From: an uncultured bacterium
GTDB lineage: Bacteria > Babelota > Babeliae > Babelales > Babelaceae
Assembly: GCA_963717435.1 (NCBI GenBank)
Contig: OY970332.1
Span: 960,001 to 1,024,000, forward strand
Reading direction: 5' to 3'
Length of the DNA: 64,000 nucleotides
Shown here piece after piece: positions 1 through 64,000 of the stretch. Numbering within the stretch: the stretch's first letter is position 1; each line of letters begins with the position of its first letter. The notes beneath the pieces are model-generated. The model saw only the letters and a list, made by a program, of their open reading frames with translations, had not been told where the DNA came from and made no database searches. The position numbers and the translations under genes are program-made.

Positions 1-16
1 TTAATTGGGAATTTCG

Positions 17-289
17 ATGGCAAATACAAAATCAGCTAAAAAAGCCGCAAAGCAATCTGAAGTTAGAAGAAAGCAAAACCTATCACGTAAGACAGCAATC
101 AAAACAGCTATCAAAAAAGTTGTTGCTGCTATCGACGAAGGTGCGGATTATTCAGTAACTCAAGAACTATTGAGCGACGTTGCTGCTAAGCTTGCAAGAG
201 CAAAAAGCAAAAAAGTAATTCATGCAAATACAGCTTCAAGAAAGCTTTCAAGACTAGCTTTAAGAATTAATAAATCTCAAGCTAAGTAA
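17..289 (+). CDS. rpsT: 30S ribosomal protein S20
   Basis: MANTKSAKKAAKQSEVRRKQN...KKVIHANTASRKLSRL is the S20 signature; ATG at 17. Confidence 0.97.
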   Translation: MANTKSAKKAAKQSEVRRKQNLSRKTAIKTAIKKVVAAIDEGADYSVTQELLSDVAAKLARAKSKKVIHANTASRKLSRLALRINKSQAK

Positions 290-302
290 AAAGCAATAAA
301 TT

Positions 303-330
303 AAAGCTCTCAAAACTGGGAGCTTTTTTT
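303..330 (+). terminator. Rho-independent terminator after rpsT
   Basis: aaagctctc-aaaact-gggagcttt hairpin followed by a T run. Confidence 0.7.
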
Positions 331-371
331 ATGCCAATTTTTTAAGTAAAAATAAATTAGAGTTAATTTAA

Positions 372-1790
372 CTACTCAAAATATTTTCTAAATAGTTCAT
401 TTGAAAATATGCCATTGGGGTCATATTTTTTCTTAGTATTAAGAAATTCTTGAAAGTTTGGATAAGCCGATAAAAGTTGATCTTTACGGGCGCTTAAGAG
501 ATATGGTAAATAAAAAGAACCACCGCATTTAATGGCTTGATCTATAAGCTCTTGTGTCCATTGTTGAGTAGCATCTTTGCCGTATTGCATGTTTAAGATA
601 TTAATATAAAGCACAAAAGAGAAAGAATCCTGTTGCGCATAAGACAACAACGATTCAGAGTTCTTTTTGACATATCTTATAGAACAGTTCAGCACGTTTA
701 CGTTGTAATAATTAATAATCTTTCTTAACTCATCCACAAAGTTATCAAATTGATCGCAAGGGATAAAATATTCTTGCAAAATGTGACTTGTGGGGAAAGC
801 TATCAATGGTTCCAAAGACTTGGTATCCTCGGCCATAACAAAATTTCGCATAGCAACCTGAGTATTATTCAGAACTTTGGGCTCCAGACCCGCTCGCCAT
901 TCTCTGGCTTTGCTTACCCTGCGTAGAATTTGTAATCCTACCAATTCAGCAAAATAAAGCTTTTCAGGATCCCTAAATCTATCTCTAGTTGTTAGTGGTT
1001 CGTCTGTTTTTTTCCAGGCAATACTTAGAACCTCATTGAATTGATTCGGGTAAAGATTCCCGTTATGAAGCACTATATCCGGACGGTTTTGTATGTTTTC
1101 TTCAAAGAATTTTTTATAATCTTTTACGTCTATTAGCCTAACCTCACGATAGATTTTAACATTTTCTGTCAGGTTCAGAGTTGCCTCGACAATGATCCCC
1201 ATATAGCCATACCCACCAATAGCGGCCCTAAAAATGTCATAATTTTCTTGGCGACTTGCGGTTATTAAAGATCCATCAGCCAATATGATTTTTATAGATT
1301 CTACGGTTGAAATAAGCTGACTACTTGTACCCTGTCTTCCATGAACGTTTACGCTAAGGGATCCACCCACAGAGAAGTTATAATAAGACTGCATAGATTG
1401 TATAGACAAATTATACGGGTCTATGTGCTCTATAATCTGTTTCCAGGTGGCCCCAGCTCGTACCGTTATCTTTTTATTGAAAACATCCAGCTTAAGAATA
1501 GAGTTGAACTTACGCATATCTACAACTATACCGTCTTTATACGCAGTTTGCCCGCCTTGGCTATACCCTGCGCCCCAAATAGATACTTTTTGCTTTTTCA
1601 ATGTGGCTTCACGAACAACATCTTGTATTTCATTGATGCAAGTTGGTTTTACTATCTTTTGAACCGGCGTACTTGTAATACTTGCCCAATCAACAACCTT
1701 ATCTGCAGGTAATAGAGCAAATACAGGTATTATTAAAGAAAATATTAGTTTTTTATTAAAAATAGACATATGACCCCCATAAATTATCAT
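372..1790 (-). CDS. FAD-binding oxidoreductase (VAO/PCMH fold; L-gulonolactone oxidase/DprE1-like)
   Basis: GAGYSQGGQ, SVGGSLSVNVHG, IGGYGYMGII and C-terminal KKKYDPNGIFSN motifs. Confidence 0.85.
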   Translation of the reverse strand: MIIYGGHMSIFNKKLIFSLIIPVFALLPADKVVDWASITSTPVQKIVKPTCINEIQDVVREATLKKQKVSIWGAGYSQGGQTAYKDGIVVDMRKFNSILKLDVFNKKITVRAGATWKQIIEHIDPYNLSIQSMQSYYNFSVGGSLSVNVHGRQGTSSQLISTVESIKIILADGSLITASRQENYDIFRAAIGGYGYMGIIVEATLNLTENVKIYREVRLIDVKDYKKFFEENIQNRPDIVLHNGNLYPNQFNEVLSIAWKKTDEPLTTRDRFRDPEKLYFAELVGLQILRRVSKAREWRAGLEPKVLNNTQVAMRNFVMAEDTKSLEPLIAFPTSHILQEYFIPCDQFDNFVDELRKIINYYNVNVLNCSIRYVKKNSESLLSYAQQDSFSFVLYINILNMQYGKDATQQWTQELIDQAIKCGGSFYLPYLLSARKDQLLSAYPNFQEFLNTKKKYDPNGIFSNELFRKYFE

Positions 1791-1833
1791 TATGTAATTA
1801 ATTATGACAACTCAGATTTAACTGTCAAAAGCC

Positions 1834-1886
1834 CCCTCCTGCGCCTATCCACGCCTTACGGCTTGGCAGGCTCCGAAGGGCGGGCC
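1834..1886. repeat. REP-like palindrome, family A (with internal insert)
   Basis: ccctcc-tgcgcct...aggctcc-gaaggg-cgggcc; same layout as the copy at 38842. Confidence 0.6.
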
Positions 1887-1956
1887 CTCTATACCATTTG
1901 ACGAGTTATTCAAATAGAATAATATTAAATATATTGGGGCAAATTGGGGTTAACAA

Positions 1957-2817
1957 ATGAAAAATTTATTAAAAAAATTAGCTGTATTCTTTTGGTCTGG
2001 ATCTGAGACCAATTCTCTCGATAATGCGCAGAATAAAAATTCTAAAAAAACAAGCCGCTATCGTCCTCAAAGAACCAGAAATATTTATAGCAATTCTGAA
2101 TCTAAGATATACAGACTTAGTCGAAGTAAGCTTGAGCTTTTTTCACGGTGCCAAAGATGCTTTTATCTTGACCGAAAGCTTGGCGTTGGTCATCCGCCTT
2201 CATATCCATTTAATCTTAACATAGCTGTTGATGAACTACTTAAAAAAGAATTTGATACTTACAGATTTGAGCAAAAAACCCATCCATTTTTTATAGAAAA
2301 TAATATAGAGGCAGTTCCCTTTAAGCATGATGATATTAATAAATGGCGTGACTCACTTCATGCTGGAATTCAATATACTGTTCCAGGTACAAATATTATG
2401 CTTTATGGTGGTATTGATGATATATGGGTCAACACAAATACCAAAGAATTAATAGTAGTGGATTACAAAGCCACATCTAAAAAAGAGACGGTTTCGCTAG
2501 ATGCCGATTGGCAATCGGGCTATAAGCGACAAGCAGAAATCTATCAATGGCTCTTGCGCAAAAATGGTTTTGTTGTTTCTAATACTGCATATTTTGTTTA
2601 TTGCAATGGAAAAGCGAGTGCTGAAAAATTTGATAAGCAGTTGCAATTTGACGTTTCGCTGCTTCCATATGTTGGTGATGATTCATGGGTTGAAAATTCA
2701 ATAATAGAAGCTTATAAGTGCCTGCAGTCCGATGTTATTCCCCCAATCTCCGAATCATGCGATTATTGCCAATATTGGGAAGGTGTAAGAAGATGCTTAG
2801 AAAGGATATTATCGTGA
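1957..2817 (+). CDS. PD-(D/E)XK nuclease, Cas4/AddB-like (PDDEXK_1)
   Basis: LSRSKLELFSRCQRCF, GGIDD, VVDYKAT, QAEIY (QxxxY) and C-terminal CDYC motifs. Confidence 0.85.
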   Translation: MKNLLKKLAVFFWSGSETNSLDNAQNKNSKKTSRYRPQRTRNIYSNSESKIYRLSRSKLELFSRCQRCFYLDRKLGVGHPPSYPFNLNIAVDELLKKEFDTYRFEQKTHPFFIENNIEAVPFKHDDINKWRDSLHAGIQYTVPGTNIMLYGGIDDIWVNTNTKELIVVDYKATSKKETVSLDADWQSGYKRQAEIYQWLLRKNGFVVSNTAYFVYCNGKASAEKFDKQLQFDVSLLPYVGDDSWVENSIIEAYKCLQSDVIPPISESCDYCQYWEGVRRCLERILS

Positions 2818-4310
2818 TATACTTAGGGATTTTTATTTTAACTTTGGTAATTATTTTGTCCTTCTTTAGAAAGAAGGTAGCTTTGTTCTGCAGTTTATGC
2901 ATTGAAAAAATCGATGGTCTGCTTGCTCAAGCCGAAGAAAAAACAGTGGAGGCATATACTCGTATAAAAATGGAAGAGGAGCTTTCCAAAATTGAAAAAG
3001 AAGTTAAAAGAAAAATAGAAAATTTTTCGTTTCATAGTGTTTTTGAACCAATGCAAGACGATCTAGATTGGCCCGACGTAAATATTCCACGGATGTCAGT
3101 CTCTGAGGCGCAAATTAAATTTATGCTTTCAAACAAATCTCTCAATGGTCCATGCGGAGTCAATTTACTGAAATTGCTGAATATCGGTTACTTGCCGACA
3201 TTTCCCAATTTACAAAATATAAATAATGGCAATTACGATCAAAGAATAAAAAAGATACAAAAACTCATAGAAGATGTTCGTTCAAAACCACTCGCGGAGA
3301 TAGAAAAGGCAAATAAGCTCAAAGAAGCATACAATATGAATCAACAATCTGCGATAGAGGAGGTCGTTAGATTGACTTTGCTTAGACATGCTGTCCCGGA
3401 GATTTTTCAGAAGAAAATAGATATTTTGTATGAAGCAGAAAGTCGGATTATTTTGGTTGTCTTAGAAATCCCCGATTTGTCGTCTATTTCAATTGTAAAG
3501 CGAAAGGCAGCGCGGTATTTCGGAGATTGGATCGAGGTGTCAGCCAAAGTTCAAAAAAAGTTGAAAGAAGATATATTGTATTCTCTTTGTATACGCGCAG
3601 GATATCTTGTAGCAAAATCAGATACCAAGAATTTTGATCTTGTTGCAATAAACGCTAAACAAAGTTGGTTTGATCCAGCTACGGGGGTGAAAAAAGAAGG
3701 GATAATTGCTTCTCTTCAGGCTTCTAAGGAAGACTTTCTTTCTCTTCAAATAGACCGCATCGAACCAAAGGCATGTTTTAGATATCTTAAAGGCGTTTCT
3801 ACACCATCCGTTGAAAATATCATGGCTATTAAGCCAATTTTTGATTTGAACATGAATGACCGAAGAATAATAGAGGGTAGAAATGTGAGCGACTCTTTAG
3901 ATCCTAATGCTAATTTAGCTGAGATGCCATGGGATGACTTTGAGCACTTGGTACGTCAATTATTTGAATGGGAATTTGGCAACAAGGGTATTGAGGTAAA
4001 AGTGACTTGCGCTTCTAGAGATCGTGGCGTGGATGCTATCATGTTTGATCCAGATCCTCTGAAAGGTGGCAAATATGTCTTGCAGGCTAAAAGATATACT
4101 AGAACAGTTGACGTAGCAGCAGTCAGGGATCTCTATGGTACAGTCGTGAATGAAGGAGCAAATCGCGGCATTTTGGTAACCACAAGCAGTTATGGTCCAG
4201 ATACATATGAATTTGCTAAGGATAAACCTATTTCATTGGTTGATGGACAGCATTTAGTTCAAATGCTAAAAAAACATGGAAAAAATTACCATATTCAATT
4301 TGAAAGGTAG
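2793..4310 (+). CDS. Mrr-family restriction endonuclease with N-terminal TM helix and coiled coil
   Basis: C-terminal WDDFEHLVRQLF, SRDRGVDAI, LQAKRYT, VRDLYG, GILVTTSSY and LVDG motifs; hydrophobic N-terminus; start estimated at ATG 2793 (ORF track starts at 2718). Confidence 0.88.
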   Translation: MLRKDIIVIYLGIFILTLVIILSFFRKKVALFCSLCIEKIDGLLAQAEEKTVEAYTRIKMEEELSKIEKEVKRKIENFSFHSVFEPMQDDLDWPDVNIPRMSVSEAQIKFMLSNKSLNGPCGVNLLKLLNIGYLPTFPNLQNINNGNYDQRIKKIQKLIEDVRSKPLAEIEKANKLKEAYNMNQQSAIEEVVRLTLLRHAVPEIFQKKIDILYEAESRIILVVLEIPDLSSISIVKRKAARYFGDWIEVSAKVQKKLKEDILYSLCIRAGYLVAKSDTKNFDLVAINAKQSWFDPATGVKKEGIIASLQASKEDFLSLQIDRIEPKACFRYLKGVSTPSVENIMAIKPIFDLNMNDRRIIEGRNVSDSLDPNANLAEMPWDDFEHLVRQLFEWEFGNKGIEVKVTCASRDRGVDAIMFDPDPLKGGKYVLQAKRYTRTVDVAAVRDLYGTVVNEGANRGILVTTSSYGPDTYEFAKDKPISLVDGQHLVQMLKKHGKNYHIQFER

Positions 4311-4484
4311 ATTTTTAGTTTTTAAATCCTATTTTGAAACTTTCCAAGACACAGTTCTAAACAAAAAAATCTTCTGACCCTATTCTAAAAAATTGCTGAA
4401 TAATTTGTAAACCAAATTTAAACTATCTGTTATAATTATAAGGTAGTTTTAATATTATTTTGCCTGTTTTTTATAAAGGTTAGT

Positions 4485-4775
4485 ATGAAAATAAAATCTA
4501 TTGATTTGACAAAAATTGATAAACCAATTCATGAGGCAGTAGAGTTTCTTTCGATTCAAGAAATAGTTCAAAATCCAGATACTGAAGTGATTAACTTTTT
4601 CTATGAAAGTATATTGTTTGTCCAACAAATATTTAATGAGACTCTTGATCGTTTAAATGAAAGAGCGAAATCAGTTTTCAGTAGAACTTTTGAGAATAGC
4701 AACCTGAAGCAGATTGCTTTGATTTATCTAGATGAACAATTAAAACAGCATGAAGTCATTGTCTGGGTTAAATAA
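4485..4775 (+). CDS. hypothetical protein
   Basis: 96-aa ORF with an AAAGG RBS-like site; no recognised motif. Confidence 0.5.
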   Translation: MKIKSIDLTKIDKPIHEAVEFLSIQEIVQNPDTEVINFFYESILFVQQIFNETLDRLNERAKSVFSRTFENSNLKQIALIYLDEQLKQHEVIVWVK

Positions 4776-4797
4776 ATTTTTTATTTAACCCATTTTT

Positions 4798-4833
4798 AGG
4801 GCTGTATGAGTAATATTTTATTTATACAGCTCT
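4798..4833. terminator. hairpin, probable bidirectional terminator
   Basis: agggctgtatgagtaa-tatt-ttatttatacagctct inverted repeat followed by a T run. Confidence 0.55.
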
Positions 4834-4836
4834 GTT

Positions 4837-4972
4837 TTTATTTCTTAAATTTTTCTTCAAATTTATGCAAAATATCAGGGGTTTAGCTGGTTATTATCCA
4901 TAAGATGGAAATATTTAAGCATGAAGTCTTTTGCCATCATGATAGCGGGGCTGTGGAGCCGGCGTGTTCGAC
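4837..4972 (-). pseudogene. degenerate duplicate of the PBP2 gene 3' end
   Basis: Aligns by eye to 5703..5838 with substitutions and small indels. Confidence 0.85.
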
Positions 4973-5017
4973 AAGGACTGAGATTTATTGTTTCGTAATG
5001 TTTATAATATATGACGC

Positions 5018-5048
5018 CCAGCTTTCGCTAAAGCTTCAGTTGGCACGG
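5018..5048. repeat. REP-like palindrome, family A
   Basis: ccagct-ttcgctaaagcttc-agttgg-cacgg. Confidence 0.7.
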
Positions 5049-5099
5049 ACAGTCATTTTAAATAATTTATATAAAATATAGAATAGCAGCGGGGAGCTA

Positions 5100-5648
5100 A
5101 TGACAAATAAAAAGAAACCCAAAAGAATAAGTCATGATAAAGTTGATGAAAAAGCTATCATAATGCTATTTTTGACAGATAAGAAAGTATATGGCGAGCC
5201 TTATTACGCGCAAAATCATGAATATCCAGATTGCACTATTACTTCAGAGGGACTGTGCATTGAAGAGACATCTGTTCAACGATATGATGTTACTGAAACA
5301 CTAGATAAGAGCGCAATACGGAAAACATTTAAGATAAAATATAGAGACAAAAGCACTTTTATCTCTAAAATTAGAGAGGCTATTAATAGAAAACAAAATC
5401 ATAGGCCGTATAGCGAATTACCTAACAAATATAGCAGAAGAATATTGTTAGTTAGGATTAGTGGGCTTGGTTTGGATTGGAGACTTGATCCAGAGTATAT
5501 TTTTAATGCAGCCAATTTTTTGGATTTAGAATCAGGAATATTCAACGAAATATATCTTGTTATTTATCCATTAATCCCAACTAAAGAAGAAATTGATAAT
5601 AAGATATTTGAGCGACCTTTGCGGTCTGATTTTGTTAGAATTGTGTGA
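5100..5648 (+). CDS. hypothetical protein, possible restriction-endonuclease-like fold
   Basis: EYPDC-x9-EETS resembles a PD-(D/E)xK variant; GGGGAG RBS. Confidence 0.55.
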   Translation: MTNKKKPKRISHDKVDEKAIIMLFLTDKKVYGEPYYAQNHEYPDCTITSEGLCIEETSVQRYDVTETLDKSAIRKTFKIKYRDKSTFISKIREAINRKQNHRPYSELPNKYSRRILLVRISGLGLDWRLDPEYIFNAANFLDLESGIFNEIYLVIYPLIPTKEEIDNKIFERPLRSDFVRIV

Positions 5649-5703
5649 ATTATGAAAGCCACCGGAGGCATTTAATTATTCCGGCTGTTGATGATTTAAA
5701 ACT

Positions 5704-7464
5704 TTATTTCTTAAATTTTTCTTCGAATCTTTTTACAATATCAGGGTTGAGTTGGTTATTATCCATAAGATGGAAATAGTTAAGCATGAAATCTTTTGCC
5801 ATAGTTATAGCAGGGGCTGTGGAGCCTGCGTGTTCGACGAAAACAATAATTGTAAGTGGTGAGTGTTCTTTGTATTTAAAGTTTGCTACAAACCAGCCGT
5901 GCTCTAAATAGATACCACCGAGGGTACGTTTGGATAAATCTGAAGTTTGGGCCGTACCGGTTTTTGCGTAGATCTTAATATTTTTTAATTTATTTAATCT
6001 TTGTGCGGTTCCGTGAGTGGACACAACACCTTTCATGCATTTTTTTAATATTTTTAGAGTGCTTTTTGAGATATTTATATCATGGGTTATTATCGGCTCG
6101 TCTTCCAATATTCTTGGTGTCACACGATATCCTGTGCATATCCCGGAAATCATGCAGGCTATTTGAATTGGCGTCACAAGCAAAAAGCTTTGTCCGATCG
6201 AACAAGAAATTGTTTCACCCGGCCACCAGGATTCCCCCTTCACTCTCTTTTTCCATTCACTTGTGGGAACAAGCCCAGAACTTTCTGGGAATATTATCCC
6301 CGTCTTTGAGCCAAACCCCAACTCTCTTGCATAAGCTGCCAGATTATCTATTTTTGCTCTTTTTCCAATATCATAAAATGGAATATTACAAGATTGCGCA
6401 AGTGCCTCTTTAAAATTAACAAGACCGTGCCCGATCTTTTTGTGGCAATAAATTGTTCTGCCCCCATACTCTATGCTCCCGTTACAGAACCATTTCGATT
6501 CTAGCGTTGCTAAATTATAATCTATAGCGTATGCCATTGTGACAAGTTTAAAGAGGGACGCTGGTGGATATTCTGCCGAAAGTGCGCGATTTAGAAAGCA
6601 GCGATTCTTTTGAAGATCCTGCCATTCGTCATGATTTATTGTTCGTAAAAAAATTTCTGGATCAAATTTTGGTCTTGAAATTAAAGCTTTAAGTGCGCCT
6701 GTTTCTGGATCCATCAAAATAAATGCTCCAGAATAATCTTCAGGAAAAAGTGTTTCTGCGCAAAGTTGTAAATCTAAATTTATAGTGGTTCTAATATCTG
6801 CGCCGATCTTTGGGGGCTTAACCTCTTTTTCTGCCAGATTATGTCCGACAGAATTAATCGTTTTGACAATCTCGCCCGGCTCACCTTTTAATTTTTCTTC
6901 ACACATTTTTTCGATCCCCATCCTGCCGGTTCTTTCAAGGTCGATAAACCCTAAATATCCTATAGTGTGGCTCGCGAAAGGGCCATAAGGGTAAAAACGC
7001 TTGAATGTTGTTGAAAGAACAATATTACTGTTATTTGAAAACTGTTCTGCAATTTTTCCCAGCTCCTCAAAAGATAGATCTATTTTTAATATTAGTTTTT
7101 GTTTCTTCTTTTCTGCCGGTAATAATTCAGGATTATTTAGAATTTCTATTGAGAGAATTTTTTCAAGATTTCTTATATTTTCAATATCTTTATCATCAAA
7201 ATTTTTTTTGCCCGATCCTTGCCAATTTACACAAGTTACTGGCCTGTTTGTTACAAGAAGCTTCCCGCTTGTATCAAGAATGTTGCCACGTGGCGGGCTT
7301 ATTTTTTCATGTCGCAAAAAGTTTTTCTGCCCCATGATAAAAAAACTTAAAGTCTTATTAACTTGCAGGTGAAACAGTCTGCCAACTATTATTAAAAACA
7401 GGAAAAATATCGAACCCACAAGAAGTTTAAGTCTTGTGGGTAAAATTTTTGATGGTATTTCCAT
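5704..7464 (-). CDS. mrdA: penicillin-binding protein 2 (class B transpeptidase)
   Basis: N-terminal TM, PPRGNILD, RFYPYG, SxxK (ASLFK), SxN (SCN) and KTGT motifs. Confidence 0.92.
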   Translation of the reverse strand: MEIPSKILPTRLKLLVGSIFFLFLIIVGRLFHLQVNKTLSFFIMGQKNFLRHEKISPPRGNILDTSGKLLVTNRPVTCVNWQGSGKKNFDDKDIENIRNLEKILSIEILNNPELLPAEKKKQKLILKIDLSFEELGKIAEQFSNNSNIVLSTTFKRFYPYGPFASHTIGYLGFIDLERTGRMGIEKMCEEKLKGEPGEIVKTINSVGHNLAEKEVKPPKIGADIRTTINLDLQLCAETLFPEDYSGAFILMDPETGALKALISRPKFDPEIFLRTINHDEWQDLQKNRCFLNRALSAEYPPASLFKLVTMAYAIDYNLATLESKWFCNGSIEYGGRTIYCHKKIGHGLVNFKEALAQSCNIPFYDIGKRAKIDNLAAYARELGFGSKTGIIFPESSGLVPTSEWKKRVKGESWWPGETISCSIGQSFLLVTPIQIACMISGICTGYRVTPRILEDEPIITHDINISKSTLKILKKCMKGVVSTHGTAQRLNKLKNIKIYAKTGTAQTSDLSKRTLGGIYLEHGWFVANFKYKEHSPLTIIVFVEHAGSTAPAITMAKDFMLNYFHLMDNNQLNPDIVKRFEEKFKK

Positions 7465-7470
7465 AGAAAA

Positions 7471-8319
7471 TTACTGCACAGATTTTTTATACTGCTTAGT
7501 AACATTTAGGGTTCTTAGGCCCAATAACTCTTCAACCATTTTCAAGTCTGTCCCTTTTTCTATCATATGAACGGCAAAAGAGTGTCTCAAAATATGTGGG
7601 GTTATTTTTTTCCCCTCAGTTAAAAACTTTTCGAACATGCCGCATATTCTCTGGATCGATCTTGTTGTTAAAGACTCGTTTTTGTGATTTACAAAAAGAA
7701 ACTCGCCGTTTTCTGTGCACTCTTTTTTTATGTAATCCACTAGCTTAGATTCAGTAGTTTCTTTGAGCGGGACCATTCTCGATTTTCTATTTTTTGTATT
7801 TATAAATATTTTTTTGTTAGTTAAGTCTATATCTTTTATTTTTATATTAACGATCTCAGAACATCTGATTCCTGTTGAATATAAGATATCAAGAATTAGT
7901 TTATCACGTGTAGGTTTCTGTGACGGGATACTTTTATTTGGGAGTTCTTCTATCAAGAATTGGATTTCTTTGTTTGCCAAAAATTCTGGCGCTTTGTTTA
8001 CTATTTTTGGTCTTTCAAAAGAAATCTCTATATTAATATCATGTAGTTTTAAAAATCTTATAAACGAACTTAGGCATGACATTTTTCTTGCTACAGATCG
8101 TTTATCTAAGATCTTATGTAACAGTGCGGTATTATAGCGTGAGATAGCTTTTGAAATTGGAATCTCAGATGCTTCTTTTTCCTGAATCTCTTTCCAGAAG
8201 TTTATAAACTGTGCAAGATCCAGGTCGTAAGATTTTCTTGTGTTAAGAGCTAGATGTTTTTCAATTTCAAGATAACGTATAAAATCATTTTTATATTTTA
8301 GACAGTCCTGTATATTCAT
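7471..8319 (-). CDS. XerC/XerD-family tyrosine recombinase
   Basis: SAM-like N-terminus, LYSTGIRCSE, TPHILRHSFA and C-terminal TKQY. Confidence 0.88.
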   Translation of the reverse strand: MNIQDCLKYKNDFIRYLEIEKHLALNTRKSYDLDLAQFINFWKEIQEKEASEIPISKAISRYNTALLHKILDKRSVARKMSCLSSFIRFLKLHDINIEISFERPKIVNKAPEFLANKEIQFLIEELPNKSIPSQKPTRDKLILDILYSTGIRCSEIVNIKIKDIDLTNKKIFINTKNRKSRMVPLKETTESKLVDYIKKECTENGEFLFVNHKNESLTTRSIQRICGMFEKFLTEGKKITPHILRHSFAVHMIEKGTDLKMVEELLGLRTLNVTKQYKKSVQ

Positions 8320-8391
8320 CTTATTTCTTTTATTTCTTTGTTATTTGGTTTCAAAGCAAATTATATAGCCAACAATCTCAGTTAACTCTAC

Positions 8392-8457
8392 ACACCCGCT
8401 CGCCCTGAGTGTTCTTCGAAGCCTTGGCGAAGAAGAATGTATCGAAGGGTCGGGTGT
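8392..8457. repeat. REP-like palindrome, family B
   Basis: acacccgctcgccctgagtgttcttcgaagccttggcgaagaagaatgtatcgaagggtcgggtgt; near reverse complement of 41732..41801. Confidence 0.85.
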
Positions 8458-8477
8458 TTGTTGTTATACAAGATCTG

Positions 8478-11201
8478 CTATAAAATATTAAACTCTTTTA
8501 ATCTTCTATTAATCGATGAACGATTAACAGATAAGAGTGTAGCAATTTTGTTTTGATTTTTAAACTTATACCAAAGCATTGATAGAATCTTAGGATCTTT
8601 GATCGCTTTTTTGCCGAGTCTGACAGCTTCGACAAGTTCAGGATCGCTTATGCTGTATGCAGGGTCGAACTCAGTTGTTTCGTAAATCATATTTTTTGTA
8701 GACTTATCGACAAGCATCTGATGAACAATATTTTTGAACTCTTTTAAACTTAAAGATTTGTTAACATAAAGTCTGTTTTTATCTTTATCATTAAGCTCAA
8801 AAAGATTTTTGAAGGTTTGGGTTTTTATCGCTGTTTGCGTAAAGCCATCAGCAAGTTCGCTAATTTCAATCTTAGATAGATTTGTCAGTGACGGTAAACT
8901 TAAAGACATCTTCGCAAGCTCGTTATAAAGCTTTTCCAAGAATTTGCCCTCTTTGACCAACACTTGTAAATTTTGATTTGTAGATGCGATTATTCTTACA
9001 TCACTAAAATGTTTTTCGTCGCTCTTGTAGCCTTTATAAAATCCGTAAATTATAAAATCTGCTAACTGCTTTTGTGTTTCCAAGTTTAAGAAATGTATAT
9101 TTTCTATAAACAAAGTTCCTGCATTATTAAGTTTAGATAACAGGGGCTCGCCTGCATCGACTGCTCCAAGAAGTGGGTTTAGGCCAAATAATTTTATGGC
9201 AACCTCGTTATTCTTTTCAGGAGAGCTTAATTTAATCACATGCAAGTTTTGTCGCAAACTTATGTGGTGCAACATCTCAACAGTTGGTATCAAGTCATCT
9301 TCGGGCATATAAAGCAGAGTAGCTTTTTTGCTCAAAGATGTTTTGAGTAGTTCAATCTTAAAATTTAAAAACTGTGGGCTTGAACTTGGAATCAAGCTAT
9401 TAATTAAGCGGCCGGTATTTGTTGTTTCTAAGTATAATAAATAATCCCAAAGTGACGGATCTTTCAATACATCAAGCTGGGTTTTCAGGATATCTGATAT
9501 TTCTGGATAATAAACCAAAATTGTTATCAAGTTTGTTTCCAAACTTGGGACCCCGGCAAGAACAATTCTATTTCCGGTTAGATCTTTACTAAAAATCGTC
9601 TGGGCGCTTCTGTATTCTTGTACTTGTTTTGCCAATTTTTTAAGTGCTTGTGCTATTGGCTCGCCTGTTTGTTCATTCGGGTTTATACCAACGAGCTCTT
9701 GGGCTGCGATATTGGCCATATTAAATTTGTTGCCCTTATAAAATATTATCCCAATTTTTCTATCAGTATTTGCTCGCAGGAAAGACTTTATAGCCTCTTT
9801 ATATTGGTTAATTTCCTGATGCTTGCTATAAATTTCTTCTTTCAACTCTTTTTCTTGCTGGATTAGTTTATCCAGATCTCTACTCTTTAAAAGATTAATG
9901 GTGTTGCCAAGATAACTTGCAAATACCAATATTTCATCTCTTTCAATACTGCTAAAGAGCTTATCCGGCCTTGAATCTTTTTCGATTATTATATATCCGA
10001 CGATATTTTGCTTTTCAAATATGGGCAGGAATATGTCTGCGTTAATGCCATTTAGAAAATCGACTATAGCTGTTCTTGCACTATTTTCTTCATAAAAATT
10101 ACTGAACTCAATCTCGTCTTTAATTAAAACTTTCTTTTGCCTTAAGGTTTCTAGCACCAACGAATTTTCACTGCTATTTGCTAACAAGAAGTTTTCTACC
10201 TTTAGCGCTGTATTAACCTGATCGTTATGGTCCCCATCTTCCTGATGCTTATTTAGTTTTCTCAGATACAACTTTGTTCTATTTGCCGGTATCCCAAATC
10301 CTGACTTCAAGAAAGACTGGCTTATATGGGTCAATTCTCGCACGTTCGTGACTTTCCCCAAATCCTCCAAAATATCTTTAAAGTCAGTTATAAAGTTAAA
10401 ATTATGCTTTGCTTGCACATGGTCACTTAGATTTAAGAATCGCAGACCCATAACTTTGCTGGTGCAATAAAAAATGGTAAAAGTTAGTAAAGTTGTTGAT
10501 ATGCTACTGAAGCATAGTTACTAATCGCCAACCCAGATGATGATATGTGGGAAATATTGCAGTAAGTCTACAAAATGTATGGGACAATTAGATATGAAAT
10601 AAATGCCTTAACCTGGTGTTCTAGAATAACTGGCAAATTTCCAGAACGAAGTCTTATTAGAGACTTTATTGCAGCCACAACCATTAAGAAAATTAAATAT
10701 ATATGAGTTATTTTGGCAACAGAGAACTCCAGGGGAGATCATCTCGGAAATATGACACAAATTAAAATTGAATATTGCAAAATATAAAAAAACTAATACC
10801 AAAAAAGTGCTGGTTATTAAGAATGGGATGTGGCTGGGCTTTATTTTTGGTTTGGGTTCTACTATGTTCTCCAAAAATAATCCAAAAGATTGATATTGAA
10901 TTACAGCAAATGCCCAGGCCATTCTCACAATAAAAATATATAATCTTATATCTATGTTGGGAAAAAAGTTGTTTTTTAAAATTCTAAGAACCCAAGCAAC
11001 ATTACTTAACATGGCCCCAACAATAACCAACAATAAAATTTTTACTAGCCATGGCGCTCGTTTTGTTTTTAGACTATTTACAAGTAGTGACAGAAATATG
11101 TATGACTTCATAAGAAGAGATGCAATTTCGGCACAAAAAATGAATACAAAACTGCCCAGGCTTGCGTTAATTAAGTGTATAAAGAATTGAAAATCGACCA
11201 T
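8478..11201 (-). CDS. membrane-anchored protein with GAF-like region, degenerate sigma54-interaction (AAA+) domain and Fis-type HTH; frameshifted around 10500-10750
   Basis: GTLFIENIHFL, SDVRIIASTNQNL, GKFLEKLY and C-terminal IATLLSVNRSSINRRL; hydrophobic reading frames bridge ORFs 10608..11201 and 8478..10451. Confidence 0.7.
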
Positions 11202-11434
11202 ATTTGTTGATCTTTGTTTTTTAAGTAATTATAATTTTAACTAGTTTTTACAATATTTTTCAGGGAGCTCTTATGTATAATATTAAACCGATGTTCGGGT
11301 TCTTGGCAAATGCCTTCGTTCTTGGAATCATGTTATTTGGTTTTTCAGAGCAATTTTGTGCGCAACGAAATCCAGGTACTTGTACAGTATTTTTAGATTC
11401 TTCAGATTTTCCACCTATAGATTAAAGCTTTAAA

Positions 11435-12079
11435 ATGACAGATAAGACTCAGCTTGCCCTTAAAATAATAAAGCTATTAAAAGAAAAGACAAAGGGTATG
11501 CCGGAGCCGATGTCGCAGGTTTTGGTCTCAGAATATGGGCATGACCCATTCATAATCTTGATGTCATGCCTATTAAGCCTTAGGGCAAGGGATGTTCAGA
11601 CCTTGCCAGTAAGCCGGGAATTATTCAAAATTGCCCGTACTCCAGAAGAGATTCTGGCTATTCCAGATAAAAAGTTGGAAAAAATTCTTTTTCCACTGGG
11701 TTTTTATCACCGCAAGGCAAAAATCTTAAAAGAAGTGAGCCGTGAGCTTATAGACAGATTTGGGGGTAAGGTCCCAGATAATATGGAAGATCTGCTGTCA
11801 ATTAAGGGAATCGGTAGGAAAACCGCCAATTTGGTGTTGTCTCAAAGTTTTGGTATTCCGGCCATATGCGTCGATACCCATGTTCATAGATTGGCTAACC
11901 TGTTTGGCCTAGTTCACACTAAGACCCCGGATCAAACGGAGCAGGAGCTCATGAAAATAGTGCCCAAAAGATACTGGAGCGAGATTAATAGGTTATTTGT
12001 TATGTGGGGCCAAAATACTGGCCGGGGTAAGAATTCTACGGTTATTACGGGTTTGGGGGCAGTTGATAACAGGAAATAA
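11435..12079 (+). CDS. nth: endonuclease III (HhH-GPD DNA glycosylase)
   Basis: LLSIKGIGRKTANLVL HhH motif and VDTHVHR. Confidence 0.92.
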   Translation: MTDKTQLALKIIKLLKEKTKGMPEPMSQVLVSEYGHDPFIILMSCLLSLRARDVQTLPVSRELFKIARTPEEILAIPDKKLEKILFPLGFYHRKAKILKEVSRELIDRFGGKVPDNMEDLLSIKGIGRKTANLVLSQSFGIPAICVDTHVHRLANLFGLVHTKTPDQTEQELMKIVPKRYWSEINRLFVMWGQNTGRGKNSTVITGLGAVDNRK

Positions 12080-12161
12080 TCTGATAAAATAGTATATATG
12101 TTGTTAAATGGGGGAATTATCTCTTATAAGTTACTATTCTAAAATAATGGAGTTAAAAAAT

Positions 12162-12785
12162 ATGAAAAAAATATTAGTTTTGGCTGCTTTTGCGGCTCAA
12201 GTTTTTTCTTTTAATTGTGTCAAAGCTGATTTAAAAGAAACAATCAAAAACGCGTCTTATGTAGGTTTTGATTATGTTAAAGATATTTTGGGCTTTAATA
12301 ATCCAAAAGATTTGAGAAATTTAGTTGATGCGATAAGTCAAGTTGATCCTACAAAATTTAAAGAAATTTTGGATACAAAAACCGATCTGTCTGAAGATTA
12401 TAAAAAAGATATTTTAGCTCAACTTGATGCAGTTAAATCTGAATGGGAGAAAAATAGAGGTGTAATTGGTAGGGTATCCAATTTAGCTTCTATTTCAGTT
12501 AGGCTTACTATATTTAGTATTTTATTGTTTTCTGAAGTGTTGATCATTCTGGCAACCGGCGACGCAACCGCCGACAAGGCAACCAGCGACGATCAAAAAG
12601 TGGGTATCAAACAGTTTGCGATTCTAATTGCAGCTTGTGCTGCTTTCCCACTTTATCTATCAGTCCCGTCTATAAAATCTTTTAAGAAACTGTTTATTCC
12701 TGCAAGAAAAATCGGGCAGTTGGAGCAAATGAGAAAGATGGTTGAAGAAAAAACAGAAAAGACTGTCGAAATTCAGGCTGCTTAA
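12162..12785 (+). CDS. hypothetical exported/membrane protein
   Basis: Signal-peptide-like MKKILVLAAFAAQVFSF and two TM segments; GGAG RBS before ATG 12162. Confidence 0.65.
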   Translation: MKKILVLAAFAAQVFSFNCVKADLKETIKNASYVGFDYVKDILGFNNPKDLRNLVDAISQVDPTKFKEILDTKTDLSEDYKKDILAQLDAVKSEWEKNRGVIGRVSNLASISVRLTIFSILLFSEVLIILATGDATADKATSDDQKVGIKQFAILIAACAAFPLYLSVPSIKSFKKLFIPARKIGQLEQMRKMVEEKTEKTVEIQAA

Positions 12786-12836
12786 GCCCGGTTTTAGCAC
12801 AAGTCGCTAAAATTAGACTTGAAAAATAAAATTATG

Positions 12837-12875
12837 TATAGCTATGCTACTTTGGTAGTGTAGCTATATTTTTTT
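12837..12875 (+). terminator. Rho-independent terminator
   Basis: tatagctatgctac-tttg-gtagtgtagctata followed by a T run. Confidence 0.7.
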
Positions 12876-12899
12876 GTAATTTTATATAGGGATCTTATC

Positions 12900-13637
12900 A
12901 TGAATTTTGAATCTGTTAAGAGCTATTTGTTTATTATTAAAGAATCTTGGATCGATAATCTTAGGGCGTTAAAGCCCGGGAATCTGGGCAAGTTGTTATT
13001 GGTAACTTTAAAGGGAGCGGTTGAGAGCGTTAGGTCTTTATTGTTTTATCTTCTCGGGCTGCTCTTGCTTTTTGGTCTAAAAAACTGGTTAATCAAGTTT
13101 TTGCCCGTTTTTTTGAGATGTCACGCGGGCTTAATTTATTGTATTATCTTGGGCTTATTGTGCTTTAATATTGTTTTGTCTTTGAGATCTTCTGTGAAAA
13201 TTAAAGATCTCGAGTATTATCTTGAGTATCAAAAATATTTACTGCCCGGGTCGGTTATAATTTTTTTGTTTTGTTTAGTTGATTTTTATTTTGACATTAA
13301 ACTGTTTTTAATCCCAGTTTTGTGGCTATTGTTTTTAACTGATAGTGAGTTAAATATTAAAAACTTTTTTGTCTCTGCGTATCGAGCTATTTTGATGCTT
13401 GTTGCGAATCTGCCATTATTTTTAATTATTAGATTTGTACTGTTTGGGTTTATTAATATTTTAAAGTTATCGAAACTTGCAATAAAATATTTTGTTCCAA
13501 ATACAACTCTTGCTTTATCTGGCTTGGGCTTAATTGTTTTTTATATAATTCTGTATCTTGTTTTAACTTATTTTATTGCTCTAGTAAGCAAAATTTATGT
13601 CAAACGGGTACATGAACAGTTTAATTTATATTTTTAG
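12900..13637 (+). CDS. hypothetical integral membrane protein
   Basis: 245-aa ORF with multiple hydrophobic helices. Confidence 0.7.
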   Translation: MNFESVKSYLFIIKESWIDNLRALKPGNLGKLLLVTLKGAVESVRSLLFYLLGLLLLFGLKNWLIKFLPVFLRCHAGLIYCIILGLLCFNIVLSLRSSVKIKDLEYYLEYQKYLLPGSVIIFLFCLVDFYFDIKLFLIPVLWLLFLTDSELNIKNFFVSAYRAILMLVANLPLFLIIRFVLFGFINILKLSKLAIKYFVPNTTLALSGLGLIVFYIILYLVLTYFIALVSKIYVKRVHEQFNLYF

Positions 13638-13651
13638 ATATTAATTTTTTA

Positions 13652-13709
13652 TGGTTCGATACATTTTTCTACGCTCTTCGAGCTACGAAAAACACTCACC
13701 ACGAGCGGG
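13652..13709. repeat. REP-like palindrome, family B
   Basis: tggttcgatacatttttctacgctcttcgagctacgaaaaacactcaccacgagcggg. Confidence 0.8.
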
Positions 13710-13838
13710 TAAAAAATTAATTTATCACGAGTTCTAAAGTAAGTTTTTGAATTTTGGGATAAGCTCTAAAAAAATATAAAAAATTATATATAATATTGGT
13801 AGTGGTAATTGGCGTAAAACTTATTAAGGGGTTTTAAA

Positions 13839-14591
13839 GTGAATAGAGAAAATATAACTATTTTTACTGTTTTAAGAACTTTTTTAACTTATCTTTTGGC
13901 ATTTATTTTGGTTCTGATTTTTATTTTACCATGTTTTATTTGTACATTGTTGCCAGAAAAAATAAGATACGATAATAAGTTTTATTTCTGGTGTTTCTCA
14001 ATATTTTTTAAATTATTATTAAAAGTTTCTTTTTTGCCAGTAAAATTTTTCGGCAGATATAATATCCCAGATGGTCCGGTTATATTTGTTGCAAATCACC
14101 AGTCGGCAATCGATATACCGGTTGTTGGGGCAGTGATTGATGCACGAAAACATATCTGGCTCGTTCTTGAATATTACGCAAAGTTTCCAATATTAGGTTT
14201 TTTTGTCAGACGTATGTGCGTTACTGTTGATCGTGGAAATACTGAAAAATCTGCACGCTCTATTGTTCAGGTTTTGAGACTTACCAAAGATCACGATAGA
14301 GATTTGGTGATTTTCCCGGAGGCGGCCCGCTTTACTGACGGAGAGATTCATAAATTTATGCCTGGACTTGCAATGTTTTCAAAAAAACTTAACCGCCCAG
14401 TTGTTCCCATTTATATGCCAAATAATTACAAAATTTATCCACCAGGAAGTTTTTTGATACGAAATCATGAAGTTGTAGCAATTGTAGGGCAGCCATTTAC
14501 CTGCGGCGAAAATGAATCAGAAGAAGATTTTACAAACAGAGTTCAAAGTTGGTTCGTTGCACTTTCAGAAAATCAGGGACAATATAGATGA
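13839..14591 (+). CDS. plsC: 1-acyl-sn-glycerol-3-phosphate acyltransferase
   Basis: NHQSAID (HX4D), IFPEAAR and PVVPI motifs. Confidence 0.9.
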   Translation: MNRENITIFTVLRTFLTYLLAFILVLIFILPCFICTLLPEKIRYDNKFYFWCFSIFFKLLLKVSFLPVKFFGRYNIPDGPVIFVANHQSAIDIPVVGAVIDARKHIWLVLEYYAKFPILGFFVRRMCVTVDRGNTEKSARSIVQVLRLTKDHDRDLVIFPEAARFTDGEIHKFMPGLAMFSKKLNRPVVPIYMPNNYKIYPPGSFLIRNHEVVAIVGQPFTCGENESEEDFTNRVQSWFVALSENQGQYR

Positions 14592-15580
14592 TTTTTTCTT
14601 ACAGCTTTGCGTACCCAGCAGTTTTATATTTGGGTATACCGATAATATTGTTAATATCGTTTTATAGATTTTATTTTTATAAAAATAGTTTTTATAAGTT
14701 TAATTTTGTAAAACAGATAGCCCAGTATTCTGGTTCTAATAAATTTTTTTATAAAATTATCCCCTATTTATTAAGATTTTTTGTTTTGTTTTTGTTGCTT
14801 ATAGCAATTGCAAGGCCCCAAAAGCCGGATTCTAAAACGGTAACAAAAGTTGATGGGATAGATATCATGATGGTGCTGGATGTTTCTGGGAGTATGCAGT
14901 GCTTTGATGATCTTAAAGACAGACGAAGCAGATTTGAGGTCGCAAAATCTGAAGCAATTAAATTTATTAATAAACGTACAAATGATTCAATAGGCTTGGT
15001 TATATTTGCCAAAGATGTTGTCACAAGATGCCCTCTTACTTTTGATAAAAAGCTGTTAACAGGTATTGTGAGTGATCTGCAGTTGGGGCAAATTGATCAT
15101 ACTGATACGATGCTTGGCAAATCTCTGGTAACAGCGCTTTCACGACTTGAACACGCAAAATCAAAATCTAAAATTGTTATTTTATTGACTGACGGTGAGC
15201 CGTCGCAGGGTGATGTATCTGCTTTGGTGCCGATCGAGATGGCAAAAAAACTTGGTATTAAAATATATACTATTGGCGTCGGTTCTGATGCTGGCGGTTA
15301 TATTCAACATCCATATTTTGGTATTTCGCAATGTAATGTAAAAGTTAATACTGATTTATTGCAGATTATTGCGGATAAAACGGGTGGCAAATTCTTTTTT
15401 GCAAAATCGCCTGAAGATGTCGAAAAAATCTACGAGATTATCGACAGGCTTGAAAAAAGTGAAATTGAGGCCCCGATTTTCACTCGATTTAAAGATTACT
15501 TTTGGCCACTATTACTTTTGGGTTTTATATTTTTGTTTCTTGAAATTTTTTCTACAACAACTGTTTGGTCGAGATTATAA
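14588..15580 (+). CDS. batA: BatA-like vWA domain membrane protein
   Basis: IAIARPQ, MIDAS DVSGSM, LLTDGE and KIYTIGVG. Confidence 0.85.
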   Translation: MIFSYSFAYPAVLYLGIPIILLISFYRFYFYKNSFYKFNFVKQIAQYSGSNKFFYKIIPYLLRFFVLFLLLIAIARPQKPDSKTVTKVDGIDIMMVLDVSGSMQCFDDLKDRRSRFEVAKSEAIKFINKRTNDSIGLVIFAKDVVTRCPLTFDKKLLTGIVSDLQLGQIDHTDTMLGKSLVTALSRLEHAKSKSKIVILLTDGEPSQGDVSALVPIEMAKKLGIKIYTIGVGSDAGGYIQHPYFGISQCNVKVNTDLLQIIADKTGGKFFFAKSPEDVEKIYEIIDRLEKSEIEAPIFTRFKDYFWPLLLLGFIFLFLEIFSTTTVWSRL

Positions 15581-15582
15581 TT

Positions 15583-16584
15583 ATGGAACTTGCTTTTTCT
15601 TGGGGTAATTTTGGTTATATTTTTTATCTGGCCCCTGTATTAATTTTTTCATGTTTTTTATTATTTTATAATTTTTTTAATCAAAAAAAATATTACAAAA
15701 TTTTAACCTTTGACGGGCATTTTAAAGATTTGCTTGTAAATTTTTCTTTAAACAAAAAATTAATAAAAATAGTTTTGCTTGTTTTGGCGCTTCTCTCTTT
15801 GATTGTGGCAATAGCGCGCCCCGGCTTTGGAAAAACTGAAGAAAAAATTAAGCAGGAGGGGCGAGATTTATTTGTTGCTATCGATATTTCGCGCAGCATG
15901 CTCTCCAATGACGTAGGCCCCAATAGACTTGAGTTTGCAAAACAAAAAATTAAAGATTTAATTAACTCACTTAATACTGAACGCGTTGGACTTATGATCT
16001 TTGCAAGTTCTGCAATAATTCAAACCCCATTAACCACTGATTATCAGGTTTTTAAGTCTTTTTTGGACTCTCTTGATGTTGATACGGTTTCTTCAGGAAG
16101 TACCGATATTGGACAGGCCCTGCAAAAAGCTGTCTCTATATTTGAAGATTCGCCCGGCAAAAAAACTAAGTTGTTATTTGTTTTGACTGATGGGGAAGAT
16201 TTCTCGCAAAATCTGGAAGATATAAAAAATAAAATAGTATCAAACTCGATACATGTGATCACTATGGGTATCGGAACCGCTGAAGGCGGTCCTGTTCCTG
16301 TTGTTGGAGAACGTGGGAATCTTGAGGGTCACCAAAAAGATGAGCATGGCAATATTATTATTTCAAAATTAAATGAAAAAGTGCTTCGTGATATTGCAAG
16401 CAAATCTGGCGGAATATACTTGCGCGCAAGCAAAGATGACACTGATGTTAAGAAGATAAAAAGATATATCGAGCGATTTGAAAGCGAGCAATACGAAGAT
16501 CGCGATTTTAGTTTGCAAAACGAAAAATATTTTTATTTTGCTTTTATTAGCTTGATTTTATTGATATTGGAGTGGTTATTGTGA
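15583..16584 (+). CDS. batB: BatB-like vWA domain membrane protein
   Basis: DISRSM, PNRLEFAK, PLTTD, LTDGED and GIGTAEGGPVP; start uncertain (15565 or 15583). Confidence 0.85.
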   Translation: MELAFSWGNFGYIFYLAPVLIFSCFLLFYNFFNQKKYYKILTFDGHFKDLLVNFSLNKKLIKIVLLVLALLSLIVAIARPGFGKTEEKIKQEGRDLFVAIDISRSMLSNDVGPNRLEFAKQKIKDLINSLNTERVGLMIFASSAIIQTPLTTDYQVFKSFLDSLDVDTVSSGSTDIGQALQKAVSIFEDSPGKKTKLLFVLTDGEDFSQNLEDIKNKIVSNSIHVITMGIGTAEGGPVPVVGERGNLEGHQKDEHGNIIISKLNEKVLRDIASKSGGIYLRASKDDTDVKKIKRYIERFESEQYEDRDFSLQNEKYFYFAFISLILLILEWLL

Positions 16585-17537
16585 TTATTAATTTGATAAG
16601 CAAATTTGCGATTTTTGTTTTTTTAGCTTGTTCTACGATCTCTTATTGTGCGCAAGAGACTGATTATAAACTACTGGGAAGTAATTATGAGCAGGAGATT
16701 ATTAACGACCCAAATAACTTAGAAGCGCTTTATAATTTGGGAGTTGCTTTATATAAGCAGCAAGATTTTGATAACGCCGGTAAAGCTTTTGACCAGCTTT
16801 TGAATAATAAGAACTTGAATAAAGCGCAAGATATCCTTTATGAGTATGGGAATTTTAATTTGGGAAACTGTTATTTTCAGCAAAAAGAGTATCAAAAAGC
16901 GATAGACTCTTACGACAAAGTACTTGAAAAAAATCCCAATAACCAAAAAGCTTTAAAAAACAGAGAGATAGCAAAAAAGATGCTGGAAGAGCAGCAAAAG
17001 CAAGAACAGAATCAGGACAAGCAGGACAAACAAGAAAATAAAGATAATAAAAATTCGCAAGACAAAAATAATAATAAACAGGATCAAGAACAAAAACAGC
17101 AAGAGCAGCAACAAGAAAATCAAGATAATAAACAAGATAATAATAAAAATAATAAAGACTCTGGAAAGCAAGACAAACAACAAGAATCTGAGCAGAATCA
17201 AGAAAAATCTGGGCAAGAAAAAGACAAAAATAAAGATAAAAATAAAGAAAAAGAATCTGGCGAAAAAGAACAACAAAGTAAATCTCAGAATAAGTCTGGA
17301 GAAAAACAAGAGAATTCAGAAAATAGCCTAGAAAATAAGCCTGAAAATAAAGAAGCTGCACAAGCACAAGCTGCCGAAATGGCCGATAAATTTAAAGAAG
17401 AAGAGAGCAAACTTTCAGAAGCTGAGCAAGAGCTTGTTGCGGCTATCAAAGAACAAGAAACAGGGTCATATAAAAGATTTTTAAGATCAAACATTAAGCA
17501 TGATATGTCAGGAATGTATGGCGACAAGAACTGGTAA
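16572..17537 (+). CDS. batC: BatC-like TPR protein with Q/N/K/E-rich linker
   Basis: TPRs (ALYNLGVALY, FNLGNCYF), low-complexity linker, C-terminal KNW. Confidence 0.8.
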   Translation: MVIVIINLISKFAIFVFLACSTISYCAQETDYKLLGSNYEQEIINDPNNLEALYNLGVALYKQQDFDNAGKAFDQLLNNKNLNKAQDILYEYGNFNLGNCYFQQKEYQKAIDSYDKVLEKNPNNQKALKNREIAKKMLEEQQKQEQNQDKQDKQENKDNKNSQDKNNNKQDQEQKQQEQQQENQDNKQDNNKNNKDSGKQDKQQESEQNQEKSGQEKDKNKDKNKEKESGEKEQQSKSQNKSGEKQENSENSLENKPENKEAAQAQAAEMADKFKEEESKLSEAEQELVAAIKEQETGSYKRFLRSNIKHDMSGMYGDKNW

Positions 17538-19254
17538 ATTTTTATTACTGATTTTTTCTTTTATAAATATTTTTTTTACAAATATTTTATCACAAGATCC
17601 AAGAGTCTCTCTTAAGTTATTATCACCCAAGGGGATTCAAATAAAAAATCCCACTGAAAGTGAGACTTTCTTGCTTGAATTATCTGTACATGACGCGGAT
17701 ACTATTACGGGATTTGATATATCTAATCTTGATCAATTTAAAATTCGGGATCTTAGACGCGCGACAAACACTTCTATAATTAATGGCGTTAAATCAGAGG
17801 TCAAAAAATTTACATATAGCTTGGTTGCAGAAAAACCAGGCAAATTTGAGATCGGGCCGGTAACATTAAAAGCTGACGACAAAATAGTTACAGTTGATCC
17901 ATTTGAAATTACTGTACAGGAAAAAAGCTACGACGAGCCGTTTAAAAACTCTTCTGAGCCAGAAGCAAAATTAAAAATGTTAACCGACGGCAAGACTAAA
18001 ATATTTGTCGGACAAAAAATACCACTAAAAGTTAGATTTTATTACAATTCAGAAGATATCGCATGCGAAGCTATCTCAGATATAAATCCAGAAAATTTTA
18101 ATTTACTGTCTTATAGTGGCCCATTCGAGGGCTACGAGCAGATTGGCAAAGAAACATTTAAATATCTTGAGTGGGTTTATAATATTTTTGCAAAAAAATC
18201 TGGCAAATTAGTTTTGCCTGCACTTACCGCTGCCTATAATGTTTCCCGTTCAGATGACATATACTCGATAGCGCTGCGCATGTTTGGTGCTGCTTTGGAA
18301 CGCAAAATGATTGAATCTAAGCCATTAAATTTGCAGGTATTTGAAGTTCCGGAAAATCCAAAATTTGACGGAGCCATTGGCAAATTTACAAGTTTGATTT
18401 TGACTGCCACTGGAGATAAATTTTCTCAATCTGCTCCGATAGTGCTGAAATTGCAAATTGTTGGCGACGGCAATTTTGAAAATTTAAAATGGCCCAAGTT
18501 AAACCTTCCGGAGATATTTCGGGTTACAGAGTCGAAAAAATATTTTGAAGACGCAAGTAACAAAGTTACATTTGAGTATATACTTCAGGCTCTTGAAGCT
18601 GGGACATATAAAATTGGCCCTAAAGAACTTGTGTATTTTGATCCTGAATTTGAAAAGTTTGAAACTCTAAAAAGTAATAGCTTAAAATTTATTATAGAAC
18701 CTACAGCTGGGAATATCTCTTACGAAGACGAGCTTGATAAGTTTCTTGATTCTGAAAATAAAACTGCTAATAAGCCTGAATATTACGGATCTAAGTACAC
18801 AGAATATCTGTCGGGCTATTTTAAGTTGTCTGTTCTGCCCAACAAAATATTTAATATTTTATTTTTTGGGCCGTTAATTATTTTAATTTTATTAATATTA
18901 TATTTATTATTATCCCCAAATTACCAAGTTATTAAAGATTTTGTACTTAATAAATCTGCTTTTGGGTTGGCCAAATTGCGCGTCAGATTAGCCATGAGAA
19001 GCAATAGGCCTGACAAGGTTTATGACGCCTTTGATAAACTTTTCAGATCCAGATTGCCAAACTATTTTTTAGGTAATGCTGGGCAAGATATAGAAAATGT
19101 TTTAAACTTTCCTGACCAAAAAAATCAATGGCACGATTTTTACCTGGTTGTACTTGCTTATAAGTTCTCAAAAAATGGGATTAATTATCCAAAAGATTGG
19201 GTCTTTAAAAAAGCAATATACTGGATTAAAGAGTTAGAAAAAGCAAAAAATTAA
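17500..19254 (+). CDS. batD: BatD-like protein
   Basis: Repeated Ig-like BatD modules (TSIING, GKFEIGP, GAIGKF, GDGNF, YFDP) and a C-terminal TM. Confidence 0.8.
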   Translation: MICQECMATRTGKFLLLIFSFINIFFTNILSQDPRVSLKLLSPKGIQIKNPTESETFLLELSVHDADTITGFDISNLDQFKIRDLRRATNTSIINGVKSEVKKFTYSLVAEKPGKFEIGPVTLKADDKIVTVDPFEITVQEKSYDEPFKNSSEPEAKLKMLTDGKTKIFVGQKIPLKVRFYYNSEDIACEAISDINPENFNLLSYSGPFEGYEQIGKETFKYLEWVYNIFAKKSGKLVLPALTAAYNVSRSDDIYSIALRMFGAALERKMIESKPLNLQVFEVPENPKFDGAIGKFTSLILTATGDKFSQSAPIVLKLQIVGDGNFENLKWPKLNLPEIFRVTESKKYFEDASNKVTFEYILQALEAGTYKIGPKELVYFDPEFEKFETLKSNSLKFIIEPTAGNISYEDELDKFLDSENKTANKPEYYGSKYTEYLSGYFKLSVLPNKIFNILFFGPLIILILLILYLLLSPNYQVIKDFVLNKSAFGLAKLRVRLAMRSNRPDKVYDAFDKLFRSRLPNYFLGNAGQDIENVLNFPDQKNQWHDFYLVVLAYKFSKNGINYPKDWVFKKAIYWIKELEKAKN

Positions 19255-19255
19255 T

Positions 19256-19837
19256 ATGACTAGCAATAATACTAATAATAATATAGATAATAACCCAGCA
19301 ATTCAGGCACTTTCGGAACTTAGAAGGGCGCAACAAACCAGCTTTGGTAGTTCTTATAAAGCTATAGAATCTGAGATAGAAAATATTAAAAAATCTGCTC
19401 AAATTAATTACACGAGCCTGTCTGATGGGAGTTACTTAAAATCTGCTGCTTGGTATTTTCCGCCCGTAGCTATTCAGGCAGGTTTTTTGGCTTTTTGGAT
19501 TCTTAGTCTTGTTTGTTTTTATAAGATTTTTAAGTTAAAAAAAATTAAGATCAAATATTTGTTTATCTTTTTTTTGACAACTTTAGTGGGTGTTTTTTTA
19601 CTATTCGATCTTAATCAGCGCAAGTTGAATTTTGCGGTAATTAAGCGGGATACTCAGTTAAAATTGGGGCCCGACAAGCAGCATATTTCAAGAAAAGATT
19701 TAAAAATTTTGGACGAAGTTAAAGTGATAGATAGGGTGGGGGACTGGTATAAAGTTGAAGCTGATAGTATAATTGGCTGGATTGAAAACACAGACTTGGA
19801 ATTGGTTAATAATTTGGTTAATAATAATGAATTTTAA
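19256..19837 (+). CDS. BatE-like membrane protein with C-terminal SH3b domain
   Basis: Two TM helices then LKLGPD...VKVIDRVGDWYKV...IGWI. Confidence 0.7.
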   Translation: MTSNNTNNNIDNNPAIQALSELRRAQQTSFGSSYKAIESEIENIKKSAQINYTSLSDGSYLKSAAWYFPPVAIQAGFLAFWILSLVCFYKIFKLKKIKIKYLFIFFLTTLVGVFLLFDLNQRKLNFAVIKRDTQLKLGPDKQHISRKDLKILDEVKVIDRVGDWYKVEADSIIGWIENTDLELVNNLVNNNEF

Positions 19838-20078
19838 CGATTTAGCTAAGTTTGGCAGGTATATATTCTTCTTCATGTTCTTTCTAATGTTCAGTGTTAC
19901 TAGTTTATTAGTTTACGAATACAGTTACTTTAGAAACAAAGTTTTACAATTAGAGGCGCTTAAAGAAGATTATACAACTTACCTGCTTACACTTAAGAAA
20001 CTTATACTTGAATATGATCGCGTAAAAGATTCGCAGGATTCTGAAGTGAATCTTGATGAAAAAAAAAAGAGTGAGTGA
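19827..20078 (+). CDS. TM plus coiled-coil protein; probable N-terminal part of the M23 peptidase
   Basis: One TM helix then a coiled coil; ends just after an A10 tract that overlaps the next ORF. Confidence 0.6.
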   Translation: MNFNDLAKFGRYIFFFMFFLMFSVTSLLVYEYSYFRNKVLQLEALKEDYTTYLLTLKKLILEYDRVKDSQDSEVNLDEKKKSE

Positions 20079-20760
20079 CGCTCAGATTTTTGAATCATCA
20101 GATAGCGCAGAATCGGGGGATCTTTTTCCAGTAGTTAATAGAGAATCAGAATATTTACTTCGTGAGTCTTTGGCCTTTGCAAAGTTACATAATTTGGAAT
20201 TTGCTTTGCAAAAGATGTACGAAGCTGATGAACTGGTTGCAAGATCTAGTAATATAAGAACTACAAAGCGGGCCGCAAAAAGGCGGCGTTCATCAAGGGC
20301 TAATATCGAGGCGATGGCCCGTATTCAAGAAAAAATCGAAAGTTTCTCGCATAAGCGTGAACCGATATTTATCTGGCCGATCAAGCGCTCACAATTTTGG
20401 TTGAGTGCATTTTTTGGTCCAAGAAAAATTGCTGGAGTTTGGAGATTGCATAAAGGCATAGATATGGCGGCCGTTAAGGGAACGCCTATATTGGCAGCAG
20501 GTTCTGGCGTAGTTTCAGAGGCAAGATATGTTAGTGGTTATGGAAATACTATTTTGGTGACCCATAACAAGAAATTTAAAACACGATACGCGCATCTGTC
20601 TAAAATATTGGTAAAAGTTGGAGAAAAAGTTGAGCAGGGTGATATAATTGGAAAAGTTGGTGACACTGGATTTGTTAAAGGTCGCAACGGCTCCCATCTG
20701 CATTTTGAAGTTTACGTTTTTGAAAAACAGGTTAATCCGTTTTATTTTTTAATTAAATAG
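20053..20760 (+). CDS. M23 family metallopeptidase (murein hydrolase)
   Basis: HKGIDMA, GYGN, YAHL and HLHFEV zinc motifs. Confidence 0.9.
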   Translation: MMKKKRVSDAQIFESSDSAESGDLFPVVNRESEYLLRESLAFAKLHNLEFALQKMYEADELVARSSNIRTTKRAAKRRRSSRANIEAMARIQEKIESFSHKREPIFIWPIKRSQFWLSAFFGPRKIAGVWRLHKGIDMAAVKGTPILAAGSGVVSEARYVSGYGNTILVTHNKKFKTRYAHLSKILVKVGEKVEQGDIIGKVGDTGFVKGRNGSHLHFEVYVFEKQVNPFYFLIK

Positions 20761-20770
20761 GAAATATATT

Positions 20771-21574
20771 ATGGCTACAAACAGCAACAATAATTATTAT
20801 TGGGAAAATTTTAAGTCTATAGCGCTTATATTAATAGCGGCGTTTATTATAAGAACCGTGGGTTTTGGATTATATAAATTACCACCATCAGGTTCTATGG
20901 AAACGACACTATTAGATGGTGAATCTGTATTTGCGGACAAATTTTCTTATTGGATCACTTCGCCAAAACGTGGTGACATAATCGCATGTAATTCTCCAAA
21001 ATATGAGTATTCTTCAAACCCTGTAATTAAATGGTGGCAAAATTATGTTTGGGGCCCCGATAATTGGACAAAGAGGGTGATCGGTCTTCCGGGGGATCAC
21101 GTTCAGGGCGTTATCGAAGATGGCAAACCGGTAGTTTATGTTAATGGGCAAAAACTTGACGAGCCGTATGTAAATAAATACCCACTAATAAGATGTTCAG
21201 GTGAACATGCAAAGTCATTTGACCCAAATTGCGATTTTAATAATCAGCCGTTTTATAGACTTGATAAAAACAAAGTTGTTACAAACAACGAGGGGCAAGT
21301 TTCTATAATTCCTGCTCAAACCCCGATTACTATCGACGAATTTGATGTAAATCTTGGTCCGACAGAATATTGGCTGATGGGCGATAACAGACTTAACAGT
21401 GCTGACTCTCGAGTTGTTGGGCCGGTCGATAAATCTTTAATTCATGGAAAAATTATTTTTAGAATATTTTCTGTGGACTCTAATGAAAATTGGATGATAC
21501 TAGATTTATTAAAACACCCGATAGATTTTTTCAAAAGAGTAAGATGGTCCCGATGCCTAAATGTGGTGTCTTAA
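20771..21574 (+). CDS. lepB: signal peptidase I
   Basis: SGSMETTL (catalytic Ser), KRVIGLPGD (catalytic Lys) and GDNRLNSADSR. Confidence 0.93.
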   Translation: MATNSNNNYYWENFKSIALILIAAFIIRTVGFGLYKLPPSGSMETTLLDGESVFADKFSYWITSPKRGDIIACNSPKYEYSSNPVIKWWQNYVWGPDNWTKRVIGLPGDHVQGVIEDGKPVVYVNGQKLDEPYVNKYPLIRCSGEHAKSFDPNCDFNNQPFYRLDKNKVVTNNEGQVSIIPAQTPITIDEFDVNLGPTEYWLMGDNRLNSADSRVVGPVDKSLIHGKIIFRIFSVDSNENWMILDLLKHPIDFFKRVRWSRCLNVVS

Positions 21575-21589
21575 TATTGTAAGATAAAT

Positions 21590-22543
21590 ATGCAAAATTC
21601 GATTTTATCTGTTGAAAATTTAACTAAAACTTTTTACGCAAAAAAATTCTGGTTCAGAAATGCTGAGCCAGAATTTACCGCTCTTAATAATATTAATTTT
21701 GAGCTTAATCAAGGTGAGATATTGGGTTTTCTTGGGCCAAATGGTGCCGGAAAAACTACTACGATCTCTATTTTGTTGGGCGTTATGTCGCCAACATCGG
21801 GTAATATAAAATATTTTGGAAAAAGCCTTTCTAAATATAGATCAGAAATATTGCAGCAGGTTTCATTTGCAAGTACATATGTCAAACTTCCAAGTAGATT
21901 AACAATTTATGAAAATCTTGATGTCTATGCGAAAATTTATGGCATGCGATATGCAGATAGAGTTGAAAATATTAGCAAGTTTTTGAAATATTTTGATTTG
22001 TGGGATTTGAGAAACAGGGACACGGGAAGTTTATCTGCGGGCCAGACAACGCGTGTTATGGTTGTTAAAGCCTTTCTTGCAAGACCTAAAATTGTTCTTC
22101 TTGATGAGCCGACCGCGTCTCTCGATCCCGATATATCTAAGATGGTCAGAGAATTTATAAAGATGCAAAGAGATGAAAATGGGGTTTCTATATTATTAAC
22201 TTCGCACAATATGGACGAGGTTACTGAAAGTTGTAATAGAGTAGTAGTTTTAAAAAATGGCAATATTATTGCAAATAATACACCGGAGCAGTTAGCTGCC
22301 AGTGTTACAAATTCTAAAGTTCAGTTACTTGTTACAAAAAATTTAGATTTGGCTAAAAATTTATGCAAGCAAAAAAATCTTGTCTGTTCTGTTGATAATC
22401 TGTTTTTAAATATAGAAATCGATGAAAAACATGTAGCAAGCTTACTTTCTGAACTTGCCCATCTTAATGTTATTTATGACCAGATTTCGATAGAAAAGCC
22501 GACACTTGAAGATTATTTTTTGCAAATATCTGAAACTAAATAA
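21590..22543 (+). CDS. ABC transporter ATP-binding protein
   Basis: GPNGAGKTT, LSAGQ, LLDEPT and TSH motifs. Confidence 0.93.
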   Translation: MQNSILSVENLTKTFYAKKFWFRNAEPEFTALNNINFELNQGEILGFLGPNGAGKTTTISILLGVMSPTSGNIKYFGKSLSKYRSEILQQVSFASTYVKLPSRLTIYENLDVYAKIYGMRYADRVENISKFLKYFDLWDLRNRDTGSLSAGQTTRVMVVKAFLARPKIVLLDEPTASLDPDISKMVREFIKMQRDENGVSILLTSHNMDEVTESCNRVVVLKNGNIIANNTPEQLAASVTNSKVQLLVTKNLDLAKNLCKQKNLVCSVDNLFLNIEIDEKHVASLLSELAHLNVIYDQISIEKPTLEDYFLQISETK

Positions 22544-22577
22544 AAAATAGTGAGTAATTGAAACGGGTGATTTAAAT

Positions 22578-23369
22578 ATGAAACTTATAAGAATATCAGC
22601 AGTTATACAGCGCCATTTGTTTATCACGTTGCGCGACGCTAGTGTAATTTCTGAACTTTTTTACTGGCCACTATACGATATAATATTGTGGGGCTTTGCA
22701 ACAACATGGTTTGGAGCTGGTGACCCCAAAGACCAAAAAATTGTCTTAGCAACGCTTGCTTGTCTTGTATTGTGGCAGGTTGTTTATAGGACTTGCCAAG
22801 ATGTTTGTCGAGGTATGGTAGAAGAAATTTGGTCCCGTAATTTAGTTAATCTTTTTTCGACGCCAATCTCAATTGTTGAATGGCTCTTAGGAGTTATGGC
22901 CCTGGGATTGCTTAAAGTTGTCCCATCTTTAATTTTTGCAGCTACAGCCGTTTGGTATCTTTATAATATAAATATTTTGTCTTTGGGACTTGTATTGGTC
23001 CCATATATTTTGTCTTTGATTGTTTCCGGTTGGTGCATAGGAATCTTGATTTCATGTTTCTTAATTTCCTGGGGACATAGAGCGCAGACTTTAGTTTGGA
23101 CCTTGGCTTATGCATTTGCGCCAATGTCTGGTGTCTTTTTTTCTATATCAGTTTTTCCCAAGTCGATCCAAATTATAGCCAAATTACTTCCGACAACTTA
23201 TATTTTTGCATCTGCAAGAGAACTTATTTTTAATAATATTATTAACTGGCACTATTTTTATATAGCTACCGTTTTAAATATTTTTTACTTTATTATAACT
23301 TTATTATTATTTAAATTTAGCTTTGAAAGAAGTCGTGCTTTGGGTCTTGCAAGACTTGAAGTTGACTAG
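22578..23369 (+). CDS. ABC-2 type permease
   Basis: About six TM helices, EEIWSRNLVNLFSTP and P..IQ..AKLLPTTY; follows the ATPase. Confidence 0.85.
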   Translation: MKLIRISAVIQRHLFITLRDASVISELFYWPLYDIILWGFATTWFGAGDPKDQKIVLATLACLVLWQVVYRTCQDVCRGMVEEIWSRNLVNLFSTPISIVEWLLGVMALGLLKVVPSLIFAATAVWYLYNINILSLGLVLVPYILSLIVSGWCIGILISCFLISWGHRAQTLVWTLAYAFAPMSGVFFSISVFPKSIQIIAKLLPTTYIFASARELIFNNIINWHYFYIATVLNIFYFIITLLLFKFSFERSRALGLARLEVD

Positions 23370-23388
23370 AATTTAAAAAAAAGTGAAT

Positions 23389-24063
23389 TTATCTTGAAGG
23401 CACATATAGAGACGTGCCAATTCTTTGTGGCGCACTTCCGGAAGACTTGTATATCGAAGTGGTACCGGTGGTTTCTGGCGCGGTTTCAAGTGGTTGTACG
23501 ACATTAAGATTAAATGGTCTAAAACTGTAGCCGGCTAGTGGCCCAACTTGCGAATTGCATCTAAGATATTTATCGCTTTCTTGAAATCCAGATAAGCTCA
23601 CAACCCCTGCGCAGTCTACTAATACGGGTTCTTGTTTTACTCCATTTATTGTCGATAGTTTTGCGCATGATATTGAATAGTAATCTGATATTGTTGTTCC
23701 ACTTGAATCGTACATTACATAGAAAGTTTTTAATTTTTCAGGATTTTTTTTAATCTCTTCAGGCGAATCATATTTTATTTCTATTGCATTATTTAAGGGC
23801 ACCCGTTCTTCTTGATCATTATTTCCAAGAAAATGGCGCCAAGATTTTAGTTCAAGAATATCGTTTTTGTAATCCCAATTTTCTATCGCCTGTGTTGGTT
23901 GTTGAATTATAACCCCGCCACAGGATTCTGTCGGCGCAACCATTACTATTTCATTGTTTTTAAAACTGGGTATAATTTTTTCAACCCTTGTTGCTGAAAA
24001 AACATGAACAAAGCTAAAAATTGTTCCAATTAAAATTGTTAAATTTAAACTAAACCTGTTCAT
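23389..24063 (-). CDS. secreted hypothetical protein (distant paralog of the next two)
   Basis: Signal peptide; SCGG, YDS, YYxIxC, DC and C-x-GP motifs shared with neighbours. Confidence 0.7.
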   Translation of the reverse strand: MNRFSLNLTILIGTIFSFVHVFSATRVEKIIPSFKNNEIVMVAPTESCGGVIIQQPTQAIENWDYKNDILELKSWRHFLGNNDQEERVPLNNAIEIKYDSPEEIKKNPEKLKTFYVMYDSSGTTISDYYSISCAKLSTINGVKQEPVLVDCAGVVSLSGFQESDKYLRCNSQVGPLAGYSFRPFNLNVVQPLETAPETTGTTSIYKSSGSAPQRIGTSLYVPSR

Positions 24064-24100
24064 GATTTTTCCAACTTTTTATACTAATTTTTTATTATAT

Positions 24101-24562
24101 TTAACCTTGGTTCATCTTCAAGCCTGTGTAACCTTCGTCGCCCACACCCGGACCTGCGTTTCCAGGTAGGCAAGCGGTGTTATGACGAATATTCTCCATA
24201 GTTACTACTTCTGAACAATTAGCGTTCGACCACTTATCATTCTTTTTGCTTTTACAATATATTCTGTAATAGCCTCCCTGTCCGCCCGAATCATATCTAA
24301 ATCTATGACCGTCAACTTCCAATCCATTTCCACCATTATCATAAGATCCCAAAAGAGTTTTGGCATCTGTATTTGATTCAACTTTGTATGATTCTAGTTT
24401 TACAAGCGCTCCAGATTTTGGTTTTATTGTCAATCCACCACATGTTGAAGGGTTGGCAGCCAGATTAATGTAGCCTGAGACAAATACTGGCAATATATTA
24501 TTAGCTTGAAGCATAAAAATGCTTAGCGTTAAAGTTAAAAATGATATTAATTTAAACTTCAT
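24101..24562 (-). CDS. secreted hypothetical protein, paralog
   Basis: Signal peptide ending MLQA; highly similar to 24621..25121. Confidence 0.8.
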   Translation of the reverse strand: MKFKLISFLTLTLSIFMLQANNILPVFVSGYINLAANPSTCGGLTIKPKSGALVKLESYKVESNTDAKTLLGSYDNGGNGLEVDGHRFRYDSGGQGGYYRIYCKSKKNDKWSNANCSEVVTMENIRHNTACLPGNAGPGVGDEGYTGLKMNQG

Positions 24563-24575
24563 TGAAATCTCCTTG

Positions 24576-24607
24576 AAAAAGCAAAGTGGCCGGAAGTTAT
24601 CCGGCCA
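24576..24607 (-). terminator. Rho-independent terminator between the paralogs
   Basis: tggccgga/tccggcca stem with a T-rich tail on the minus strand. Confidence 0.6.
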
Positions 24608-24620
24608 TCTATCTGTAAAT

Positions 24621-25121
24621 TTAAGCTTGGTTCATCTTAAGATCGTTATAACCTTCACTACCCACACCCGGGCCTGTGATAAAGTCACTTGTTCCACAAG
24701 ATTCGTTATGACGAATATTGTCTATAGTTACTACATCTGAACAATTAACGTTTGTCCATTCATCATTCTTTTTCATTTTTCTCTTACAGTATATTCTGTA
24801 ATGGGTCAAGCTTCCTGATCCCGCCCAGTCATATCTGAATCTTTTGCCGCCATCATCTAATCCATTTCCACCATTATCATAAGAACCTAATTGACCATCA
24901 GTTGTATCAGCTGTATCCGTTCCAATTGGAGAATAATACTTATATGATTCCAGTCTCACCAGACCAGCTCCTGATTTTGGTCGGATGGTGAACCCGCCAC
25001 AAGTAGAACCCCTTGCAACCAATTTAATATAGTTTGACACAAATATAGGCTCTGTGTTGTCCGCTTGAAGCATAAAAATGCTCAGCGATAAAGTTAAAAA
25101 TGATATTGATTTGAAATTCAT
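24621..25121 (-). CDS. secreted hypothetical protein, paralog
   Basis: AAGGAGG RBS; shares STCGG, LGSYDNGGNGL, RFRYD, RIYC and GPGVGxEGY with 24101..24562. Confidence 0.8.
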   Translation of the reverse strand: MNFKSISFLTLSLSIFMLQADNTEPIFVSNYIKLVARGSTCGGFTIRPKSGAGLVRLESYKYYSPIGTDTADTTDGQLGSYDNGGNGLDDGGKRFRYDWAGSGSLTHYRIYCKRKMKKNDEWTNVNCSDVVTIDNIRHNESCGTSDFITGPGVGSEGYNDLKMNQA

Positions 25122-25370
25122 CGAAACCTCCTTTTAGGTTTATAAATTATTAAAACTCTCTAATTTTCTATCTCTATTACCATATTAATACAAATAGAAA
25201 CAATAATTCAACAATTTATATATAAACTTATTCGCCGTCACTTATATTACATTCTATTGCTTCTGATAATCCCCTTTTTATAATCTTTTATTAGTTTATG
25301 GATTTTGTAACTATTTTTCAGGTATAAAATTACTGTTTTTTTGTATTTTTTAATAAGGGGGTAGGATATC

Positions 25371-26675
25371 ATGTTTAGGTTCAAAAAGTTTATATATTGG
25401 GGTTTTATTATAATAACCTGTTTAAATTGTGGGGCTATTGGTTCGGGCAACCCAGCTGATAAGCTGGCAGATTGGACGCTTTTTGTTTATATGGAGTCAG
25501 ATAAAGAACTTAATGACGCCGCTATCAAAAATATTACCGATATGGCACGCTCTGGGGTTCCAGGTAACATAAATGTTGTTATTCAGCTCCATGTTTGGCA
25601 AGAAACAGCCTGGCGATACGTCGTTTCAGGTTCAAGTATTATTTTGGACTCAAGTGTTGAATTGACCCTTGATCCAGAACAAGATTTAATAAATGGCCTA
25701 ACTTGGGCATTTACTAAGTTCCCATCCCAAAAAATAATGACAGTGTTGTGGAACCACGGATTTGGGATTTTGGACCCAGTTTGGTCGGAGCATCAAGAGA
25801 GCTGGGTGCCCGAAAATATTCAGGATGTGCAGGTAACAAGATCAAGATTAGTAACGGATATGATTGAGCATAAGAATCACAGGGGAGTTCTTTTTTATCC
25901 ATTTAACAAAGTTTTTCTAACCAATTCCGGAATGGTTAACGCTTTTAACAAAATAAAAAACACAGTTCTTGGCGGCAGAAAAATCGATATTATTAGCGCG
26001 GACGCATGCAAAATGGCAATGATCGAGATAGCTTATCAACTTTCAGAATTTGGTGATTATCTTATAGGTTCCCAAGATTGCGAACTTAAAGATGGCTGTG
26101 ATTATTTTTCTTTGATAAATAATCTATCAAAAAATCTGTCGCCGAAAGATATAGCCATTAATATCGTACGTGATTATGAAACTTACTATAAACCCAGAGC
26201 GGCCTGCGGCAGATATACGCAATCTGCTATAGATTTAAATAATATTAATAACTTAATAATTAGTCTGGATGATTTTATAAAAACAGCCCAAGAAATTTAC
26301 GAAGCAGAAAACTTAGAAATTAAAAAAGATATTTTTGAAATAATAAATAGTTCCCGCAAAGTTATGCCAGAATTTTGCAAAATGCCATCTTACATTGATA
26401 TTACAAGTTATTTTAATAGCTTAAAAGAAGAACTGAGCTTCGCCAATTCTGATAAAAAATTTGATAAGCTTATAAGCACAATTGATAATTTAGTTTTGGC
26501 TGTCAATAAATCTGTGGTTGCCAACACTAGAGGTTTTAAATCTGCGCATGCTCAGGGACTTTCAATTTATTACCCATACGACTATTCTGATTGTTCTTAT
26601 ATAGAGTGTTTGTTTGCAAAAAATAGCGCATGGCTAAGTTTTTTAAGGACTTTTGCAACTAATCAAGCTTTTTAA
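25371..26675 (+). CDS. clostripain-family (C11) cysteine peptidase
   Basis: WTLFVYM, LWNHGFG (His), DACKMA (Cys), SQD and GLSIYYP. Confidence 0.88.
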   Translation: MFRFKKFIYWGFIIITCLNCGAIGSGNPADKLADWTLFVYMESDKELNDAAIKNITDMARSGVPGNINVVIQLHVWQETAWRYVVSGSSIILDSSVELTLDPEQDLINGLTWAFTKFPSQKIMTVLWNHGFGILDPVWSEHQESWVPENIQDVQVTRSRLVTDMIEHKNHRGVLFYPFNKVFLTNSGMVNAFNKIKNTVLGGRKIDIISADACKMAMIEIAYQLSEFGDYLIGSQDCELKDGCDYFSLINNLSKNLSPKDIAINIVRDYETYYKPRAACGRYTQSAIDLNNINNLIISLDDFIKTAQEIYEAENLEIKKDIFEIINSSRKVMPEFCKMPSYIDITSYFNSLKEELSFANSDKKFDKLISTIDNLVLAVNKSVVANTRGFKSAHAQGLSIYYPYDYSDCSYIECLFAKNSAWLSFLRTFATNQAF

Positions 26676-26931
26676 ATCTGGTAACTTTCTGCCCGTTATC
26701 TTCAACAAGTTCCAAGAACATTTCAGCAGGTCTTGCCCACAAAGTTCCAGCTGGTAATTTCTTATTTGTTCCACGAATTTCAGATTCATAAAGTTGCTTA
26801 TAAATAACCAATTCTTGTTCAGGATTTTCGCTATACAGAGCTGTGCCTATAACTTCGTATTGGTTTTTTGTTCTATAGTGCTCGTAGATTCCAGGTTGAA
26901 CTGTTTGCTTTGTTGCTTTTTCTTTGTGCAT
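26659..26931 (-). CDS. DUF1653-like protein
   Basis: PGIYEHYR..YEVIG.A..SE...LVIYKQLY...LWARPAEMF. Confidence 0.8.
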   Translation of the reverse strand: MHKEKATKQTVQPGIYEHYRTKNQYEVIGTALYSENPEQELVIYKQLYESEIRGTNKKLPAGTLWARPAEMFLELVEDNGQKVTRFKKLD

Positions 26932-26946
26932 AATAGGCTCTTCGGT

Positions 26947-27762
26947 TTAATTTTTATCAACTAAATAAAATTCTTCTTCGCTTTGTTTTTTAACTCTTGT
27001 ATCTTCTAATAATTCAATATCTTTTTTTTGTACGTTAGTATTTATATCAAATTTTTTTCTTGAATAATAAGAAGTTCTTTCGGAATAATCAAAGCCAATA
27101 AATAACTTAGCTGTGTTGGTTAAATTATTAATCCCAAAAAGCCCGCCCCCGGTTTGAGGCTCGAGAGTCTTGTTCCAGCTTAAAAATAAAGTTTTTCTTG
27201 TAAGTGTACTGATTTTGTAAATTATATCGGGCTTGTTCACTCTGGATTTTACAAGTGGGTCCTGCGGCTCCGTCAGCCATATATAAATAAATACGGGGCT
27301 TGATTTGTCAGTTAATATCGTTGCGGCGCCAGTATAGTTCAAATTTGTATATGGCGAGCCTAATAGTTCTTTTGGCATTAAAAATTTATTTCCGTTAAGC
27401 AAAGAGATCCACAGGTTCGTGCTGCTTTTGTTTACGAACTCAAAAGAAATTAATTTATTATTAATATCTTCTAAGTTTGTTGTCCATGACCCGACAGTTG
27501 TAATATCTTCTTCTGACCTTTTTAAATCTATGCCATTAATTAGCTGTAAAATTTGTTCTGAAAGATCTTTTTTTTCAGCTTCTTGCATTATTATGGGTGG
27601 ATTATATATTTGAGATATTGCTCTGTCTTCCCCCATGCCACAAATATAAAATTGGCAAAACAATTGCAGCAGAAATAATCTTAAAATAAACGTGAAAGTT
27701 ATTGGACAAAAAATTAGATAGTTTAAATCTGGCATCTTGTGATATTTAATTTTACTACTCAC
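26947..27762 (-). CDS. hypothetical protein
   Basis: 271-aa ORF with a hydrophobic N-terminal segment. Confidence 0.55.
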   Translation of the reverse strand: MSSKIKYHKMPDLNYLIFCPITFTFILRLFLLQLFCQFYICGMGEDRAISQIYNPPIIMQEAEKKDLSEQILQLINGIDLKRSEEDITTVGSWTTNLEDINNKLISFEFVNKSSTNLWISLLNGNKFLMPKELLGSPYTNLNYTGAATILTDKSSPVFIYIWLTEPQDPLVKSRVNKPDIIYKISTLTRKTLFLSWNKTLEPQTGGGLFGINNLTNTAKLFIGFDYSERTSYYSRKKFDINTNVQKKDIELLEDTRVKKQSEEEFYLVDKN

Positions 27763-27875
27763 TTCTTGCCTCCTATATTAACTTGAAAAAAATATACTGA
27801 AAAACTTGCATGAGTCAATAATTTTGCTAAATTTATCTCTGTGAAATGTTAATAAAATTTTAATTAAGGTACGTA

Positions 27876-28400
27876 ATGAAAAACTTAACTTTTGAAAAAT
27901 ATATTTTTGTGGCGCTATTAAGCTTGGCTCTTATCCCTGGGTGTGGCAACAGTTCTGAAGAAAATAAATCTTGCGCAGCTTCAAGCAGTCAGGCCCAATC
28001 AAAAAAAGTGAAAGTTATTAACGTTTTGGACCCTGAACTATATAATGACGCCCATATTGACGGGTCGATAAATATAGAATTTGGTAAAGTTGCCGATACC
28101 GCAAAATCTGAAAATTGGGACAAAGATACTAAAATAGTTCTTTATTGCTCAAATTATATGTGTAGCGCAAGTGGAGAAGAGGCTAGAAAATTAAAAGAAT
28201 TAGGGTATACTGATGTTGCTGTGTATGAAGGTGGCATGGCTCAATGGTTTACTTTAAGCCAAAGTGATCCTAGCTACAAGGTTATCGGTGAGGCAAAGCA
28301 AGAGTATTTGAGCTTGCCCAACGAGAAGCCCGCACGAGCTGCTGAATCTGATATACCGGAAATCACAGCACAAGAGTTGAAAGACCTTTTGTCAAAGTAG
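27876..28400 (+). CDS. rhodanese-like lipoprotein
   Basis: Lipobox LIPGC; AHIDGSINI, VLYC and YEGGMAQW. Confidence 0.85.
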   Translation: MKNLTFEKYIFVALLSLALIPGCGNSSEENKSCAASSSQAQSKKVKVINVLDPELYNDAHIDGSINIEFGKVADTAKSENWDKDTKIVLYCSNYMCSASGEEARKLKELGYTDVAVYEGGMAQWFTLSQSDPSYKVIGEAKQEYLSLPNEKPARAAESDIPEITAQELKDLLSK

Positions 28401-28417
28401 ATCTTATAAATTTTTAA

Positions 28418-28492
28418 GGCGGCATAGCCAAGCGGTAAGGCAGGGGTCTGCAAAACCCCCATTCCCCAGTTCGATTCTGGGTGCCGCCTCCA
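28418..28492 (+). tRNA. tRNA-Cys(GCA)
   Basis: Cloverleaf; anticodon arm ggggt-ctGCAaa-acccc; encoded CCA. Confidence 0.97.
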
Positions 28493-28522
28493 TACTACGC
28501 TAAAGCTTCGTATGGCGCAGCC
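28490..28522. repeat. REP-like palindrome, family A, fused to the tRNA-Cys CCA
   Basis: CCAtac-tacgctaaagcttc-gtaTGG-cgcagcc. Confidence 0.85.
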
Positions 28523-28602
28523 AGCCTACGCCAAAAAAAGAGTGTAGCCGAGCTTATATCTTGAAATATCTAAGTAGAGTAATCTTTGAATATAAATTAG
28601 TT

Positions 28603-28689
28603 GCCGAGGTGGCGAAATTGGTAGACGCAAAGGACTTAAAATCCTTCGGGGGTTTCCCTGTGCCGGTTCGAGTCCGGCCCTCGGCACCA
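28603..28689 (+). tRNA. tRNA-Leu(TAA)
   Basis: Anticodon arm aagga-ctTAAaa-tcctt, long variable arm, encoded CCA. Confidence 0.97.
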
Positions 28690-28838
28690 TTCATTTCCAG
28701 AGGAAATGAATGGCTGACCTGTTCTTCAACCACACTTTTTCCCCGTTTGTTAAATATTTTTCCCCCGCAAATTTAAATTGGTTCCAAAATAATTTTTTAA
28801 TAATTTTTCCAAAAGTTAAATTCAACATCAAAAAAATC

Positions 28839-28866
28839 TTGACATTTTTGCGCGTTCAAATAGTGT
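28839..28866 (+). promoter_or_regulatory. putative sigma70 promoter of the HU gene
   Basis: TTGACA-16bp-TAGTGT. Confidence 0.4.
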
Positions 28867-28936
28867 AGCATCTGTAAGGCTGTTTCGTTTCTGATTTGTA
28901 AAATGATTAAAAAATTTTAAGAAATTAAGGAAGTCT

Positions 28937-29215
28937 ATGAACAAAGCGAAATTGATTGAACAAATCTCAAAAATGTCAAAAATGCCAAAAGCACAATGTA
29001 AAAAAGCTCTTGAAGCATTCATCAAAAGTGTTGGACACTCACTAAAAACTGGTAAGTCAGTTGTTCTTACAGGGTTTGGTACATTCACAAGTATCAAAAG
29101 AAAAAGCAGAAAGGGTGTTAACCCTGCAACAGGTAAAGCAATGCAAATACCTGCTAAGAAAGTTGCTAAGTTTAAACCTGGTAAAGCGCTTCGCGATCTA
29201 GTTTCAGCTAGCTAA
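28937..29215 (+). CDS. hup: DNA-binding protein HU
   Basis: MNKAKLI...GFGTF...RKGVNPATG..MQIPA...KFKPGKAL. Confidence 0.96.
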   Translation: MNKAKLIEQISKMSKMPKAQCKKALEAFIKSVGHSLKTGKSVVLTGFGTFTSIKRKSRKGVNPATGKAMQIPAKKVAKFKPGKALRDLVSAS

Positions 29216-29242
29216 AAACTAAGTTGATATTTAGTAAACAGG

Positions 29243-29279
29243 AATGCGCCTAACTTAATAAGTTGGGCGCATTTATTTT
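29243..29279 (+). terminator. terminator after hup
   Basis: aatgcgcctaactta/taagttgggcgcatt hairpin with a T-rich tail. Confidence 0.7.
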
Positions 29280-29295
29280 GTAAAGGGGTTTTATT

Positions 29296-29664
29296 GTGGA
29301 AGCACTTAATAATTTTAAAGATTCTTTCGTTGCATACATATCTGATTATGCAAAAAATTTTTCATCAGCAAGATTATTTGTACTTTTTGGTTCTTTTATA
29401 AGCGGTCTATTATTTGGTTTTGTTCTAAATAATTATGGTAGACAGCTTTTGTTTTTAATGGCATTTCTTGGAGCGTCAGTTTTCTTGCTTAATTATTTTC
29501 ATTTTGCGACCGTTCATACAGTTGAGATTAAAGCGTTTTTTGGCATAACAGGTTCTAATTCCGTTCAAGATGTTTTTTACGTTTATGTAGATTATATAAA
29601 AAAATATATGGTTGAAAGCGTATTCTTTTTAATCGGCTTTTTGATCGGATGGAAAATAGGATGA
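29296..29664 (+). CDS. small membrane protein
   Basis: Three hydrophobic segments; overlaps the start of the ATPase gene. Confidence 0.6.
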   Translation: MEALNNFKDSFVAYISDYAKNFSSARLFVLFGSFISGLLFGFVLNNYGRQLLFLMAFLGASVFLLNYFHFATVHTVEIKAFFGITGSNSVQDVFYVYVDYIKKYMVESVFFLIGFLIGWKIG

Positions 29665-30821
29665 TTAACGACTCATATGCGGTAAACGTTGTTGGAGAAA
29701 TTCTCTTAGAAGCTATCAAATTGGGCGCGTCAGATATCCACTGCGAACCAGAAGAAGCGGGGCTGAGAATCAGATTCAGAATGGATGGCGTGCTTTATGA
29801 CAAAATGGTTATAGAGTCCGATTATGGCCTGCAGGTTATTTCAAGAATAAAAGTTATGGCCAATGTCAATGTCGCTGAAAAACGTTTGCCACAAGATGGA
29901 AAACTAAGCTTACAAATTAATAGTAATTTGGTTGATCTGCGTGTTTCGACTTTTCCAACTTTGCTTGGCGAAAAAGTTGTAATTAGAATTCTAGATAGAG
30001 AGAAAAACGCTATAACGCTAGAGAGTCTTGGTTTTGAATCGGATATGCTAGAAAAATTTAATCGACTTACACAGACCTCTAACGGTTTTTTTTTAGTCAC
30101 GGGCCCCACAGGCTCTGGAAAAACGACAAGTTTATATTCAGTTCTTTCAGTATTAAATTCGCCTGAAAAAAATATAATCACACTTGAAGATCCAATAGAA
30201 TATAAAATTTCTGGAATCACACAAGGACAAATAAATACAGATATCGGCTTTACTTTTGAGCGGGGGATCCGTGCGCTTTTGCGCCAGGACCCAGATATAA
30301 TAATGGTCGGTGAAATACGGGATCGTGAAACTGCGGAAGTCGCGATTCAAGCATCTTTAACTGGCCATCTTGTTTTAAGCACTTTGCATACCAACGACGC
30401 CGTAAGCGCCGTAATGAGACTGATCGACATGGGCATAGAGTCATTTCTGGTGAAAGCTGCGCTGACTGGTGTGTTGGCACAAAGATTGGCAAGAAAGTTG
30501 TGCCAAGATTGCAAATACGAAACAAAATTAGAAGAATATGAGTTTAGTCTTTTAAAAAAGTTTAATATAATTTTAGATAGCGCGTATAAAAGTAAGGGCT
30601 GCACAAACTGTAACGGACTTGGATATAAGGGACGGGCTGGGATTTTTTCTTTATTAGAATTTACAGAAAAATTTAGATCTTTAATAAATCAAAATCCACA
30701 ATTTGAAGATTTATATCAGCAAGCATTACAAGACGGATGCAAGCCATTAGTTTATGACGCAGCATTAAAAGTTTCTAAAGGGTTGATAAGTGTCTCAGAA
30801 TTAATCAGAACGGTGCTATGA
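29649..30821 (+). CDS. GspE/PilB-family secretion/pilus assembly ATPase
   Basis: ASDIH, RFRMDG, PQDG, GPTGSGKTT, LRQDPDIIMVGEIRD, TGHLVLSTLH and a tetracysteine motif. Confidence 0.93.
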   Translation: MENRMINDSYAVNVVGEILLEAIKLGASDIHCEPEEAGLRIRFRMDGVLYDKMVIESDYGLQVISRIKVMANVNVAEKRLPQDGKLSLQINSNLVDLRVSTFPTLLGEKVVIRILDREKNAITLESLGFESDMLEKFNRLTQTSNGFFLVTGPTGSGKTTSLYSVLSVLNSPEKNIITLEDPIEYKISGITQGQINTDIGFTFERGIRALLRQDPDIIMVGEIRDRETAEVAIQASLTGHLVLSTLHTNDAVSAVMRLIDMGIESFLVKAALTGVLAQRLARKLCQDCKYETKLEEYEFSLLKKFNIILDSAYKSKGCTNCNGLGYKGRAGIFSLLEFTEKFRSLINQNPQFEDLYQQALQDGCKPLVYDAALKVSKGLISVSELIRTVL

Positions 30822-33196
30822 AATATATTAAATTTTTTGAAGATATAAATATTCACGATATTAATCTTGTTGGTGGCAAAAATAGCTCTATAGGGGAGAT
30901 GATAAAAAATTTGTCATCTTTTGGAATTCTCGTTCCTGACGGTTTTGCAATAACTTCAGAAGCTTACTGGTACTATTTAGAATATAATAATTTGCTTGAA
31001 AAAATGCGTAATATTATGAGCAAGTTGGAAACGCCGTCTGATGTAAAAACTTTGCAGTCCGTTGGCGAACAAGTAAGAGAATTAATTTTAAAAGGTGATT
31101 TCCCAGAAGAGTTATCTTCAGAAATAGTGAAGGCTTATCATGAACTTTCAAAGCGCTATAAACAAGAAAATTGTGATGTTGCAGTAAGATCTTCCGCAAC
31201 TGCCGAAGATTTGCCCAACGCATCTTTTGCAGGACAACAAGAAACTTTTTTAAATGTTAATGGCGACATTAGTTTGCTTATAGCCGTTAAAAAGTGCCTA
31301 GCATCTTTATTCACCGATAGGGCGATAATTTATAGAATCGAAAACAAATTTGATCATTTTAAAGTTGCGCTTTCTGTTGGCATTCAAAAAATGGTTAGAT
31401 CAGATCTTGCATGCTCGGGCGTAGCATTTTCTCTTGATACTGAAACTGGATTTAAAGATGTTGTCGAAATAAGCTCGTCTTATGGACTTGGCGATTCGAT
31501 AGTGCAAGGAATCGTTAACCCAGATGAATTTTGTGTGCATAAAAAAACTTTGGAGCTTGGCTTTGAACCCATAATAAAAAAATATTTGGGTAATAAAGAA
31601 ACAAAAATTGTTTACGGCAAAACTCAAACAACTACGGTAAAAGTAGAAAAAAAAGATCAAGCAAGATTTTCTCTTAGCGATCAAGAAATTTTAGAACTAT
31701 CTAAGTTTGTTATAAGAATCGAAGATTATTACTCTAAGCTACGCGGCGCTTGGTCCCCAATGGATGTTGAATGGGCAAAAGATGGCATCGATGGTAAAAT
31801 ATATATTGTTCAGGCCCGTTCTGAAACTGTACACTCTCTTTTGCGCGTAGACAAACTTGTAAGATATCATCTGGCCCATCCAAATCAAGCCAAAGAAGTT
31901 CTTGTTACGGGCTTAAGTATCGGTCAAAAGATAGCTTATGGAAAAGTTAGAGTTATAAAATCTGCCAAAGAAATTTCTAAGTTTGAAACGGGTGATATAT
32001 TAGTTACTGGCATGACCGATCCAGATTGGGTGCCGATTATGAAAAAAGCTGCTGCTATAATAACGGACCGGGGCGGCAGAACATGTCATGCTGCTATTGT
32101 TAGTCGTGAGCTTGGGATACCCGCAGTTATTGGAACGCACACCGCAACAGAGATTTTAAAAAACGGGCAGTCTGTTACTGTAGACTGTTCACATGGAAGC
32201 TTGGGGCAAGTTTATTCTGGTATTTTGCCTTTTGAGATAGATATTACAGAACTAAAAAGTTTACCCAAACCCCCAGTTGAAGTTATGATGAACATAGCTG
32301 ATCCTAATAGAGCGTTCGAAGCTTCGTTTTTGCCAGTTAGTGGTGTGGGGCTTGCTCGAATCGAATTTATAATTAACTCGATAATTAAAGTTCATCCACT
32401 TGCAGTTTTATTTCCTGAAAAAATTAAAAACAAAAAAACTCTGGAAAAAATTAATCAACTGGCAGTAGGCTACGGCAGTTTGCAAGAATTTTTTGTAAGC
32501 TCTTTGGCTCAGGGAATAGCGACAATAGCGGGCGCTTTCTATCCAAAAACTGTTATAGTCAGACTTTCAGATTTTAAGAGCAACGAATATCGTGGTCTTA
32601 TAGGCGGTGAATATTTTGAGCCTGATGAAGAGAATCCCATGATAGGATTTCGCGGCGCAATTAGGTATTGCAGCGAAATGTATGCCCCTGCATTTGCACT
32701 TGAATGCGAGGCGATAAAACGTGCGCGTGAAGTTATGGGTTTTAAAAATATTAAGGTTATGGTGCCGTTTGTAAGAACAGTTTATGAAGCTCAGTGTGCA
32801 TTAAGTGCTTTAAGTCAAAATGGCTTAGATAAAGAGAAAAACGATCTTGAAGTTTATATGATGTGCGAAGTGCCATCTAACGTATTATTAATAGACGAGT
32901 TTGCAAAAATATTTGATGGTTTTTCTATCGGCTCCAACGATCTTACTCAGTTAACTTTGGGTGCTGATAGAGATTCTAATTTATTGGGTGTTACTTTTAA
33001 TGAACAAGATCCAGCTGTTCTTAAATTTTTAAAAATGGCCATAGACGGCGCAAAAAAGTCTGGCAAATATATTGGAATTTGCGGCCAGGCGCCTTCAGAT
33101 TTTCCTGAATTTGCAGATTTTATCATTAAAGCTGGCATAGATTCTGTTTCTTTGAACCCAGATTCTGTTATCCCATTTTTAATGAGATATAAGTAA
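30818..33196 (+). CDS. ppsA: phosphoenolpyruvate synthase
   Basis: VAVRSSATAEDLPNASFAGQQET, GGRTCHAAIVSRE (phospho-His) and FSIGSNDLTQ. Confidence 0.97.
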   Translation: MKYIKFFEDINIHDINLVGGKNSSIGEMIKNLSSFGILVPDGFAITSEAYWYYLEYNNLLEKMRNIMSKLETPSDVKTLQSVGEQVRELILKGDFPEELSSEIVKAYHELSKRYKQENCDVAVRSSATAEDLPNASFAGQQETFLNVNGDISLLIAVKKCLASLFTDRAIIYRIENKFDHFKVALSVGIQKMVRSDLACSGVAFSLDTETGFKDVVEISSSYGLGDSIVQGIVNPDEFCVHKKTLELGFEPIIKKYLGNKETKIVYGKTQTTTVKVEKKDQARFSLSDQEILELSKFVIRIEDYYSKLRGAWSPMDVEWAKDGIDGKIYIVQARSETVHSLLRVDKLVRYHLAHPNQAKEVLVTGLSIGQKIAYGKVRVIKSAKEISKFETGDILVTGMTDPDWVPIMKKAAAIITDRGGRTCHAAIVSRELGIPAVIGTHTATEILKNGQSVTVDCSHGSLGQVYSGILPFEIDITELKSLPKPPVEVMMNIADPNRAFEASFLPVSGVGLARIEFIINSIIKVHPLAVLFPEKIKNKKTLEKINQLAVGYGSLQEFFVSSLAQGIATIAGAFYPKTVIVRLSDFKSNEYRGLIGGEYFEPDEENPMIGFRGAIRYCSEMYAPAFALECEAIKRAREVMGFKNIKVMVPFVRTVYEAQCALSALSQNGLDKEKNDLEVYMMCEVPSNVLLIDEFAKIFDGFSIGSNDLTQLTLGADRDSNLLGVTFNEQDPAVLKFLKMAIDGAKKSGKYIGICGQAPSDFPEFADFIIKAGIDSVSLNPDSVIPFLMRYK

Positions 33197-33292
33197 AAAC
33201 TTCAAAATTTTTTGTAGATTTTTAAAAATTATTTTTCTATGCTGTCCTGCGAATTTTCAGATTAATCTTAACAACAGATTTGGTGGGCCAGT

Positions 33293-34312
33293 ATGAGCAA
33301 AAAAATAATCTTCATGCTTATTTTTTTTAGTAGTTTTCATAACTTTAATAACTTAAAAGCAACTTTAGGTGATTATTTAAGATCACTTTTCCCATCTACA
33401 AATACATCTGGACCTGTACTAGTACCTGCAACCACACCAGAATTTGCACCAATAATAACACCCGCAGCGGGGCAACAAGTTTTGCCGCAGTTTGGCCCAG
33501 AGAATCTTGCAAAATTTAGCCCATTAGAAATTTTAGTTTTACAACTTGTTAGTCAAAATCAAAAACTGTTAGAAGCGCTTAATTCTCTCGTTTTAAATCA
33601 AAATCAAAAATTTGCTGAAATTTTTGCGAGCTTATCAGCCCGTAATTCTAACGTAATAGTAAGTTTGCATGCAGACAATTCTAGTGCTAATTTAGCTTCT
33701 AGTTCTAGTTCTAGTTCTAGTTCTAGTTCTAGTTCTAGTTCGGGCACTGTCACAAATACGAATATAAATAAGCCAGTAGTAATTCAAGAGATTCAAAACA
33801 CGATTAAAATAGTTAATAATAGTGCACAAGAATTTTGGGGCAAATATAAAACACAAATTTTTTTTGCGAGCATAATCACAGTATATTTAGGCTCAGTTTA
33901 TAAAATCAGAAATTTAAACAGCATTTTAAACAGCAATCAGGCAATTTCAAATTGTTGGTATCCCGGCCAAAATCTTTCTGAGATTATGCTAGTGCCAACC
34001 GGTAAATTAACAGAAGATCTTATTCAAGTAATCTGCGATAAATATGCGGGTGTAGATTCGATTTCAAATGCAACTATGCCTATGGCAAAATTTTTGTTGG
34101 CGATAGAGTCTGAAAAAAATATGCTTTCAAATTATACCCGAATTGGCAAAATTTTAACCACAATAAAATTGGGGCGCATATTCTGGCTCGATAATAATAT
34201 TATTAATAATCACAAAGACAGGTTGGCAAAACTTAATTACATGCAAAAGCTATTCGAAGATTTTATGTCAAAAAGTTTTAAACAAAAAATAACTTCTTCA
34301 GCTCATGTATAA
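33293..34312 (+). CDS. hypothetical exported protein with a poly-Ser tract
   Basis: Signal-like N-terminus, 15-Ser run, internal TM. Confidence 0.7.
   Translation: MSKKIIFMLIFFSSFHNFNNLKATLGDYLRSLFPSTNTSGPVLVPATTPEFAPIITPAAGQQVLPQFGPENLAKFSPLEILVLQLVSQNQKLLEALNSLVLNQNQKFAEIFASLSARNSNVIVSLHADNSSANLASSSSSSSSSSSSSSSGTVTNTNINKPVVIQEIQNTIKIVNNSAQEFWGKYKTQIFFASIITVYLGSVYKIRNLNSILNSNQAISNCWYPGQNLSEIMLVPTGKLTEDLIQVICDKYAGVDSISNATMPMAKFLLAIESEKNMLSNYTRIGKILTTIKLGRIFWLDNNIINNHKDRLAKLNYMQKLFEDFMSKSFKQKITSSAHV
33698..33739 (+). repeat. hexanucleotide tandem repeat (TCTAGT)x7
   Basis: Perfect repeat encoding poly-Ser. Confidence 0.95.
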
Positions 34313-34334
34313 AATTATAAACCAGTAAATTAGC

Positions 34335-34592
34335 TTAACTACTTTTTTTAACCAAAATAGTTCGAACCGGCGCCCTTAAGTGTAGACATTTTGAGCATTT
34401 ATTTCCATGCTTTGCCAAAATCTCATAATTTTTGCAATCACAGGCGCATTTAACAAAATATGGTACTTTATAGTCGTAGCCCAGCTTTAAATTTGTATGT
34501 TTACTGTTATCCATACAACCAACTTGAGCATAAATTTTATCTGTTTTTATTGCGCATAAAATTATAAACAGCACAATTATTAATTTCTTCAT
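34335..34592 (-). CDS. small secreted Cys-rich protein
   Basis: Signal peptide; GCMD, CACDC and CSKCLH. Confidence 0.65.
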   Translation of the reverse strand: MKKLIIVLFIILCAIKTDKIYAQVGCMDNSKHTNLKLGYDYKVPYFVKCACDCKNYEILAKHGNKCSKCLHLRAPVRTILVKKSS

Positions 34593-34610
34593 GAAACCCC
34601 CATTTCCCCT

Positions 34611-34814
34611 TTAATTCTGAGCCGCTTTCATGCTCTCAAGAATCTTTTGTATCTTTTCTACACGTGCGTTATTTGCGGTTTGATTGTTATTATCAACAAA
34701 AAACGGTCGCATAGGTCTATGTTTTTCATCGTGGCATACTGGGCAAGCAAAAGAACTGCCCAAAGATGTTATACTTACTGCAATTATTAATATTTTTAAG
34801 ATTTTATTTACCAT
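34611..34814 (-). CDS. small secreted protein with CxxCH
   Basis: Signal peptide ending SFA, followed directly by CPVCH. Confidence 0.6.
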   Translation of the reverse strand: MVNKILKILIIAVSITSLGSSFACPVCHDEKHRPMRPFFVDNNNQTANNARVEKIQKILESMKAAQN

Positions 34815-35026
34815 TTTAACCCCTTATTTAATTAAAACATTATCCCTTTCTGATATAATAATAGATTATAATATTTTCAAATTGCAATAATTTGGCTATA
34901 AATATTTTTTAATCAGATAAATTTTGACGAGATTTATAATTCTGCGTAACAAAAAATACATATTCTGCTATTATTTAAATAATAGGCAGTTCAAAATTTA
35001 ATTTTTTATACACATAAGGCGAAATT

Positions 35027-36517
35027 ATGCTTAATTTAAAACAATTTTTTCTTGTAATTTCATGTTTTGCCTTAAGTTCGGTGTGGGGAATGGAAGATGT
35101 TCCACAAAGTACTGGACAACTTCCTAGCCCTGAAGAACAGAAATTTATAAAGCACATTGTTCAATGGACATCAAAACCAGTTACTTATAAATCAGGCGAT
35201 GATGTTACAACTATCCCGGGATTTAAAAAATTTCTCGCGTTCAGGTTGGTTTTGCAAGAAGAACTCTCTACTCAAAATGCAGAACTTATTAAAAAAATAA
35301 CTGGTTTTGTAAGATCATATGCAGAGGCGAAGTGTCTAGTCAAAAATTTTAATAAGAGCGCTTGGTCAATATCATGGAATCTAAATGGCGATTATGCTAT
35401 TTCTGCGGAAAATGGGGATTCAATTTATTTATGGGATTTAAAAAATAAAAAAGACCCTAGGCTCGATAAAACAATTGCTGTCCCATTCTGCGGATGTGTA
35501 TCGCGGAGTCCGAATAGTAATTATGTTCTTTGCGGCACCGAGAATGAGTTGGTTATATTGCTGAATTTAAGAAATGGAAAAGCTGAATTTTTGAAGGTGC
35601 ACCGCAACGTAGTTTCCAGCGTATGTTGGAGTCCGGACGGTAACTATGGTCTTTCCGGTTCATGGGATTTTACCATTAAACTATGGGATTTAAGAGATAA
35701 AGAAAATCCTAAACTAGTTATAACCTTGGATGCGGGTCGTAATGGGGGGGTTCCTTCAGTGAGTTTTAGCCCAGATGGCAACTACGCACTTTCTGGGCAT
35801 TTGTATTCAAAAATTTTCTTGTGGGATTTAAGAGATAAAGAAAAACCTAATCCTAATCCAGTTGCAAGTTTAAGCGTGCCTACACGGGGTGCTTATTCAG
35901 TGTCATGGAGCCCTGATGGCAATTATGCTCTTTCTGGAGCTGATAAAGCAATTTTGTTATGGGATTTAAGAGATAAAGAAAAACCTGAAGCAGATCCAGT
36001 TATAATTTTAAAGGGACACACAAAAGGGGGCGTTGAGTCAGTATCATGGAGCTCAGACGGAAATTATGCCCTTTCCTGTGCAGGGGATGAAACAATAAAG
36101 TTATGGGATTTAAGAAATAAAAAGAATCCTAAGACTGACCCAGTTGCAACTTTAGCCGGCCAGGGTCAATTTGTTAATTCAGTATCATGGAGTCCTAAAG
36201 AAAATTATGCACTTTCTGGTTCTAAATTTGCGAACGTGTGCGAGCATGGAACGAAATTGTGGGATTTGGGAAAACTAGTAGCACTCGCAGAATTGCCAGA
36301 AGAAATTATGAAGTGGAAAGATAATTATGGTGATTATAACGGTGTATTAAAATATCTGTTACTTAAATCTATATTTGAACAGCAAGAAAATTCAAAACAT
36401 CCGCAATACAAAACGCCATTTAGAATTAGTTATAAAAAAGTAAAAGAAATATTTGATGCTTTCCCAAAAATCTTAAAAGACGCATTTATTGCGCAAAATT
36501 ATGTTGTGTTGGGATAA
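35027..36517 (+). CDS. WD40-repeat protein with signal peptide
   Basis: About seven repeats of SVSWSPDGNYALSG...IKLWDL. Confidence 0.92.
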   Translation: MLNLKQFFLVISCFALSSVWGMEDVPQSTGQLPSPEEQKFIKHIVQWTSKPVTYKSGDDVTTIPGFKKFLAFRLVLQEELSTQNAELIKKITGFVRSYAEAKCLVKNFNKSAWSISWNLNGDYAISAENGDSIYLWDLKNKKDPRLDKTIAVPFCGCVSRSPNSNYVLCGTENELVILLNLRNGKAEFLKVHRNVVSSVCWSPDGNYGLSGSWDFTIKLWDLRDKENPKLVITLDAGRNGGVPSVSFSPDGNYALSGHLYSKIFLWDLRDKEKPNPNPVASLSVPTRGAYSVSWSPDGNYALSGADKAILLWDLRDKEKPEADPVIILKGHTKGGVESVSWSSDGNYALSCAGDETIKLWDLRNKKNPKTDPVATLAGQGQFVNSVSWSPKENYALSGSKFANVCEHGTKLWDLGKLVALAELPEEIMKWKDNYGDYNGVLKYLLLKSIFEQQENSKHPQYKTPFRISYKKVKEIFDAFPKILKDAFIAQNYVVLG

Positions 36518-36540
36518 GCTCAAATAAATTTAACGAAAAA

Positions 36541-37455
36541 TTATATCTCTAAGATTTTGCTCGGTGTTTCAATTTTGAAGCCCTGAGTTTGTCCAATCTC
36601 ATTTATAAATTGTCTAATATTTTCTGCATATTCAGGGTCCTGAAGAGAGTAACTAATAACAGCTTTTACCCAGCCTGCAGGCACGCCAATATCAAATCGT
36701 GTGCCCTGTAATTTGTAACCAAAAACGCGTTCGCCATTTTGTGTCATGTGGTTAATGGCGTCAGTGAGTTGCATTTCGCCTTGGGCATAAGAACTGATTT
36801 CTTCTAAGCTTGTAAATATTTTGTTTGAAAGAATATATCTTCCCACAATTGCCAAATTAGAGGGGGCATTTTTGGGACTAGGTTTTTCGACCATTCCCGA
36901 AAGCTGAAAAAGATTTGGTGTGATCTGCTTTTTTATGCTAACGACTCCGTAAGAAGACACCTGATTTGACGGAACTTCTTGAAGCGCAATTACACTGGCT
37001 TTTTCTTGGCGCGCGATTCTGATAAGTTGCGCAAGAGCGGGTTGCTTTGACATAATTATGTCATCAGGAAGTGCAATTGCAAAATGTTCTTTGCCAATAT
37101 AATGACGAGCGAGCCAGATAGCATGACCCAGCCCTAGTGGCTCAGTTTGTCTTATATAAGCAAAATTGGCGCATCTTGAAATGCGCTCAGTTGTTTCTAT
37201 TAATTCTGATTTATTTTTTTCTTTTAAAAAAGATTCAAGCCAAGGATTATAATCGAAATGATCTTCTATAGAACTTTTTCCCTTGCCAGTTATTAATAGC
37301 ATGTTATTAATTTCAGAGCTTAGAGCCTCTTCGATTATATGCTGTATCGCAGGTTTTTTAATAAGTGGCAGCATCTCTTTTGGAATTGCTTTTGTATAAG
37401 GCAAAAATCTAGTTCCAAGTCCTGCCGCGGGGATAACTGTTTTTAAGACTTCCAT
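36541..37455 (-). CDS. galU: UTP--glucose-1-phosphate uridylyltransferase
   Basis: VIPAAGLGTRFLPYTKAIPKEMLP, QTEPLGLGHA and VEKP. Confidence 0.95.
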   Translation of the reverse strand: MEVLKTVIPAAGLGTRFLPYTKAIPKEMLPLIKKPAIQHIIEEALSSEINNMLLITGKGKSSIEDHFDYNPWLESFLKEKNKSELIETTERISRCANFAYIRQTEPLGLGHAIWLARHYIGKEHFAIALPDDIIMSKQPALAQLIRIARQEKASVIALQEVPSNQVSSYGVVSIKKQITPNLFQLSGMVEKPSPKNAPSNLAIVGRYILSNKIFTSLEEISSYAQGEMQLTDAINHMTQNGERVFGYKLQGTRFDIGVPAGWVKAVISYSLQDPEYAENIRQFINEIGQTQGFKIETPSKILEI

Positions 37456-37479
37456 TACTACTCCTGTTTAAATCTGTAC

Positions 37480-38526
37480 TTAGAACTGCTTTAAAAACTC
37501 TAATTTCGTACTGTGTAATAATCTTATGTCATTAATTCCATATTTTAACATCACTAGTCTTGTAAGACCAAATCCAAATGCAAAGCCACTATATTCTTCC
37601 GGGTTAATATTACAAGATTTTAATACGTTAGGGTGCACCAATCCTGCCCCACAAATTTCTATCCAACGTGTTTTTTTGCATACTGAACAGCCTGCCGTAC
37701 AAAACGGACATGTTATATCTATTTCAACACCGGGTTCCACAAATGGAAAATATCCAGGTCTTACTCTGATTTTTAAATCGCTTTTGCCAAATAGATTTTG
37801 CAAGAAAACTTTTGCTGTCGCAAAAAGATTTGCAAGCGAGACGTTTTTATCGATAAACAAAATTTCACATTGCATGAACATATAATCATGTGATGCATCT
37901 GTTGCCTCACTTCTATAGCACCTGCCGGGTATCGCGACAGCTATTGGTGGTTTTCGTTCAAGCATTGCATGGGCTTGAACACTTGAAGTATGTGTTCGCA
38001 TTACCATATTAGGAATATCGAGCCAGAAAGTATCATGCATGTCTCTGGCAGGGTGATCTTTTGGAATATTTAATGTTTCAAAATTAAAAAAATCGGTGTC
38101 TATTTCTGGGCCGCTTATAATTTCATAACCCATAGATATTAGAATATCTTCTATCTGTTCTATTGTTTGAGTATATGGGTGAAGACTGCCGAATTTTGTA
38201 AATGGCTTGTATGCTGTGACGTCAAAAGAGGCTTGTTTCGCTTCTTGCGCATCAAACATCTCTTTTTCTAATTTATTTTTTTTCTCTTCAAAAATATTAT
38301 TTGTTTCTTGTTTTAAATTATTAAAACGTGGGCCATAGATTTTTTTTTCTTCTAGCGATAGTTCTTTAAGACTAGAAATAAAATTTGAAATTATTCCGCC
38401 ACGAGATAGATATTCTATTCTTATAGATTCAAGCTCTTCTTGGGTGTTGGCAGTTGCTACTTTTTGCGTGAATTCTTGAGTTATTTCTGTAATTTTTTTA
38501 TCAATATTACTATTATCTTGGTTCAT
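37480..38526 (-). CDS. pheS: phenylalanine--tRNA ligase alpha subunit
   Basis: HPARDMHDTF, RTHTS, YFPFVEP and GFAFGFGLTR. Confidence 0.97.
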   Translation of the reverse strand: MNQDNSNIDKKITEITQEFTQKVATANTQEELESIRIEYLSRGGIISNFISSLKELSLEEKKIYGPRFNNLKQETNNIFEEKKNKLEKEMFDAQEAKQASFDVTAYKPFTKFGSLHPYTQTIEQIEDILISMGYEIISGPEIDTDFFNFETLNIPKDHPARDMHDTFWLDIPNMVMRTHTSSVQAHAMLERKPPIAVAIPGRCYRSEATDASHDYMFMQCEILFIDKNVSLANLFATAKVFLQNLFGKSDLKIRVRPGYFPFVEPGVEIDITCPFCTAGCSVCKKTRWIEICGAGLVHPNVLKSCNINPEEYSGFAFGFGLTRLVMLKYGINDIRLLHSTKLEFLKQF

Positions 38527-38717
38527 AATTATATCTTAATTAATTATCTTAGTTGTTAGCTTAATTATTTTTTTACATATAAGTTAAAAATATATTTGTA
38601 ATACTAACAAAGGGGATTTTTGATTGCAACTTAGTATTTATATTTGCATGCTATTAATAACAGTGCTTATATATGACAGTTATAGTGGTAATTATGGGGA
38701 TAAATTTTAGAAAATCG

Positions 38718-38745
38718 TTGACAAAACTTACCCAGACGGTAGATT
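38718..38745 (+). promoter_or_regulatory. putative sigma70 promoter of tRNA-Phe
   Basis: TTGACA-16bp-TAGATT, about 25 bp upstream of the tRNA. Confidence 0.5.
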
Positions 38746-38769
38746 AATAGTACTTTTTAGTTAACTAAT

Positions 38770-38844
38770 GCCGAGGTAGCTCAGTGGTAGAGCAGAAGCC
38801 TGAAGAGCTTCGTGTCGGAGGTTCGATTCCTTCTCTCGGCACCA
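38770..38844 (+). tRNA. tRNA-Phe(GAA)
   Basis: Anticodon arm gaagc-ctGAAga-gcttc; encoded CCA. Confidence 0.96.
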
Positions 38845-38873
38845 TCCTGCGCTAAAGCTCCGGATGGCGGGCC
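38842..38873. repeat. REP-like palindrome, family A, fused to the tRNA-Phe CCA
   Basis: CCAtcc-tgcgctaaagctcc-ggaTGG-cgggcc. Confidence 0.85.
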
Positions 38874-38933
38874 AGTCTCTTATCACCAGATAAATTACCA
38901 CAAATACTTTCGATATTTTACAAGATCCAAGAT

Positions 38934-38999
38934 GGCGCTCGCCCTGAGTGTTTTTCGCAGCTCTTCAGAGCGCAGAAAAATGTATCGAACGGGTGCGCC
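38934..38999. repeat. REP-like palindrome, family B
   Basis: ggcgctcgccctgagtgtttttcgcagctcttcagagcgcagaaaaatgtatcgaacgggtgcgcc. Confidence 0.85.
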
Positions 39000-39145
39000 G
39001 GGAATTTAAAACCCGTTTTTGTGCGGGTTTTTTTATATCTAATTTACTCTGCGCTTTACTTGTTGATTTTTTGTACTAGTGTTATAATTTAAAGACAAGA
39101 AATTAAATTATAGATATCTGAAAAGAAATTTATGCCGAAAGGTTA

Positions 39146-41711
39146 GTGAGCATGGATTCTTCCGGTCAAAAAGATAAGCTTTCAAAAGGTCCTGTTAGTT
39201 CTGTTAAACCCATAATGATTGAAGATGAATTAAAAACGTCGTTTCTTGATTATGCAATGTCGGTTGTTGTAAGCCGTGCAATTCCGGATGTGCGTGATGG
39301 TTTAAAGCCAGTGCATAGACGAGTTTTTTACTCTATGACCAATCTGGGTTTCATTATAACAAGCCATATCATAAATCAGTACGCGTTGTTGGTGAAGTTC
39401 TTGGTAAGTATCATCCGCATGGTGATCAAGCTGTTTATAATACCATGGTTGGTATGGTTCAAGATTTTTCAAAACGTTATCCATTATTAGATGGTCAGGG
39501 AAACTGGGGTTCTGTTGATGGTGATAATGCAGCTGCTATGCGTTACACCGAAGTCAGGATGGCAAAAATAACGCAAGAAATTTTGACTGATCTTGAAAAA
39601 GAAACTGTTGATTTTGTGCCGAACTTTGATGAATCAACGATAGAACCAGTAATTTTGCCAAGCAGATTACCAAATCTTTTAGTTAATGGTACATCTGGTA
39701 TAGCAGTTGGTATGGCAACATCTATTCCTCCACATAATTTAGGTGAAGTAATTGATGCTTGTTTATTGCTTTTGAAAAATGAAAATATATCTGATGAAGA
39801 ATTATTTGCTATAATTCCTGGCACCAGATTTTCCAACAGGTGGCATAATTTGTGGACGAGGTGGAATTGTAAAAGCATATAAAACAGGCCGTGGAAATTT
39901 AATATTACGTGGTGTTGTTGATATTGAAGAAACTAAAAAGGGCACTGCTATTATTATTACCGAGTTGCCATATCAAGTTAATAAAGCAGAGCTAATAATA
40001 AAAATTGCTGATCTAGTTAAAAATAAAATTATTGAAGGTATTTCAAACATTACGAGATGAATCAGATAAAAAAGGAATGAGAGTTGTTATTGACTTAAAG
40101 CGTGGTGAAATTCCTCAAGTTATTTTAAATCAACTTTATAAGCATACATCATTGCAAACATCAATTACGTATATTGATGCTTGCGTTTGCTTGATAATAG
40201 ACCAATGATATTTACTCTTACGAAATATGATAAGAGAATTTTTATTGCATCAGAGAAGAAGTTATATACTAAACGACGGAATTTGATTTGAAAAAAGCTC
40301 AACGCACGTGAACATATTCTTGCATGGTTTTATTATCGCTTTGAATAATATTGATGAAGTTGTTAATACTTATTAAAAATTCTCAAACTGCTGAAGAAGC
40401 AATAGCAAAATTAAATAAGAGATTTTAATTTAACTGCAGAACAGTGTAAAGCGATTCTTAGAAATGCGTCTTTCAAGATTGACAGGTCTTGAGCAAGAAA
40501 AAATTCATCAAGAGATTGAAGAAATTAAAAGTTAATTACTAAATTTAAAAGCTATTCTTGCAGATCAAGATTTATTACAAAAAGAAATCGTTAAAGAGCT
40601 TGAAGAAATTAAAGCAAAATTATGCTGATAAGCGTAAAACAAGAATTGAAGGTGCTATCGATATATTAAGTGAAGCGGATCTAATTCCTGATGAAGAAGT
40701 TGTTGTAACTTTGACAAGCAAGGGTTATATCAAACGTGTTCCACTTGAAACTTATGGTGTTCAGCATCGTGGTGGCAAAGGTAAGATGGGAATGGCGTCG
40801 TTAGATGAATCTGATGATATTATGCAGGATATATTTGTTGCAAAAAATCATGATGAATTATTATTCTTTACAAACTTGGGTCGTGTTTATAGCTTGTCAG
40901 TGTTCCAAGTTCCAGAAGGATCACGAACTGCCAAAGGACGAGCAATTGTAAATCTTGCTACCTTTGCAGAAGGTGAACATGTTGTTAAATTACTTTGTGT
41001 GACGGGATATTGAGGATAAATATCTTGGTTATGGTAACAAAAAAGGAATAATTAAAGAGAACCGAAGCGACTGAGTTTGCAAAAATTAGAAGTACAGGAA
41101 TTAGAGCTATTACTCTTAATGAAGGCGATGAACTTAGTCTTCTGCGCATTTAAGTTCCGGAAAAGATTCTATTGTTATTGCAACTGCACATGGACAAGGT
41201 ATTAGATTTAAAGAGACAGAAGTTCGATCAATGGGACGTCAAGCTGCCGGTGTTAGAGGTATTAAGCTTGAAAGAAAAAGATTATGTTGTTGGAATGGAA
41301 GTTGTTTCTGAAGAGAAAGATATTTTATTCGCAACAGAAAAAGGGTACGGTAAACGTGTTAAAGCCGTAGACTTCCGAGTTGCCCATCGCGGTGGAATTG
41401 GTGTTAGAACTATTCCTACCAATGACAGAAATGGAAAAGTTATTGGACTTGTTATCGTTGATGATAATACACATATTTTGCTTATAGATATCTCTGGTAA
41501 GATAATAAGACTTTCACCTAAAGAAGTAAGAACTATGGGAAGACAGGCACAAGGTGTTAGACTTATACGTCTTGATGCTGGCCAGTCTCTGGCTGCAGTT
41601 GCCGCAATCTCAGGAGGCTCTGAAATAGAGGCGACAGAACCTGAGGGTGCAGTAAATGCGACAACAGAAACTCAAGCAGAGCAACTAGCTGAGCAAGAAG
41701 AGCAAAAGTAG
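39146..41711 (+). pseudogene. gyrA: DNA gyrase subunit A with many frameshifts as sequenced (probably assembly errors)
   Basis: [43 protein letters not shown], GyrA-box QHRGGKG and pinwheel repeats spread over several frames. Confidence 0.9.
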
Positions 41712-41731
41712 TACGCAATAAACTGAACTTA

Positions 41732-41801
41732 TACACCCGAGACCCTTCGATACATTCTACTACGCCAAGGCTTCGTAGAACACTCAGGGCGAGCGGGTGT
41801 A
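41732..41801. repeat. REP-like palindrome, family B
   Basis: tacacccgagacccttcgatacattctactacgccaaggcttcgtagaacactcagggcgagcgggtgta. Confidence 0.85.
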
Positions 41802-41813
41802 AAATATAACAAC

Positions 41814-42989
41814 ATGATATTAGACAGCACGAGAAAAACAGTTTTGCATTTGAATTTGATCCAAGGGATTGGTCCGGCGACAATAGAGCGCCTGATACAG
41901 TCCCTTGGGGATTTTTCTATAGATTCTATACATAGTTTTTCGATATCAGATTTTGCAAATATATGTAAACTTTCTGAAAATTTGAGCCAGATTATTTATT
42001 CTGGATTAAGAGATGTAAAAATTCTTGATCAAGAGTTGAGTTTAATTGAAAAGCATAAAATTAAAATTATTTCTGTTTACGACCAAAATTACCCAATATT
42101 ATTAAAAAATACGTATCTGCCACCTGCGATTTTATATATCAGGGGAGCTGATCTAGAAACAGAAGGCTTAAATATTGCGCTTGTCGGTTCCCGTAAAGCT
42201 AATAATTATGGATATAGAGTTGTGAATATGCTGGTCCCAGATTTTGTGTCTAGAGATTTTACTATAGTTAGTGGCGGGGCGCTGGGTATAGATAGTATGG
42301 CCCACCAAAGTGCACTTAATAATTCAGGCAAAACTGTAGCGGTTATAGGCTCTGGATTATTAAAGCCGTATCCTGCAACTAATTTAAAACTTTTTGATGA
42401 AATTGTTCAAAAGAACGGCTCTGTTATAAGTCCCTTTCCATTAACATTTGCTGCTGCACCAGGAAATTTTCCGGCAAGAAACAGAATAATTTCTGGTCTA
42501 AGTCAGGTTTGTATTGTTGTCCAGGCTGCCATAAAAAGCGGCGCACTTATAACTGGCCATTATGCTATGGAGCAGGGGCGAGAGGTCTTTGCAGTGCCCG
42601 GGCATATTGACGACGAATTGAGTGGCGGTTGCCATAAGTTAATCTCCGAAGGGGCACATATATTTACGGCCACCCAGGACGTGTATAACTTGTTTGATAC
42701 TCGCGGACTGGCAAGTGATTTTGTTAAAAAATCGGACAATTTTGCTTTTATAGAAAAAAATATTTCTCAAAATATAAATACTATAAATACTGGGCAAAAA
42801 GAGATAAAATTTAGCCCAGAACTTAGTCTTGAAGAAAAAATAGTTAAATATTGCTCTTCGGGGGTCACTTTTGACGAACTTTTTTCAAATTTCTCTATGG
42901 AAATGGGTAAATTTCAAGAGTTGCTAATATCAATGCAAATAAACGGTCTAATTGACCAAGACTTTTCTGGTCTATGGAAAAGATCTTAA
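41814..42989 (+). CDS. dprA: DNA processing protein DprA
   Basis: IALVGSR, IVSGGALGID..AH, FPARNRIISGLS, SGALIT and GREVFAVPG. Confidence 0.95.
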   Translation: MILDSTRKTVLHLNLIQGIGPATIERLIQSLGDFSIDSIHSFSISDFANICKLSENLSQIIYSGLRDVKILDQELSLIEKHKIKIISVYDQNYPILLKNTYLPPAILYIRGADLETEGLNIALVGSRKANNYGYRVVNMLVPDFVSRDFTIVSGGALGIDSMAHQSALNNSGKTVAVIGSGLLKPYPATNLKLFDEIVQKNGSVISPFPLTFAAAPGNFPARNRIISGLSQVCIVVQAAIKSGALITGHYAMEQGREVFAVPGHIDDELSGGCHKLISEGAHIFTATQDVYNLFDTRGLASDFVKKSDNFAFIEKNISQNINTINTGQKEIKFSPELSLEEKIVKYCSSGVTFDELFSNFSMEMGKFQELLISMQINGLIDQDFSGLWKRS

Positions 42990-43093
42990 AGTTTACTTTT
43001 TTGCCTATAATTGTATAATAAAAATAAGATTTCTATAAAAAATAAGAAATTAATAGTTTTTAAATTTATCTTAAATATATCTTGGAGCATCAG

Positions 43094-43372
43094 ATGCCAG
43101 TACCTAAACGTAAGACGTCCAAGCGACGCAGAGATCAAAGATCGGCCAATAAAGGAATAAAAGCCAAAGCATTTACAGAGTGCGCGAGCTGCCAACATCC
43201 TATTACACCTCACACACTATGTTCAAACTGTGGAAGTTACAAGGGTAAAAAGATCGTTGTTACAAAAGTTGAGCGTATGATTAAGCGTGGCGAGGCTCGT
43301 CAGGCTAAAGCTAAGTTGGCTCAAGAAAAACATGAAGGTCATGAGCACTCACAAGCAGAAAACAAAGAGTAA
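43094..43372 (+). CDS. rpmF: 50S ribosomal protein L32 with C-terminal extension
   Basis: MPVPKRKTSKRRRDQR and CxxC...PH..CxxCG.Y. Confidence 0.95.
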   Translation: MPVPKRKTSKRRRDQRSANKGIKAKAFTECASCQHPITPHTLCSNCGSYKGKKIVVTKVERMIKRGEARQAKAKLAQEKHEGHEHSQAENKE

Positions 43373-43417
43373 TTTTGTGATTGCAATTTATAATTTGAAA
43401 CATAAATTTTAATTTTG

Positions 43418-43453
43418 TGGCGGGTTAATTTACAAATTAACCCGCCATTTTTT
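43418..43453 (+). terminator. terminator after rpmF
   Basis: tggcgggttaattt-ac-aaattaacccgcca followed by T6. Confidence 0.8.
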
Positions 43454-43465
43454 AAGGGTAGTGAT

Positions 43466-44119
43466 ATGACATTTTTATCAGAAATTAGATACTATTTAAA
43501 TAATAAATATTTAACATCAAGAAATTTATTAATATTATTGGGCGCCGCGGGTCTTATTTGTGCAATAGTTTTTGGCTATAGTTTTTACTCTAGAAACTAT
43601 AATCAAAAAGCTTTTGCTATGTTCTCTGAATCTATTGCTGAATATAATAAAGCCATGTCTACTGGCAACTCGCAAGATTTTGTAAACGCTGAACGTGCGT
43701 TTGCTGCAAGTTATAAAGCTTATAGTAGGGCGACAATTTCTCCATTTATGTTGGCTTATCAAGCTGATTCTGCTTTAAAATCTGGAAATTTTGACAGTGC
43801 TTTAGATCTTATGAAAAAAGCTGTAGATTCTATCGAAGTAAGTTCACCCGTTTATTATCTTTATGCAACCAAGCTTGCTTTAATGCAATTAGATTCTAAA
43901 GACGAATCTGTTAAAAATTTGGGTAAAGAGCTTCTTGAAAAATATGCAAAAACTTTTAATAACCCATACAAAGATATGGCTGCTTATTATCTTGGTTATC
44001 AAGCCTGGGTTGTGGGTGATTTTGAATTGGCAAAAAGAAACTGGCAGATTTTATCACAAGCAGGTAACGATTCGATTTGGGCCGCGCTTGCGGGTTCAAA
44101 ACTTGAATTAGTAAGTTAA
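43466..44119 (+). CDS. membrane-anchored TPR-like protein (YfgM-like)
   Basis: One N-terminal TM then Ala/Leu/Tyr-rich helical repeats; start moved to ATG 43466, after the terminator. Confidence 0.65.
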   Translation: MTFLSEIRYYLNNKYLTSRNLLILLGAAGLICAIVFGYSFYSRNYNQKAFAMFSESIAEYNKAMSTGNSQDFVNAERAFAASYKAYSRATISPFMLAYQADSALKSGNFDSALDLMKKAVDSIEVSSPVYYLYATKLALMQLDSKDESVKNLGKELLEKYAKTFNNPYKDMAAYYLGYQAWVVGDFELAKRNWQILSQAGNDSIWAALAGSKLELVS

Positions 44120-44163
44120 TAAATTAATAAAAAATAATACTGGAATTAAGTGGGAATTAATAA

Positions 44164-45576
44164 ATGAACGATATACGGGTCAGATTTGCGCCGTCTCCTA
44201 CTGGTCACTTGCATATTGGGGGCCTGCGAGCAGCACTTTTTAATTGGCTGTTTGCACGTCACACCGGCGGAAAGTTTTTGCTTAGAATAGAAGATACTGA
44301 TCTTGAACGATCCACGCCTGAATATACTGACTCTATATTAAACTCTCTTAAATGGGCTCAGATAGATTATGACGAGCCGGTTGTCATACAATCAACACGA
44401 ATAAAACAGCACCAAGAAATTGCTGCTCATATGCTAAAAAACGGGACAGCCTACAGGTGTATTTGTACTCCCGAAGAACTTGAAAGACGCCTTGGTAAAA
44501 ATTCTGACCAAGAGGGATATGCACAGTATGACATGCTTTGTCGTGATAAAAACTATCAAGAAGATTTAGAAATCCCATTTGTTGTTAGATTCAAGCGTCC
44601 GTTAGATTTAAAATATATAGAATTTGATGACATTATTCGTGGCCACATGAAATTTGACATGGACCAGCTTGATGATTTTATTTTATTAAGATCAGGCGGT
44701 TTTCCCATGTATAATTTTGTTGTTGTTGTTGACGATCACTTCATGAGAATTTCCCATGTTATTCGCGGCGAAGAGCATTTGGGAAATACTCCAAAACAGA
44801 TATTAATTTATCGAGCTTGCAATTTCCCGGTTCCAACTTTCGCTCACTTGCCATTAATTTTAGGGCCCGATGGCAAAAAACTAAGTAAAAGAGATGCGGC
44901 AACTTCTGTGTTAGATTATAAAAAAACAGGATTTTTGCCCCAGGCACTTTGTAACTATCTAGCCCGTCTTGGTTGGTCCCATGGTGATAAAGAAATATTC
45001 TCGACTCCTGAGTTAATTAAAGATTTTTCTTTAGAGCATGTTCACAAAAAGGGCGCAATATTTGATATTAAAAAGCTTGAATGGGTAAACACTGTTTATA
45101 TAAAAGCAACTACCGCGCAAGATTTGCTTAATATAATTTTAGATAATTTTGATGGTGATTTAATAGAAAATTTATCAGATTGGTCCCCGGGCCAGATTTT
45201 GTCGATTATAGACTTATATAAAACCAGATCAAAGACAGTATCAGAACTTTATCAGCAAGTAGTTGAGCTTTATAATTTTGATCAAAATTATAGTCAAGAG
45301 ATAGAGCAATATAAAAACAGTAAAACTATAGAGCTTTTATCTGAATTTGAGAAAGCTCTTGAAAATTTGCAAGAGATTACATTAGACTCAGTTTCGGTAC
45401 TTGTGAAAAACTTTTGCGCATCCCATTCGGTTGAATTTGCTTCTGTGGCAAAACCGGTCAGAATAGCTTTAACAGGAAAAACTACCGCCCCAGGAATTCA
45501 CGAGCTTGTAGTAAATTTAACCAAGCAAGAAAGTTTGGAACGATTACGTAAGTTTTTGAAATATTTAAAAAGCTAA
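44164..45576 (+). CDS. gltX: glutamate--tRNA ligase
   Basis: RFAPSPTGHLHIGG, LRIEDTD and KKLSKR. Confidence 0.97.
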   Translation: MNDIRVRFAPSPTGHLHIGGLRAALFNWLFARHTGGKFLLRIEDTDLERSTPEYTDSILNSLKWAQIDYDEPVVIQSTRIKQHQEIAAHMLKNGTAYRCICTPEELERRLGKNSDQEGYAQYDMLCRDKNYQEDLEIPFVVRFKRPLDLKYIEFDDIIRGHMKFDMDQLDDFILLRSGGFPMYNFVVVVDDHFMRISHVIRGEEHLGNTPKQILIYRACNFPVPTFAHLPLILGPDGKKLSKRDAATSVLDYKKTGFLPQALCNYLARLGWSHGDKEIFSTPELIKDFSLEHVHKKGAIFDIKKLEWVNTVYIKATTAQDLLNIILDNFDGDLIENLSDWSPGQILSIIDLYKTRSKTVSELYQQVVELYNFDQNYSQEIEQYKNSKTIELLSEFEKALENLQEITLDSVSVLVKNFCASHSVEFASVAKPVRIALTGKTTAPGIHELVVNLTKQESLERLRKFLKYLKS

Positions 45577-45614
45577 ATAAGCTAATATATAATATATTTT
45601 AGGGGGTAGTAATT

Positions 45615-46550
45615 ATGAAAGTAGGGGTGCTTTTCTCTGGCTATGGTACCCAGTTTGTTGGGATGGGCAAAGAGATTTATGACACGTCTCGTATTGTTCA
45701 AGAATATTTTGAAGAAGCATCTAATTGCGCCAATATTAATTTTGTAAAACTCTGTTTTGCATCGTCTGATGCTGAACTTGCTGTAATCCAAAATGCATAC
45801 TTGGCTCTTTTTTTGACCGAAGTTTCAATTGCGTCTGCGATTAAAGAAATCGGCTTTGAGTTTGAAAAAGTTGCTGGTTACGGCGTGGGTGAATTTGCAG
45901 CTATATGTGTCTCTAAAGGCATAAGCTTTCCCGATGGAATATACTTACTCACAAAAATTAGTCAGTTATATTCTGAGTTAATATCTGTTATCGATTTAAA
46001 ATCTATTTTAATTTCCGGTCCAACTTTAAAAGAACTAAAAGCTATTATTACTGAAGCTGATCCTGAAAATAATTTGGCGCAGATAGTTAGCTTTAATGGC
46101 CCAACAGAATTTGTTGTTACTAGTGATAAATTAACTATCGATAAAATTATTATAGAAGCTAAGAAGAAACGGGCAAAAATTACTAATCTTTCTACAGACT
46201 CTGGGTTATATTCAAATTTTGCCGAGCCTATAGTACAGTCCATTACTATGTATCTGGAAAAAATAGACTTTAAAGACACAGTAAATAATATTGTTTTTGG
46301 TCTTGACGGTAAATCTGCGACTGATGCAAAGCAGATAAAAAAGCGTGTAATAAAGCAACTCGTTAACCCTATTTTGTGGGATAAAGTTTTGGCGCAGTTT
46401 TCTGATTGTGATATGATATTAATCCCAAGTCCTGGAAAAGAATTAACACAAAAAGTTCAGGATTATTATCCTGATAAAAAAGTTGTCTTGGTTTCTGAAC
46501 CACAGGATCTTGATAATTTAAAGATTTTGTTTGAAGAAAATAAGCAGTAA
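45615..46550 (+). CDS. FabD-like malonyl-CoA:ACP transacylase homolog with a degenerate active site
   Basis: LFSGYGTQFVGMGK, AGYGVGEFAA (vs GHSLGE) and QLVNPILW; adjacent to acpP. Confidence 0.8.
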   Translation: MKVGVLFSGYGTQFVGMGKEIYDTSRIVQEYFEEASNCANINFVKLCFASSDAELAVIQNAYLALFLTEVSIASAIKEIGFEFEKVAGYGVGEFAAICVSKGISFPDGIYLLTKISQLYSELISVIDLKSILISGPTLKELKAIITEADPENNLAQIVSFNGPTEFVVTSDKLTIDKIIIEAKKKRAKITNLSTDSGLYSNFAEPIVQSITMYLEKIDFKDTVNNIVFGLDGKSATDAKQIKKRVIKQLVNPILWDKVLAQFSDCDMILIPSPGKELTQKVQDYYPDKKVVLVSEPQDLDNLKILFEENKQ

Positions 46551-46588
46551 TTTAAAATAAATTAAAAATTAAGATTGGAAAAATTATA

Positions 46589-46834
46589 ATGTCATTTGAT
46601 AGAGCCAGTACAGCAGAAAAAGTAATATCTATAATTGCCCAACAGTTAAATGTCGACAAGTCTACAATTTCAGAAGACGCTACCCTGACAAGTCTGGGCG
46701 CTGATTCACTTGACCGTGTTGAAATTGTCATGAAGCTTGAAGAAGATTTTTCTATCGAGATAGATGACGACGCAGCTGACAAAATCACAACAGTTGGCCA
46801 GGCGATCGATTATATTAATAATCTAAGAAAATAA
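46589..46834 (+). CDS. acpP: acyl carrier protein
   Basis: LGADSLDRVEIVMKLEEDF. Confidence 0.96.
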   Translation: MSFDRASTAEKVISIIAQQLNVDKSTISEDATLTSLGADSLDRVEIVMKLEEDFSIEIDDDAADKITTVGQAIDYINNLRK

Positions 46835-46835
46835 C

Positions 46836-48752
46836 TTAAAAATTTAATCCGGTTTTGACCATCAGGCTCCATTTAGAGAGCCCGGCATAATGGCAATCTT
46901 TTCCGGTTTGTGCAAATTCAGCACTTAATCCCAGACCCAAATACGGGCTCCAGCAGTTATCCCATTCATGACTTGCATGAATAAAAAATTTCTGAATAAT
47001 TTGCGCGTTAACGAGTCCTGATTCTTTATTTAAAATAGAGTTGTTAATATTGGTGATAATAACAGGCGGCACAGACTGCTGAGCAACAATAATACCACTT
47101 GGGTTAGCAACTCCAGTATTATTTATATATGTTGACCCGATCTGTCTTGTACTGTTCCAAGTTAGGCACACAGTCGCAGAGCCATCTAATGGCAGCGGGG
47201 TGGTTTCTTGTGGCACAGGGTTATCGTCAAGATTTGAGCCAAGAACCGCGCACATAGAGGCGTTACTTTGAGTGCAGTTTAAAATTTGTGCTGAATTTTG
47301 TGGGGATACCAAAGTTCTTGTGGGAAAAGTTGTTGTTATATTATAACTGCTACAGCAGACGCCTTCTGTGCCCTTAAATCCAAAATATCGTCCATCAAAA
47401 GTTGTGTTAGAACTGCAGCAACTAGAATCTGGTTGGCAACAAGAGTTATTTATAAAGTTCCCCTTCTCTTTTGATTTTGCATAAAAGTTATAACCAACAT
47501 CAAATGTCCAGTTCTCATGATGACAGCTGAATTTTAAATTTGCATCACATTCTATATTAAGTTTTATATTGATTTTGCGAGTAGTAAAATTAACTGCACT
47601 TATAATATTTCCTGTAGAGCTATAAACTTCTCCGTTAGACGTAAATTCTGTTAATAGCATGTATCTGGATAAATTATTATTGCAGCAGATATTATTGCTA
47701 TTAGATTTTACAAAATCGAAAGTTCTCAGCTGCGTATCACTTAAAAAGTGTAATAAATTTGCTTCAAAATATACCCCCCACCACTGACAAGCATCTTCAA
47801 AAAACTTATGATGCGCCGTTATTCCGCCGCCGAGCTTCCAATGATGATCGCCAATTACTGGCGAGAATACATAAAATGGGTTAGGTCTTTTATTTGTTGG
47901 TGCAACAAGTTGCCCAAATATGCCCAGATGATTACAGTCCGTTCTGAAAAAGTCATAGCCAACTATTACGTCGATATCTGCAAGTTCTAATTTTTGTATG
48001 GGGCAAAATCTGAATTTGCCAAAGGCCCAGCCGTCCGTAAAATTTGTAACACCTGAAAGTGCATCAACTATATTTGTTGTTGGTAATACTGTGCCCGTTG
48101 CCATATAACATGGCGGGAAGGGGGTTGTGTCCAAAGTTGTTGCAGTTAATAGTGAGCATGGCGAGCATTTGTTGCTAAAAAGATCCCAACTTGAATATGT
48201 TAGCGGCGAATTAATTTTTAAATATAATCCACTAACGTATTTATCGAGCCCCAAGTAAAATTCTAGATCCCAAATAAAATTTTGTATCACGGGTTTTAAA
48301 TTTACCTGAGTATTGCTGTTTATAGATAGCCCAAAATAGTCTGCAATTAAATCACAGCAGCCTGCAGTGCCCGAATTACTTCTGCTTTGAACTTGTGAGC
48401 CAACAAAGTTTAAAGTATCTGTTCCAAATAAACTTTTTGCTATATTTTTGCCATCAAACGATCGTTCATATTGGAAAACAAAAGATCCGACAATTAAATT
48501 ATTACAATTCTGCTCTGCATGAATTCTGTCGTCCACAGCAAAAGTCTCCCGTTCTAAGTTTGATCCTACTGATCTTGGGATAAATATAGACTTTGTTATG
48601 CATCCAGAATTACATGAGTTATTGCACGATTTATTACCCGCAAAAATTGGGGGAATATTTATAGTAAATAAAATAAAAAAAGACAAAAATAAAAGCTTTG
48701 ATGAAAAATTTAATAAAAACTTTGGTAAAAAATTAAACTGCTTGCGTACCAT
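46836..48752 (-). CDS. Cys-rich putative outer-membrane protein, paralog 4
   Basis: Signal peptide, family motifs (LNFVGSQV, LIADYFGL, WAFGKF, SRYMLL, GFKGTEG), C-terminal Phe. Confidence 0.75.
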   Translation of the reverse strand: MVRKQFNFLPKFLLNFSSKLLFLSFFILFTINIPPIFAGNKSCNNSCNSGCITKSIFIPRSVGSNLERETFAVDDRIHAEQNCNNLIVGSFVFQYERSFDGKNIAKSLFGTDTLNFVGSQVQSRSNSGTAGCCDLIADYFGLSINSNTQVNLKPVIQNFIWDLEFYLGLDKYVSGLYLKINSPLTYSSWDLFSNKCSPCSLLTATTLDTTPFPPCYMATGTVLPTTNIVDALSGVTNFTDGWAFGKFRFCPIQKLELADIDVIVGYDFFRTDCNHLGIFGQLVAPTNKRPNPFYVFSPVIGDHHWKLGGGITAHHKFFEDACQWWGVYFEANLLHFLSDTQLRTFDFVKSNSNNICCNNNLSRYMLLTEFTSNGEVYSSTGNIISAVNFTTRKINIKLNIECDANLKFSCHHENWTFDVGYNFYAKSKEKGNFINNSCCQPDSSCCSSNTTFDGRYFGFKGTEGVCCSSYNITTTFPTRTLVSPQNSAQILNCTQSNASMCAVLGSNLDDNPVPQETTPLPLDGSATVCLTWNSTRQIGSTYINNTGVANPSGIIVAQQSVPPVIITNINNSILNKESGLVNAQIIQKFFIHASHEWDNCWSPYLGLGLSAEFAQTGKDCHYAGLSKWSLMVKTGLNF

Positions 48753-48790
48753 GATCCGCGATCTCCTTTTTTATAGGTCCGGTTACTAAG

Positions 48791-48819
48791 ACTCTATAAT
48801 CAATCGCAGTTAATTTCAA
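48791..48819 (-). promoter_or_regulatory. putative promoter of paralog 4
   Basis: TTGAAA-17bp-TAGAGT on the minus strand. Confidence 0.45.
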
Positions 48820-48849
48820 TAGTTAAATTTTAAGTTAAATTTTGTGAAC

Positions 48850-48883
48850 AAAAAAAACTGGGAGCTCCGAAGAGCTCCCAGTT
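48850..48883 (-). terminator. terminator of paralog 3
   Basis: aactgggagctc/gagctcccagtt stem with a T run on the minus strand. Confidence 0.85.
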
Positions 48884-48943
48884 AATTTGTGTAAGGCTAT
48901 CACTAACTAATTTAGTAAAGTGATTTAGCAAAAATGGGATGGT

Positions 48944-50974
48944 TTAGAAAGCCATACCAGCTTTTACAATTACACTCCATTGGCTTAAACCAGCTGTTTT
49001 GCAGTTGATCTTTGTAGCCCATTCTCCAGTTGCACCAATACCTAGGAAAGGAGTATTCTTACAGTCTTTCCAAGCGTGGTTGATGTAACCAAATACTTTG
49101 TTTGTCAATTGTGAAGCAGCAAGACCTGAAGCTAAGTTCAAGTTTGTAGCTGTTGTGTTGAATGTCACAGGAGCAACTGATTGTTGAGCAACGATAATAC
49201 CGTTAACGTTTGTTGCACCATTGATTAATGTGAATCCGTTTGACCCGACTGTTGTTACAGCTGAGCTGTTCCATGTTAATAGTACATCGCCTGTAGGTTC
49301 GCCAGCAATTATTGTTGTAGCGCCAAGAGTTGTAACCGCATTGTCAACTGCTGTTTCAACTGTAGGAGAGCACATTGTAGCAAAGCTTTGTGTTGAGTTC
49401 AAGTTAACAGATAATGGTACGTTAGCACTAATTGTTGTTTGAACAGGAGCTATCAAGTTATATGCGCCGCTGCTTGTAACAGTTGTGTATGTATATTCTA
49501 GACCGTATAGACCTTCTGTACCTTTGAATCCGAAGTTTCTTCCATCAACTGAGTAGTCACAAGGTGAACAGGTTATGCAGCCTTTTTCTGCTGATTTACC
49601 ATAAACGTTGTAACCAACATCGAATGTCCAGTTGCAATATTTGTAAGCGAATTTCAATGTCGCATCACCTTCAACCGCTAGGTTAATTCTGGTTTTTCTT
49701 GTTGTGAAGTTGATCGCATTAATAAAGCCGCCTGTTGAAACGTTGTTTGCATCAAACTCTTTAAGCAACATATATCTGCTTAACGGGCTGCAAACTGTTG
49801 AGCCAGCTGTGTTTGTTACGTTGAAATCGAATGAACGATTTTCGTAGCTGTTGAACCAGTGAACAACGTTACCTTCTAACCAAACAGCAAGTTTGTGGTC
49901 GTTGCATTCCCATAGATCGTAGTGAGTAGAAACACCACCACCAAGTTTACCATGACGGTCACCAACCATTGGTTCGAATATGAACTCGCCAGTTCTTCTG
50001 TTAGCAGTTGGAACTACGCCTTGGATGTAAAGACCAAAGTGTCCACAATCTTCGTTCCAGAAATCCCAACCTAAGATCAAGTCAAGATCCGCAACACCAA
50101 ATTTGCTTAGTTTGCAGAAAGAGAACTTACCAAAGTGCCATGGATCTACCATGTTTCCAAATTGCTTACCACTTAATGCAGCTTGCAAGCTTGTGAAAGG
50201 GTAAGCTGTGTTTGCAGGATAATTAGCAGTAAAGTTGTTTACTGACATATATCCATCAGGGTATGCAACATTTGTACCAACGCCAGCTGTTGTGTTCAAG
50301 CAGCAACCGTTAGCATCATTTTCAAACAATGTCCAACGTGCATAAACAAGTGGTAAATGCGCTCTGAAATAGAATCCGTCCCATCCACAAACATCAAAGC
50401 CGCGGAAGTATTCGAAATCAAAGATGAAGTTTTCGATTAACGGTTTTAATTTTAGAGAAGCATTTGTATTTGTTGGAAGACCAAAGTAGTCAGCCAATAA
50501 GTTGCAGCATCCAGCTGTACCTGTGTTAACACGGTTTGCAACTTGAGAACCAACAAAGTTCAATGTGCTTGTTCCGAAAAGATTTTGAGCAATCTTATTT
50601 CCATGGAATGAACGCTCGTATTGGAAAGCAAATGCATATGTTTTATACGCACCAGCTTCAGGTCCTCTGTGGATCCAGTCTTGCCAGCCAACAAGTTCTC
50701 TTGTGGTATCAGCACCCGGAGATCTTGGTACGAAAGTTGAAGCTAGATTACATGTTGAACCACATGTTGTGTTAGAGTTACATCCACCGTTGCATGAATT
50801 AGATCCACAGCTATTGCAGTTGCTTGTTGATGAACATGATTCATTACATGAGTTAGATTCGCAGCTATTACAGCTGTTTGTTGTTGAACAGCTGTTTGAG
50901 CCACAGCCGTCTGCCTGAATAGCAGGTGTTAGCAATAAGCTAACTGTTAAAAATGATTTAAGAAATTGTTTCAT
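48944..50974 (-). CDS. Cys-rich putative major outer-membrane protein, paralog 3
   Basis: Signal peptide, Cys/Ser/Asn repeat N-terminus, family motifs, ends KAGMAF; C-ending codon bias. Confidence 0.8.
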   Translation of the reverse strand: MKQFLKSFLTVSLLLTPAIQADGCGSNSCSTTNSCNSCESNSCNESCSSTSNCNSCGSNSCNGGCNSNTTCGSTCNLASTFVPRSPGADTTRELVGWQDWIHRGPEAGAYKTYAFAFQYERSFHGNKIAQNLFGTSTLNFVGSQVANRVNTGTAGCCNLLADYFGLPTNTNASLKLKPLIENFIFDFEYFRGFDVCGWDGFYFRAHLPLVYARWTLFENDANGCCLNTTAGVGTNVAYPDGYMSVNNFTANYPANTAYPFTSLQAALSGKQFGNMVDPWHFGKFSFCKLSKFGVADLDLILGWDFWNEDCGHFGLYIQGVVPTANRRTGEFIFEPMVGDRHGKLGGGVSTHYDLWECNDHKLAVWLEGNVVHWFNSYENRSFDFNVTNTAGSTVCSPLSRYMLLKEFDANNVSTGGFINAINFTTRKTRINLAVEGDATLKFAYKYCNWTFDVGYNVYGKSAEKGCITCSPCDYSVDGRNFGFKGTEGLYGLEYTYTTVTSSGAYNLIAPVQTTISANVPLSVNLNSTQSFATMCSPTVETAVDNAVTTLGATTIIAGEPTGDVLLTWNSSAVTTVGSNGFTLINGATNVNGIIVAQQSVAPVTFNTTATNLNLASGLAASQLTNKVFGYINHAWKDCKNTPFLGIGATGEWATKINCKTAGLSQWSVIVKAGMAF

Positions 50975-51146
50975 TTGAGATTCTCCTGAATTATTTATTT
51001 AAACAACTAATCAATTAATTTTTCTTCGTTATGGGCCATTTATCTTAAAAAATCTAATTTTTTATTTTTTAAATTAGCCCGTGTTGGTGAAGATAATTTA
51101 ATTTATGACTCCTATCTTTTGAAGTTGAACATATGATTTCATAGTT

Positions 51147-51175
51147 ACTCTAGTACAAAACTTTGAGAGTTTCAA
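51147..51175 (-). promoter_or_regulatory. putative proximal promoter of paralog 3
   Basis: TTGAAA-17bp-TAGAGT. Confidence 0.45.
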
Positions 51176-51438
51176 ATTAATTTATAAATTAGTTTATTGA
51201 TCAATTTGGTGCTTTCAAATTTATGTTGTAAGAACAATGCTTTTTGAGTTATTCGATTTTTTCAAATTGTTCGACTCACCAATTTATTTTTAACATCGCT
51301 GCCCACTCGCAAAGAAGGGGTTTCATATAACTTCCCTTTTTTATATGTGGTTTGAGATAGATATTCTCAAAAAAATACTGAAGATTATATAGTCCAGATC
51401 TCCTTCTTTTAAAGGTTCTTTTTATCTTCTATTAAAGA

Positions 51439-51468
51439 ACTCTAGTAAAGATCGATTATTGATTGCAA
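51439..51468 (-). promoter_or_regulatory. putative distal promoter of paralog 3
   Basis: TTGCAA-18bp-TAGAGT. Confidence 0.35.
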
Positions 51469-51480
51469 TAGTTTTTTTAA

Positions 51481-51515
51481 AAAAAATAAAGGGCCCTTTA
51501 TAGAGCCCTTTATTT
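51481..51515 (-). terminator. terminator of paralog 2
   Basis: aaataaagggc...gccctttattt hairpin with a T run on the minus strand. Confidence 0.75.
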
Positions 51516-51561
51516 GTAAGTTTGTTTTGTTATTTATCCTATATTATAAGATTAGATAAGA

Positions 51562-53592
51562 TTAGAATGATATACCGCCTTTTAGTAACACACTCCATTT
51601 GCTCAATCCGCAATATGTGCAATCTCTCTTACTTGCAAATTCACCAGTTGCGCCTAAGCCAAAGAATGGACTCCAGTCGCAATCCCTCCATATATAATTA
51701 ACAAGCCCAAATACTTTATTTGTTAATTCTGAGCAAGCAAGCCCTGAATTTATACTTAAGTATGTTTTAGGGTCGGTGCTGCCGGTAAATGTTACAGGAT
51801 TGTTTGAAGTTTGCGCGATAATTATGCCGTTTGTGTTAACTAATCCGTTTGTAAGCGTATAGTTTGAACCCAAAGTAGTTGCGCTGTTCCAAGTTATGTT
51901 TGTTGTTCCAACTCCGACAGGTGAGCCAACAGCTGCACTTTGTGTCGTTACTGCATTATCGACATTAACAGTTAATGTTGGGGCACACATAGTTGCGCTG
52001 TTTTCAGTTGAATTCAGCAGTTGTTGCGCACCTGCAGCACTTAAAGCATATTCGCCCGCTGCAACTGTTGAGAAGGTATACTGTGTAGAATATAGACCCT
52101 CTGTGCCCTTTATACCAAATACTCTGCCTGAAAGTGTGTCAGCACTTGTTGTGCAACCTGCGTTACAAGGAGCACCGGTAAAGCAGCCCTTTTCTCTTGA
52201 TTTACCATATATGTTATACCCAAGATCAACTTCCCAATTACAATTTCTGTAACAGAACTTCAAACTTGCGTCACCTTCAACTGCAATATCTATTTTCACA
52301 CTGCGTGTGTTAAAATTAATAGCATTTATAAATGTCCCTAATGGGGTAACTCCGTCTGTGTTAAACTCTTTAAGTAGTAGATATCTGCTCATAGGGTTGC
52401 AACCATAAGGTGCAGATGTTGTACTTGAATTTAAGAAATCAAAAGAACGTGTTTGTGTATCTTTAAAATAATGAACAACGTTGCCTTCTAGCCAAACAGA
52501 TAGTGACTGATCGCAGTTGTCTTCCCAAAGAACATAGTGGGTTGTCAAACCGCCACCAAGTTTCCACTGGTGCGTACCTACAACTGGTTCAAAAACAAAT
52601 TCGCCTGAAGGTCTTGGGCCAGTTGGAGCAACAGCTTGAATATAAAGACCAAAATGTCCACACTCGGAACTCCAGAAATCGTAACCCAATATCATATCAA
52701 GATCGGCAATACCGCCCTTATCTCTTTTGCAGAAATCGAATTTTCCAAATTTCCAAGCTTCTGACATTGCACCAAATTGCATTCCAGAAAGAGCTTGTTG
52801 CAAGCTAGAAAGGCTTTGTGTTGCGCCGGCTGACATATATCCTGCTACAAAAGTGCCCGTTGTGACTAAACTGGCACAAGATGTGTTACATGTTTTTCCA
52901 GATTTGCAATCAGAGCAGGTGCCGTTTGAGCATGAGCTTGAGTTTGAATTAGAATTTGTGTTGCAGCTGCCTTCGTTGCAATCACCAACCAATGCCCATC
53001 GTGTCCAGACAGCAGGTAAGTTAAATCTGAAGTATAAGCCTTCTAACCAAGAATCTAGTCCCAAGTAAAAATTAAAATCCCAAATAAAGTTTTGAATTTT
53101 TGGATTAATCTTTAAAGAAGCGTTTGTTGTTGTTGAAAGACCAAAATAGTCAGCAACTAGGTTGCAGCATCCAGCTGTTCCAGAATTTCCACGATTTGCA
53201 ACCTGTGATCCAACAAAATTTAATTGTGTTGTCCCAAATAATGCTTTTGCTATATTCTTGTCGTTAAAAGATTGTTCATATTGGAACGTCAAAGCTGCGG
53301 TTAAATATGTATCGCAAACATCAAATTTGTGAGTTAAAGTTTGCCAGCCTATAAGTTCTCTTGCAGTATCAGCACCTTGTGGTCTTGGTCTGAAAACTGA
53401 ACTGATAGGGCACGAATTGCATGAAGTTGTACATGAGTTTGTGCAGGATCCATTGCAAGAAGTTGAGTTGCAACTGCCACAGCTTTGCTGCGTGGAACAG
53501 CTATTTGTATTGCAACTATTATCAGCAAATGTTGACGGCGCTGCTGTTGCAAGCACGCTTAGCGCCAAATAAGATTTTAAAATTTTTTTCAT
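51562..53592 (-). CDS. Cys-rich putative outer-membrane protein, paralog 2
   Basis: Signal peptide, Cys-rich N-terminus and internal loop, family motifs, ends KGGISF. Confidence 0.8.
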   Translation of the reverse strand: MKKILKSYLALSVLATAAPSTFADNSCNTNSCSTQQSCGSCNSTSCNGSCTNSCTTSCNSCPISSVFRPRPQGADTARELIGWQTLTHKFDVCDTYLTAALTFQYEQSFNDKNIAKALFGTTQLNFVGSQVANRGNSGTAGCCNLVADYFGLSTTTNASLKINPKIQNFIWDFNFYLGLDSWLEGLYFRFNLPAVWTRWALVGDCNEGSCNTNSNSNSSSCSNGTCSDCKSGKTCNTSCASLVTTGTFVAGYMSAGATQSLSSLQQALSGMQFGAMSEAWKFGKFDFCKRDKGGIADLDMILGYDFWSSECGHFGLYIQAVAPTGPRPSGEFVFEPVVGTHQWKLGGGLTTHYVLWEDNCDQSLSVWLEGNVVHYFKDTQTRSFDFLNSSTTSAPYGCNPMSRYLLLKEFNTDGVTPLGTFINAINFNTRSVKIDIAVEGDASLKFCYRNCNWEVDLGYNIYGKSREKGCFTGAPCNAGCTTSADTLSGRVFGIKGTEGLYSTQYTFSTVAAGEYALSAAGAQQLLNSTENSATMCAPTLTVNVDNAVTTQSAAVGSPVGVGTTNITWNSATTLGSNYTLTNGLVNTNGIIIAQTSNNPVTFTGSTDPKTYLSINSGLACSELTNKVFGLVNYIWRDCDWSPFFGLGATGEFASKRDCTYCGLSKWSVLLKGGISF

Positions 53593-53720
53593 TTAAGAAA
53601 CTCCTTAAATATAACTTAAATATATTGGATATATTAGAAAAAATTGTACGTGATATGTTTATTTTTTCTTGTTGATACGTACTCCTCCTTTCGATCTAGT
53701 TGTAGTGGACAATGCGATAT

Positions 53721-53749
53721 AATCTAATCGAAAGAAGTTGCGATTGCAA
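53721..53749 (-). promoter_or_regulatory. putative promoter of paralog 2
   Basis: TTGCAA-17bp-TAGATT. Confidence 0.4.
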
Positions 53750-53808
53750 GCTTCGTAAATAAAAAGCAGATATATTAATATGCAAGATTTAGACGGTGTA
53801 ACTAAGTT

Positions 53809-55569
53809 TTAAAAAGCCAAGCCACCTTTGAGCCAGATACCCCATTGGTCAGCATATTTTTGTTCTTTGGATTTTCCGTTAAACTCAACTTCGCCACCAA
53901 TACCAAGTTGTGGCATAAATCTTACTGCATGCCAAGTGTGACAGAAATTAAAGAACATTTTATAAGTTAAAATACTTTGGGACTCAGCTGATTTTGGATT
54001 AAGATCTTTAACTGATATCAAAACCGGTGGTTGCGAATCAAGTGCAATTGTCGCACTAGAAATTGGGCTGCCCGTAGTTGCAGTGTTATCCCAAGTTACG
54101 TCAACTGTTCCGACAGGGCCTGAAATATTCACCGGATTATCTATACTGCCAGGTGAAGATATGGTTGCATTACTTTCAGTTGAATTTATTTCAGGTGTTT
54201 GTCCGGTCAAGCCACCAAGATTTCCAGAGACCTCGTTATATTGTATTGCACAAACTCCCTGTGTTCCCTTAAAACCGAAAAATCTTTCATCAAGCGAATT
54301 TGTATAATTTTTTATGCATACATGTTCTTGCGTATTTCCATAAATATTAAAACCAAAATCAAATCCAAAATCACAATGATAATAAGAAAGTTTCGCTGAA
54401 AAATCTGCTTTAACTTTAACGTCAACTTGCGCTTCGCGAGTTGCAAAATTTATTGCGTTAATTAAATTACCAATATAATTTCCACTAGAATCAAACTCTT
54501 TTAGCAGCATGTATCTACTAAAAAAGCAGTTGTTCAAAAAGTCAAAAGATCTTTTTTGTGTGTTTGCAAAAAGATGGGTTATATTACCTTCTGCATAAAT
54601 TAATAGTCTTTGTTCAGTGCCCTTTTGCCACAACAAAGTATGTCCGGTTAGACCCAATCCAAACTCCCAGTGCTTACCGTTACCAACAATTGGTGAAAAA
54701 ATAAATTCAGGGTTGGGCAAGTTTCCTGTCGGCACAACTGTCTGTAAATATAAGCCCGCATGATAATCTTCACCTTGCCAGATATTATAACCAAGTATTA
54801 AATCAACATCGGCAACTCGAGTTAAACTTCTTGTGCATTGGGAAAATTTACCATAGGCCCACGGTGTTTTCATATCACCAAATGTTTTTCCACAAAGTGC
54901 ATCAGCAAGTGTCCCGACGCTGTTTGTCGCAGCTTCTGACATATAACATTCTGGAAATTGATCAACTGCCAAATTGGCTGATTGTTCACAACAGCTTGCC
55001 AACTCTTTGCTATTAAAAAGGGTCCATCTTGATATTGTTAGCGGCGCATGAAGCCGGAAATAAAGCCCTTTTGTGATTTTATCCAGCCCCATAAACATTT
55101 CAAAATCCCAAATTATATTTTCTATAGACGGACAAATATTTATAGTTTGCTTATAATCTGTCGGAAGACCAAAATAATCTGCAATTAATGGGCAACAAAG
55201 ATTGGCGCAACTTCTGTTTGTTGTTGTGGTGTAACAGAAATCTGTCCCCGTAAACTGATTCGGAACCTGAGATCCCATAAATGTTAATTTATTTGACCCG
55301 AATATATATTTTGCAATTCTTTGATCTTTAAAAGTTTGTTGATATTCAAAAGCCAGATCTGTTGTTACATAAAAATTACAAGTATCTTTATATATAAACT
55401 CTTGCCAGCCCACGAGTTCTCTTGCAGTATTTGCGCCCTGCGATCTTGGGACAAATATCGAAGTTGGATGAAGAGGCGTCGTATCTGCTTTAAGATTAAA
55501 TAAACTAAAATTTATAGCTATTATTAAAAATAAATTTAAGAATCTAAGAAATTTGTTTTGCATACTCAT
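53809..55569 (-). CDS. putative outer-membrane protein, paralog 1
   Basis: FVPRSQGANTARELVGWQ, LIADYFGL, SRYMLLKEF; ends KGGLAF; lacks the N-terminal Cys repeats. Confidence 0.78.
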   Translation of the reverse strand: MSMQNKFLRFLNLFLIIAINFSLFNLKADTTPLHPTSIFVPRSQGANTARELVGWQEFIYKDTCNFYVTTDLAFEYQQTFKDQRIAKYIFGSNKLTFMGSQVPNQFTGTDFCYTTTTNRSCANLCCPLIADYFGLPTDYKQTINICPSIENIIWDFEMFMGLDKITKGLYFRLHAPLTISRWTLFNSKELASCCEQSANLAVDQFPECYMSEAATNSVGTLADALCGKTFGDMKTPWAYGKFSQCTRSLTRVADVDLILGYNIWQGEDYHAGLYLQTVVPTGNLPNPEFIFSPIVGNGKHWEFGLGLTGHTLLWQKGTEQRLLIYAEGNITHLFANTQKRSFDFLNNCFFSRYMLLKEFDSSGNYIGNLINAINFATREAQVDVKVKADFSAKLSYYHCDFGFDFGFNIYGNTQEHVCIKNYTNSLDERFFGFKGTQGVCAIQYNEVSGNLGGLTGQTPEINSTESNATISSPGSIDNPVNISGPVGTVDVTWDNTATTGSPISSATIALDSQPPVLISVKDLNPKSAESQSILTYKMFFNFCHTWHAVRFMPQLGIGGEVEFNGKSKEQKYADQWGIWLKGGLAF

Positions 55570-55669
55570 ACCCTTTTTTAGGTTTTCTTATAGATTAATA
55601 ATATTGATATGTTATTTTATTCAAACAAGTCAATAGACTAGCAAAGATAATTACGAGAGGGATTCAAAA

Positions 55670-56521
55670 TTGATTTTTTTGTTGCTTCTAATAACACAAA
55701 TTATTGTAGAATCTTTGCCAATAAGCAGTTCAGGGCATGTAAAACTAGTAGAAAATATTAGTTTGAAATTATATCCAGAACAGAATTATAATCTTATCCC
55801 AAAATCACTCGAATACTTTTTTCATGGTCCAACAATTTTGATTTTAATAATATTTTTCTTTAAAGATATTATTTATTTACTTTCTAATTTTTCTAAGAAT
55901 TTCGATTTTATTTACTACTGGCTAAGTTTAGTTTTTATCGCAGATTTTATTACTGTAATTTTTTACTTTTTATTTAATTATTTTGAAATTAAAAATATTA
56001 ATTTTATCTCAGGGATTTATTCAAGCTATTTAAGTTATTTCTCAGGATTTATAATTACAATATTTTTATTATTATCACTTAAGTTTTTGCCCAATAATTT
56101 AGCTAATTTAAGTAATTTAAATACTGGTTTAACAAAACTAAGTTATAAACATTCCGTAATTTTGGGAGTTGTTCAGGGAATAAGCCTGCTTCCGGGAATT
56201 TCGCGACTTGCTTCGACTTTTGTTGTTGCCTGCTGGCTCGGGGCAACTTACCAAACTGCTTTTTATTTTTCCTGCGCGATACAGTTCCCGCTCATTTGCG
56301 CCGGTTTTTTAAAGGGCTGCTACTTTGTTTACACCAATCCAACGCTTTTGGCTAATATTCTAAAACCAGCCTGGCTTTTTAGCTCAGTAACTATATTATC
56401 AACCATTATCTCTTATTTTGCTCTGCACACAACTTATCTTTTGCTCATCTCCGGCTACGGCTATTATTTTGGCTATTATATGATAATTCCCGCAGTTTTG
56501 GCCCTTATTTTTAATATTTAG
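55670..56521 (+). CDS. uppP: undecaprenyl-diphosphate phosphatase (BacA/UppP)
   Basis: QIIVESLPISSSGH and QGISLLPGISR motifs; multi-TM. Confidence 0.88.
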   Translation: MIFLLLLITQIIVESLPISSSGHVKLVENISLKLYPEQNYNLIPKSLEYFFHGPTILILIIFFFKDIIYLLSNFSKNFDFIYYWLSLVFIADFITVIFYFLFNYFEIKNINFISGIYSSYLSYFSGFIITIFLLLSLKFLPNNLANLSNLNTGLTKLSYKHSVILGVVQGISLLPGISRLASTFVVACWLGATYQTAFYFSCAIQFPLICAGFLKGCYFVYTNPTLLANILKPAWLFSSVTILSTIISYFALHTTYLLLISGYGYYFGYYMIIPAVLALIFNI

Positions 56522-56705
56522 CTTTCAAGATTACTAGAATTAACTAATAATACTTAAATTTTTTATACATAAATTATTGCTTGTTTGTAATTCAAACTAG
56601 TAAGCTTGTATTGTATTGGTTGTTTTGCGTTAATATTAATAAAATATATTGGCAATTAACAAGCACAATAGTTTAATTTTTTTTAATTTTAGTTAGGGGA
56701 TTATA

Positions 56706-57653
56706 ATGAAACTTTTAAATTTTATTGGTTTTAACGCAGCTTTATTGCTTATATCTTTTAATGGCATTGCCATGGGTTCAGGAGGTAAAAACTTGCCTCT
56801 TACTGCATTCGATGAAATAGCAAAGAACAGTATCAATTATAACGCGAAAACAGAAGCCCAGATTTTTGCGCTTGCAGATAAATTAGAAAAAGCTGGCGGA
56901 GATAGTTGGAGAGCCATGTATTCTTTTATCAGGTCCTCGGGCAGAAAAAGGGGCCTAACGGGACAAGCTCTTGAAAACTATAATTACGGGCAATTTAAAG
57001 CGGATATAATGAGCGATATTTTAAAAAAGAGAGCGCCCGGGGCAAAAGACTTTGGTCCAGAAATAATTGATCAGGCCATAGATGCTGAGGCTTACAAGTT
57101 CGCTAAATATTATTCCAAAGAATTGCAGAAGGGTTTAGACGAAAAGCTATATGACATGCTTGCTTTTTATCGACTAGGGTCCGATTCTGAGATAACTAAA
57201 AAAATTGAACAAAAAGGCGGCGCATTGTCTTATGTGGAAACATTATTAAAATTTGGAGCTGATCCAAATCATTTGACCAAGTGGGACGAACGTAATCAAA
57301 ATTCTACTATATTTTACTATTTTTTATTTTTTGGTCTGCAGACTTTCAATGTATTAGGAGAAACAAAATCAAAAGAGATACAAGCAAAGCTAAAAACTTT
57401 TGCTAATGAATTTCCTGATGTATTAAAACTTTTATTAAAATATGGGGCAAATCCTGATGTTCAGGATCCACTTCTTAAGGGCAAGACTCTTATGAATTAT
57501 TTAAACGATAAGTTAAAAGAACATCAGGGAGCCATTAAGTTTTATACCGGTATCGGAAACGATGATATGCATACAAAGTTTATTAAAGCGCTAATTAAAA
57601 TTGTTCCTGAAGAACGTGCTAAATATTTGGCGGCTCAAAAAAGTAAAAAATAA
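56706..57653 (+). CDS. exported protein with degenerate ankyrin-like motifs
   Basis: Signal peptide; VETLLKFGADPN and LKLLLKYGANPD. Confidence 0.65.
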   Translation: MKLLNFIGFNAALLLISFNGIAMGSGGKNLPLTAFDEIAKNSINYNAKTEAQIFALADKLEKAGGDSWRAMYSFIRSSGRKRGLTGQALENYNYGQFKADIMSDILKKRAPGAKDFGPEIIDQAIDAEAYKFAKYYSKELQKGLDEKLYDMLAFYRLGSDSEITKKIEQKGGALSYVETLLKFGADPNHLTKWDERNQNSTIFYYFLFFGLQTFNVLGETKSKEIQAKLKTFANEFPDVLKLLLKYGANPDVQDPLLKGKTLMNYLNDKLKEHQGAIKFYTGIGNDDMHTKFIKALIKIVPEERAKYLAAQKSKK

Positions 57654-57745
57654 CTTGTAAAACATAACTTTTTTATAAAGTTATTTTGCTCTCTTGCTTT
57701 TTTAATTTTAAACAGGTTAGCCTGTTAAAAAATTAGGGGAGTAGT

Positions 57746-60058
57746 ATGAAGTTCTTCGATTACTTTAAAAAAATATTTTTTGCTTCTTTGTCGATATTAA
57801 CAGGCGCGTTAATATTAGTTTCGATATTATCTTATAACCACAGTGATCCAACATTTTTTTATGACACAAGTGAGCCCGTAGTTATAAATAATCTTGCAGG
57901 GGCGCTGGGCGCAAACTTAGCTGCGATATTATTATATATATTTGGTTTGCCCGCACTTTTATTGGTTTTTGTATTTGCATTTTTTGCCATAATCGCATTC
58001 GGTGTCACCAATTTTAAAAACGAGTGGGATAGAATAGTTGGCCTATTTGTTTTAATTTTGGCAAGTTCGATTTTATCAAGATTAATAGGCTTTGAGTTTT
58101 TCAAGTCTGTCTCACCTGGTGGATTTGTGGGTTTTTTTGTTACAAAAAACTTAGAACTTAAAGATCCGATATATTCATATTTGCTTGTATATTCTATGTT
58201 GTCGTGTTCGCTTGTACTTATATTTAGATTCTCTTGGATCACCAGATTTAAGCTTAACTTTAATATTTTGAAATATTTGGGGATATCTGGGTATCTAGAA
58301 TCTTTAAAAAATAAAATTAAAGATATTTATGGATCTGGTTGGGACTACTCTTATCTCTTTTGGAACAAAGTTTATTTAAAGACCCAAGATGATTCAACAA
58401 AAGTTGCTGCAAATATTAAAGATGTTTTAATTGCGGCGCAAGAAATTGCCAGCAATAAAACTACTGACTTTTTGGGCGCTATTCAGCAAAATTTTTCTGG
58501 AAATATGGGAATTAATTCCCCGGTAGGCGACAACTCTTTTGGCGAAAACTTAAAAGATAATAATAAACTTGAAAAAATTAATTTTGATTTTGATGGCGCA
58601 GATTTAAGCTTAGATAAAAATTTTGATAAAAACTTTTTAGATTCAGAAAAAAAAGATTATATTCTGCCCGATACAACTCTGCTTGATGTTCCTGCACAAA
58701 CTTTTACTAACTTAATTGCAATAGAGCGGGAAAGTGAAAAACGGGCAGCAGTTTTACAAGAAAAATTAGAATGCTTTGGTATTAACGGCAAAATAAGAAC
58801 AGTAACTGTCGGTCCTGTTGTAACACTATTTGAATATCAGCCGAGTTTGGACACAAAAATTAGTAATATTTTGGCCCGCGAAAATGATCTAGCGTTGGCG
58901 CTTCAGGCCGTTAGTCTAAGAATTATAGCACCGATTCCAGGAAAATCTGTTGTCGGATTTGAAGTCGCAAACTTAACAAGAAAGCCCGTGCTCTTTTCAG
59001 AAGGGGCACAATCAGAAGCTTTTATTAAGTTCAGGGGCAAACTGCCAATTCTTTTGGGAAAATCTACCAAAGGGGTCGATACTGTAATAGATCTTGCAAC
59101 AACGCCCCACTTGTTGGTTGCCGGTTCAACAGGTGCGGGTAAATCTGTTGCGTTAAATACTATGCTGATTAGTTTGCTTTTCAAATTAAAGCCGTCAGAA
59201 TTAAAACTTATTTTGATAGATCCCAAGCGCTTAGAGTTTGCATCTTACGTAGATATTCCGCACTTAATGTTCCCAGTTATCAATGACGTTCAAGAGGCGA
59301 TAGCCGCGTTGCATTTTGTTGTGACACTTATGGACGAACGATATAAAAAGATGGCGGCCCACGGCGTAAGAAATATTGATGAGTATAATAACTTGGCAGA
59401 AGAACAAACTAACCCGGACACAAAATTAAACACTATGCCATTCTTGGTTGTAGTGATAGACGAACTTGCTGATCTTATGATCAAAGCCGGCAGAGATGTC
59501 GAATATCTTATTGTAAGAATTTCCCAAATGGCTCGCGCTGCTGGGATTCATATGATTGTTGCAACACAAAGACCGTCAGTTGATGTCGTGACGGGTCTAA
59601 TAAAAGTTAACTTTACAAGTAGAGTCGCATTTAAAGTAACCTCAAAAATAGATTCAAGAACAATACTTGACTGCTCAGGTGCTGATAAGCTCTTGGGTAA
59701 AGGCGACATGTTGTATCTAGACACCCAGGGTAACTTAAACAGACTCCACGGTTTTTATACAAGTAATAAAGAGATAGAAAATATTATCGAATTTATAAAA
59801 TCACAACAAGAACCTGATTATTCCCATTTAGAGCCACAATTGCAACAGATTGGTTCTATAGAAAAATCTGCGCAAGATGACATGCTGCTAACACAAGTTG
59901 TCGAATTTATTAAATCTCGTGACGAAGTCTCAATATCTCTTTTGCAAAGACAGTTTAAAATAGGATATAATAAGTCTGCACGCATAATGGAAATGTTAGA
60001 ATCTCAGGGGCACATAGCTCCGCAAACTACAGGCAAAATGCGTAAGGTTATTCACTAA
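57746..60058 (+). CDS. ftsK: DNA translocase FtsK
   Basis: N-terminal TMs, PHLLVAGSTGAGKS, DELADLM, ATQRPSVDV and a gamma domain. Confidence 0.96.
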   Translation: MKFFDYFKKIFFASLSILTGALILVSILSYNHSDPTFFYDTSEPVVINNLAGALGANLAAILLYIFGLPALLLVFVFAFFAIIAFGVTNFKNEWDRIVGLFVLILASSILSRLIGFEFFKSVSPGGFVGFFVTKNLELKDPIYSYLLVYSMLSCSLVLIFRFSWITRFKLNFNILKYLGISGYLESLKNKIKDIYGSGWDYSYLFWNKVYLKTQDDSTKVAANIKDVLIAAQEIASNKTTDFLGAIQQNFSGNMGINSPVGDNSFGENLKDNNKLEKINFDFDGADLSLDKNFDKNFLDSEKKDYILPDTTLLDVPAQTFTNLIAIERESEKRAAVLQEKLECFGINGKIRTVTVGPVVTLFEYQPSLDTKISNILARENDLALALQAVSLRIIAPIPGKSVVGFEVANLTRKPVLFSEGAQSEAFIKFRGKLPILLGKSTKGVDTVIDLATTPHLLVAGSTGAGKSVALNTMLISLLFKLKPSELKLILIDPKRLEFASYVDIPHLMFPVINDVQEAIAALHFVVTLMDERYKKMAAHGVRNIDEYNNLAEEQTNPDTKLNTMPFLVVVIDELADLMIKAGRDVEYLIVRISQMARAAGIHMIVATQRPSVDVVTGLIKVNFTSRVAFKVTSKIDSRTILDCSGADKLLGKGDMLYLDTQGNLNRLHGFYTSNKEIENIIEFIKSQQEPDYSHLEPQLQQIGSIEKSAQDDMLLTQVVEFIKSRDEVSISLLQRQFKIGYNKSARIMEMLESQGHIAPQTTGKMRKVIH

Positions 60059-60084
60059 AATATCAGATCTAATGTGGAGTTCAG

Positions 60085-61485
60085 ATGCAGTTCGGGCAAG
60101 AGTTTTTTGCTTCAGTTCTAAAAGAAGCTGAGTTTTATGGCGCCAAAATGCCACAACCGGCTTTTTTTTGTGTAGATTCTAGAAAAATAAAACCTAATAA
60201 TATATTTGTGGCGATTAATGGCCAGAAATCAGACGGGCATGATTTTATAGAAAATTCAATAAATTTGGGCGCCGGTGGAATTATAATCTCCGAAACTCGT
60301 CAAGACGTGCTTGCAAAATTAACTGAAGATCAGAAAAAAAATTTGTTTATAGCTGTCGTCAAAGATCCACAATCAGCGTTAATTAAACTTGCAACAGAAT
60401 GGCGATTAAAGTTTAATATCCCAATTATTGGCATTACAGGCTCCGTGGGTAAAACTTCAACAAAACAGATTTTGAGTAACATCTGTGATGCTGCCGGGAT
60501 AAATTATATGTCTGCGGAGGGGAACCAAAATACCGCCCTTGGAATATCTATGAATATGTTGAAAATAACTGATCAACATAAACTGGCAATATTTGAGATG
60601 GGTATAAGCAAACCCGGGGAGATGGCGCGCATGGCACAAGTTGTTAAGCCAACCATTGGTGTTATAACTTGTATCGGGCACAGCCACATGGAAGGTTTGG
60701 GCTCACTTTCTGATATAGCAGGCGAAAAGCGTGAAATATTTAAATATTTTAATGACAATAATTTTGGCATAATTAACGGCGATCAGCCAGTTTTGTCTGC
60801 AATATCTTATAACCACCAGATAGTTAAATTCGGCCAGAAAACCTCAAATCAGATTCAGGCCAGAAAAATAAATATAAGCAGTGATAGTTTAACTTTTGTG
60901 CTTAAACTGTATAATAAAAAATATAATATAGCTCTGGACAGTAATAATAAAGCACGTGTTATGAACGCACTTTCTGCCAGTTCTGTAGCGCATGTCTTGG
61001 GCATAAAAGACGAGTTTATAATAACTGGTATCACTAAGCCATTAAGTATACCAGGCAGATTCGATAAAAAACTGCTAAAAAACGGGACCGGCGAAATTGT
61101 TGGCGAGATTATTAACGACGCCTATAACGCAAGCCCTGAAAGCATGAAAGCTGCGCTTGAAGCGTTTGATAAAATTAATTTTAATGGGCAAAAAATAGCA
61201 GTTATTGGCGATATGTTAGAACTTGGTGTTAATAGCTCTTTCTGGCACCGTCAAATTGGAAGATTTTTAAAAAGATTGCCTTCAGTTAATCAAGTGTTGC
61301 TGGTAGGCAACCAGGTTAAATGGGCACAAAAAACAGCCCCGATAAATATTAAAATCGATTGCGTGTTAAATTGGCAAGAAGCTGTTAAAATATTAAATAA
61401 TAAGTTAAATAAAAACTCTTTGGTTCTTGTAAAAGCATCGCAGGGTATGCAATTACAAAAACTTGTGGAAGAATTCTCTCAATGA
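60085..61485 (+). CDS. murF: UDP-N-acetylmuramoyl-tripeptide--D-alanyl-D-alanine ligase
   Basis: DSR, DGHDF, ITGSVGKTSTK, FEMGIS, INDAYNASPESM, GDMLELG and LVKAS. Confidence 0.95.
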   Translation: MQFGQEFFASVLKEAEFYGAKMPQPAFFCVDSRKIKPNNIFVAINGQKSDGHDFIENSINLGAGGIIISETRQDVLAKLTEDQKKNLFIAVVKDPQSALIKLATEWRLKFNIPIIGITGSVGKTSTKQILSNICDAAGINYMSAEGNQNTALGISMNMLKITDQHKLAIFEMGISKPGEMARMAQVVKPTIGVITCIGHSHMEGLGSLSDIAGEKREIFKYFNDNNFGIINGDQPVLSAISYNHQIVKFGQKTSNQIQARKINISSDSLTFVLKLYNKKYNIALDSNNKARVMNALSASSVAHVLGIKDEFIITGITKPLSIPGRFDKKLLKNGTGEIVGEIINDAYNASPESMKAALEAFDKINFNGQKIAVIGDMLELGVNSSFWHRQIGRFLKRLPSVNQVLLVGNQVKWAQKTAPINIKIDCVLNWQEAVKILNNKLNKNSLVLVKASQGMQLQKLVEEFSQ

Positions 61486-62378
61486 CAAAAATAGAAAACA
61501 AAGTTTATCACAAATCTGTATTGGTTGATGAAGTAGTTAAATATTTGGCGCCAAAACCGGGCGGGGTATACGTTGACTGTACTTTTGGTGGTGGCGGTCA
61601 TACCCGCGCAATACTTCAAGCGGAACCAAAATGTAAAGTTATAGCGTTTGATTGGGATAAAGTTGCCATAGAAAAAAATGGACCAGCATTGCTTGAAGAA
61701 TTTGGGAATAGACTAGAGATTGTCTGGGGAAATTTTTCACATATATATTATCTTTTAAAAGATATGGGAATTAAAGAAGTCGACGGGATTTTAGCAGATT
61801 TTGGTACTTCCCAGTATCAAATAACTGAACAAGCCGGATTTTCATTTTCAAGGGAAACCCCACTTGATATGCGAATGTCTGTCTCCCATGGTCAAGTTAC
61901 CGCATATTGGTATGTTAACAGGGCACCAGAAAGTGACTTAGTATCTATATTTAGTGAATATGGGCAAGAAAGATATTCACGACGAATAGCCCGTGCAATT
62001 TGTGAATACAGACAACACAAAGATATCAAAACCACTTTGGATCTGGCTGAAATTATAAAACGGGCCGTTCCAAGTTATAAATCAAAAATCCACCCTGCAA
62101 CCAGAGTGTTTCAGGCTTTAAGAATTGTTGTAAATAAAGAACTTGAACATATAAAAACTTTGTTATTACAGTCTGTTAATACACTTTCAAATAACGGCAG
62201 AATAGTTTGCATCAGTTTTCATTCATTAGAAGACAGAATTGTTAAGCAGTTCTTTAAAGAACATAAATCAGAATTTGAAATTTTGACGCCAAAAGTGGTG
62301 GTGCCGACAGAAGAAGAAGTGCACCGAAATCCATCTTCCAGAAGCTCAAAGCTGCGCGCCGCCGAACGGCATAAATAG
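61482..62378 (+). CDS. rsmH: 16S rRNA m4C1402 methyltransferase
   Basis: HKSVL, DCTFGGGGH, PLDMRM, HPATRVFQALRI and SFHSLEDRIVK. Confidence 0.97.
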   Translation: MTKIENKVYHKSVLVDEVVKYLAPKPGGVYVDCTFGGGGHTRAILQAEPKCKVIAFDWDKVAIEKNGPALLEEFGNRLEIVWGNFSHIYYLLKDMGIKEVDGILADFGTSQYQITEQAGFSFSRETPLDMRMSVSHGQVTAYWYVNRAPESDLVSIFSEYGQERYSRRIARAICEYRQHKDIKTTLDLAEIIKRAVPSYKSKIHPATRVFQALRIVVNKELEHIKTLLLQSVNTLSNNGRIVCISFHSLEDRIVKQFFKEHKSEFEILTPKVVVPTEEEVHRNPSSRSSKLRAAERHK

Positions 62379-62404
62379 TTTTTGTTAGCAGTTTTTTTAC
62401 GTAA

Positions 62405-62433
62405 TTGACAACGCTGGTTAAACTCTCTAGAAT
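62405..62433 (+). promoter_or_regulatory. putative sigma70 promoter for spoVG and tRNA-Gln
   Basis: TTGACA-17bp-TAGAAT. Confidence 0.65.
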
Positions 62434-62472
62434 GAGACCAATTGTTTCGATTACTAAAAAAGGATTGCTACG

Positions 62473-62744
62473 ATGAAAATAACAGAAGTTAAAGTTTTTC
62501 CCTCACAAAAAAGTGGAAGCTCAAAGCTTATGCAACAATGGTCTTTGAAAATGCATTTATAGTGAGAGATCTGAAAGTGATTGAAGGAAACAAGGGTTTG
62601 TTTGTTTCTATGCCTTCAAGACGTCGCAAAGACGGCACTTTTAGAGATATAGTTCACCCACTTAACTCAGATATGCGGAAAAACATTGAAGAAGCTATAA
62701 TTTTAGAGTATAATAATGTCCATAGCGTCGAAGTAGACGAGTAA
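62473..62744 (+). CDS. spoVG: SpoVG family protein (one-base frameshift near 62518)
   Basis: MKITEVKVFP...LKAYATMVFENAFIVRDLKVIEGNKGLFVSMPSRR...FRDIVHP. Confidence 0.9.
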
Positions 62745-62776
62745 TCTTGAAATCAAAATTCTAAGAAATATCTTTT

Positions 62777-62851
62777 TGGGGCGTCGCCAAGCGGTAAGGC
62801 ACCAGGTTTTGGTCCTGGCATTCGGAGGTTCGAATCCTTCCGCCCCAGCCA
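62777..62851 (+). tRNA. tRNA-Gln(TTG)
   Basis: Anticodon arm ccagg-ttTTGgt-cctgg; encoded CCA. Confidence 0.97.
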
Positions 62852-63010
62852 GCCTTCGCTCGTTCCGAGCTACGGCTGGGCAAGCCAGCCACGACGAAGC
62901 TTGAAAAGCGTAGGCGGGCGAGACTCAATAAAAAAATAACTTATTTAGCAAAAGTGAGCGAAGGCTGTCACGCTGTAGTAAGCGAGCATAAGCGAGACAC
63001 GAAAGCGGAC
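62849..63010. repeat. cluster of REP-like palindromes starting at the tRNA-Gln CCA
   Basis: CCAgcc-ttcgctcgttccgagctac-ggcTGG-gcaagcc, then cgaagcttgaaaagcgtagg and gcgaaggctgtcacgctgtagt...cgaaagcggac. Confidence 0.75.
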
Positions 63011-63035
63011 CTCACTTGAAAATTCCAAGAAAATA

Positions 63036-63275
63036 ATGTTTTACGTATATATACTTAATTCTATCAAAGATAATGCTCGGATGTATGTTGGGATTACCAA
63101 CGATCTTAAAAATAGAATAAAAGAGCATAATTCTGGCGAATCAATTCATACTGACAAATATTCACCATGGAAACTTATGACATATATAGCCTTTGATTCC
63201 AAAGAAAAAGCATTTTCATTCGAACGCTATTTAAAGTCTGGTTCTGGCAGATCTTTTGCCAAGAGGCATTTGTAG
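63036..63275 (+). CDS. small GIY-YIG nuclease (UPF0213-like)
   Basis: FYVYIL..., YVGITNDL..R..EHNSG, T..Y.PW.L and A..FERYLKSGSGR. Confidence 0.92.
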   Translation: MFYVYILNSIKDNARMYVGITNDLKNRIKEHNSGESIHTDKYSPWKLMTYIAFDSKEKAFSFERYLKSGSGRSFAKRHL

Positions 63276-63338
63276 AATTAAAAAAAATTAACCGGAGATA
63301 AAAACTCCTGTTTTGTTTTGCGAAAAATTTATTGATAA

Positions 63339-63590
63339 TTAACGATTGGGGCAGCCTGGCCAGCAGCAGGGACGCCGCTTTCCATTCTCAAGGCTTGAAC
63401 AACCCCACTCGATTCTGTGCTTTCTAGTTTCCGATTTTTTCGCTGATTCAATCCAGCATATCCACTCATTGCGCGAAAGTGGAGTGATATCCTCCCACGT
63501 AGCCAATGCCTTTGGGTTGGATATAAGCGCTTCTTTCAGATCTTCGGGCAGCTCATGCACTGTCCCGCTAGAAATCTTTTTTTGCGTCAT
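63339..63590 (-). CDS. YdeI/OmpD-associated family protein
   Basis: ELPEDL..AL...ALATWEDITPLSRNEWICWIESAKKSETR..RI and RRPCCWPGC. Confidence 0.85.
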   Translation of the reverse strand: MTQKKISSGTVHELPEDLKEALISNPKALATWEDITPLSRNEWICWIESAKKSETRKHRIEWGCSSLENGKRRPCCWPGCPNR

Positions 63591-63661
63591 GGATCAGATA
63601 ATCCTAAGTAAGAATCTGTTTATAATTTTTTAAATATAGTTCTTAAGATACTATCGATGCG

Positions 63662-63714
63662 ATGGATTTGCAATTTGCCATAGGACTATACTATGATTCA
63701 AGTTGCAAATCCAT
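63662..63714. repeat. long intergenic inverted repeat
   Basis: atggatttgcaatttg...caagttgcaaatccat with an inner catag/ctatg stem. Confidence 0.7.
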
Positions 63715-63785
63715 AATGTGATCTAAGCAAAAAATTTATCAAACTCCGCTATTACACCTGAAGGAATAAAAAATTTCCTCAACTC

Positions 63786-63814
63786 TTGACTTCCCCCCCC
63801 CCATTAATTACAAT
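63786..63814 (+). promoter_or_regulatory. sigma70-like promoter with a C10 tract in the spacer
   Basis: TTGACT-(t C10 attaat = 17bp)-TACAAT. Confidence 0.65.
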
Positions 63815-63870
63815 TAGAAATGTAGGGCGGGAGTGTTGTTCAATATAAATATTTTTAGAAGGGATGTTTT

Positions 63871-64000
63871 ATGTCACGAAGCGTTAAGTATCTTGCTATT
63901 ACTTTAGCAACAATTATACAGGTTCTTCCAATATTCTCTAAAACATGTAGAGACTTTAGTGATCTTGGAAAGTACTTAGGATCTCATGAGGTCAAGGTTT
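63871..64000 (+). CDS. partial ORF with signal peptide, runs off the window end
   Basis: MSRSVKYLAITLATIIQVLPIFSKTCRD..., open to the end; GAAGGGA RBS. Confidence 0.55.
   Translation, partial: MSRSVKYLAITLATIIQVLPIFSKTCRDFSDLGKYLGSHEVKV

Follow-up and report, generated by a model that had tools for sequence, protein, structure and literature searches.

Small GIY-YIG nuclease genes and palindromic hairpins at tRNA CCA ends: a possible selfish repeat system of an apparently undescribed kind

Why should a gene for a nuclease of only 79 amino acids stand directly behind a tRNA gene, preceded by hairpins, the first of which uses the CCA of the tRNA as part of its own stem? This question is raised by a tRNA-Gln locus of an uncultured bacterium (Babelota; Babelaceae), located in a stretch of 64,000 nucleotides that we analyzed as a whole and call the window (GCA_963717435.1, contig OY970332.1, positions 960,001 to 1,024,000). 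The corresponding genome (G000) is a single contig. On the evidence described below, we lean towards a selfish REP/RAYT-like system that is driven by structure-specific GIY-YIG nucleases and has one branch anchored at tRNA CCA ends. The locus consists of the following parts, given in window positions:

62777..62851, forward strand: tRNA-Gln(ttg), the anchor of the cassette, with the encoded CCA at 62849-62851 (ARAGORN; Rfam RF00005, 60 bits)
62849..62879, forward strand: forward hairpin M1, whose outer stem CCAGCC/GGCTGG opens with the tRNA CCA
62874..62890, forward strand: tail, in which the 3' arm GGCTGG can pair alternatively with a downstream CCAGCC (loop GCAAG)
62891..62954, forward strand: spacer, a GC-rich degenerate repeat remnant and then an AT-rich stretch
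62955..62967, forward strand: 5' half of M1 repeated in inverted orientation, able to form 13 pairs with 62850-62862
62967..63010, forward strand: hairpin H2, which is of the same type as M1 but inverted, with the outer stem GTC../..GAC and the purine internal loops GTA/GAA
63036..63275, forward strand: gene of GIY-1, a predicted 79-aa single-domain GIY-YIG nuclease placed by similarity in the SLX1/UPF0213 lineage

M1 has the internal loop TTC/TAC and the inner stem GCTCG/CGAGC. It folds as DNA at -10.2 kcal/mol (z -3.2) and was also recovered by the motif scan. In the RNA fold of 62849-63035, a small tail hairpin is present in the MFE and the centroid structure, and 62955-62967 forms a long-range helix (MFE -56 kcal/mol, z -2.7). 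The parts recur elsewhere: the tail type 'TGG C..G CCAG' is conserved behind most hairpin copies, the arrangement with an inverted M1 half returns in the loci of other genomes, and H2-homologous modules lie upstream of the gene in relatives as well as in other phyla.

Promoter-like sites are located upstream of tRNA-Gln (62686-62714 and 62747-62774), and the spacer 62891..62954 contains neither a sigma-70-like promoter nor a terminator. Since no promoter- or terminator-like site was found between tRNA-Gln and the ORF, both are likely co-transcribed. This would suit an explanation at the RNA level, which we consider unlikely: the hairpins would be 3'-trailer elements of the tRNAs, with a role in processing, exonuclease protection, termination or as a CCA-sequestering switch, and the GIY-YIG gene would ride on tRNA transcription, or its nuclease would cut the trailer hairpin and release the tRNA together with its own mRNA. 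A CCA-sequestering hairpin on more than half of the pre-tRNAs of the cell would then affect tRNA maturation. The 3' arm of M1 can indeed pair with one or the other of two CCA-containing arms, or with the distal inverted copy, which is a switch-like layout, and a few hairpins are followed by T runs. Most tRNA hairpins continue with C(N)GGCCAG rather than T runs, and the complete absence of intrinsic terminator-like sites (GC-rich hairpin plus direct T run) from 62600-63450 argues against such a role. So does the comparison with Rfam 15, which covered the tRNA-to-gene spacer, the window, the loci of 10 relatives and 20 cross-phylum loci and found no spacer family, the matches being tRNA and tmRNA only, apart from weak plastid hits antisense to these tRNAs. 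A hint at an RNA role comes from fusion partners such as COG4123, which we take to be a tRNA m6A methyltransferase. Prokaryotic Slx1-like domains are described as fused to this family and to a TrmH-like tRNA methyltransferase in the consulted part of a gene-neighbourhood survey (PMC1564403).

Four tRNA genes are present in the window, for Cys (28418-28492), Leu-taa (28603-28689), Phe (38770-38844) and Gln (62777-62851), as predicted by ARAGORN in agreement with Rfam. All four are followed by a hairpin in which the encoded CCA opens the first arm and TGG closes the last one. The initial annotation had counted three; its Cys, Phe and Gln hairpins are present as quoted, but the one behind Leu-taa had been missed. 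Further copies of the hairpin family lie away from the four tRNAs:

1834..1880, forward strand: nested-form copy away from tRNAs, in an intergenic region between divergent ORFs, with 5/6 outer pairs (motif scan, ORF map)
5018..5043, forward strand: non-tRNA copy with a tRNA-like end ..GACGCCCA immediately before it (motif scan)
8412..8437, reverse strand: copy of the dispersed REP-like family with the outer stem TTCTTC/GAAGAA and the same core (genome coordinates 968412-968437)
13664..13692, forward strand: copy of the dispersed REP-like family (genome coordinates 973664-973692)
28490..28515, forward strand: hairpin-only element after tRNA-Cys, CCATAC...GTATGG, then the tail CGCAGCCAGCC
28687..28713, forward strand: class A hairpin after tRNA-Leu(taa), a perfect palindrome CCA...TGG
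38842..38867, forward strand: hairpin-only element after tRNA-Phe, CCATCC...GGATGG, then the tail CGGGCCAGTC
41755..41780, forward strand: copy of the dispersed REP-like family (genome coordinates 1001755-1001780)

The Leu-taa hairpin folds well as DNA (-10.8 kcal/mol, z -6.1), and the short Cys and Phe hairpins alone fold no better than shuffled sequences (z -0.5 and -0.7). The copies at 1834 and 5018 had already been proposed as relatives of the tRNA hairpins; they match the motif, but their DNA folds do not beat shuffles. The family of the copy at 8412..8437 also flanks a second GIY-YIG gene.

Across G000, a hairpin was assigned to 16 of the 35 tRNAs by an energy criterion, to 18 of the 33 CCA-encoding tRNAs by a motif criterion and to about 20 of 35 by eye, and 12 of the 23 matches of a strict perfect-stem scan lie at tRNA 3' ends. 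The position is specific: in 257 tRNA flanks from eight genomes, the core 5-mer T[TAG]CG[CT] occurs 57 times at offset 3 after the CCA (i.e. at +4), with no more than seven occurrences at each of the other offsets between 0 and 39. This peak indicates that placement at tRNA ends exceeds chance. Altogether, 127 of 379 unique tRNA/tmRNA flanks have the core at that position. The earlier claim that the stem bases differ between copies and still pair was borne out by covariation, as the triplet after the CCA is fully complementary to the triplet before the TGG in 48 of 79 flanks, with 14 triplet types, compared to a mean of 6.1 and a maximum of 15 in 1000 permutations. Covariation of this kind suits RNA as much as DNA.

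The motif has about 106 matches on both strands of G000, compared to 11-24 in shuffles, and 56 of 76 filtered family copies lie outside ORFs, which make up 83% of the genome. The tRNA hairpins form part of a REP-like family that is spread over the genome in about 100 copies and displays the high copy number and extragenic position of the palindromes in REP/REPIN-RAYT systems. The roughly 100 occurrences of the hairpin type away from tRNAs on both strands, its inverted orientation inside one cassette, and loop inversions that flip a stem mismatch and are DNA-level events all speak against trailer elements acting as RNA. Ten near-identical class A copies stand behind different tRNAs, and tandem and nested copies begin directly after a preceding GCCA. 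For hairpin-only copies, neither a target duplication nor a sharp right end could be defined, which counts against a system driven by the nuclease. A conserved trailer behind tRNA-Glu and tRNA-Asp was considered as a fourth hairpin class and rejected, as a serine recombinase gene that runs on the opposite strand has its 3' end there.

The assignment of the 79-aa ORF (63036-63275) to the GIY-YIG nucleases in the initial annotation agrees with a clear match to PF01541 (E 7.4e-17, 61.9 bits, cut-off 22.6). Seven residues (Y5, Y17, G19, R27, H31, N32 and E63) are invariant in 18 homologues and are presumably the catalytic positions. A GIY-1 profile detected UPF0213 (1zg2, 3.9e-11) and SLX1 chains (1.7e-8 to 2e-6) in the PDB, and the structure model (pLDDT 92.7, one domain) found its best folds in At-HIGLE and Slx1, with TM values of 0.70-0.75 (Foldseek: 7wme, 7cq2, 7cq3 and 6sei at 0.72-0.75). 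Closest similarity in sequence and modelled fold places GIY-1 in the SLX1/UPF0213 lineage; of the eukaryote-type SLX1 features, neither a RING finger nor a second Pfam domain was found in the 79 residues. An I-TevI/Seg-type homing endonuclease was rejected as a candidate, given the single domain, a TIGR01453 score of 17.9 bits against a cut-off of 56.05 and a poor fit to I-TevI (TM 0.50, E 0.48). A comparison of the protein with a phage collection gave no match.

The likeness to SLX1 and At-HIGLE would also fit small GIY-YIG proteins that serve the host as structure-specific repair enzymes for palindrome hairpins and cruciforms and are kept where repeats abound, the repeats themselves spreading otherwise (replication slippage, template switching, recombination). 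An SOS box has been reported for one Caulobacter homologue (PMC1839093, part consulted), which points in the same direction. We regard this explanation as quite improbable, as a repair gene would not be expected to occupy, in many phyla, the precise position behind a tRNA CCA together with its own hairpin pair.

Exactly this arrangement was observed. Among the relatives (Babeliales), 36 of 50 GIY-1 copies are located on the same strand 55-330 nt downstream of a tRNA or tmRNA. The remaining 14 all have the hairpin module, several of them after a degenerate tRNA-like end and three at contig edges; the conserved stretch upstream of the non-tRNA copies aligns weakly, has no Rfam match and is read as a putative decayed tRNA-Glu 3' end. 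In other phyla, which include Alphaproteobacteria, Acidobacteriota, Verrucomicrobiota, CPR groups and others, 65 of the best 80 out of at least 592 relatives lie within 76-404 nt of a tRNA or tmRNA on the same strand, with the same hairpin module directly after the CCA, and the module is still visible in most of the other 15 of these 80. The cassette is also present in cultured strains of Bradyrhizobium and Mesorhizobium. As many different tRNAs and the tmRNA are occupied, the linkage is not a matter of conserved synteny. The comparison strongly supports the link between GIY-YIG gene, hairpin and CCA end that had been suspected from the window; that the protein recognizes or spreads the hairpins, as proposed at the same time, we infer. 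The spread of the cassette across phyla, the REP-like family of the whole genome and a second GIY-YIG gene between its inverted copies had escaped the initial annotation.

Paralogous cassettes are found as well. In G003, three cassettes of about 480 nt, which are roughly 90-95% identical by eye in the alignment, extend from ..ACGCCA to a terminator hairpin, one at tRNA-Glu and two elsewhere, and pseudogenised copies and multiple copies per genome exist. Duplication of gene and hairpins as a discrete unit is not expected of a host repair gene, and multiple copies and pseudogenes in one genome look selfish. Nor would host repair explain a gene between inverted repeat copies. This is the situation of GIY-2, the second small GIY-YIG gene of G000 (94 aa; PF01541, E 9.9e-17), which has inverted copies of the REP-like family on both sides. 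The motif regex caught hairpins at 3 of 17 GIY-2 loci, and flank reading and an ungapped inverted-repeat score were used besides; by this score, inverted repeats that reach 20 or more flank the gene at 7 of 15 loci (shuffled maximum 11). The other 8 of 15 are without a strong repeat, and the GIY-1 hairpins both lie upstream of the gene instead of flanking it on two sides. Both observations count against the nuclease as the driver.

Nuclease and repeats co-occur, with exceptions, across 201 genomes of the order, in line with what the initial annotation had predicted. Where GIY-1 is present (117 genomes), tRNA-anchored cores number 8.6 on average and at least three in 104 cases, compared to a mean of 2.6 in the 63 genomes without a GIY-1 match, of which 18 have at least three and 25 none; these counts treat genomes as independent, ignoring shared ancestry, and many of them are incomplete MAGs. 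Exceptions exist on both sides: in nine genomes, GIY-1 is accompanied by only 0-1 anchored cores, and 14 of the 63 without it have at least five anchored hairpins. G033, a genome of two contigs that is 99% complete and whose sole GIY-YIG protein is UvrC-sized, carries 12-13 anchored copies. The persistence of hairpins in such gene-free genomes speaks against a driving nuclease and, together with a co-occurrence that is quantitative rather than absolute, would suit host repair enzymes.

Both empty and filled tRNA sites were found. The nuclease-free genome G004 of the same family has a hairpin at 0 of 35 tRNAs by energy and 1 of 35 by motif, and its tRNA clusters are compact. Within one genus, 18 of 28 sites are filled in G021 and 0-1 of 31 in G001, which has decayed relics in addition. 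Close relatives with compact, hairpin-free tRNA clusters are difficult to reconcile with a function of the hairpins as RNA, and the relics and pseudogenes suggest that they are dispensable. The intergenic DNA of G021 and G001 is too diverged for exact junctions. No public RNA run with the organism was found. In four public DNA runs from three studies, which contain about a third of its sequence words, it was detected as contigs of 151-300 nt at a depth of 2-4, in the filled form only (61500-64000); at that depth no joint across the cassette was seen, and one 83-nt skip came from a divergent relative.

IS200/IS605 elements have subterminal hairpins, insert 3' of a short target without duplication and have an element end that resembles the target. 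The layout described here recalls this logic, with insertion 3' of CCA, an element ending in GCCA and tandem copies, and genes matching PF01797 (Y1 transposase) are present in G038 and G033. Another enzyme, such as an IS200/IS605-type Y1 transposase, a RAYT or a recombinase, might accordingly mobilise the hairpins with the GIY-YIG gene as a passenger. We think this very improbable. No PF01797 match, and hence no Y1 transposase of the IS200/IS605 kind, was found in the element-rich genomes G000, G021 and G003, the serine recombinases encoded at tRNA-Glu and tRNA-Asp represent separate insertions that lack the hairpins, and it is the GIY-YIG gene that accompanies the hairpins from phylum to phylum.

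Returning to the selfish system driven by its own nuclease, we propose the following model. The locus would be one selfish cassette of about 0.45-0.5 kb immediately 3' of a tRNA or tmRNA CCA, in the order tRNA-CCA, forward hairpin with the CCA in its outer stem, spacer, inverted hairpin and 79-aa GIY-YIG gene. Hairpin-only elements behind other tRNAs would be non-autonomous derivatives of the same family, which would also have spread through intergenic DNA as REP-like palindromes, with GIY-2 between inverted copies. GIY-1 has no DNA-binding domain, and its nearest solved relatives are the structure-selective Slx1 and At-HIGLE, besides UPF0213; for At-HIGLE, a role as stand-alone Holliday-junction resolvase has been described (PMC9071465, part consulted). 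The nuclease would recognize the hairpin or cruciform, in which the mismatched internal loop TTC/T(T/A)C is conserved, and would introduce a nick at the hairpin base. By way of gene conversion or template switching, the repair or replication machinery of the host would subsequently place a copy of the palindrome, sometimes together with the gene, at another CCA-ending site able to supply the first stem arm. Such a system would be a functional analogue of RAYT-REPIN with a different enzyme. Action of the nuclease on the hairpins, mobilisation and the copying route are presumed here from the comparisons above, and a hydrolytic nuclease of 79 residues is on its own incapable of strand transfer, which weighs against it as the driver.

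A broader version of this model can be put forward tentatively, as it seems to us somewhat more doubtful than probable: small SLX1-like GIY-YIG nucleases may be the replicative enzymes of unrecognised pan-bacterial palindromic mobile elements, of which one branch homes to tRNA/tmRNA ends and uses the CCA as first hairpin arm. In that case, the RAYT-REPIN lifestyle would have been invented twice independently, and these nucleases may provide the 'missing enzyme' of palindromic repeat families without a transposase. A tRNA-CCA-anchored hairpin with a small GIY-YIG gene is not described in Rfam or in the literature searched, which covered few subscription journals, and the combination of small nuclease gene and tRNA-end palindromes looks like an undescribed kind of selfish repeat system. 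REP-like repeats are widespread in bacteria, and a candidate engine exists so far only for those linked to RAYT transposases. In the present case, a different and very small nuclease family is found in physical linkage with its own palindromes and, in one branch, with the exact tRNA/tmRNA 3' end, in genomes that range from Babeliales to rhizobia. Should the nuclease be the driver, this would constitute a new, DNA-structure-based and transposase-free mechanism of repeat spread, explain thousands of 'GIY-YIG nuclease family' mini-genes adjoining tRNAs and supply a compact structure-specific nuclease with a defined natural substrate. Since cultured Bradyrhizobium and Mesorhizobium carry the cassette, the question of the driver is directly testable.

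Several known systems share single features with the one described here. SLX1, At-HIGLE and UPF0213 (7wme, 7cq2, 6sei, 1zg2) are the best matches of GIY-1 in sequence and fold, and SLX1/At-HIGLE-type enzymes act on branched or hairpin DNA and not on a specific sequence, according to the consulted parts of PMC9071465 and PMC1564403. In contrast to SLX1, GIY-1 has no RING finger or SLX4-type partner, and its genomic context is novel; the consulted part of the 2006 gene-neighbourhood survey reports methyltransferase links and not tRNA-gene adjacency (PMC1564403). T4 SegB is likewise a GIY-YIG gene in a tRNA cluster and spreads by cleavage and repair with co-conversion of the flanks (PMC2330249, part consulted), whereas homing enzymes have a C-terminal DNA-binding domain and cut a specific sequence and GIY-1 is a bare 79-aa domain.

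CGTC-tagged REPs, as far as the consulted text of Di Nocera et al. (2013; PMC3733652) describes them, are a large class found mainly in Alphaproteobacteria, mostly as head-to-head dimers, and 'apparently lack a dedicated transposase'. They are defined by a CGTC/TGTC/CCTC tag, an 8-9 bp stem, a loop of 4-5 nt and a short unpaired 'CCA' tail. Alphaproteobacterial cassettes resemble them in having TGTC beside the inverted hairpin. The hairpins of G000 were rejected as members of this class, as a scan with the text definition gave 25 scattered, unrelated hits on both strands, none of them CCA-tailed and no repeat family.

The closest parallel is to REP/REPIN-RAYT systems (TnpA_REP), for which the consulted parts of PMC2817692 and PMC3116915 describe many short extragenic palindromes, often in inverted pairs, one associated nuclease gene embedded among its own repeats, and repeats that survive loss of the gene. 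All of these have counterparts here, flanking of the gene by inverted copies being seen at some GIY-2 loci and not at GIY-1. The present system differs from them in having a hydrolytic SLX1-like GIY-YIG domain instead of a Y1 HUH transposase, in its apparent recognition feature, the conserved internal loop TTC/T(T/A)C, and in one branch that is anchored at tRNA/tmRNA CCA ends.

The genome from which the window (960001-1024000) is taken, G000, is a single contig of 1,198,203 bp with 34.6% GC and 35 tRNAs, and ARAGORN and Rfam concordantly place four tRNA genes in the window. The hairpins that the initial annotation had quoted at the CCA ends of tRNA-Cys, tRNA-Phe and tRNA-Gln are present in the sequence exactly as given, but its count of three in four was too low, as tRNA-Leu-taa carries a perfect 12-bp CCA...TGG hairpin. 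Genome-wide, a strict perfect-stem scan returned 12 tRNA elements among 23 matches, an energy criterion 16/35 tRNAs, a motif criterion 18/33 tRNAs and inspection by eye about 20. They occur as a perfect palindrome (CCA-TTCATTTC-loop-GAAATGAA-TGG, at 10 tRNAs), as the conserved-core type noticed earlier and as this type with a nested insert; directly 3' of almost every one stands C(N)GGCCAG. In 257 tRNA flanks from eight genomes, the core motif starts 3 nt past the CCA in 57 cases and at any other offset in at most 7. The stem bases indeed vary yet still pair: the variable triplet, of 14 types, is compensated on the opposite arm in 48/79 cases, compared with a mean of 6.1 and a maximum of 15 in a permutation control. 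The proposed non-tRNA copies at 1834 and 5018 are supported by this family pattern, but not by their single folds, which are no better than shuffles. The short Cys and Phe hairpins, folded singly, do no better either, and their standing comes from the family pattern.

At tRNA-Gln, the hairpins are part of a larger cassette with the following features (window coordinates):

62851, 3' end of tRNA-Gln, CCA encoded
62849-62879, forward hairpin of 31 nt beginning at the tRNA-Gln CCA (sequence and DNA fold)
62967-63010, second hairpin of like type, inverted, between spacer and ORF
63036-63275, 79-aa ORF (GIY-1), 3' of the inverted hairpin

The forward hairpin combines an outer stem CCAGCC/GGCTGG, a 3x3 internal loop TTC/TAC and an inner stem GCTCG/CGAGC, and its DNA fold reaches -10.2 kcal/mol (z -3.2). 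Alternatively, its 3' arm can pair with a second CCAGCC immediately 3' (62874-62890). Positions 62955-62967 are complementary to the 13 nt past the first C of the tRNA-Gln CCA, and this long-range helix is the dominant feature when the entire spacer between tRNA-Gln and the ORF is folded as RNA; a scan of the region between tRNA-Gln and the ORF detected no promoter-like or terminator-like sites. An RNA role of the hairpins, in pre-tRNA 3' maturation or in expression of the GIY-YIG gene, has a low but appreciable probability. In the surrounding sequence, a SpoVG ORF (62538-62744) matches its profile only at positions 24-81 of 82; the true start is probably further upstream, at a codon absent from the ORF list. 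A run of about 11 C (63795-63806), located about 65 nt upstream of an ORF starting at 63871, is a homopolymer tract whose length could vary.

The assignment of the 79-aa ORF as a GIY-YIG nuclease was borne out by a match to PF01541 (E 7.4e-17), and the motif residues are invariant across 18 homologues. A profile of these homologues matched UPF0213 proteins and SLX1 in the PDB. The confident structure model (pLDDT 92.7) most resembles At-HIGLE and Slx1 (TM 0.70-0.75), with I-TevI and UvrC far more distant (TM 0.50). GIY-1 is a bare domain and does not fit the homing-endonuclease model.

Three copies of GIY-1 are found in G000:

at tRNA-Gln
3' of tRNA-Arg-tct and its hairpin, interrupted by TAG
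3' of a hairpin that comes after a tRNA-like ..GACGCCA end

In relatives, 36/50 copies have a tRNA (33) or tmRNA (3) 55-330 nt upstream on the same strand; the other 14 all have the hairpin module, with three truncated by contig ends. A scan with the family alignment against one genome per species yielded at least 592 relatives. The 80 highest-ranking ones belong to Alphaproteobacteria (including Bradyrhizobium and Mesorhizobium isolates), Acidobacteriota, Verrucomicrobiota, CPR groups, Deltaproteobacteria and Babeliales. Among these 80, 65 lie 76-404 nt 3' of a tRNA (60) or tmRNA (5) with a matching hairpin module immediately past the CCA, and most of the remaining 15 have the module or a tRNA end overlooked by ARAGORN. 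The association suspected from the window recurs across phyla, and since the occupied tRNAs differ widely, it reflects site preference and not synteny. Where a copy does not follow a recognised tRNA, the sequence in front of it shows weak conservation. This stretch, for which Rfam gave no match, may be what is left of a tRNA-Glu 3' end that has decayed and moved with the cassette:

G000 genome 413380-413463 and loci L231, L244, L246, L249, L251, L253, L258, L269 and L270, stretch ending ..GGTTCCTGAAC....GACGCCA

Both empty and filled tRNA sites were found. In G004, a genome of the same family whose sole GIY-YIG match is UvrC-sized, tRNA clusters are compact and 0-1/35 sites are filled. G021, with eight nuclease-gene copies, has 18/28 sites filled, versus 0-1/31 plus AT-decayed relics in the congeneric G001, which has no copy. 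When 201 genomes of the order were scanned for tRNA T-loop, 15 nt, CCA, 3 nt and core in succession, 167 contained the pattern (reversed control: 0-1 hits). Anchored sites average 8.6 in the 117 genomes that match GIY-1 strongly (at least three in 104) and 2.6 in the 63 without a match (at least three in 18, none in 25), nominal statistics being inflated by kinship and MAG incompleteness. Co-occurrence of repeat and nuclease has clear exceptions: G033, G101, G111 and G122 lack GIY-1 yet carry 13-16 sites. That the nuclease acts as a guardian appears improbable.

Several features are signs of copying. Near-identical perfect palindromes occur at 10 different tRNAs, tandem copies begin immediately past the GCCA closing the preceding copy, and nested copies are also seen. 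In G003 a cassette of about 480 nt is present three times, the copies appearing about 90-95% identical when their alignment is judged by eye; each extends from the closing bases of a tRNA-Glu-like end across the two hairpins and the ORF up to a terminator hairpin, past which the flanks are unrelated. In tRNA flanks of G000 and G038, the loop of the perfect palindrome reads either CTTCA or TGAAG, the two orientations of one sequence; in G038 the stem mismatch flips along with it (GTC..GCC versus GGC..GAC), which is a small DNA inversion inside the hairpin.

The hairpin type (6-bp outer stem, TTC, GC...GC, T(T/A)C, outer stem) is not restricted to tRNAs. The description as REP-like agrees with about 106 motif matches in G000 versus 11-24 in shuffles, and 56/76 filtered copies lie outside ORFs, which cover 83% of the genome. 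The largest subfamily, with a full unit of about 70 nt, has no connection with tRNAs. Its inverted units flank a second small GIY-YIG gene outside the window:

G000 genome 1066108-1066395, GIY-2, 94 aa, YhbQ-like
G000 genome 1066027-1066468, GIY-2 locus L368, inverted palindromic units of about 70 nt on both sides

Among GIY-2 homologues in relatives, 7/15 loci have a bracketing inverted repeat scoring at least 20 (shuffled maximum 11), and further loci show, by eye, related units with other inner hairpins. A narrow core pattern occurs in 25/27 relatives with a small GIY-YIG gene versus 5/14 without. No Y1 transposase was found in G000, G021 or G003, and mobilization by a different, unseen transposase is very improbable. 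In the relative G018, the core recurs with a 31-nt period in tandem arrays of 3-4 copies:

G018:C12:27114-27221, tandem core array
G018:C32:5470-5546, tandem core array

A large serine recombinase-like ORF and its paralogue, both outside the window, also lie at tRNA genes:

G000 genome 407172-407999, minus strand, serine recombinase-like ORF with Recombinase and Zn_ribbon_recom domains, its end coinciding exactly with the CCA of tRNA-Glu on the opposite strand
G000 genome ~1174535-1175400, minus strand, paralogue, likewise at tRNA-Asp

As both end in the CCA of a tRNA, they represent a second kind of mobile element at tRNA 3' ends; similar trailers occur in G001, G002, G003 and G033.

The best-supported interpretation is a selfish RAYT-REPIN-like system that pairs small structure-specific GIY-YIG nucleases with palindromes of their own, one of its branches having the CCA of tRNA and tmRNA genes as its anchor. 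As the favoured copying route, the nuclease would nick the extruded hairpin, which repair or template switching would then copy. No Rfam family matches the hairpin or cassette, and the literature searched contained no description of a tRNA-CCA-anchored hairpin with a small GIY-YIG gene. A 2006 superfamily survey examined the neighbourhoods of prokaryotic Slx1-like genes and reported methyltransferase links, the available portion of its text making no mention of tRNA-gene adjacency (PMC1564403). According to the available text on CGTC-tagged REPs, these have CCA tails and 'no dedicated transposase'; G000 does not match this text definition, and the class is the closest published concept (PMC3733652).
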